The notes below the pieces were generated by a model. That model was given only the letters and a program-made list of their open reading frames with translations. It was not told the origin of the DNA and ran no database searches. Positions 1 through 32,000 of a DNA stretch of 32,000 nt are shown here, piece after piece. Within the stretch, counting starts at the first letter, position 1; the number at the start of each line of letters is the position of its first letter. The stretch comes from Candidatus Caldarchaeales archaeon. Its GTDB lineage: Archaea; Thermoproteota; Nitrososphaeria_A; Caldarchaeales; Calditenuaceae. Where the stretch lies: assembly GCA_032249095.1 (NCBI GenBank), contig JAVVGN010000001.1:1-32000 (forward strand), given 5' to 3'. The position numbers and the translations under genes were made by a program.

Positions 1-70
1 ATACAAGACACATCAACCGGCCTTTAAATATAACGCCTTATTTGGACACTATCCCCGGCCCCGCCAGTAG

Positions 71-80
71 AATAATATAT
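71..80 (+). promoter_or_regulatory. TATA-like box (AATAATATAT) upstream of tRNA-Gln
   Basis: An A/T octamer sits about 40 nt upstream of the mature tRNA 5' end at 117. That spacing fits an archaeal TATA at about -26 plus a short 5' leader. A second element, TTTAAATA at 23-30, is of unknown orientation. Confidence 0.4.
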
Positions 81-116
81 GAGCCGCCGCGTCTCTTTTA
101 GTCGCGAGTGACGAGC

Positions 117-233
117 AGCCCGGTCGTCTAGCGGCCAAACCCTGGCCAGATGTGGGGCTAAGGATCCCGGGCTCTGGATCCACCTCCGTGGAGGGGATCC
201 CCGGGGACGCCGGTTCGAATCCGGCCCGGGCTA
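117..233 (+). tRNA. tRNA-Gln(CUG) with two introns: canonical 37/38 intron at 178-198 and a putative D-loop intron at 132-153
   Basis: Acceptor stem AGCCCGG (117-123) pairs with CCGGGCT (226-232), giving the A1-U72 pair typical of archaeal tRNA-Gln, with discriminator A233. The T-arm is GCCGG TTCGAAT CCGGC (209-225). The anticodon stem is CCGGG (167-171) / CCCGG (200-204) and the loop is CUCUGG..C with anticodon CUG at 174-176. A textbook BHB is present: central helix 172-175/193-196, 3-nt bulges 176-178 and 197-199, inner helix 179-183/188-192. Removing both introns leaves 74 nt with U8, A14, G18G19 and a G15-C48 pair. No CCA is encoded, and a T-run follows. Confidence 0.8.
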
Positions 234-423
234 ATTTTAGTTATCGTGTGTAGGGACGCTGGGTTGAAAAAGATGGCGAAGAAGGTTGGCCTGTCTTCTT
301 TTGGTGTATTTTTCGAGGCGCCTCTTTTTACTCTCCGTGTAGTGAAGCCGGTTTTCTCGGAGATGGTTGTATTGCTACCTAGACTTTTTATGTCTCGAAG
401 AGCGTTAAAGCCCTGGCTCTTCC

Positions 424-2295
424 TTGCAGGCCGTTATCATAGCCGCAGGTATGGCTAGGCGTTTGGCCCCTTACTCTTCGCCGTCTACACCCAAATGCTT
501 CATGGAGCTCGAGGAAGGGGTCCCTATAATAAGGCACATTATAGACCAGCTTCAGAGATGCGGCATCAGTGATATAGTGGTTGTGACTAGGTCTGAGACC
601 TCCGGCAGATTCCGTGAGCTCGAAGAGGGTCTCAGACTCGTCATGCTGGACACCGACGAGGAGTTCGGAAACCTTTACAGTGCATTTATAGGCGCTGGCG
701 CTGGCGACTTTCTTCTTCTAATGTCTGACCACGTATTTGAGCTTGAGGTATTGAGGCGCTTGTTGGAACGGGCTTCTAACTCAGATAAGTCTTTCGTGAT
801 ATGCTTAGACAGGGAGCCTTCGCGAAAAGCCTCGGACGAGGGGCTGAAAGTCCTCTTTGAGAATGGAAGACCCGCCGAAGCGGGAAAAGAGCTGCTTCCA
901 GTCTATGGAATCGATACAGGTCTGATATGGTGTGGCGCAGGGGCTCCACGGTACTTTAGAGAAGCTCTGAAGAGGGTCGGTAAGAACGGCTCGATAAAAG
1001 ACGCCTTAAACATAGCCGCGAGAAGCAATGATGTCGACTACGTTGACGTCACAGGGCTATTGTGGCATGATGTTGACACCCCTGAGGATCTTGAGAAGGC
1101 ACGGAGGATCTATTGGGATATCCTGAGGCGGGACATCATAAAGTCGAGCGACGGCATCGTCAGCAGATACTTCAACAGACAAATCTCAACGAGGATCTCC
1201 CTATGGTTCTATCGGGAACGTATATTCCTCAACCCAGACATAGTCTCACTAGCTGGATTCCTCATAGCTGTGATCGGTGGAACCTTGGCACTCATGAAGC
1301 AGCTCGTCTTAGGAGGGCTCCTCGTCCAAGCATCATCAATAATTGACGGGATTGATGGCGAGCTTGCGCGTCTCTTTAACAGGCCTAGTCAGAGAGGTGG
1401 GATCCTCGATGCTCTGCTAGATAGGATAGCTGATATCTTCATAGTGATTGCCATGGTCCTCCACCTCTGGCCAATCGGGCTGCTCGAGTCATGCCTATCT
1501 CTCCTCGCTGCAGCGAACTCGGTGCTGGTAAGCTACTCCACGCAGCTACTCAGGACTGCGGGCGTGAACGTCAGCACACTCAGAGTAATTCCAGCTACTA
1601 GGGACGCGCGGCTGTTTATAGTGGCAATCTCATGTATTGCAGGCTATCCACTAGCGGCGCTATATTACTTAGGAGTGGCGCCGCTTGTCTACGTCGCGGC
1701 AGCATTGGTACTTGTCTTGCTGATTCCCGAAACTGGACGAGGATTAATCAAGAGACGAAAGACACGGGCGATCTGGCCGCACATTCCGGCGGGCGTAGTA
1801 GTGAGGGACGCGGTTAACAGCTTAGTACAGAATGGTTTAAGGATGCTTTTCGCCCTACTGGTCACGCGCCTACTACTTCCCCCATTCCACGACGTGGTGA
1901 TCTTCTCGCATCAGACCATCGAGTTTACCCTGGGCACTCTTACACCTGTGGTGGAAGCATCCTTGATAATCATTTTCGGCTCCAAGATCCTCGGCTCAGC
2001 AGGTGTGATAGTGGAGTATCTGTCAGTAAGGCTTGTGAAGAGGCTTAAGATAACATCATCTCTTATAAGGGGAGTCATAAAGGACCTCTCATATCTCGTG
2101 TTCGCATCAGTTATATGGGGATATGCTTGGCAGCTTGCCGCGATCCCTCTCATAGGTCAATACGTAACCAAGCTAACGATACCCCTAGTGTCCGTAGTTA
2201 TAATCTATATGGTGTATAGGATTACGAGGAGGATATACAATACGTACCACGAGATTCTGGAGGATAGGGCGAGGCGCATAGAGGGGGCATCCTAA
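424..2295 (+). CDS. Bifunctional CTP:inositol-1-phosphate cytidylyltransferase / di-myo-inositol-phosphate-phosphate synthase (IPCT/DIPPS-like) with an extra C-terminal membrane extension
   Basis: The N-terminus carries the nucleotidyltransferase motif AVIIAAGMARRL. A central CDP-alcohol phosphatidyltransferase motif reads DGIDGELARLFNRPSQRGGILDALLDRIAD, within TM segments. This fusion is the IPCT/DIPPS architecture. TTG 424 is the first start after an in-frame TAA, and a TATA-like CTTTTTAT lies at 384-391. About 180 residues after the DIPPS-like part are additional hydrophobic helices. Confidence 0.75.
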   Translation: MQAVIIAAGMARRLAPYSSPSTPKCFMELEEGVPIIRHIIDQLQRCGISDIVVVTRSETSGRFRELEEGLRLVMLDTDEEFGNLYSAFIGAGAGDFLLLMSDHVFELEVLRRLLERASNSDKSFVICLDREPSRKASDEGLKVLFENGRPAEAGKELLPVYGIDTGLIWCGAGAPRYFREALKRVGKNGSIKDALNIAARSNDVDYVDVTGLLWHDVDTPEDLEKARRIYWDILRRDIIKSSDGIVSRYFNRQISTRISLWFYRERIFLNPDIVSLAGFLIAVIGGTLALMKQLVLGGLLVQASSIIDGIDGELARLFNRPSQRGGILDALLDRIADIFIVIAMVLHLWPIGLLESCLSLLAAANSVLVSYSTQLLRTAGVNVSTLRVIPATRDARLFIVAISCIAGYPLAALYYLGVAPLVYVAAALVLVLLIPETGRGLIKRRKTRAIWPHIPAGVVVRDAVNSLVQNGLRMLFALLVTRLLLPPFHDVVIFSHQTIEFTLGTLTPVVEASLIIIFGSKILGSAGVIVEYLSVRLVKRLKITSSLIRGVIKDLSYLVFASVIWGYAWQLAAIPLIGQYVTKLTIPLVSVVIIYMVYRITRRIYNTYHEILEDRARRIEGAS

Positions 2296-2696
2296 GCCAA
2301 CCCCCAAGGCGCCCTATATTGTTGGCCTGATGCACCGAGTCCGGCTTCACTAGAGATTAGGTTTAGCGTGCTTCCGATTTCTTCCCGTCCCCCCTCCTCA
2401 GTCTGAACATGATTAACGTTACTCGGCTGTGTAGACGCATGTTGGGGATAGATGCGGCGGATAAACTCTCTCAGCTCCCCCGGACTGCAGAAGCCCTCCT
2501 CCCTGTAGAGGCGTAGGGCGTCGGAGAGCTTAAGTTTCTTCACCGAGACGAGCTCCGCCTCGATCCACCTATGCCCATCGGTGAGTATGAGATTCCTGGC
2601 GTACCCCGATTCCTCTGCGGGCCTAATAGTCGCCGTCTTCCGCCCCTCCAACACCAGGTCTAATAGCCCCCGCTTAAACCGGAGTACACGCCGCAT
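2292..2696 (-). CDS. ASCH-domain protein
   Basis: The N-terminus RFKRGLLDLVLEGRKTATIRP matches the ASCH signature (G-x-K-T-x-T-x-R). ATG 2696 lies 29 nt downstream of a TATA-like element (GTTTAAG on the minus strand, 2722-2728), so I prefer it over the ORF-track TTG 2738. The 3' end overlaps the convergent DIPPS stop by 4 nt. Confidence 0.6.
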   Translation of the reverse strand: MRRVLRFKRGLLDLVLEGRKTATIRPAEESGYARNLILTDGHRWIEAELVSVKKLKLSDALRLYREEGFCSPGELREFIRRIYPQHASTQPSNVNHVQTEEGGREEIGSTLNLISSEAGLGASGQQYRAPWGLA

Positions 2697-2872
2697 AGGA
2701 TGCTGACCCGCTCTGTCACGACTTAAACATTGACTCAATCATCGCCCTCTTGACCCCCAGGTTATTGGTTACCCCCAGCTTGGTGTGCGCGTCGTTGGCA
2801 TGTATCTTGCAGCTGGTTCTCTATAGCCTGAGCCGAGCCGCTGTGTAGGCGGAGCCGGGGGCACTGTTTTGA

Positions 2873-4003
2873 TTGCTTTGTGCCCTGCGTCGACCCCCCG
2901 CGCGTCTACATTTATTAGGGAAGCAGGTGAGAGACCTGCTTGTGGCCGGGATAGAGAGCTATCTGACCGCGGCTCTAGTCTTTCTGATCGTCGTCTCCGG
3001 CGGCTTCCTCCTCAGGAGAGTTCTGGTCAGGTGGATACATAGGTGGGCTGCGGCGAGCGAGACTAAGATCGACGACATCATAGTTGGGGCGATAGAGAAG
3101 CCGATCATCATGTGGTTCGTCATAGGGGGTGTCTATGCGGCCCTCCCCTTCCTGAACCTCACGCCGCAGGTCGCGACTAACGCTGAGAAGGCGATAATAC
3201 TCACAATCATTCTTTCAGCTGCGTGGACCCTTGCGAACATGGCGGGAGGCATCATAAGGTTCTACGGCTCCAAGATAGGGGCGGGCCTTCAGGTCAGTAG
3301 CCTGGGACAGCTTCTAGCCAAAGTTGCTATTCTCTCTCTAGGCATCGTGATCGCTCTGGCCGAGCTGGGCATAGAGGTGACACCTCTCATAGCGTCGCTC
3401 GGCATAGGGGCGCTTGCGATCGCCCTCGCGCTCCAAGACACCCTCGCAAATATCTTCTCAGGATTCTATGTCTTGGCCGAGAAGTCTGTCAGGGTTGGGG
3501 ACTTCGTCAGGATCGAGGGCGTCGGCGAGGGCAGGATCCTAGACATAGGCTGGAGGAGCACGCGGATACTGACGCTCCCCAACAACCTTGTCGTGATACC
3601 AAACAAGAAGCTCGCAGAGTCAATAGTGACGAACTACGACCTGCCCGACCCCACCACGAACCTCGACATAACAGTCTCGGTAAGCTACGGCGAGGACCCT
3701 GACAGGGTTGAGGCGATACTCCGAGACGAGCTAGCTAGAGCCGCATCGGAGCTACCAGGCCTCGACAGGAGCTTCGAGCCGTTGATCAGGTTCTCGATGG
3801 GAGAATATGCCCTAAACTTCACAGTCATTTACAGGAGCTTGAGCATCGGCGAGCGCGGCCGGCTGCAGCACGAGCTAGCCAAGAGAATATTCAAGAGGCT
3901 TCGGAGCGAGGGCGTCGAGATCCCGTTCCCGGTAAGGACTATCTATGTGCGTGGAGAGGCGGCGAGGGCCGGTGGCCGAAGGCCAAGGACTTCGAGAGTC
4001 TGA
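2873..4003 (+). CDS. Small-conductance mechanosensitive channel (MscS family)
   Basis: The core LAIALALQDTLANIFSGFYVLAEKSVRVGDFVRIEG..GRILDIGWRSTRILTLPNNLVVIPNKKLAESIVTNY is the classic MscS TM3 plus beta-domain. The start is uncertain: TTG 2873, GTG 2927 or GTG 2942. GTG 2942 lies 28 nt downstream of TTTATTA (2911-2917). Confidence 0.85.
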   Translation: MLCALRRPPARLHLLGKQVRDLLVAGIESYLTAALVFLIVVSGGFLLRRVLVRWIHRWAAASETKIDDIIVGAIEKPIIMWFVIGGVYAALPFLNLTPQVATNAEKAIILTIILSAAWTLANMAGGIIRFYGSKIGAGLQVSSLGQLLAKVAILSLGIVIALAELGIEVTPLIASLGIGALAIALALQDTLANIFSGFYVLAEKSVRVGDFVRIEGVGEGRILDIGWRSTRILTLPNNLVVIPNKKLAESIVTNYDLPDPTTNLDITVSVSYGEDPDRVEAILRDELARAASELPGLDRSFEPLIRFSMGEYALNFTVIYRSLSIGERGRLQHELAKRIFKRLRSEGVEIPFPVRTIYVRGEAARAGGRRPRTSRV

Positions 4004-4070
4004 GGAGCCGCAGGCCACGTTTCCACAACTCTTGCGAAGAGGTATTTAGCGCGCTAGTCCTCGTATCTCT

Positions 4071-4604
4071 GTGAGCACCTTAAGAGTGGGCGTCGTCTTG
4101 GTGGGGCATGGACAGCTCCCCCGCGACCTTCCCAAGAAGTTATCGTCCGAGTATCTCGCGCTCAAGTTCAAGCACGGCCTCTCAGCCGAGGAGGAGAGGC
4201 GCCTCGACGAGCTGGAGAAGCTTATCCTAGGCTGGCACAGAGATGAGAGAAATGACCCCTACTACCACAGCGTCCAGAGGCTCGCCGAGGAGGTCTCGAG
4301 GCTGGGCGCGTTCGCACGCGTATGGACTGCCTTCAACGAGTTCTGCAGACCAACTCTAGCCGAGGCCCTAGAGGAGGCATGTAGCTGCAGCGTCGACGTT
4401 GTCGTGGTTGTCCCGACGATGATGACGAGGGGTGGAGAGCACTCGGAGGAAGAGATCCCGGCCGTGATCGAGGAGTTCAGGGGGAGGTGTGGCAAGCCCC
4501 TGATCTACGCGTGGCCCTTCGAGACGGAGTCGATCGCGAAGCTGCTGGTAGAGACAGTGCGGAGCCACCTCGCAAGACACATCCACGAGAAGGGATGCGG
4601 CTGA
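4071..4604 (+). CDS. CbiX/SirB-like sirohydrochlorin chelatase (small CbiX type with an insertion)
   Basis: The N-terminus VGVVLVGHGQLP resembles the CbiX VLVGHGS motif, and a second-half motif reads VVPTMMTRGGEHSEEEIP. GTG 4071 lies 25 nt downstream of GTATTTAG (4042-4049). Confidence 0.55.
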   Translation: MSTLRVGVVLVGHGQLPRDLPKKLSSEYLALKFKHGLSAEEERRLDELEKLILGWHRDERNDPYYHSVQRLAEEVSRLGAFARVWTAFNEFCRPTLAEALEEACSCSVDVVVVVPTMMTRGGEHSEEEIPAVIEEFRGRCGKPLIYAWPFETESIAKLLVETVRSHLARHIHEKGCG

Positions 4605-4609
4605 AGCAT

Positions 4610-4840
4610 CTGATCGGGAACAGCATCCCTAGCGGGATGGGGGGGAAGTTCAATAAAAGCAGCGGCTTCATAGAATTCCATACACAGCCCAGTTATATAA
4701 ACCCGTTATTTGGATGCTACCCTCTCATTCTTGACATATCCTGATAAGCCTAGCTCCTGAGCAGAATCAAGGACAAACCTCCTATAACCAATCCTCTGAA
4801 CCCTACCACAAACCCTCGCGAGGACAGCCCTCAAAGCCAA
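4610..4840 (-). pseudogene. Acylphosphatase-like gene remnant (frameshifted)
   Basis: An unlisted 44-codon ORF at 4706-4840 (TTG start) encodes MALRAVLARVCGRVQRIGYRRFVLDSAQELGLSGYVKNE. This matches the acylphosphatase motifs V-x-G-x-VQGVGFR and A-x2-LGL-x-G-x-V-x-N. The expected continuation (EGSIQITG.., then ..AAFIELPPHPARDAV) appears only in the other two frames. A TATA-like CTTTATTAA (4861-4869, minus strand) lies 25 nt upstream. Confidence 0.45.
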
Positions 4841-4953
4841 GCATCAACACTATCCATCCATTAATAAAGCTTTAAGACATATCTCGGTAGATGCCTTCAT
4901 TCACTCTTCGTGGTATAGAATTCAAGGCCTAGTGGAGATTCGCGAATAAAGTG

Positions 4954-4979
4954 GTCCTCTTACCTCGAGGTAAGAGGAC
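4954..4979. repeat. Perfect 11-bp inverted repeat with a 4-nt loop (GTCCTCTTACC TCGA GGTAAGAGGAC)
   Basis: Read directly from the sequence. It is intergenic, between the acylphosphatase remnant and vapC. Function is unknown. Confidence 0.9.
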
Positions 4980-5084
4980 GGGCAAGTTCGTCGAGTGCCC
5001 AAACTCTTATAAGTGAGTGTTGAGCCGCGAGTTCCTTAAACTCAAATCCCTAGTAGTAACGTTGTGAAGTTCTTGAGGGAGTTT

Positions 5085-5465
5085 CTAGATTAAGATTACA
5101 TTTCTTCTATGTTGTTTGGCGATCTCGGCTTGCTTGACGTCTGCCGTCACGAGCTTGTTGGAGCTGACTATGTAGAGGGAGTCGTAGATCGTTAGATTGG
5201 TCGCTATCGCGGTCTCGAATGCCTGCTCTAAGAATTTCTTGAAGTCGATGATTATGAGCGTCTCTGAAAGTTCCTTGAGCTCCTCAAATCTTTCCTGTGC
5301 CTCCTGCGTGGAGAGCATTTCTCTCTTATGATACTTCAGGATTACGTTTGCCACCTCCAGTATGGCTAGGTCGAGTGTCTCGCCATCGGCTTCTACTTCC
5401 TTGGCTGCCTCGACGTAGTTTTCCCCGCGCATTATCAGCTTCGCTATAACTGATGCGTCAATCAC
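5085..5465 (-). CDS. vapC: PIN-domain toxin (VapC-type)
   Basis: The acidic PIN residues are at the expected spacing: MIDASV, LAILEVANV, TIYDSLYIV, LVTADV. The ORF is 126 aa, overlaps the upstream antitoxin ORF by 8 nt, and lies in an AT-richer region. Confidence 0.8.
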   Translation of the reverse strand: MIDASVIAKLIMRGENYVEAAKEVEADGETLDLAILEVANVILKYHKREMLSTQEAQERFEELKELSETLIIIDFKKFLEQAFETAIATNLTIYDSLYIVSSNKLVTADVKQAEIAKQHRRNVILI

Positions 5466-5685
5466 CTTCTCTGTCCTCCCTTATGGCCGCTACAACAGAA
5501 CCTCTTGGAAGAATTTCTCGAGGTTTCTTCTCCAGTATCTTACGTATGACGCCTGATCTCTCAGCTTTTCTGATTCTCTCCTCGACGAAGGCCCTCAGCT
5601 CTGCAGGCCAGTCGACGACGTCCTTTAGCTTCTCGTACTTCTCCTTTACCTCTTTGGGGACCTTAAAGCTTATGACTCCACTCAT
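5458..5685 (-). CDS. vapB: VapB-type antitoxin (small DNA-binding protein)
   Basis: A 75-aa ORF immediately upstream of and overlapping vapC. It has a beta-strand-like N-terminus (ISFKVPKEVKEKYEKL) and a charged C-terminal tail. The ATG lies 28 nt downstream of a TATA box. Confidence 0.6.
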   Translation of the reverse strand: MSGVISFKVPKEVKEKYEKLKDVVDWPAELRAFVEERIRKAERSGVIRKILEKKPREILPRGSVVAAIREDREGD

Positions 5686-5699
5686 CGGTATTCTAATTA

Positions 5700-5729
5700 G
5701 TAAACCAAGATATAAACTAATTGGTTTAC
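5700..5729 (-). promoter_or_regulatory. vapBC promoter with a palindromic operator
   Basis: A perfect 9-bp inverted repeat, GTAAACCAA (5700-5708) and TTGGTTTAC (5721-5729), brackets the TATA box (TTTATAT on the minus strand, 5710-5716). Confidence 0.5.
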
Positions 5730-6404
5730 CGAGTGTAGCCGTAGATAGCAGTTCCTAAATAGATAGACTTGAATAGACCTGACCTCTTCTCCGCCCTAAA
5801 GAGCGAGGGTTCCCGCTAAAGCAGGGAGGTTTGATATTACATCCCTCTTCTTGAGAGGTTAATCCTGGCTGGGTCTCCAGCCCGTTACCCTATCCCATTT
5901 GGGACTCAGGGTTATGAGTATGTTATATGCTCTCACCAAGTCCGCATTGAAGTCTTTGTCTAGCTTTGTGCACTTGAATAATCCACGTGTAATCCTTCAC
6001 ACCTGAACCGGTTGAAGAGGACACATCTATATAGTTTTTTTCTTCTTATGTCTATTAAGGAGGAGGGAGGGGATTCGGGAGATTGAGTGGGCGAGCATTG
6101 AGGTACTATGCTGATGTTCATAGAGAGACATGGAACGGAGAGGGCTTCAGGATAACATACACTACTGACGGTGTCTCCTTCAAGCATGTTGATGGGTAGT
6201 GTCCGGATAAGGGGTTTATATGGCTAGAGGGGGTGTTGTAAACCGCTAAATCTGGAAAACATCTATCCTTGAGGGTATTTAAAGTCTTATCGGGACACTA
6301 TCTGTTGATGGCTAGAAAACTATATCAAGAGAACCACTAGAAGACCTACCCCTCCCCCCAACCATTTCCCAAACATCCCCACAATTATCATCTAACCAAA
6401 AATA

Positions 6405-6478
6405 CGGGCCCGGAGGGATTTGAACCCTCGACCTACCGGTTAAGAGCCGGCCGCTCTACCTGCCTGAGCTACGGGCCC
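6405..6478 (-). tRNA. tRNA-Lys(CUU), intron-less
   Basis: The reverse complement reads GGGCCCG UA GCUC AGGCAGGUA GAGC G GCCGG CUCUUAA CCGGU AGGUC GAGGG UUCAAAU CCCUC CGGGCCC G, a full cloverleaf with anticodon CUU. A T5 run lies downstream. Confidence 0.95.
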
Positions 6479-6502
6479 GGATCAATCAACCCCGCCGGGC
6501 GA

Positions 6503-6510
6503 ATTTAAAG
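6503..6510 (-). promoter_or_regulatory. TATA box (CTTTAAAT on the minus strand) for tRNA-Lys
   Basis: Centred about 28 nt upstream of the tRNA 5' end at 6478. Confidence 0.5.
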
Positions 6511-6585
6511 ATAGTATCCAGCATGGGCCTCTATTGTCCAGTACCTTACGGTCCATATCCATAGAGACGGCTGTGTGGGTGACGC

Positions 6586-6592
6586 TTTAATA
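6586..6592 (+). promoter_or_regulatory. TATA box (TTTAATA) for metG
   Basis: Centred 28 nt upstream of GTG 6617. This is the same spacing seen for other leaderless genes in the window. Confidence 0.45.
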
Positions 6593-6671
6593 CTGCCTCC
6601 GCAAGGGGGTTTGTAGGTGAGTAGAGCTCGGGAAGTGGGTCGTCGGCGGTGCTTGGCCCTACATCCACGGC

Positions 6672-8300
6672 GTGCCCCACATAGGTAACCTTATAGGGTC
6701 TGAGCTATCAGCCGATGTCTTCGCACGCTACCTCAGGGTTAGGGGCGAGGACGTTGTTTTCGTGAGCGGCTCGGACGAGCATGGCACCCCCATCGAGGTT
6801 GAGGCGACGAAGAGGGGCGTCGACCCCAAGGTCTTGACGGACGAGGTGCACGAGAAGGTTGTTGATGTCTTCAGCAGGTTCAACATCTCCTTCGACATAT
6901 ACACGAGGACCCACAACCCCATCCACATCTCCTTCTGCCAGAGCTTCTTCAAACGCATATACGACAACGGCTACATCTTCGAGAGAGATGTTGACCAGCT
7001 CTACTGCGGGTCCTGCGGCAGGTTCCTCCCAGACAGGTTCGTCCTCGGAACATGTCCACACTGCGGCTATGCCTCAGCGAGGGGCGACCAGTGCGAGTCC
7101 TGCGGAAAAGTCCTCGACCCGTTGGAGCTCGTCTCGCCGATTTGCGCGATCTGCGGCAGCACGCCCGAGATCAAGGCCACGAGACACTGGTTCTTCGACC
7201 TGCCCCGCCTGACGGAGCCCCTCAAGGCGTGGATATCCGCGAACCAGCACATGCCTGAGCGCGTAAAGGCCTTCACGCTCAGCTGGATCGAGGAGGGCCT
7301 CAGGCCTAGGGCCGTGACCCGGGATAACAGGTGGGGGATCCCGGCCCCCTTCCCAGGCGCCGCCGAAAAGACGATCTATGTGTGGCTTGAGGCCGTTCTC
7401 GGCTACATCTCCGCCACAGTCGAGCTTGGTGAGAGGCTGGGGCGGCCGGGGCTCTGGGAGGATTACTGGCTCGACAGGGAGTGCAGGACGATCTTCTTCA
7501 TAGGTAAGGACAACATCCCGTTCCACACGATCATTCTGCCGGCCCTCCTCCTCGCCCACGGGGACCGGTTCGTCCTACCCTGGAGCGTCTCGGCCACCGA
7601 GTACCTGACCTACGAGGGGCAGAAGTTCTCGAAGAGCAAGAGGATTGGGATATGGCTCGACGAGGCCCTAGAGATACTTCCGAGCGACTACTGGAGATAC
7701 TACCTGGTTAAGATGAGGCCAGAGACTGCCGACACAAGCTTCAAGTGGTCGGACTTCGCCTCAACCATCAACAGCGACCTAAACGATGACGTTGGAAACT
7801 TTGTCCACCGCGTCCTCACCTTCATTTACCAGTTCCTCGACGGCGTTGTCCCCCAGCCGCGGATTCTAGACGAGGCCGACAGGAGACTCCTAGGGAAGGT
7901 TGCCGAGACCCTCAGAAGCATCGACTCGCTCATGCTTGAGGTGAGGGAGAAGCAGGCGCTTCACGAGCTCGTCGACCTGGTCAGGGAGGGGAACAGCTAC
8001 CTAAACCTCAAGGAGCCATGGAAGTCTTACAGGACGGCGCCAGAGCAGGCTGCCACAACGCTCTACGTGGCCGTCCAAGCCGTCGGCGCGCTCTCGATAA
8101 TGCTTGACGCCTTCTTGCCTGAAGCAGCATACAGGCTGAGGGGGATGCTTCGCCTACCGTCTAATGTGAGTGGAGCGTTGAAGTCTCTGGGCGGAGAGTT
8201 CTTGGCGCCGGGGACCAGAATCGAGAGGCCCGAGCCGCTTTTCAAAAAGGTTAGCGAGAGGGAGCTGCTGGAGAAGAGGGTGAGGCTGGCCCCTGCCTAG
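6672..8300 (+). CDS. metG: Methionyl-tRNA synthetase; coordinates start at the first in-frame canonical start, but the conserved N-terminus begins at about 6621
   Basis: HIGH-type motif PHIGN, KMSKS-type motif KFSKSK, and four CxxC zinc knuckles (CGSCG, CPHCG, CESCG, CAICG). In-frame codons 6621-6671 encode VELGKWVVGGAWPYIHG, the conserved first beta-strand of MetRS, but contain no ATG, GTG or TTG. Confidence 0.9.
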   Translation: MPHIGNLIGSELSADVFARYLRVRGEDVVFVSGSDEHGTPIEVEATKRGVDPKVLTDEVHEKVVDVFSRFNISFDIYTRTHNPIHISFCQSFFKRIYDNGYIFERDVDQLYCGSCGRFLPDRFVLGTCPHCGYASARGDQCESCGKVLDPLELVSPICAICGSTPEIKATRHWFFDLPRLTEPLKAWISANQHMPERVKAFTLSWIEEGLRPRAVTRDNRWGIPAPFPGAAEKTIYVWLEAVLGYISATVELGERLGRPGLWEDYWLDRECRTIFFIGKDNIPFHTIILPALLLAHGDRFVLPWSVSATEYLTYEGQKFSKSKRIGIWLDEALEILPSDYWRYYLVKMRPETADTSFKWSDFASTINSDLNDDVGNFVHRVLTFIYQFLDGVVPQPRILDEADRRLLGKVAETLRSIDSLMLEVREKQALHELVDLVREGNSYLNLKEPWKSYRTAPEQAATTLYVAVQAVGALSIMLDAFLPEAAYRLRGMLRLPSNVSGALKSLGGEFLAPGTRIERPEPLFKKVSERELLEKRVRLAPA

Positions 8301-9442
8301 CCCCTTATCCTCTTTATCCCGAGCTCCTTTACCAGGCGCTCGAGCTCGTCGGTCTCTTCCACGCTCTCTTGCGCTGTTGACTTCGCTGGGCCCTCGGCTG
8401 CGAGCCTCTGGCTAGCTGGGAATACCTTCTCCTCGACTCTCTCAGAGGAGCCTTGGAGGTCGCTCAGATATCCCTGCGAGTCCAGCCCCGCCAGTATCAA
8501 TGAGACCTGCATGGTCGAGTTGTAGTAGTTATCTACTCTTGCGCCCCAGACGATAAGCCCCTCCTCTCCCATGAGCTCGTAGATTATCTCGGGCGGCCTC
8601 GAGGCCTCCTTTAGCTTCATATCCTCGCCGCCGGTCACGTGGACTATCGCTGCAGAGACTCCCTCGAGCTCCACCCCGCCCTCGAAGAGGGGTGACTGAA
8701 GGGCGTTGAAGGTGGCCTCCTCAGCCCTGTTCGGCGAGCTGCTCCTGCCGATCCCCAGCGAGGCCAGCCTTCCCTGGGCAACGACCGTCTTGAAGTCCTC
8801 GAAGTCTATGTTGATTAGGCTCGGCTTCACTATTGACTCGGTTATGCTGAGTATCATGTTGTTTATCACCTCGTCCGCGAGCGAGAAGGCTGTCTTGAGG
8901 TTGTATTGTGGGTAGAGCTCGAGGAGCCTGTTGTTGTCCACCACGACCACCGTGTTTGTATACTTCTGTAGCTCGGTTAGCCCCCGCATGGCGATTCTCC
9001 TCCTCACCCCGCCCTCGAACCTGAAGGGAAGCGTCACGACCCCTATAACGATGGCGCCCAACTCCTTAGCGATCTTGGCGACGACCGGGGCTGCCCCAGT
9101 CCCTGTACCACCCCCAAGACCCGCGGCGATGAATACGAGGTCGGCACCCTCGAGGGATTTACGGATCTCCTCCGCGCTCTCCTCGGCCGCCCTCATTCCT
9201 ATCTCGGGGTTCCCTCCAGCGCCGTAGTCCCTCGCTACACGCGGCCCCAGCAGGATCTTCTGGTGGGCGTTGATGAGCTCCAGGTGCTGCCTATCTGTGT
9301 TTGCCGCTATGGCGGTGGCGCCGTAGAGCCCGCCGTTTATGAGGCGGTGTACGGTGTTGCTTCCCGCGCCGCCGAGCCCTATCAGCTTAATCCTGAAGCC
9401 CGGGGCCTCCTCATCCTGATGCATTATCTCGAGGCTACTCAC
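8297..9442 (-). CDS. ftsZ: Cell division GTPase FtsZ
   Basis: Motifs GLGGAGSNTV and the tubulin signature GGGTGTGAAPV, followed by the FtsZ core VTLPFRFEG. The start is GTG 9442 (an ATG lies at 9424). The 3' end overlaps the convergent metG stop by 4 nt. Confidence 0.9.
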   Translation of the reverse strand: MSSLEIMHQDEEAPGFRIKLIGLGGAGSNTVHRLINGGLYGATAIAANTDRQHLELINAHQKILLGPRVARDYGAGGNPEIGMRAAEESAEEIRKSLEGADLVFIAAGLGGGTGTGAAPVVAKIAKELGAIVIGVVTLPFRFEGGVRRRIAMRGLTELQKYTNTVVVVDNNRLLELYPQYNLKTAFSLADEVINNMILSITESIVKPSLINIDFEDFKTVVAQGRLASLGIGRSSSPNRAEEATFNALQSPLFEGGVELEGVSAAIVHVTGGEDMKLKEASRPPEIIYELMGEEGLIVWGARVDNYYNSTMQVSLILAGLDSQGYLSDLQGSSERVEEKVFPASQRLAAEGPAKSTAQESVEETDELERLVKELGIKRIRG

Positions 9443-9581
9443 TTGTCCTTGCCTCCTCCTTTATGAAGTCTCGGACAGCCATCCTGATTGCCTCAGCCCT
9501 GTTGGGGTATAGGCGGCGGCGGACCAGCTCGTCTATCGCCTCTAGGTATGCTTCAGGGAGATGAACGGTTACCACCTTCAT
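9435..9581 (-). CDS. Ribbon-helix-helix (CopG-like) protein, CdrS-like, translationally overlapping ftsZ
   Basis: A 48-codon ORF below the ORF-track cutoff, translated by hand: MKVVTVHLPEAYLEAIDELVRRRLYPNRAEAIRMAVRDFIKEEARTSE. It shows the beta-strand plus two-helix RHH pattern. GAGGTG lies 6-7 nt upstream of the ATG. Its TAG (9435-9437) overlaps the ftsZ GTG start by 8 nt. Confidence 0.7.
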   Translation of the reverse strand: MKVVTVHLPEAYLEAIDELVRRRLYPNRAEAIRMAVRDFIKEEARTSE

Positions 9582-9612
9582 TCACGACACCTCGCCGAGA
9601 CCCACGAAGGTG

Positions 9613-9635
9613 AATACCATAAAAGTCTTGGTATT
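9613..9635 (-). promoter_or_regulatory. Promoter region of the RHH-ftsZ operon with a 7-bp inverted repeat flanking the TATA
   Basis: AATACCA (9613-9619) and TGGTATT (9629-9635) are separated by 9 nt that include the TATA-like CTTTTAT (minus strand, 9619-9625). This is a candidate RHH autoregulatory operator. Confidence 0.4.
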
Positions 9636-9738
9636 ACGTTCCTTAAATCCGGCGTACTACCCTGCACCGAAAACCCGCCCCTTCCGTTGCAATAATTGAC
9701 AAATTCTAAATAGACCGGGTGCCACTTTTTGCCAGAAG

Positions 9739-10113
9739 TTGCGAATAAACGAGGTGTCCGAGGAGGAGGAGATTGGTGAGATCGTCCGAATCATTAACGA
9801 GGAATGTGAGGCTGGAGCCGCGGTTGTCGTTGAAGGTGAGACCGATAGGGAGGCTCTCGTGGAGCGAGGCGTAGCTGCAACAATACTCACGCTACGCGAG
9901 CTAATGCTACGCGCCGAGCACGGCCTACTCGAGGATGCTAGGGTGATCGTGCTTCTCGACCTTGACAGAGAGGGTGAGAGGCTCACGTGGTGGTTGAGGG
10001 CTAGGCTCCCGAACACGGTCAGGCTCGACTTCTCCCTTAGAGAGAGGATAAGGAGGTCGCAGAGGTTTAAGCGTGGGCGGAGAACCATACAACAGATATT
10101 TATGGGCCCCTAG
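9739..10113 (+). CDS. Small Toprim-domain protein (RNase M5 / primase-like)
   Basis: The Toprim glutamate (VVVEGETDREAL) and the DxD motif (VIVLLDLDREGE) are present. TTG 9739 lies 30 nt downstream of TTCTAAATAG (9704-9713). The ORF ends 18 nt upstream of valS. Confidence 0.6.
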   Translation: MRINEVSEEEEIGEIVRIINEECEAGAAVVVEGETDREALVERGVAATILTLRELMLRAEHGLLEDARVIVLLDLDREGERLTWWLRARLPNTVRLDFSLRERIRRSQRFKRGRRTIQQIFMGP

Positions 10114-10131
10114 GGATGCTCGTTCTCGGCG

Positions 10132-12468
10132 ATGTCAACTAGCGGGTTCGAGCCGAAGCTGAAGGAGACGCGCTGGGCGCCGGAGCTGGAGCTGGAGCTC
10201 CTAAAGAAGTGGGAGGAGGAGGGCCTGTACGGTTTTCGGGAGGACGCGCGGGGCAGACTCTTCCTGATCGACACACCGCCCCCCTACCCCTCTGGTAGGC
10301 CGTGGCACATAGGCGCAGCGGCTCACTACACCCAGATAGACATGATAGCGAGGACGGCGAGGATGATGGGCTACAATACCTACTTCCCAATAGGCATCGA
10401 CAGGAACGGAATACCGGTGGAGCGATACGTCGAGAGGGAGAAGGGGATCCGCCTCCTCTCCCTCCCCCGCCAGGAGTTCCTAAAGATATGCTCCGAGACA
10501 CTCGACGAGCTTGAGTCTGAGATGCTGTGGATCATGAGGCGCGCGGGGCTCTCCGGAGACTTCAAGAACTATTACAGGACTGACTCCCCCGAGTATAGGG
10601 GGCTTACCCAAGCCACCTTCATCAGGCTCTTCAGGGAAGGGAAGATCTACAGGTCTACGAGGCCCAACAACTACTGCTGGGACTGCGGGACGACCGTGGC
10701 CGACGCCGAGGTTGACCACATCGAGGTCCCCACCGACCTCGTCTACATCTCCTTCGACCTAGTCGGCGGAGGAAGCGTAGCCATAAGCACTACGAGGCCG
10801 GAGCTCCTCGGCGCCTGCAGGGCAGTCATCTACAACCCGGGCGACGCGAGATACTCGTGGCTCGAGGGTAGGAGGGCGGTTGTCCCGATCTACGGCACGG
10901 AGGTGCCGATAATCCCGCACAACGCGGCTAAGCCTGACTTCGGCTCGGGGGTGGTAATGGTCTGTAGCTACGGCGACAGGGTAGACGTCCAGCTCTTCCG
11001 TGAGCTCGGGCTCGAGGAGGTGATACTCATAGGGCTGGACGGCAGGATGCTGGACTCGGCTGGACCGCTCGCCGGACTCACGGTCCAGGAGGCGAGGAGG
11101 AGGATCATAGAGATCCTTGAGGCCGAGGGGCGACTCGTCAAGACTGAGAGGATCATGCACAGCATCCCCATATGCGAGAGGTCCAACGCGCCGATCGAGA
11201 TCATACCTATGGACGAGTACTACCTATCTCAGCTCCCCTTCAAGGAGGATCTTCTGGAGGCGGCCTCGAAGATGACTTTCCACCCGGAGATCCATAGGCA
11301 GCTCCTCACGGACTGGACAAACAGCATAAAGATCGACTGGCCTATATCGAGGCGTCGTTACTACGCGACGGAGATCCCCGTCTGGTATTGCAGGTCCTGC
11401 GGCCACCCAAGCCTCCCTGAGCCTGGCCGCTATTACAGGCCGTGGGCCGAGAAGCCCCCCTTTGAGAGGTGTGAGCGCTGCGGCGGGACCGAGTTTGTGG
11501 GTGAGGAGAGAACCCTCGATACTTGGATGGACTCGAGTATCTCGCCACTCTACATCTCTCGCTACATGCGCGACGAAAAGTTCTTCTCCCGCGCTTACCC
11601 CGTCGGAATCAGGCCGCAGGGCAAGGACATAGTCAGGACCTGGCTATACTACACTCTCCTCCGCTGCTACCAGCTTACGGGGAAGCCGCCGTTCAAGCAC
11701 GTCTGGATCAGCGGCATGGGACTCGATGAGAAGGGTGAGAAGATGAGTAAGAGCAAGGGCAACGTGATAGATCCGCGCCCAATACTCGAGAAGTACGGCG
11801 CGGACATCTTTAGGTTCTGGTGCGCGCAGGAGGCGAGCTTGGGGTACGACTTCAGGATATCGGAGCAGAGGATCGCGGCTGCGGGCAGGTTCGTCACGAA
11901 ACTCTGGAACATAGCCCGCTACGTCTCTCAGTTCCCCAACCCACCGAGGGCGAGGCTCGTGGCTACGGACGAGTGGATACTCTCGGAGCTCGCGAAGACG
12001 GCGGAGGAGTGTATGAGGGGGTACAGGGACTTCAACTTCTTCATCCCAAGCACGCGGCTCAGGAACTTCCTCTGGAACATCTTTGCGGACCATTACATAG
12101 AGATGACCAAGATGAGGGCCCTCGGGAGGGTAGGGACGCGGGCTGAGGCGTCTTCCGCGTGGTATGCTCTCCACAGGGTCCTGAGGACAAGCCTCCTACT
12201 ACTGGCACCCATAACGCCCTTCATCACGGACCACATCTGGAGGGCCCTCTACTCGCCCCGCTCCATCCACCTCCAGAAGTTCCCCAAGATCGGGGTCCGT
12301 AGAGACATGTCCGAATATACGGAGAAGATTTTAGAATTTAACAGGATGGTGTGGAGGGAGAAGAAGACTGCAAACCTCTCGCTCAGGGATCCAATAAGCA
12401 TAGAGGTGCCGAAGGAGCTTGAGCCCTTTAAGCCCGACCTCGCCGCGATGCACAACATAAGGATGTGA
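10132..12468 (+). CDS. valS: Class Ia aminoacyl-tRNA synthetase, most likely valyl-tRNA synthetase
   Basis: Motifs DTPPPYPSGRPWHIG (HIGH region), the editing-domain-like GSGVVMVCSYGD, two CxxC pairs, and KMSKSKGNVIDP. Assigning Val rather than Ile or Leu rests on recalled archaeal ValRS motifs. Confidence 0.75.
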   Translation: MSTSGFEPKLKETRWAPELELELLKKWEEEGLYGFREDARGRLFLIDTPPPYPSGRPWHIGAAAHYTQIDMIARTARMMGYNTYFPIGIDRNGIPVERYVEREKGIRLLSLPRQEFLKICSETLDELESEMLWIMRRAGLSGDFKNYYRTDSPEYRGLTQATFIRLFREGKIYRSTRPNNYCWDCGTTVADAEVDHIEVPTDLVYISFDLVGGGSVAISTTRPELLGACRAVIYNPGDARYSWLEGRRAVVPIYGTEVPIIPHNAAKPDFGSGVVMVCSYGDRVDVQLFRELGLEEVILIGLDGRMLDSAGPLAGLTVQEARRRIIEILEAEGRLVKTERIMHSIPICERSNAPIEIIPMDEYYLSQLPFKEDLLEAASKMTFHPEIHRQLLTDWTNSIKIDWPISRRRYYATEIPVWYCRSCGHPSLPEPGRYYRPWAEKPPFERCERCGGTEFVGEERTLDTWMDSSISPLYISRYMRDEKFFSRAYPVGIRPQGKDIVRTWLYYTLLRCYQLTGKPPFKHVWISGMGLDEKGEKMSKSKGNVIDPRPILEKYGADIFRFWCAQEASLGYDFRISEQRIAAAGRFVTKLWNIARYVSQFPNPPRARLVATDEWILSELAKTAEECMRGYRDFNFFIPSTRLRNFLWNIFADHYIEMTKMRALGRVGTRAEASSAWYALHRVLRTSLLLLAPITPFITDHIWRALYSPRSIHLQKFPKIGVRRDMSEYTEKILEFNRMVWREKKTANLSLRDPISIEVPKELEPFKPDLAAMHNIRM

Positions 12469-12480
12469 GAAAACCTCACT

Positions 12481-12536
12481 GGGTCAGACTGCCCATCGAC
12501 ACCTCACAGATCGGTGTGGACGTTGCTCATCATCCC
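12481..12536 (-). ncRNA. C/D box sRNA (2'-O-methylation guide)
   Basis: The minus strand reads GGG AUGAUGA (C box) GCAACGUCCACA CCGA (D' variant) UCU GUGAGGU (degenerate C') GUCGAUGGGCAGU CUGA (D box) CCC. Box spacing is canonical (12 nt and 12-13 nt guides). A GGG/CCC terminal stem is present, and a TATA box lies 27 nt upstream. Confidence 0.65.
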
Positions 12537-12559
12537 GTGGAAGCGGTCTCCAAGCCCCG

Positions 12560-12566
12560 TTATAAG
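12560..12566 (-). promoter_or_regulatory. TATA box (CTTATAA on the minus strand) for the C/D box sRNA
   Basis: Centred 27 nt upstream of the sRNA 5' stem. Confidence 0.5.
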
Positions 12567-12617
12567 TCTTGGTCGGAGTACGCGGGATAAATTCTGCCCC
12601 CGCGGAGACCTATACCC

Positions 12618-12986
12618 GTGGTCAGGTACGTGAGGGATAGGTCGCTTGAGGAGTATGTCAGGAGGCTTGGCGAGGAGGCTGGGCTGAGGCACATCGACTA
12701 CTCTAGGGTGAGGTGTGTTAGGAGCTTCGGCAGCAGGTCAAGGTCGGTCGCGGCGAGGATCCATGCAGCCAGCCGGGCACTATACACTGGGCTGGGTATC
12801 AGGCCCGTCTACGTTATCGAGTTTGTCTCGGAGGTCTTTGAAAAGCTAACAAGACGCGAGAGGGACCGCGTCGTACTCCACGAGCTTCTCCACATACCGG
12901 CCTCGATGGGCGGTGGCCTAGTTGGGCACGGAGCGCTCGACTTCGAGGAGGAGGTGGAGAGGCTTGAGAGGAGGATCAGCCGGTGA
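12618..12986 (+). CDS. Putative small zinc metallopeptidase (HExxH)
   Basis: Motif VVLHELLHIP in a 122-aa protein. GTG 12618 lies 28 nt downstream of GATAAATT (12586-12593). Family assignment is tentative. Confidence 0.5.
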   Translation: MVRYVRDRSLEEYVRRLGEEAGLRHIDYSRVRCVRSFGSRSRSVAARIHAASRALYTGLGIRPVYVIEFVSEVFEKLTRRERDRVVLHELLHIPASMGGGLVGHGALDFEEEVERLERRISR

Positions 12987-13647
12987 GGCCGATGACTGTG
13001 CAGGGAGCGCTGTCAACCTCCTCCAGCATCAGGGGCGCGACTATGACGAGCCGGTACTCGCTCGGCTTTCCGGCGAGGTCCATGTCCTCAAGTATGAGGA
13101 CGCCATCCCCAGAGAGGAGGATTCGGTGCGACTCGCGCCCCTCCTCCCTCCTAGCAGGCGTCGAGATGCTGACCGCGTCTATACCTATGGCTCTCAGGCG
13201 GGGGCTGAAGCTTTTGATGAGCCTCGCCGCCGAGGGTGCGAGGAGCGGGCCCTCCTCCGCATAGGCCCTCGGGTCGCTCTCCCTGTGGCGCTGGACGCCG
13301 GTCCTAATCATAACCATGCTGTACGCCTTGAAGGCATCCCTATGGGGCTCGAGGTCCTCGCCCGTGATGGCCCCGCCCAGCTCCTTCGGAACATCGATGA
13401 TGATGGCTCCATGGAAGACGAGCTCCTCGGGACCGTATTCCGAGATCTTTCTGCCGTATGGGATGAAGTGGTTGGGTGCGTCGACGTGGGTTCCCGTGTG
13501 GTTGGCCAGAGTGATGATCCAGGAGTTGCTGGAGTCGCCCCTCGAGAGGCTTTTGTGGGGCTTAAACTCCGGCTGAGGCGTCCCCGGATATAGGGGCGTA
13601 TTACGTCCGATCCTGTGGGAGAGTAGGACGGCCCGCACCGCTCCCAT
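12976..13647 (-). CDS. Cyclase-family metal-dependent hydrolase (kynurenine formamidase-like)
   Basis: The hallmark HTGTHVDAPNHF (HxGTHxDxPxH) is present in a 223-aa ORF. Confidence 0.8.
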   Translation of the reverse strand: MGAVRAVLLSHRIGRNTPLYPGTPQPEFKPHKSLSRGDSSNSWIITLANHTGTHVDAPNHFIPYGRKISEYGPEELVFHGAIIIDVPKELGGAITGEDLEPHRDAFKAYSMVMIRTGVQRHRESDPRAYAEEGPLLAPSAARLIKSFSPRLRAIGIDAVSISTPARREEGRESHRILLSGDGVLILEDMDLAGKPSEYRLVIVAPLMLEEVDSAPCTVIGLTG

Positions 13648-13740
13648 AGACCCGCCCTCCAGCTATAGGATCCTGATATGAATGTTACCTAGGGTGGGGG
13701 GAAAGGTATATTGAGGGTCCAGGCTCCTCGTGGTGGTGGA

Positions 13741-14775
13741 TTGAGGGAGATAAGCCTGGGCTACTGGGTGGCGCAGGAGCAGTATCCGCCGGACAGGCTG
13801 CTAGACCTGGCCGTCCACGCCTTTGTGGTGGGGTTCGACACCATAGTTACGAGCGACCACTTCCACCCTTGGCGGGACAACGGCGGCCACGCGGCGCACC
13901 CATGGATCTGGCTCGCGGCAGTGGCTGAGAGGCTTAAGGACGCGGAGATCGGGACGGCCGTCACTACACCACTCTTCAGGTACCACCCGGCAATTGTTGC
14001 CCAGGCCTTCGCGACGCTGGACTACCTCTATCCCGGGCGGGTCTTCCTAACGGTCGGAGTGGGCCACGCGATGAACGAGGTCCCGCTGGGGTTCCAGTGG
14101 CCGGGATATAAGGAGAAGGTGGAGAGGCTTAGGGAGGCGATCGAGATAATCAAGCTCCTCTGGAATGGAGACTTCGTCGACTATGAGGGCAAGTACTACA
14201 GGCTTGTGAAGGCGAAGCTCTACACGAAGCCCAAGGGAAATATCAAGCTCTACGTCGCGACCGCCGACAGGAAGGTCGCCGAGATCGCGGGCATGTATAC
14301 CGACGGCATACTCACGAACCCGCGCGGGCTGGAGAGCTACGGCGAGGTGGTGAGGGCCCTAGAGGAGGGCGCGAGGAAGGCGGGGCGCGACCCCTCGGGC
14401 CTCAGCAAGTGTATGGAGTTTAAGGTCTCATATGACCCGGACTACCAGCGTGCTCTGCAGGCGGCTTACTTCTGGGCGCCCACAGCGATACCGAGGGAGA
14501 AGAGGGAGAGGGTGGCTGATCCGAGGGAGCTTGAGGCCATGGTCGGCGAGGAGGAGCTTGAGAAGATCAAGAGGACTTGGCTGATAACAAGCGACTCGGA
14601 CGACATATACAGGGCCCTCGGCGAGTTTCTGAAGCTCGGGTTCGACAGAGTCTTCATCCACAGCTCCTCCCCAGACGAGGAAAAGTTCCTCAACCTCCTC
14701 GGCCGAGAGATCCTACCCTGGGTCAGGGAATACTATCAGAGCCTAAGGATACCGATCCGTGTCTCCTCAGAGTGA
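13741..14775 (+). CDS. LLM-class F420-dependent oxidoreductase of the glucose-6-phosphate dehydrogenase (FGD) family
   Basis: Motifs SDHFHPW, TPLFRYHPAIVAQAFATLDYLYPGRVFLTVGVGHAMNE, YDPD and FWAP are collinear with my recollection of mycobacterial FGD1 along the whole length. I prefer TTG 13741 (MREISLGYWV), which lies 32 nt downstream of GTATATT (13706-12). The ORF-track TTG 13711 overlaps that TATA. Confidence 0.75.
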   Translation: MREISLGYWVAQEQYPPDRLLDLAVHAFVVGFDTIVTSDHFHPWRDNGGHAAHPWIWLAAVAERLKDAEIGTAVTTPLFRYHPAIVAQAFATLDYLYPGRVFLTVGVGHAMNEVPLGFQWPGYKEKVERLREAIEIIKLLWNGDFVDYEGKYYRLVKAKLYTKPKGNIKLYVATADRKVAEIAGMYTDGILTNPRGLESYGEVVRALEEGARKAGRDPSGLSKCMEFKVSYDPDYQRALQAAYFWAPTAIPREKRERVADPRELEAMVGEEELEKIKRTWLITSDSDDIYRALGEFLKLGFDRVFIHSSSPDEEKFLNLLGREILPWVREYYQSLRIPIRVSSE

Positions 14776-14781
14776 GGGGCC

Positions 14782-15117
14782 GTGCCCATCACCTTTTACG
14801 GCCACCGCAGGTGCAGGACTTGCATGAGAGTCAAGGAGGCCTACGATGCCGCGGGGGTCGAGTACGTCTTCATCGACATATTGAGGGAGCAGCCTAGCGC
14901 CGAGCAGCTTAGAAGGCTGGTCGAGAGGTACGGGCCCGAGGGCGTGGTGAGGGGACGGAAAAGGGAGGCGTCCAAGGCCTACAGGGCTCGGGGCCTCGAG
15001 GGACTCCTCAAGCTCATCCGCTCCGATCCGCGGATATTGGTGAGGCCGATCGTCGTGAGGGACGGCGAGGTCTTTGCCGGCGAGGAGGCTAGGGCTCTCG
15101 CTGCCAAGAGGGGGTAA
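14782..15117 (+). CDS. ArsC/Spx/YffB-family thioredoxin-fold protein with a CxxC motif
   Basis: The N-terminus ITFYGHRRCRTCMRVKEAY fits the family pattern (Y-G-x3-C-x2-C-x-K-A), and the C-terminus contains LVRPIVV. It starts 6 nt after the LLM gene stop. Confidence 0.65.
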   Translation: MPITFYGHRRCRTCMRVKEAYDAAGVEYVFIDILREQPSAEQLRRLVERYGPEGVVRGRKREASKAYRARGLEGLLKLIRSDPRILVRPIVVRDGEVFAGEEARALAAKRG

Positions 15118-15167
15118 ATGGGTGATGTGGGCTGGGAGAATGTGACGTAGGCGTCTTCGGCCTCGGC

Positions 15168-16541
15168 GTGATGGGGGAGGGCCTAGCACTGAACCTGGAG
15201 AGCAGGGGGATGAGGGTCGCGGTTTACAACAGGACGGCCGAGAAGGTCGTGAAGTTTCTAAGGGAGAGGGCGGCGGGCAGGGCGATAGAAGGCTACACGG
15301 ACCTGCGGAGTTTCGTCTCCTCCCTCAAGAGGCCGAGGCTTATTCTGCTCCTCGTCAAGGCCGGGCCCCCTGTCGACGAGGCGCTGGAAGCTCTAGCCTC
15401 GGCTGGCCTGGAGAGGGGAGACATCGTGGCTGACTGCGGCAACTCCCACTACAGGGATTCAGACAGGAGGATGGTCGAGGCCGCATCTAGGGGATACCGA
15501 TTCCTAGGCGTCGGCGTGAGCGGTGGCGTCGAGGGGGCACTGAGGGGGCCCTCGATGATGTTTGGTGGAGACTTCTCGGCCTACGTCGAGGCGGAGAGAC
15601 TTCTGGGCAGGGCCGCCGCCGTCTACGAGTCCTCTCGCTGCACCGGCTACTTCGGGGATGGCGGTGGTGGCCACTTCGTCAAGATAGTCCACAACGGGAT
15701 CGAGTACGCCATCCTCCAGGCCATCGCGGAGTCCTACGACTATCTTAGGAGAGGACTGGGCATGGGAGCCCAGGAGGCGGCTGGTGTCTTCGAGGAGTGG
15801 AGCCGCGGAGAGCTCAGGTCCTTCCTAGTCGAGGCGGCCGCTAAAGTCTTAAGACATATGGACCCCGAGTCCGGGAGACCTCTGGTCGAGATGATCGTGG
15901 ACGAGGCCGAGCAGAAGGGGACCGGGGTCTGGGCCGTAGAGGCCTCCGCGGAGTTCGGCGCCCCTGCACCAACAATCTGCGAGGCCGTCCAGCACAGGCT
16001 TATCTCGACGAGGAGAGACTTGAGGAGCAGGCTATCGGCCTCCGGAAGGGCGGGTGGAGGGGTCGTCGGCGCATCGCTCTCGCCCGAGGATGTCGGGCCG
16101 GCGCTTCTCGCAACGGTAATCCTCTCCTATGCGCAGGGGGCCGGCCTCCTCGATAGTGGGGCGAGGCGCTACGGCTTCAGGGTCTCAGAGGCCTTCAGGG
16201 TCTGGAGGGCGGGCTGCATAATACGTTCTCGGATAGTTGAGGAGACCTTTGAGTCGCTCTTCCACGGTGGAGGCGAGGCGGCCGTCCAGATCCTCGCCGA
16301 TAGGCAGGGCCAGCTCGAGGCCCTCCTCCCACGCCTAGCCGCCTTCGTAAGCGACGCGGCCAGGATCGGACTCCCCGCACCCGCAGCCTCGAGCGCCCTC
16401 TCCTACTACGTCGCCCTCAGATCCGAGAGGCTCCCCGCCAACCTCATCCAGGCCATCCGCGACTACTTCGGGGCCCACGGCTTCAAGCTGGAGGGCAGGG
16501 AGGGCGTCTTCCACTCAGACTGGGGCGCGCGGGCTGGGTGA
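15168..16541 (+). CDS. gnd: 6-phosphogluconate dehydrogenase (decarboxylating); coordinates start at the first in-frame GTG, but the conserved N-terminus begins at about 15132-15144
   Basis: Motifs GVGVSGGVEGALRGPSMMFGG, HFVKIVHNGIEYAILQAIAESY and RDYFGAHGF. In-frame upstream codons encode DVGVFGLGV, the Rossmann beta1 strand and the first Gly of GxGxxG. They are preceded only by a CTG at 15132. Confidence 0.9.
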   Translation: MMGEGLALNLESRGMRVAVYNRTAEKVVKFLRERAAGRAIEGYTDLRSFVSSLKRPRLILLLVKAGPPVDEALEALASAGLERGDIVADCGNSHYRDSDRRMVEAASRGYRFLGVGVSGGVEGALRGPSMMFGGDFSAYVEAERLLGRAAAVYESSRCTGYFGDGGGGHFVKIVHNGIEYAILQAIAESYDYLRRGLGMGAQEAAGVFEEWSRGELRSFLVEAAAKVLRHMDPESGRPLVEMIVDEAEQKGTGVWAVEASAEFGAPAPTICEAVQHRLISTRRDLRSRLSASGRAGGGVVGASLSPEDVGPALLATVILSYAQGAGLLDSGARRYGFRVSEAFRVWRAGCIIRSRIVEETFESLFHGGGEAAVQILADRQGQLEALLPRLAAFVSDAARIGLPAPAASSALSYYVALRSERLPANLIQAIRDYFGAHGFKLEGREGVFHSDWGARAG

Positions 16542-17521
16542 CCCTGATGGAGATCTGGCTCCGTTGGGGAGGGACAAGCGTCTCCTTCGAGGCGCCGGAG
16601 GAGCTGTTGATCAGAGAGCTGAAGCACGAGACCATACCTCAAAGCCACTACCAGGCGCTTCTAGGCGAGGCACTCTCAGGGCTCGGAGACCCCACTGTGG
16701 TGATCGACTACCACCCACCGGCCTCAGGACTCGGGCCGATTCTCGAGCTTCTCAGGGAGAAGACCGGCCGCGTATACGTCTCGCTGTGGCGCGTCCCACC
16801 CGCCATGAGGGGCGCGGAGCTGGAAGCCCTCATGGGGCTGGGGGTAGAAGCCGTCCCCCTAAGCGAGCTGGCCCAGGATACCCGCGAAGTCCTCCTGATC
16901 TGCCACCACACCACAAGGCCCCTGCTGTGGGGGTTCTCGGACCAGCCTGCAGATCTCTTCGTCCAGCTTGCGAGGATGGAGGGGCTTGACGCCCCCAAAG
17001 CCGCGAGGGTCAGCATCCTCGAAACCGGGTACGACTCCGAAGGCACCCCCACGGAGACCTCTCCGGCCAGGCCGTCCTACGCGCCCGACTCCGTCGTTGT
17101 CTCCGCAGGCGGCTCTCCCTACGACTCGACTCTATACACGGCGCTCCAGGCCCTGATCCTAGCGTCTAAGGCCTGTAGGGAGGGGGGGACGGTCCTGCTA
17201 GCGGCCGAGTGTGCGGAGGGTCTGGGGTCACCCCGCCTGGCCCTGGCCCTCTACGAGTCGATGGGCGGGTCGGCAGACGGCTCCGAGCCCTGGCCGGAGC
17301 TGGTCCTAGCCCGGAGGTTTAGGGAGGTGGTTGGCAGCCGCAGAGTATACCTAGCGACCAGCCTGCCGAGAAGCATCACCCAGAGCCTCCTAGGCGTGAA
17401 AAGCCTCGACACTCTCCAGGAGGGGTTCTCCCAGCTTCTGAGGATCCACAGCAGGGAGCACAGGTCCGCCCTAATCGCCGAGGGGCTCCACACCTACGCC
17501 CTCCTCCCCGAGACCCAGTAG
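16538..17521 (+). CDS. Divergent LarA-like (DUF2088-like) protein, function unknown
   Basis: SAGGSPYDSTLYTALQALILASKACREGGTVLLAAECAEGLGS resembles the LarA-family C-terminal core. The N-terminal pattern LRWGGTSVSFEAPEELL is also LarA-like. The regions corresponding to the LarA DxTRP and AxGxHR motifs read DYHPP and LWRVPP. The GTG start overlaps the gnd stop (GTGA). Confidence 0.4.
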   Translation: MTLMEIWLRWGGTSVSFEAPEELLIRELKHETIPQSHYQALLGEALSGLGDPTVVIDYHPPASGLGPILELLREKTGRVYVSLWRVPPAMRGAELEALMGLGVEAVPLSELAQDTREVLLICHHTTRPLLWGFSDQPADLFVQLARMEGLDAPKAARVSILETGYDSEGTPTETSPARPSYAPDSVVVSAGGSPYDSTLYTALQALILASKACREGGTVLLAAECAEGLGSPRLALALYESMGGSADGSEPWPELVLARRFREVVGSRRVYLATSLPRSITQSLLGVKSLDTLQEGFSQLLRIHSREHRSALIAEGLHTYALLPETQ

Positions 17522-17529
17522 CCGATTGA

Positions 17530-18690
17530 CTATATTCGCAACAGGTTTAGTAGGGGGCTGGGTAGGACGACGAAGGTCACGACCGCCAGCGCCACGACAC
17601 CTATCATGGCGACCCTCCTCATCTTTGAGAGGGGCGAGACCATGTCTAGGGGAGGGAAGTCGATCGGGTTCATCATGAAGAGGAGCAGCATGAGGGAGAA
17701 GTAGTAGTAGCCCGTTACGAAGAGCAGGAGCACCGTGGCGTAGGATAGGATCCTATAGGTCCTGAAGCTTGTCAGGCTTCTGAAGATCCGTCCACCGTCC
17801 AGCTGCCAGGCGGGCAGGAGGTTCAGGCTGGTCACTACCATCCCCAGCCAAGCCGCGAACCCCACAGCCGGAAAGACCGGGACCACGTCGCCCCCAGGGC
17901 TGAATAAAAGGCCCATCAGTTGGAAGACGAGTGGTGAGGGAAGCATCGTGACAGCTCCCTCCTCGGCCATCCTCATTATGACGCTCCGCTCGACCCACTG
18001 GGCCTGGCTGAAGGCGATCCAGATCACTACGAGGCCTGCGAGGAATCCGGCAACCGGGCCGCTCACGCCTAGGTCGAAGAGGTCGTCCCTATTCCTCACT
18101 GGCCCCCTCTGGAAGATTACGGCCCCGAAGGTGGGGATTAAGCCAGGTATCCCGGGAATGAAGTAGGGGAGGCTGGAGGCGATAGAGTCGTGGCGGGCGG
18201 AGATCTTGTGACCGAGCTCGTGTATCCCTATGATCGTCATGATGCCCACTGTGTAGAGCAGGGCTTCCACGAGCCCCCCACCGGCAAGCGCCCTACCGCC
18301 AAGGAGGCCCGACCTTATTGCTCCATCCAAAAAGATCGTTGTGAGCGTGGCCAGGAATAGGACTAGGGGCCAGGGGCTCCGCCGTGTCTGGGGCTGGCTG
18401 TAGGGAAAGACCCTCAGTTCCACCTGCCCGCCCACCTCTACGGCTGCGGGGACGAAGCCTATACGTGTAAGCTCATAGTAGACCTCCCTGAAACGCTCCT
18501 TAATGTCCCTTGTGAGCAACCTGAAGGTCAGGACCCCCTCGACGTAGGCAACCTCCTTCACGGGAAGCCTGGACCTGACGATTCCCCCAATTGTCTCCAG
18601 CCTTTCGCCGTAACTCTCTGGCCCAAGCATCGAAAACCACTTAGGCAATCTGTACGCACACGGCGCCGGTAAAAAACCCTTGTCCACCAA
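17530..18690 (-). CDS. M50 family site-2 protease (zinc metalloprotease)
   Basis: HELGHKISARH (HExxH in a TM segment) and NLLPAWQLDGGRIF (NxxPxxxLDG). The protein is polytopic. The start is either TTG 18690 or ATG 18630. Confidence 0.85.
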   Translation of the reverse strand: MVDKGFLPAPCAYRLPKWFSMLGPESYGERLETIGGIVRSRLPVKEVAYVEGVLTFRLLTRDIKERFREVYYELTRIGFVPAAVEVGGQVELRVFPYSQPQTRRSPWPLVLFLATLTTIFLDGAIRSGLLGGRALAGGGLVEALLYTVGIMTIIGIHELGHKISARHDSIASSLPYFIPGIPGLIPTFGAVIFQRGPVRNRDDLFDLGVSGPVAGFLAGLVVIWIAFSQAQWVERSVIMRMAEEGAVTMLPSPLVFQLMGLLFSPGGDVVPVFPAVGFAAWLGMVVTSLNLLPAWQLDGGRIFRSLTSFRTYRILSYATVLLLFVTGYYYFSLMLLLFMMNPIDFPPLDMVSPLSKMRRVAMIGVVALAVVTFVVLPSPLLNLLRI

Positions 18691-18758
18691 ACGCGGGGGC
18701 TGTGAATAAAACCCTTATACGTGGCCGTACCCCACCTACTCTACAAGGTATATGCGAG

Positions 18759-19052
18759 ATGGCTGGCTTCGGCTTTGAGGACCTTGTAGTGAACCTCGTC
18801 CTGCTCCTTGCCGGCCTGCTAGTAGGTATAGGGTTTGCAAAAATCCTGAAGGGTCTCCTACTAATTGTCCTCGCCCTCGCGATTCTCTTCCTACTGGGCT
18901 TCACGGTGGCTGGGATCGTGGCACCCCAGACAATCGCCTCGCTCTTCGGGCCTGCAAAGCAGCTCGCCCTCCAGTTCCTCACACTCCTCGCCAAGTATCC
19001 CGCACTCTCCATGGGACTCTTGATAGGTCTCGTTATAGGGGCTCTCAGGTAG
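18759..19052 (+). CDS. Small hydrophobic membrane protein (hypothetical)
   Basis: From ATG 18759 the ORF reads MAGFGFEDLVVNLVLLLAGLLVGIGF.., with about three TM helices. The ORF-track start at 18702 adds a basic leader with no support. Confidence 0.4.
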   Translation: MAGFGFEDLVVNLVLLLAGLLVGIGFAKILKGLLLIVLALAILFLLGFTVAGIVAPQTIASLFGPAKQLALQFLTLLAKYPALSMGLLIGLVIGALR

Positions 19053-19788
19053 GCTGCCCGGTCCTCCTGAGCGGCTGCCTTAGGCACCAGAGAGCGAACC
19101 TGAGGATCTCGCGGATGGAGAGCTTGCTTCTGCCGGACGCCCTCTCGTAGAAGTCTATTGGGACCTCGACAATCCTCGCGCCGAGCCTCTTGAAGTGGAG
19201 GAGTGTGTCGACCTGGAAGACGTAGCCGGATTCGAAGGTGGTGCGGCCCGAGAGCGCTGCTTCCAGGATTCTCCGGGAGATGGCCCTGTAGCCGCTTGTC
19301 GCGTCCCTGACGCGGAGGCCTGTTGCGAGTCTCGCGAGCAGGTTCGCACCCCTACTTATCAGGCGCCTCGACAGGGCCCCACCCCTCCAACCACCACCCA
19401 CAACGTATCTCGAGCCCACCGCGACGTCGGAGCGGCCCTCAACCACCGGTTCCACTAGGCGCGGAAGCTGGCGTGGGTCGTGGCTTCCGTCCGCATCCAT
19501 CTCGACGAAGACCTCGGCCTCCGGCATGTTCCTGAGCCCCCACCTAAAACCGTCAATATAGGCGGAGCCAAGCCCCATCTTGCCGGGTCTCGCTAGTAGG
19601 AAGACGACGCCCAGCCTCGCCGCTAGGTCTCCGACAATCTCGCGCGTCCCGTCGGTGCTTGCGTCGTCCACCACGAGGACCGCGAGGTCGAGCCCCGCGC
19701 CGCGGGCAGTCTCCACAAGATTTTCCAGCACGCCTCCGACTGACCCCGCCTCGTTATGCGTGGGGAGGACTACCAAGACTCTACCCAT
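19045..19788 (-). CDS. GT2 polyprenol/dolichol-phosphate mannose synthase-like glycosyltransferase
   Basis: Motifs VVLPTHNEAGSV, LVVDDASTDGT, EMDADGSHDP and GSRYVVGGG..TSGYRAIS are typical of DPM1/Ppm1-like enzymes. Confidence 0.8.
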   Translation of the reverse strand: MGRVLVVLPTHNEAGSVGGVLENLVETARGAGLDLAVLVVDDASTDGTREIVGDLAARLGVVFLLARPGKMGLGSAYIDGFRWGLRNMPEAEVFVEMDADGSHDPRQLPRLVEPVVEGRSDVAVGSRYVVGGGWRGGALSRRLISRGANLLARLATGLRVRDATSGYRAISRRILEAALSGRTTFESGYVFQVDTLLHFKRLGARIVEVPIDFYERASGRSKLSIREILRFALWCLRQPLRRTGQPT

Positions 19789-19896
19789 TCCCCAGAGATG
19801 GATTGCTCTTGCGACATTAACCCTTTCCCGTTTGGCACAAACATGTATATAGCCTGCGCAGGACAGTCAAACTGGACGAGGGTAGTGTAGCCGGGG

Positions 19897-21165
19897 ATGC
19901 CGCGCCTCTTCGAGGTTGAGTTCAAGCCGCCCTTCCTCCTCGTCAAGTCAAGCAGGATAACCTCAACCTTCGACAGGCTAGGAAAGACGAGGCTGGCCGG
20001 CGCGCTCGGATGGGCCTCCCTTGGCCTTCTGCCCTTCATCGCGGGTGCAGGCCTGACGCTCCTGCTCCTCTCGCTTGTCGCGATAGTGAGTAGGCCGGAG
20101 GTCCAAGAGGCCCAGCGACAGGCGGGGCCTCAGAGCCTTCTCCTCATTCCAGGCCTCAACCCCTACCTCCCAATCCTCTACGGCTGGCTCGCCCTAGTCA
20201 TAGCGCTTGTGGTCCATGAGGGCATGCATGGGGTCTTGGCGAGGAGGCTCGGATACACCGTAAAGTCGAGCGGCATCATACTCTTCCTAGTTCTACCGAT
20301 AGGAGCCTTCGTCGAGACCGACGACAAGGAGATTAAGACAGGCCGCGTCAGGGACGTGTCTAGGATTCTGGCGGGAGGGCCGGCCTCGAACATCGCCATG
20401 GCGCTTATCTGCCTTGCCGTCCTAGCCACGATAAGCCTAGGCCTGCAGCCGGCCCCGATCATGGTCTTGGAGGATGTCTTCGAGGGCTCACCGGCGATGG
20501 AGGCTGGTCTGAAGCCGGGCGACCGTCTGCTATCGGTCAACGGTAAGCCCGCCGTAAGCCTCTCGGTCCTCTCCTCGAGCATATCTGAGGCCGGCTATGG
20601 TGGCTCCGTGGAGCTTGAGGTTGCTAGGGAGGGCGTGGGCGTCCTGAGGTTTAGGGTGGGCGTCGCCGAGCTTGGGCTCGGGAGGCCTATGATCGGCGTG
20701 AGTATTGGTAATGCCGAGGTCCAGGAGTGGGCGAACCAATACCTAGGCTCCTACAAGTCCAGCGTCACGAGAAACCCCCTGATCTTCCTCCTGCCACCCT
20801 CCCTCTATCCCGCACACCCCTTCTCCCAGCTCAGCATCTGCCAAGACGAGACCGCCGCCGAGCCGCGGTGCTGGCCCGTAGCGAGCATCTTCCAACACCC
20901 ACTCCTAGGCTCAGCATACCCACCCATAGCCAACCTACTCTTCTGGGTCTGGTTCGTCAACTTCAACGTAGGCATCTTCAACGCCCTCCCAATCTACCCC
21001 CTCGACGGCGGCCAGATATTGAGGAGGGTGCTCTCGGCGTCCCTCGGTGCCAGGATCGGCGAGGCGGGGGTAAGGCTCGCCGTCACCATAATAAGCCTCG
21101 CACTGGTTGGCATAGTCCTCTCGCTATTCACAGTGCCCTACCTGGCCCCACTGATAGCAAGTTAG
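19897..21165 (+). CDS. M50 family site-2 protease with an internal PDZ domain (RseP-like)
   Basis: HEGMHGVLARR (HExxH), a PDZ-like GSPAMEAGLKPGDRLLSVNGKPA, and FNALPIYPLDGGQIL. Confidence 0.85.
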   Translation: MPRLFEVEFKPPFLLVKSSRITSTFDRLGKTRLAGALGWASLGLLPFIAGAGLTLLLLSLVAIVSRPEVQEAQRQAGPQSLLLIPGLNPYLPILYGWLALVIALVVHEGMHGVLARRLGYTVKSSGIILFLVLPIGAFVETDDKEIKTGRVRDVSRILAGGPASNIAMALICLAVLATISLGLQPAPIMVLEDVFEGSPAMEAGLKPGDRLLSVNGKPAVSLSVLSSSISEAGYGGSVELEVAREGVGVLRFRVGVAELGLGRPMIGVSIGNAEVQEWANQYLGSYKSSVTRNPLIFLLPPSLYPAHPFSQLSICQDETAAEPRCWPVASIFQHPLLGSAYPPIANLLFWVWFVNFNVGIFNALPIYPLDGGQILRRVLSASLGARIGEAGVRLAVTIISLALVGIVLSLFTVPYLAPLIAS

Positions 21166-21211
21166 CGGGCCGGTGAGGATGATTAGCAGCGGCATCCAGA
21201 GCCTCTAGGGG

Positions 21212-21976
21212 ATGAGTATGATAGTCGTGGTCTCCAAGCCGCCTACTAGGAGGGCGGGGCTTGAGGCCCTGACCATCATCGGCGGCGCGGAGTACGGCGC
21301 GATACTTCTGGACCTGCCGCGCACCCTCCAGCGGAGTGTTGAGAGACTTGTCAGCGAGGGAGAGCCTGGCTGGCTCGAGGATCAGCTCCACGCCGACCTG
21401 GCTCTCTCCGCCGCCGCTAAGGGCCACGAGACTCTACTCAAGCTGCTCCCCCGCTTCGCGGCAGGTAGGCCGGTCTACTGCTACGCCCCGGACCCCTCGG
21501 AGCGGGAAAGAAGGTTCCAAGAGGAGATGGCGAGGCTGATACTACGCGACAGCATCACGGGGAGGATCTCTCTGGAGGAGTGGAGAGAACTTATAGTGGA
21601 GGCGAGGAGGGCCTCAGACCTCGGCCTCGCCGAGCAAGCTCTCTATATTATCGGCATAACGAGGAGGTTTGAGGCGATTGTCTGCGTCTCAGACATCGTG
21701 AAGGCCCAGCCCCTCAAGCGGGAGCTACAGAAAGTGGCGGAGACGCGCATCATATACGCAGGCCTCCCCCACCAACACACACCCCTCCAATCACTAATTC
21801 TCTCGCGCCGAGAGCCAAGCGAGCACGAGATAGTGGAGGCCGTCAAGCAGCACATCAAGCTCATAAGGGACTACGTGATACCGCTAGGCCTCGAGCAGGG
21901 TATCGAGGAGTGGGCCGCAACGAGGCTGAGATGGCTGAGTCGCGGATCTGTCTACCATGGTCGAAGCCGCGATTGA
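21212..21976 (+). CDS. Hypothetical protein (254 aa, soluble, no motif recognised)
   Basis: A long ORF with protein-like composition that fills the gap between flanking genes. It starts 46 nt after the M50-PDZ gene. Confidence 0.5.
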   Translation: MSMIVVVSKPPTRRAGLEALTIIGGAEYGAILLDLPRTLQRSVERLVSEGEPGWLEDQLHADLALSAAAKGHETLLKLLPRFAAGRPVYCYAPDPSERERRFQEEMARLILRDSITGRISLEEWRELIVEARRASDLGLAEQALYIIGITRRFEAIVCVSDIVKAQPLKRELQKVAETRIIYAGLPHQHTPLQSLILSRREPSEHEIVEAVKQHIKLIRDYVIPLGLEQGIEEWAATRLRWLSRGSVYHGRSRD

Positions 21977-21980
21977 CCTG

Positions 21981-23798
21981 CTAGAGTACGGTGACGGATT
22001 TGGCGAGGTTCCTAGGCCTGTCTGGGTCAAGTCCCCTAGCTAGTGCCGTGTAGTATGCGAGAAGCTGGAGTGGGATGACGTAAGTTATGGGTGTCAGGAG
22101 CGGGTGCGTCCTGGGCAGCCCGATATAGAAGTCCGCGAGCTGTCTTAGCTCCTCGTCAGACCTATCCCCCAGAACCACGACGTAGGCCCCCCTAGACTTC
22201 ATCTCCGATATACTGCTTAGGTTGAGCTTTCTCTGCTCGTCGGGCGGAACTATAAATATCGTCGGAACACCCCTCTCGATCACGCTTATTGGCCCATGCT
22301 TGCTCTCGCCAGCAGGATATGTCATGCATGGGATGTAGGAGAGCTCCATGAGCTTCAGCCGGCCCTCGAGAGCGGTACTCGTCGAGATCCCCCGCCCAAG
22401 GAAGAGGACGACCCTGCTGCCCGCAAGACGCTCGGCCAGTTGCTTGGCCTGGTGGCCCGCCTCAAGCAAAACTTCCTCGACAATCCGGGGAGTGGAGGCC
22501 ATCACGCTTTTAAACTCATCCATCTCGTACTGAGCCATCTTACCTCTCAGCCTCGCGAGCCTGAGGGCTATCTGAGCCAAGACCGTGATCTGGGAGGTGA
22601 AGGTCTTGGTCGCTCCGACCCCTATCTCGGGGCCCGCGTTCTGCAGGACGTATGCGCGCGAAATCCTAGTCAGGGTCGAGCCGACCGTGTTCGTGACGCC
22701 GAGGATCGTACAGGCGCGCATCCTCGCGAACTCCAGAGCTTTCAGCACATCCGTCGTCTCGCCTGACTGGCTGACCGCGAGAATAACGCTATCAACCCCG
22801 ATCGTGCTGCCATAGTTGGGTACGAACTCGGAGGCGACTACCGGAAAAGTGGGGAGACGGGCCAGGGCCGAGAATAGGTAGGAGCCTGCGACGCAAGCGT
22901 TGTATGAGGTGCCCGCCCCGACCAAGAAGACGAAGCGGCCACGGTCTAGTAGCTCGGCGACGAGATCAACGTACTCGATTTGTAGGCGGAGCGCGTTTCT
23001 AATGGTCTCAGGCTGCTCAAAGATCTCCTTAAGCATAAAGTGTGGATGGCCCTGCTTCTCAGCCATCTCGACCGTCATATCAACCATCTTCACAGCCCTC
23101 TCGGCGGTGGTTCCGTCCTCGATCCTCACGATCTTGTATCCGTTGGCGGTCAGAGCCACCATATCCCCGTCGCTGAGGAATATCATCTGTCTCGTCATCT
23201 CGAGAAGGGCAGTTATGTCGGACGCAACCATGTTGAACCCTCCGCCCACACCGACTATCAGGGGAGACTCCATCCGCGCCGCGAGGAGGAGGTTGGGATG
23301 CCGCGCAGATATGAGCGCCACTGCATAGGAGCCTTCTAAACGCAGGAGGGTCCTCCTGAAAGCCTCCTCGAGCCTCTCGCCCCTCTTCAAAAACTCCTCG
23401 ACCAGATGCGCGATGACCTCGCTGTCTGTACGTGAGGTAAAGACATGGTTGAGCTCCTGCAGCTCCTTCTTCAGAGCAAGAAAATTCTCTATTATACCAT
23501 TGTGAACTATTGCTATTGACCCCATACAGTCGGTGTGCGGATGAGCATTCAGCATTGTGGGTGCGCCGTGAGTTGCCCACCTAGTGTGCGCGACGCCCAC
23601 TGTCCCCGGCAGTGAGTCGAGGCCTAGCCTCCCATTCACGTCGTCAACCTTTCCCACATCCTTCCTAACTTGGAGGCGGCCTTCGTGCACCGTCGCGATC
23701 CCAGCCGAGTCGTAACCCCTATACTCCAGCCTCTTAAGGGCCCTCACTAGCAGAGGAGCGCAGGCCTCACCGCCGACATACCCCACAATCCCGCACAT
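21981..23798 (-). CDS. glmS: Glutamine--fructose-6-phosphate aminotransferase (isomerizing)
   Basis: The N-terminal nucleophile motif MCGIVGY and two SIS domains (SQSGETTD..). The C-terminus reads LAKSVTV. Confidence 0.95.
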   Translation of the reverse strand: MCGIVGYVGGEACAPLLVRALKRLEYRGYDSAGIATVHEGRLQVRKDVGKVDDVNGRLGLDSLPGTVGVAHTRWATHGAPTMLNAHPHTDCMGSIAIVHNGIIENFLALKKELQELNHVFTSRTDSEVIAHLVEEFLKRGERLEEAFRRTLLRLEGSYAVALISARHPNLLLAARMESPLIVGVGGGFNMVASDITALLEMTRQMIFLSDGDMVALTANGYKIVRIEDGTTAERAVKMVDMTVEMAEKQGHPHFMLKEIFEQPETIRNALRLQIEYVDLVAELLDRGRFVFLVGAGTSYNACVAGSYLFSALARLPTFPVVASEFVPNYGSTIGVDSVILAVSQSGETTDVLKALEFARMRACTILGVTNTVGSTLTRISRAYVLQNAGPEIGVGATKTFTSQITVLAQIALRLARLRGKMAQYEMDEFKSVMASTPRIVEEVLLEAGHQAKQLAERLAGSRVVLFLGRGISTSTALEGRLKLMELSYIPCMTYPAGESKHGPISVIERGVPTIFIVPPDEQRKLNLSSISEMKSRGAYVVVLGDRSDEELRQLADFYIGLPRTHPLLTPITYVIPLQLLAYYTALARGLDPDRPRNLAKSVTVL

Positions 23799-23962
23799 GT
23801 TGTCAAGCGTATGGGCACGTTAGGAGATAACCTTGACTATTATTAACCCCTAGAATAGAGGCCGCCTCGGGACAGCCCATTTATTCCAATCTCTGGACCG
23901 CACCTCCTCTATCCCTGAGAATTTTTGGAGACGGAAAGGCTTTTATCAGCGGTCGGGTTCTG

Positions 23963-24763
23963 ATGCCCAGTGCTGGCGGATTGGTCGAGGAGCTTATTTG
24001 GGTCCATGGCCCCCGCGGCCGACTTGCCACGACGCTCCACATCCCCCCGAGCACACCCGCGCCCGCCCTCGTGATGTGCCACGGCTTTACAGGGAACAGG
24101 GTTGAGGCCCACAGACTCTTCGTAAGGGCCGCCAGAGAGTTCTGCAGGCGTGGAATACTCGCGGCCAGGTTCGACTTCTACGGCTCGGGCGAGAGCGAGG
24201 GAGAGTTCCACGAGATGACTCTGAGCAGTGAGATCGAGGACCTCGGAGCAATACTAGATTACTTGCTGTGCAGGCCTGAGGTGGATCCGCGGAAGGTCGG
24301 AGCCCTGGGCCTGAGCATGGGCGGGGTTGTCGCGCTGGCGAGGGCCGCGGCAGACGGTAGGATTAGGTTCGTCGTCACGTGGAGCGCCCCCGCCTCCTTC
24401 CAAATGCTGGTTGAGACGGCCGAGAACCTGTTTAGAGAGGCAGTAGTCAGGGGCGAATACGTCGACCTCCCCAGCGGCTACAGAATCAGCAGAGAATTCA
24501 TACAAGACATCGCTAGACACAGCGTCCTAGAATACGCTCCACGCATCTCCCCAAGGCCGCTACTCATACTCCACGGAGACAGAGACACGGTGGTCCCGCC
24601 AAGCCATGCCGAAGAACTCTACAAATCAGCGAAGGACCCCCGCGAGATGGCGATCATAAAGGGGGGAGACCACACATTCACCGGCTGGGACGTAGAGTGG
24701 GACGCGATAACAGTCACGGCGGACTGGTTGAGGAGAGTCACAGATGCCCTAAGAGAGGGCTAG
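23963..24763 (+). CDS. Alpha/beta hydrolase (esterase / peptidase S9-like)
   Basis: HGFTG oxyanion region, the nucleophile elbow GLSMGG, and HGDRDTVVP plus GGDHTF, which supply the acid and His. Confidence 0.75.
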   Translation: MPSAGGLVEELIWVHGPRGRLATTLHIPPSTPAPALVMCHGFTGNRVEAHRLFVRAAREFCRRGILAARFDFYGSGESEGEFHEMTLSSEIEDLGAILDYLLCRPEVDPRKVGALGLSMGGVVALARAAADGRIRFVVTWSAPASFQMLVETAENLFREAVVRGEYVDLPSGYRISREFIQDIARHSVLEYAPRISPRPLLILHGDRDTVVPPSHAEELYKSAKDPREMAIIKGGDHTFTGWDVEWDAITVTADWLRRVTDALREG

Positions 24764-24809
24764 AACGCATGAGGTCTGCCACACCTAGTGGGTAGCCAGT
24801 TAAGGAGAG

Positions 24810-25470
24810 GGCTTATGATACTGGTCTCTTGTTGGCTAGCTTGGATTATTTCTTGGACTTGATGGCCTTTGACTCTAGGTTTGACTAGGTTTGAGAGGTC
24901 TTCTAGGCCTTTGTCTTAAAGGAGGTTTGTAAGGCTAGCCTGAGTATGCTGAGAGCCTATCCCAGACACACCTAGGTGTCAGGATCCCTGAGTCAACACT
25001 GCATTACTGGGAGGTTAGGCATGGGGAGGTGTTAAAGATTCTTCTCAGGCTGCTGAGCCTCATGGACTACGACTACTCAGTGATAGACTCAACGAGGTTT
25101 ACGGATTGGCTTAAGAGTCTGCATGAACTATTCATCGATGTTAGGGTGAGAAGCGGCGAGACGTTACTCCCAGTCCACGTCCAGCCTACGGGCTCCGAGG
25201 TGGAGTTCGTTGAAGGGATACCTGAGGTGGAGGGGCAATTCTTGGAGATGGAGCATTCAATGCGAAACCCATCCTAAACACCATAAGCATCTAAGGGATA
25301 CATACCCATAGTGAAGAAGGGCTCGAGAAGCCCTAGGGTATGGAGCGAGGATTAAGGTTAGAGCATACGATGAAGCTTCATATCCCTATAGGAGTGTCGG
25401 TGAAGGATATTGGAAGCACTAATAGTAGGGTGCGGAGACAGACTGAAAAACGAGGAGGGAGGAGTCAAGG
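24810..25470 (+). mobile_element. Degenerate IS remnant (DDE transposase of IS4/IS5 type, multiply frameshifted and truncated)
   Basis: The open frame at 24939-25277 encodes ..LGVRIPESTLHYWEVRHGEVLKILLRLLSLMDYDYSVIDSTRFTDW.. This is an HTH segment (IP-x-STL-x-W) followed by the first catalytic-Asp motif (iDSTxf) of DDE_Tnp_1 transposases. Upstream N-terminal-like pieces and a downstream piece (..KVRAYDEASY..) lie in other frames. The region is AT-richer. I could not define terminal inverted repeats. Confidence 0.45.
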
Positions 25471-25614
25471 AGGACAAGAACACACCTAAGGATTATAATA
25501 TGCTGCCTAAAAATCCTTGTGAGGTGGGCTTGCGAGTAGCTGGACACGCCCATTTGGCATTCTCAATAGTAATCATATTTATATAATAAAATGATGATAT
25601 ATTAATAGGAACTT

Positions 25615-26997
25615 TTGAGGATAATAGGTAGTTTAGGTGGGAGGGCTGCAAAAATAGTTTATAGCTTTGGAAACATGGGACAATCACTTATCTTTCATTC
25701 AATAGGAACGTACTTAATGTATTTCTACATAGATGTGGTCGGTCTCGACCCCACACTTATAGGAACCGGGTTCTTGTTATCATATGGGGTTTGGAATTCC
25801 ATAAATGACCCAATCGCCGGCTATATTTCTGATCGTACACGAACAAGATGGGGGCGCAGGATACCATTCATACTTTATTGCACGCCACTCATGATGATGC
25901 TTTTCATTCTAGTCTGGTCCCCGCCCGTCGGAAAAACATTCGATGCCATTGCAATATTCTTGTACTTTGTCTTTGTTGTTGCAATCTTTGAGTTCTTCTA
26001 CACTCTTGCTAGCGTAGGCTAGGACGCCTTTGATCCTGAGATGTTTCAAGATCTTAAGGAGCGGGCAGAGGTATCCGCCTATAGACAATACACTGCCATG
26101 ATGGGGATAATTGTAGGCTTCGTTCTAACCCCGCCTCTTATCTCATATCTTAACGAGAGGTTTGGCAACCGCGCCGGATGGACAATGACGGGGGCGATTC
26201 TATCTAGCGTAGGAGGAGGTGCATTCCTCACTTCGCTGCTGGGGTGCAGAGAGAGGAAGGAGTATGCCATGGCTGGTGTACTTCCACTTACCCAAGCAAT
26301 GAGAATAACCCTCACAAACAGATCCTTCATTACAGCTGCTCTGTGCCTCCTTATGACAAGCTGGATCTGGAGCTTTCTCTCGGCTCTAAGCCCGTTTCTT
26401 GTTACCTACATGCTTAGGGGTAGCATCGCTGATATTACCCTCATGTCGGCCCCTCTAATTTTGTCCACAGCGGCATGTTATCCGCTTTGGCGGAAAATCT
26501 GTATCCGTATGGGTACAAAACGTGCATACATAATCGCAACATCTTTATCTGTCTCTTTTCTCTTGCCACTTATTCTACTAGCGGATTCTATTCTGACGGC
26601 CGGCGTGATAATGGTCTTCTATGGATTCGCGAACTCAGGAGCGACTCTTGTGAGGGATATCACGATCGCCGATGTAATAGATGAAGATGAGCTTAGGACA
26701 GGTCTTAGGAGGGAAGGCGTATACCTAGGTTCTCGCACCTTCGTAGACAGATTTGCACTCGCCCTTACAGGAGCAAGTACAGCTCTCGTCTTCAACGTAA
26801 CAGGTTTCGTCCCAAGCGCCAACCAACCAGCAAGCACAATCACGAATATGAGGGTCGCCTCAGCCTCAATTCTAGTTGTAGCTCTGATAGGATTCCTTAC
26901 GTCCATCAAGTATTATCCTTTAGGAGCAACCCGCGTTGCTGAGATAAGGGAGATGTTAAAAGAGGCTCGCCAAGCAAGATGGGGTAGCCATACATAG
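25615..26997 (+). pseudogene. GPH-family (glycoside-pentoside-hexuronide:cation symporter, MelB/YicJ-like) transporter interrupted by one in-frame TAG
   Basis: The GPH signature NSINDPIAGYISDRTRTRWGRRIPF is present. ORFs 25615-26022 and 26041-26997 are in the same frame, separated only by TAG 26020-26022. That stop falls at the conserved aromatic position before ..DPEM..D..ER. Composition is AT-richer than the surroundings. Confidence 0.75.
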
Positions 26998-27127
26998 CTT
27001 AACCGGAACAAATGAGAGATCCTCTGTCTCTAACGGTTGACGCCATCTAGACACGTGAAGAACCTTATCTTGGCAAAAGGGGATACAGCATGAATGAAGT
27101 AATAGAGTAGTAGTTTGTCTGAGTTGA

Positions 27128-27210
27128 GGACCCCGGGGTAAGCCTCCGAGCCGCCTGCAGCGGCGGGAAGATGGCAGCCCCAGCGGGGGGTTCAGGGAAC
27201 AATCGTATCC
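27128..27210 (+). ncRNA. Candidate structured sRNA (H/ACA-like features, unconfirmed)
   Basis: A GC-rich island inside AT-rich spacer. A 7-bp closing stem pairs GGACCCC (27128-34) with GGGGUUC (27187-93). An internal hairpin pairs CCGCC with GGCGG, and GA-rich internal loops are present. ACA lies at 27199-27201 and T5 at 27211-15. A TATA-like AAGTAATAGAG (27097-27107) is centred 26 nt upstream. Confidence 0.3.
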
Positions 27211-27598
27211 TTTTTGGTAGTCAAGTCTAATGCTCTTAACGGCTAGCATAGCGTGGTGGCAGAACCTTTATATCCAATTCAGGAGGAGACTGTGCGAGAG
27301 GTTTTGACTTGAAAAAACTCCATTCCCGAGCGAGTATATTTTGACGACCGTCTTTGCCCCACTACTTGCGAGTCTTCTACTGATCCCGCCGGCACTCGGC
27401 CCACATGCCCAGCCCTCGTTGAGGGATAGGGCGAGGGGTGGTCTTCGAGATAGAAGGCGTCGTCTATGTTGATGAGGGGGAGAGTTGGTTAAGGTGCTGG
27501 GGAGTAGCGTCTAGGTTCCGGAAAAACACAAAAACCCGAGACTTGATCTTGACGGAGCCTACGTACTCTGCCTTCTCAAGCGGTGGAGACTCTATATC

Positions 27599-28558
27599 TT
27601 GGAGTGCCGCCTTCCCTCCGGTGAAGTGTGGGGAGAGGCTGTTCTCGGGGGCTGGCACAGGGTTATTTTCGGCGACTCGAGGAGCATGAGGGAGGTTAAG
27701 GACGGGAGTGTTCACCTGGTAGTCACGTCTCCGCCCTACCCCATGATTGAGCTCTGGGACAAGCAGTTCCGGGCACTAGATAAGCGTATAGACGCACTAT
27801 GGGTCCAGATGGAGGATGAAAGGGACGAGTGGGAGAGAGCCTGCATAGCTTCCCGAATATATGATCTGATGCATGAGAACCTCGCGAAGACTTGGGGTGA
27901 GGTCTACAGGGTCCTCGTTGATGGTGGGATAGCCTGCATAAACGTCGGAGACGCATTAAGGAGCGTCGGCGGCATCTTCCAGCTCTTTCCAAACCACGCG
28001 AGGATTCTCGAGGAGTGTAGGCGGATAGGCCTCACGGCGCTCCCCTACATCCTCTGGAAGAAGCCTACGACCAAGCCTAAGTATAAGGGGAAGGGGGCCT
28101 TCCTGGGCTCCGGCTTCCTGCCGCCCAACGCCTACATCACGCTAGACTGCGAGTACATACTGATCTTCAGGAAGGGGCGTCCGAGGGAGTTCAGCCCCCG
28201 CGACCCACTCAGGTACGCGAGCAGATACAGCAAGGAGGAGAGAGACACCTGGTTCACACAGATATGGGAGATACGTGGGGCGAGGCAGGCGCTCACAGAG
28301 CTGGAGCGGAGGGCAGCGGCCTTCCCGGAGGAGATACCGAGACGCCTAATCCGCATGTTCTCGATAATCGGCGACACCGTCCTAGACCCGTTCCTAGGCA
28401 CCGGCACCACCGTCAAGGTAGCGATGGAGCTGAAGAGAAACAGCATCGGCTACGAAATCGACGAGGCCTTCAGGCCCGTAGTCGAGTCGAAGATAAGACC
28501 AGTCCATCGCCGTCTCCAGGATAGCACGAAGGTAGAGCTCCTCAGGAGAGGCTTGTGA
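27599..28558 (+). CDS. Beta-class DNA methyltransferase (N4-cytosine or N6-adenine)
   Basis: Motif IV, VHLVVTSPPYP, lies near the N-terminus, and motif I, VLDPFLGTGTT, lies near the C-terminus (PF01555-type order). The likely start is GTG 27626, 32 nt downstream of TCTATAT (27591-97). The ORF-track TTG 27599 abuts that TATA. Confidence 0.85.
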   Translation: MECRLPSGEVWGEAVLGGWHRVIFGDSRSMREVKDGSVHLVVTSPPYPMIELWDKQFRALDKRIDALWVQMEDERDEWERACIASRIYDLMHENLAKTWGEVYRVLVDGGIACINVGDALRSVGGIFQLFPNHARILEECRRIGLTALPYILWKKPTTKPKYKGKGAFLGSGFLPPNAYITLDCEYILIFRKGRPREFSPRDPLRYASRYSKEERDTWFTQIWEIRGARQALTELERRAAAFPEEIPRRLIRMFSIIGDTVLDPFLGTGTTVKVAMELKRNSIGYEIDEAFRPVVESKIRPVHRRLQDSTKVELLRRGL

Positions 28559-28654
28559 GCGACGAAGCATCGGCCAGAAGAGCCTATGCACGCCTAGGAG
28601 GCTTGCCCCGAATCTGGGCCGCGATATAGCCGCTATCAGCGCAACTTTTGTAAT

Positions 28655-30670
28655 ATGGCTACTCACGATATATTAGAGTTTTTGGAGATAGATGTTTACA
28701 CGCTGCTGGAAAGTGGGAAAACTGTTATAAGCGTCAGGCCTCGCTGGATTCTTAACCGAATGGCACTAAGCGGTCCGATAGCCGTCATAGTGGTTGTTTT
28801 GGGGTCCTTTGCGTCGCTCTACCTGCTCAACTATGTCTTCCTTGCGATAGTTTCGTGGATGAAGAGTCCGAGGCTCAAGGGGGCTGCTGTGGTGGAGTGG
28901 CCCAACGTCTCCATCCACGTTCCCGTTTATAATGAGAGATACGTTGTTGGGAGACTGCTCGACGCGTTGGCGGAGCTCGAGTATCCTTCGGAGAAGCTCC
29001 AGGTGGTCGTGGTCGACGACTCTACTGACGACACGACAAGCATCGTCTCTGAAGCTATTAAGAGGAACTCTGGGACAGGTATAGAGTTTCTGCATATCCG
29101 GAGGGGTGGAAGGTGGGGGTTCAAGGCCGGAGCGCTTCAGGAGGCTCTGAAGATCAGTAGGGGAGAATTTATAGCGATCTTTGACTCCGACTTCGTCCCT
29201 CCCAAGAATTTTCTCAGAGGCGTCATTCCATACCTGATGTCTGACGAGAGGATAGCTGCTGTTCAGGTCAGGTGGGAGCACCTTAACCGGGAGAGCTCGT
29301 TCCTCACGCAGGGGCAGGCGCTGAGCCTTGACCTACACTTCGAGGTTGAGCAGAGGGCCAGGTCAGCGGCCTCATTCTTCCTCAACTTCAACGGCACGGC
29401 CGGAGTATGGCGTAGGCGTTGCATCGAGGAGGCTGGGGGATGGAGACCCTTCTTAGCCGAGGACCTAGAGTTGAGCCTCAGGGCCCAGCTCAGGGGCTGG
29501 AGGATCGTCTATATTCCTGAGCCCGCCTCCCCCGGCGAGTTGCCTCCCCAGATGGAGGCCGCGAAGAGACAGCAGTACAGGTGGGCCTATGGCGCGATAG
29601 AGGCTGCAAAAGCGCACCTCGCCTCAATACTGAGGTCAAGCCTAGGATGGGGTGTGAAGCTCCAGGCATTCTTACATCTAACTAGGCATGTGCCCCAACT
29701 CTTGTTCCTAGTGATTCTCTTGCTAACGCCTCTGGCAGTCCTGCTAGGAGTCCCCACGGGAAACGTCTTCCTCTCGGCCTCATGGGCCCTCATCTCCGCT
29801 GTTCTGGTCTCAGCAACCCTCGGCGTCAGAGGTCTGAAGGAGCTGCCCCAGTTTATTCTGTTCACCACCTCCATGACTCTCAACAACTCGTTGGCCGTCA
29901 TAGAGGCCCTGCTGGGCTGTAAGATACCGTTCCACAGGACGCCGAAATTCGGCGAAGGTGAGTGGCGAGGGAAGCGGTATATCCTGCCACTAGATTTCCA
30001 GTCATACTTCGAGGTCGCACTGGGCGCGGCCCTCGTCGCCACAGCTTTTTTTGCCACGCTTAAAGCCCTCTACGGCTACGTCGTCTATACATCTATAGCG
30101 GGCGTCTCGCTTATGTATGCGGGACTACTTTCTATATACCACGCCCCTAGGAGTGAGTATTCCGGCTTGACGGCTAGGGCTAAGGTTCTGAGGATCTTGA
30201 TACTGCTGATGTTGGCGCTGGCGATATTCGGCTCCGTCATAGGTTACTATCAGACCTATTACAGGCTTGATGTCGCGAGCTCATACCTCGTGAGGGGTGC
30301 ATCGTCGAGCGACGCGGCCGAGATCGCGCGATACATAGAGGCGGCGCTGACATCCCTCCCACGTGAAGGGAACCCTGTCTGGATCCTGCCCACTCCGAGG
30401 ACGGATTTCCGCCTAATAACTTCGGACCTTGAGGGGCTGAGAGATAGCGCGCTTAGACTCGCAGCCGAGGGAGCGAGCTCGCCCACCTATCAGCAGGGCA
30501 TAGACCAGATAAAAGATAGCCTGAAGATCATCCGGGACCAGGTGATGGAGGCGGCGATCTTCTACTACATGAGCCCGTCCGCTCTTCTCAGCACGGCGCT
30601 ATGGCTGGTGGGACTGGCCCTCCTCATCCGCACCTATTTGAGGGAGCGAAGCAGATCTGCTGAGCAGTGA
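28655..30670 (+). CDS. Processive family-2 glycosyltransferase (cellulose/glucomannan-synthase-like) with a C-terminal extension
   Basis: Motifs VPVYNE, VVVDDSTDD, FDSDF, AEDLELS and QQYRW (QxxRW), with TM helices on both sides. The last ~200 aa form a helical non-membrane segment between TM helices. The ATG lies 29 nt downstream of GATATAG (28623-29). Confidence 0.85.
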   Translation: MATHDILEFLEIDVYTLLESGKTVISVRPRWILNRMALSGPIAVIVVVLGSFASLYLLNYVFLAIVSWMKSPRLKGAAVVEWPNVSIHVPVYNERYVVGRLLDALAELEYPSEKLQVVVVDDSTDDTTSIVSEAIKRNSGTGIEFLHIRRGGRWGFKAGALQEALKISRGEFIAIFDSDFVPPKNFLRGVIPYLMSDERIAAVQVRWEHLNRESSFLTQGQALSLDLHFEVEQRARSAASFFLNFNGTAGVWRRRCIEEAGGWRPFLAEDLELSLRAQLRGWRIVYIPEPASPGELPPQMEAAKRQQYRWAYGAIEAAKAHLASILRSSLGWGVKLQAFLHLTRHVPQLLFLVILLLTPLAVLLGVPTGNVFLSASWALISAVLVSATLGVRGLKELPQFILFTTSMTLNNSLAVIEALLGCKIPFHRTPKFGEGEWRGKRYILPLDFQSYFEVALGAALVATAFFATLKALYGYVVYTSIAGVSLMYAGLLSIYHAPRSEYSGLTARAKVLRILILLMLALAIFGSVIGYYQTYYRLDVASSYLVRGASSSDAAEIARYIEAALTSLPREGNPVWILPTPRTDFRLITSDLEGLRDSALRLAAEGASSPTYQQGIDQIKDSLKIIRDQVMEAAIFYYMSPSALLSTALWLVGLALLIRTYLRERSRSAEQ

Positions 30671-30677
30671 GTGGCGG

Positions 30678-31289
30678 GTGCAGACGGACATATCGATGAG
30701 GGGGCTGTGGCTGATTTACATATCCTACTTGATGGGGTCGATCGTCCTTTTCGGCTGGTATGATAGGACTACTGTGAAGGCGTTGTTGAACCCGACGCGG
30801 GACAGGGTGGGAAACATGATATTCGTCGCGGACGGAGTGGCCGTTTACCCATTCACGGTTGCTGCGGCCCTAGTCGGCGTCCTGTTGTCCGTCTATTACG
30901 TGTGGAGAAGGCTGGGGGGAGTGGCCGGATTATTGCTTGGGGTATTGGTTGGGAGGGCCTCGGTCCTGTCACTCTTCGAGCTGTATGAATTCACGTTCGT
31001 CGGGTTTGGAGCCGTATTTCACGGATGGGAGGCCTGGGAGGAAAACTATGGGAAGGGTGTAGAGTGGACCTTACTGAAGATGAGCTATGTCTCCTCGGTG
31101 GCACCGCTCGTGTCGAGGCGAGGAGTCTTGAGGGCTCTCGCAACATTCTCCGCCGCCATCGCGCTCTTTCTACTCTGGGTGTTCACGGGCTACCATCTCC
31201 CAGAGAGTGGAGACGCCATCGGATACGCCCTCAACGCCGCCACCAGAATACTCTACGCCCTGACGCCCGCAATCGCTCTAAGAGGCTAG
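30678..31289 (+). CDS. Polytopic membrane protein (hypothetical)
   Basis: Starts 8 nt after the GT2 stop, at GTG 30678 or ATG 30696. It has 5-6 hydrophobic helices and no recognised motif. Confidence 0.5.
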   Translation: MQTDISMRGLWLIYISYLMGSIVLFGWYDRTTVKALLNPTRDRVGNMIFVADGVAVYPFTVAAALVGVLLSVYYVWRRLGGVAGLLLGVLVGRASVLSLFELYEFTFVGFGAVFHGWEAWEENYGKGVEWTLLKMSYVSSVAPLVSRRGVLRALATFSAAIALFLLWVFTGYHLPESGDAIGYALNAATRILYALTPAIALRG

Positions 31290-31994
31290 CGAGAGCAGGA
31301 CCCGATAGCTAATCTCCTTCACACCCTCCTCCATCACTAGGTCGATCCCAGCCCAGTCTAGCCTGGGAGGCTGAACCTCCCTACCAATAAACGCCTCGAC
31401 CTCGGGCGGTACCTCGAGACTCAGCTCCAACTTCAGGAGGCTTGAGCCAAGCGTGGGGCGCCTCTCGGGGCTCCTCATCCATGGCGGCAGAGCGACTCTA
31501 CGCCCCCCTATCACCGCGTAGTCGAAGAATCTCCCCGACAACTCATTAGCCACTATCATCTTTCCACACCCCCTCTCCCTCCTGACTCTGATCCGGATCT
31601 CGTCAGCACGGCAAGTGAAGGTGGCCTGTGCTGTTTCGCGGGTATCGACCGCCACGTATCTAGTCCTGAGCAGAAGGCCCCTGAGCCTCATCAAGTGGTG
31701 GAAGAGTGGGGCGAGAGGCGATCCGGACTGGTAATGGGGAGCCAGCCGGTTTCTCACGAAGCGGTGGAGCTCTGTGATGTCTAAGGGGCCTAGGTACCTC
31801 CTCGAGACGCCGTTTAAGAGAAAGACCCGGGAGAAGCCCTCCTCGTGAAGAGAGTCTTTTGACGATAGGGGGAAGTACGTGACTCGCCCAGCCCTGAGAA
31901 CGACGCCCCCCAGCCCCAAACCCTCGCCTGTGATATCCTCTCCAAGGAATCTAAGGCCAAGACCCCTCGCAACGCCGGCCAGCTCCATACCCAT
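31278..31994 (-). CDS. Hypothetical protein (may extend beyond the window edge)
   Basis: A long ORF with protein-like composition. No stop occurs between 31994 and the window end. It overlaps the convergent membrane-protein gene by 12 nt. Confidence 0.4.
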   Translation of the reverse strand: MGMELAGVARGLGLRFLGEDITGEGLGLGGVVLRAGRVTYFPLSSKDSLHEEGFSRVFLLNGVSRRYLGPLDITELHRFVRNRLAPHYQSGSPLAPLFHHLMRLRGLLLRTRYVAVDTRETAQATFTCRADEIRIRVRRERGCGKMIVANELSGRFFDYAVIGGRRVALPPWMRSPERRPTLGSSLLKLELSLEVPPEVEAFIGREVQPPRLDWAGIDLVMEEGVKEISYRVLLSLAS

Positions 31995-32000
31995 CCCCGC

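Follow-up and report, generated by a model that had tools for sequence, protein, structure and literature searches.

The closest described relatives of the dehydrogenase considered here are F420-dependent glucose-6-phosphate dehydrogenases (FGD), namely FGD1 of Mycobacterium tuberculosis and Rh-FGD1 of Rhodococcus. In FGD, N1 of F420 receives its proton from the acid Glu109 (PMC12384609), and in Rh-FGD1 the exchange R282Q almost abolishes activity (PMC5352752). The Rh-FGD1 gene is flanked by gnd and by a glucose-6-phosphate (G6P) isomerase gene (PMC5352752). Sugar-6-phosphate dehydrogenases (FSD), such as the characterized enzyme of Cryptosporangium arvum (Mascotti et al. 2018, PMC6279831; PMC12384609), are bacterial, fall within the FGD/FSD clade and keep Glu109; judged by the actinobacterial/Chloroflexi clade pattern seen here, their phosphate pocket is Lys/Lys/Arg. 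The C. arvum enzyme is 37% identical to FGD1, yet it is active on G6P and shows some activity on fructose-6-phosphate and mannose-6-phosphate. The substrates of the archaeal protein Adf of Methanoculleus thermophilus (PDB 1RHC) are small uncharged alcohols; position 109 is Glu in this protein, the Lys198 position is not basic, and no sugar-phosphate gene link is known for it.

Archaeal oxidative conversion of G6P to ribulose-5-phosphate with a non-canonical glucose-6-phosphate dehydrogenase (G6PDH) and Gnd is known from haloarchaea (Pickl & Schoenheit 2015; PMC8506132), where the first enzyme is a non-homologous, NAD+-dependent SDR protein and F420 is not involved. For 'Candidatus Calditenuis aerorheumensis', Beam et al. 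2016 (PMC4681859) describe a G6PDH that uses F420 and an oxidative pentose-phosphate pathway that is complete except for the lactonase, alongside inferred F420 biosynthesis. In Grinter & Greening 2021 (PMC8498797), the entry for Fgd reads 'Thaumarchaeota?', and the IMG name of the protein cluster containing our dehydrogenase is F420-dependent G6PDH. The idea of an F420-linked oxidative pentose-phosphate branch is thus not new, having been inferred earlier from genomes of the same group, and the original prediction was mistaken in calling it an undescribed pathway variant. The Calditenuis pathway and the one proposed below share the archaeal group, the combination of an F420-using G6PDH with 6-phosphogluconate dehydrogenase, and a lactonase that was not found. 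As far as their text shows, Beam et al. give an annotation-level statement only; the clade, residue and gene-order analyses and the lactonase candidate come from the present work.

A compact gene cluster with gnd

The window, that is, the whole 32,000-nucleotide stretch analysed, comes from a hot-spring archaeon (Caldarchaeales/"Aigarchaeota") and carries four tightly packed plus-strand open reading frames at 13741-17521, in agreement with the original prediction. They encode an F420-class luciferase-like dehydrogenase (LLM, gene 1; 13741..14775; PF00296, 5e-51), a thioredoxin-fold small CxxC protein (gene 2; 14782..15117), the NADP-type decarboxylating 6-phosphogluconate dehydrogenase Gnd (gene 3; 15132..16541) and a shortened LarA-family homologue of 324 amino acids (gene 4; 16547..17521), and are probably co-transcribed. 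Gene 1 starts with TTG, and a TATA-like GGTATATT (13705..13712, plus strand), located 29 nt upstream, is a possible archaeal promoter element. Calling gene 3 an unmistakable gnd was justified, as its product scores above the cut-offs of both TIGR00873 (462 bits, cut-off 427) and NF006765 (487 bits, cut-off 413); it has an NRT motif after beta2.

Divergently from gene 1, the minus strand encodes a PF04199 'cyclase'-family metal hydrolase (12976..13647; Pfam Cyclase, 3e-24) with an intact HxGTHxDxPxH motif (NHTGTHVDAPNHF). Among the window ORFs scanned, neither a recognizable 6-phosphogluconolactonase, whose absence had been noted before, nor an F420-biosynthesis gene was found.

Gene 1 belongs to a distinct archaeal clade of the FGD family

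As judged from its sequence, gene 1 is a member of a separate archaeal clade of the FGD family and not a true FGD orthologue; this follows from its score below the equivalog cut-off, its separate position in the neighbour-joining (NJ) tree, the replacement of Glu109 by His and the lack of conservation at Arg283. The motifs by which it had been likened to FGD (SDHFHPW, FRYHPAIVAQAFATL, YDPD, FWAP and GVGHAMNE) are all present, and full-length collinearity with FGD1, at 41% identity to the M. tuberculosis protein and within the same luciferase-like fold family, was confirmed. Gene 1 passes the subfamily model TIGR03557 (230 bits, cut-off 210), and the FGD equivalog model TIGR03554 is its top NCBIfam model, outscoring all other LLM models, including the FMN-dependent revertant family TIGR03885 (235 bits), yet its 306 bits remain below the cut-off of 420. 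The closest solved relatives are the FGD1 structures 3b4y and 5lxe (1e-86), followed by Adf, 1rhc (2e-73), to which identity is 37%. In the NJ tree, the archaeal clade holding gene 1 had 100% bootstrap support, was sister to FGD/FSD in 0 of 100 replicates and was placed in an archaeal assemblage lying on the same side as Adf. The host is thermophilic, a further difference from FGD. That an FSD with only 37% identity to FGD1 is active on G6P shows a divergence such as that of gene 1 to be compatible with the function proposed below.

The Glu13/His40 dyad and Trp44 of FGD1 are invariant in the gene 1 clade, and Adf shares the His/Trp/Glu13 core. Every clade member has His at position 109, so that the His aligned with Glu109 in the original prediction is a clade-wide feature, found in neither FGD, FSD nor Adf. 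The same prediction had placed basic residues near, but not exactly at, the phosphate-binding positions. At the Lys198 and Lys259 positions, however, Arg is found exactly there in all 17 clade members examined; the equivalent of Arg283 is Thr or Ser, preceded by R, K, E or D, with an invariant Lys two residues upstream. None of the three basic pocket residues is present in the LLM protein from the Nitrososphaera operon.

Conservation of the gene neighbourhood

Despite rearrangements, gnd lies at most 6 kb from the LLM gene in eight Caldarchaeales lineages. Two lineages besides that of the window, L001-4 and L101, have the same four-gene order, although their gnd is only 61-74% identical. Five other lineages have different arrangements, with gnd on the opposite strand (L089, L090), downstream past other genes (L098, L102) or at a distance of 5.6 kb (L099). 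For the orthologues from Caldarchaeum, Bathyarchaeia and Conexivisphaerales, no gnd was found within 6 kb of the LLM gene. The gnd linkage is conserved, but the same-strand LLM-gnd operon is confined to a subgroup. In Nitrososphaera, one strand of a contig (L030) holds LLM, RpiA, cyclase, cupin and also a short Gnd.

The most conserved neighbour of the gene 1 clade elsewhere is a double-SIS phosphosugar-isomerase-like protein of 381-387 amino acids, whose gene forms a convergent pair with the LLM gene in L005-7, L009-12, L014, L016, L089-92, L098-100, L102 and L103. The modelled structure of this protein (pLDDT 85) matches the isomerase domain of GlmS as well as GlcN6P deaminase and tagatose-6-phosphate isomerase-like structures, and its C-terminal domain is closest to 6-phospho-3-hexuloisomerase (TIGR03127, 79-91 bits; 9lj9, 3e-13). 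The PF04199 cyclase gene adjoins LLM in the window lineage, in L001, L005, L013, L089, L090, L092, L098, L100, L101, L102 and L103, and also in L030 and L024, both Nitrososphaera operons.

Proposed pathway and alternative readings

On balance, we lean towards an F420-linked oxidative pentose-phosphate branch formed by gene 1 and gnd, a plausible reading with which the original prediction is borne out in part. Gene 1 would oxidize a hexose-6-phosphate, most likely G6P, at C1 to the 6-phospho-lactone with formation of F420H2. Opening of the lactone would either be spontaneous, at high temperature, or be catalysed by the PF04199 hydrolase, a candidate for the missing 6-phosphogluconolactonase, and Gnd would decarboxylate 6-phosphogluconate to ribulose-5-phosphate and NADPH. 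A hexose-6-phosphate substrate is suggested by the gnd linkage in eight lineages, by the double-SIS neighbour and by the parallel with Rh-FGD1, which also has gnd and a hexose-phosphate isomerase gene on its flanks. The homology to FGD1, the dyad with Trp44, the two pocket Arg residues, the independent L030 operon, the selection on gnd described below and the Calditenuis literature also speak for this branch. Against it weigh the missed TIGR03554 cut-off, the tree position, His109, the loss of Arg283, the gnd-less orthologues, the Nitrososphaera pocket, the lack of lactonase and F420-biosynthesis genes in the window, and a gnd without a canonical start codon.

We regard it as possible, though rather unlikely, that gene 1 and the double-SIS protein are the true functional pair, acting on another phosphosugar (mannose-6-phosphate, fructose-6-phosphate, glucosamine-6-phosphate or 3-hexulose-6-phosphate) or working reductively with F420H2. 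The proximity of gnd would then only reflect a general hexose/pentose-phosphate neighbourhood, and an inversion would have swapped SIS for gnd in the window lineage. The LLM/SIS pair is conserved far more widely than LLM/gnd, the affinity of the SIS protein's C-terminal domain to 6-phospho-3-hexuloisomerase fits this reading, His109 and the absent Arg283 suggest another active-site chemistry or binding mode, and known FSDs take several sugar-6-phosphates (PMC12384609). However, gnd has stayed close to LLM through several rearrangements, the two Arg residues and the C1-oxidation dyad are retained, and unless an aldose-6-phosphate dehydrogenase yields 6-phosphogluconolactone, its product could reach Gnd only through an additional step.

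It is improbable that gene 1, as an F420-dependent (or FMN-revertant) dehydrogenase, acts on a non-sugar alcohol or other metabolite in the manner of Adf or hydroxymycolate dehydrogenase, and that its adjacency to gnd has no pathway meaning. The NJ position nearer to Adf than to FGD, the similar identities to both and the TIGR03885 score fit such a role, as do the up to 12 'FGD' paralogues per thaumarchaeal genome, which cannot all be G6PDH (PMC10640624). However, where Adf lacks a basic residue at the Lys198 position, the gene 1 clade has its invariant Arg, as it does at the Lys259 position, phosphosugar-handling neighbours recur (gnd, the double-SIS protein and, in a related clade, RpiA), and the FGD model beats every other LLM model.

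Start and integrity of gnd

The TAA followed directly by ATG, from which a gap of 0 nt between genes 2 and 3 had been read, is present at 15115-15120, but ATG 15118 opens a nine-codon frame on the plus strand (15118..15147), ended by TAG at 15145-15147, and was rejected as the gnd start, being out of frame. The gnd frame has a TGA at 15123-15125, after which no ATG, GTG or TTG was found in frame before GTG 15168, which falls within the Rossmann GxGxxG motif. Codon-by-codon comparison with relatives places the homologous start at CTG 15132; at this position, 7 of 7 relatives have ATG or TTG (TTG in L001 and L089; ATG in L090, L098, L101 and L102). With this start the gap to gene 2 is 14 nt, compared with 13 nt in L001. 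The sequence GGTGAT (15121..15126, plus strand), 5 nt upstream of the CTG, is Shine-Dalgarno-like and presumably complementary to the archaeal 16S 3' end. Five independent metagenome assemblies agree exactly in the junction sequence, which is therefore no assembly error.

The gnd ORF is intact over 470 codons, and the gene is under selection, since all six polymorphic sites among five strain-level contigs are synonymous, an outcome expected about 4 times in 10,000 under neutrality (assuming ~27% synonymous sites). That the start codon was lost (TTG to CTG), leaving poor or no translation and a defunct oxidative branch in the window species, is very unlikely given the intact frame, these synonymous sites and the Shine-Dalgarno-like element, even though no usual start codon precedes the Rossmann motif, relatives keep ATG or TTG, and public gene callers shorten the product to 456 amino acids.

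The small CxxC protein and the LarA homologue

The products of genes 2 and 4 may be accessory proteins. Gene 2, which begins 6 nt past gene 1 as predicted, had been described as Spx/ArsC-like; it is ArsC/Spx/glutaredoxin-like, with PF03960 at 24.4 bits (cut-off 24), PF00462 at 23.7 bits, TIGR01617 at 43 bits, under its cut-off of 75, and a CxxC motif (CRTC) at residues 11-14. It also lies downstream of LLM in L001, L015 and L101.

A GTGA overlap, read as a gap of -4 nt between gnd and gene 4, does exist at 16538-16541. Since the homologues of gene 4 all start with MEIWL or MEYWL, corresponding to ATG 16547, this is most likely its start, and the gap is likelier +5 nt.

The description of gene 4 as LarA-like applies to the C-terminal domain: Pfam detected only LarA_C (5e-07), and with the family profile Mar2 (6d6z) was matched in its C-terminal domain at 3e-24, a domain shared with the nickel-pincer lactate/2-hydroxyacid racemases (PDB 5HUQ, 6D6Z). 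The first strand also resembles the LarA N-terminus (xWLxxGxxExxFxxPxE), and hhalign gave 100% probability against LarA-like proteins, but with ~90 residues deleted. LarA has His108, His174, Lys184 and His200, whereas the N-terminal half of gene 4 has no invariant His or Lys in the family alignment, so that the N-domain cofactor and catalytic residues are missing; Lar_N was undetected, and gene 4 reached 40 bits against a LarA cut-off of 460 bits. The family is rare, since a set of 1.84 billion representatives holds 35 such proteins at E<=1e-10, and in Caldarchaeales its members always follow gnd.

Organisation of the cluster and the start of gnd

In the window, which comes from a Caldarchaeales ('Aigarchaeota') archaeon, four open reading frames lie on the forward strand between a gene for a PF04199 'cyclase' (12976-13647, minus strand), which is divergent from gene 1, and a gene for an M50 peptidase (17530-18690, minus strand), which is convergent to the cluster. 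Gene 1 (13741-14775, TTG start) encodes a luciferase-like (LLM) protein recognised by PF00296 and NCBIfam models and identical to GenBank MDT7914979.1, and an ENA contig matches the window at 100% over 7 kb. Gene 2 (14782-15117) encodes a small ArsC/glutaredoxin-like protein with an N-terminal CRTC motif, scoring a borderline 24.4 bits against PF03960 (cut-off 24) and 43 bits against TIGR01617 (cut-off 75). It is followed by gnd, with a probable start at 15132, and by the LarA-like gene 4 (16547-17521), whose start is probably ATG 16547, since all homologues open with MEIWL or MEYWL. The original prediction had described packed gaps of 6, 0 and -4 nt; the first stands, and the other two become 14 and 5 nt with these starts. 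Gaps of 6, 14 and 5 nt are compatible with a single transcript for the four genes. No cluster-relevant RNA features were found in the window, the sole tRNA being tRNA-Lys at 6404-6479. A small SprT/'PhageMetallopep' metallopeptidase-like gene (12618-12986) overlaps the end of the cyclase gene, and a similar gene stands beside the cyclase in L001, L089, L090 and L098 (L-numbers denote loci of relatives).

The product of gnd scores above the cut-off of both NCBIfam equivalog models, TIGR00873 and NF006765, which confirms the earlier identification as 6-phosphogluconate dehydrogenase. It is a full-length decarboxylating enzyme and carries an NRT motif, typical of NADP-dependent enzymes. The ATG at 15118, directly after the TAA of gene 2, had been taken as its start and has to be abandoned, as it is out of frame with gnd and opens a frame of nine codons that ends at TAG 15145-15147. 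The gnd frame contains none of ATG, GTG and TTG between TGA 15123 and GTG 15168, and this GTG falls within the Rossmann GxGxxG motif. In an ungapped codon comparison, the start region reads TTG-GCT-GGC-TGC-GAT-GTC in L001, TTG-GGA-GAG-GTC in L089 and CTG-GGA-GAA-TGT-GAC-GTA in the window, and in L090, L098, L101 and L102 the gnd ATG is equally far from the (D/E)(V/I)G strand. The codon at the homologous start position is ATG or TTG in seven relatives and CTG (15132) in the window, where an SD-like GGTGAT precedes it by 5 nt and the nine-codon frame from ATG 15118 overlaps it.

A frameshift, suggested by a 4-nt MAFFT gap at the start of gnd, was ruled out, the difference being a simple change of TTG or ATG to CTG. 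An assembly error at the junction was likewise ruled out by the same sequence in five independent JGI metagenome contigs. These five assemblies are 99.75-99.9% identical overall, and gnd has six polymorphic sites, every one of them synonymous, which argues for purifying selection on a gene that is presumably translated. The gnd of the window thus seems to be expressed from a non-canonical CTG start.

Gene 1 belongs to an archaeal clade outside the FGD/FSD enzymes

Gene 1 matches PF00296 in Pfam at 5e-51 and scores 230.4 bits against the TIGR03557 'F420_G6P_family' subfamily model, above the cut-off of 210.4. Its best single model is that of FGD, TIGR03554 (EC 1.1.98.2), with 306.5 bits, below the equivalog cut-off of 420. 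Among solved structures, those of M. tuberculosis and R. jostii FGD1 come closest (1e-86) and that of the alcohol dehydrogenase Adf is next (2e-73), and all the motifs quoted in the original prediction were found in the translated sequence. Identity to FGD1 is 41%, no lower than the 37% of the characterised C. arvum sugar-6-phosphate dehydrogenase (PMC12384609), which argues for membership of the FGD family in the broad sense.

Residue roles in FGD follow PMC12384609 and PMC5352752. The Glu13/His40 dyad and Trp44 are aligned in gene 1 and invariant across its clade of archaeal FGD-family proteins, here called the His109 clade. The His noticed earlier opposite FGD1 Glu109 is borne out, being present in 17 of the 17 clade members examined (GHAMNE); Glu occupies this position in FGD, in the actinobacterial and Chloroflexi FGD-clade sequences examined, and in Adf, fHMAD and 9hav. 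The positions of Lys198 and Lys259 hold an invariant Arg in the His109 clade (TNPRG, PREKRE), that of Arg283 holds Thr or Ser, and at position 282 any of R, K, E and D is seen. In Rh-FGD1, the R282Q mutant, which lacks the counterpart of Arg283, is almost inactive (PMC5352752). An invariant Lys at position 281 of the clade (x-I-K-x-[TS]-W) might, speculatively, substitute for Arg283.

A neighbour-joining tree, a crude method, was built with Kimura distances and 100 bootstrap replicates from 96 aligned sequences, comprising relatives from 80 GTDB genome loci, database homologues and five solved enzymes. Gene 1 falls within a tight clade (at least 60% identity, 100% bootstrap) that spans Caldarchaeales, Bathyarchaeia, Conexivisphaerales and Geothermarchaeales and takes in a few contigs binned as Acidobacteriota. 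The FGD/FSD clade of Actinobacteria, Chloroflexi and Dormibacterota has 99% bootstrap, and none of the 100 replicates joins it with the His109 clade as an exclusive sister group; the His109 clade lies inside a large archaeal grouping, on the same side of the tree as Adf. The FGD-type label of the original prediction therefore holds for the family, for which the TIGR03557 cut-off is passed, and fails for the equivalog cut-off, for Glu109 and for the branching, gene 1 standing outside the FGD/FSD clade. These comparisons indicate that gene 1 is an FGD family member in the broad sense and not an FGD orthologue.

The Acidobacteriota-binned sequences (L010, which is DASQZS010000134 of 'Candidatus Acidoferrum sp.', and the proteins P0045, P0050 and P0351) come from short contigs whose His109-clade LLM and double-SIS genes share 67-69% identity with their archaeal counterparts, and represent either mis-binned archaeal DNA or a recent transfer.

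Conserved neighbourhood of gene 1 in relatives

The order cyclase, LLM, ArsC-like, gnd, LarA-like and M50 is repeated in L001-4 (LLM 89% and Gnd 74% identical to the window) and in L101 (LLM 86%, Gnd 61%). L089 and L090 carry the gnd/LarA-like pair on the opposite strand, at a distance of about 1.2 kb from the LLM gene and with the cyclase gene between; L098 and L102 have it downstream, beyond the SIS, cyclase and metallopeptidase genes; and in L099 gnd is 5.6 kb from the LLM gene. Linkage of dehydrogenase and gnd genes, expected to be kept in relatives, was thus seen in at least eight Caldarchaeales lineages (the window, L001, L089, L090, L098, L099, L101 and L102), synteny counts in genome and metagenome contigs being samples among the matches listed and not censuses. 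The expectation fails elsewhere: among the loci listed, no gnd was found within 6 kb of the LLM gene in Caldarchaeum (L005-7, L100), in L013-15, in L091-92 or in any Bathyarchaeia locus. Within Caldarchaeales, the link to gnd outlasts rearrangements.

Among the matches listed, the most widely conserved neighbour of the LLM gene is a convergent gene for a double-SIS protein of 381-387 aa, present in L005-7, L009-12, L014, L016, L089-92, L098-100 and L102-103 (for example, at 6040-7197 in L089, 7066-8223 in L005 and 7578-8720 in L009). It is conserved beside His109-clade LLM genes across Caldarchaeales, Bathyarchaeia and Conexivisphaerales; the 32-kb window lacks it, and there the ArsC-like, gnd and LarA-like genes occupy its place. 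The C-terminal half of the protein resembles 6-phospho-3-hexuloisomerase, below the cut-off, and an AlphaFold model (pLDDT 85) has a double-SIS fold that matches the isomerase domain of GlmS, archaeal GlcN6P deaminase and tagatose-6-P isomerase-like proteins. An N-terminal half acting as 3-hexulose-6-phosphate synthase was ruled out, since the HxlAB model covers the PHI half only and the fold is double-SIS.

In the main rival reading, gene 1 would work together with the double-SIS protein on a different phosphosugar; given the gnd linkage in Caldarchaeales, we consider it rather unlikely. The most likely explanation, which we hold with moderate confidence, is an F420-linked oxidative branch in which gene 1 would serve as a hexose-6-phosphate dehydrogenase. 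The company of an LLM gene with a hexose-phosphate isomerase-like gene and gnd recalls Rh-FGD1, which is flanked by gnd and G6P isomerase genes (Nguyen et al., PMC5352752). Conserved neighbourhoods tie gene 1 to hexose- and pentose-phosphate metabolism.

In a Nitrososphaera sp. contig (L030, DAIUEZ010000098, 1591-5401), genes for an FGD-family LLM, RpiA, a PF04199 cyclase, a small cupin and a short-type Gnd lie on one strand, and partial copies of this set occur in L024 and L130. The operon is an independent tie of an F420-class LLM to pentose-phosphate genes. Its LLM is without all three basic phosphate-pocket residues of FGD, so that it supports the pathway link and not a common binding mode.

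The LarA-like gene 4

In Pfam, gene 4 is matched by LarA_C alone (30 bits); it scores 39.6 bits against NF033504 (cut-off 460), and no Lar_N domain was detected in the Pfam and NCBIfam scan. A profile search shows the C-terminal half to be homologous to the LarA/Mar2 C-domain (3e-24), and in the hhalign alignment the N-terminal half falls about 90 residues short of that of LarA, the region facing the LarA 'pH..aG.sGG' segment being RPLLWGFSDQPAD. In LarA (PDB 5HUQ), the N-domain bears the cofactor-tethering Lys, the Ni-binding His and two catalytic His. In a 14-sequence alignment, no His or Lys is invariant in the N-terminal half of the gene 4 family. With an N-terminal half predicted to be shortened in this way and without an invariant His or Lys, gene 4 cannot be a nickel-pincer racemase of known kind. 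The label 'LarA-like' is accordingly apt for the C-domain, and not for the two-domain architecture, PF09861 with PF21113, or the cofactor residues of the N-domain.

The family is rare: an exhaustive HMMER search of 1.84 billion representatives gave 35 proteins at E<=1e-10, compared with only 4 proteins in a word-indexed one. An AlphaFold model from a 5-sequence alignment (pLDDT 56, pTM 0.45) was too poor for a fold search. Gene 4 evolves fast, with 54% identity to L001 where the LLM has 89%, and all three of its within-species polymorphic sites are non-synonymous.

The lactonase step

The original prediction had noted the lack of a recognisable 6-phosphogluconolactonase, and indeed Pfam and NCBIfam scans of ORFs in the window revealed none of Pgl/DevB or SMP-30 type. 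The PF04199 hydrolase encoded at 12976-13647 keeps the full HxGTHxDxPxH metal motif, and among the matches listed its gene adjoins the LLM gene in many lineages. Since an esterase, a trans-dienelactone hydrolase and a lactone-hydrolysing phosphotriesterase all belong to this family (PMC5341072, PMC12135135), the hydrolase is a chemically plausible candidate for the 6-phosphogluconolactonase.

In the unrelated metagenome contig FWPU01007204.1 (L106, 2378-9515), genes for an SDR, a PF04199 cyclase, a full-length LarA with Lar_N, Gnd (487 aa) and an SMP-30 gluconolactonase are consecutive. The association of cyclase, LarA and gnd thus recurs outside Aigarchaeota, and the presence of the SMP-30 gluconolactonase weakens the case for the cyclase as lactonase.

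Relation to earlier work and implications

Archaea are usually said to be without the oxidative pentose-phosphate branch, and the haloarchaeal SDR-type enzyme is the sole exception known to have been proven biochemically. An F420-dependent version in Aigarchaeota and Thaumarchaeota has been asserted by genome papers purely on automatic 'FGD' annotation. The pathway can no longer be called an undescribed variant, as had been supposed, because Beam et al. (PMC4681859) already make the claim at the level of annotation; the same paper reports F420 biosynthesis in the related Calditenuis. The entry for Fgd in Grinter and Greening 2021 (PMC8498797) reads 'Thaumarchaeota?', and these authors emphasise that F420 function in TACK archaea is without experimental demonstration. 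Sheridan et al. 2023 (PMC10640624) give up to 12 'FGD' copies for Gagatemarchaeum, and G6PDH and 6PGDH have been reported in Thaumarchaeota (PMC8506132). Judged from sequence, the 'FGD' annotation rests on a non-orthologue of another clade, with another acid residue and without the most critical phosphate-binding Arg. Neither the F420-biosynthesis genes cofC/D/E/G/H nor RuMP genes were found within the 32-kb window.

What is new here is the separate clade with its altered acid residue and phosphate pocket, the double-SIS isomerase-like core partner, the link to gnd through rearrangements, the candidate proteins for steps so far lacking (the double-SIS isomerase and, as lactonase, the PF04199 hydrolase) and the CTG start of gnd in the window species. 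It may be, improbable as we judge it, that Nitrososphaerota (Aigarchaeota/Thaumarchaeota) have assembled a complete non-canonical F420-linked oxidative pentose-phosphate route from recruited parts. In such a route, the double-SIS isomerase would provide an aldose-6-phosphate, which the His109-type F420 dehydrogenase, of an independent archaeal FGD-family lineage, would oxidise; the PF04199 'cyclase'-family metal hydrolase would be the long-missing 6-phosphogluconolactonase; and the degenerate LarA-family protein would partner Gnd, for example by binding or epimerising a 2-hydroxyacid (6-phosphoaldonate). For the PF04199 lactonase and the LarA-Gnd partnership, the L106 trio and the L030 operon give circumstantial support.

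If the activity of gene 1 is true, it would be the first archaeal F420-reducing sugar-phosphate dehydrogenase, would explain how the F420 pool is charged in non-methanogenic thermophilic archaea, and would offer a thermostable enzyme for F420 regeneration. If it is refuted, the widespread annotation KEGG K15510 in Nitrososphaerota would need correcting.

Other features of the window

At 424-2295, a fusion protein of 623 aa combines MobA-like nucleotidyltransferase and CDP-alcohol phosphatidyltransferase domains, and resembles the bifunctional IPCT/DIPPS enzymes, the makers of di-myo-inositol phosphate in hyperthermophiles. Two stretches are low in G+C, 5001-6000 (0.46) and 25001-28558 (0.445), compared with about 0.6. 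The first adjoins the tRNA-Lys(CTT) gene at 6404-6479, and the second adjoins an MFS_2 transporter ORF (26041-26997), which covers profile positions 128-425 only, and an N6/N4 DNA methylase gene (27599-28558). Both stretches may be foreign or degraded DNA.
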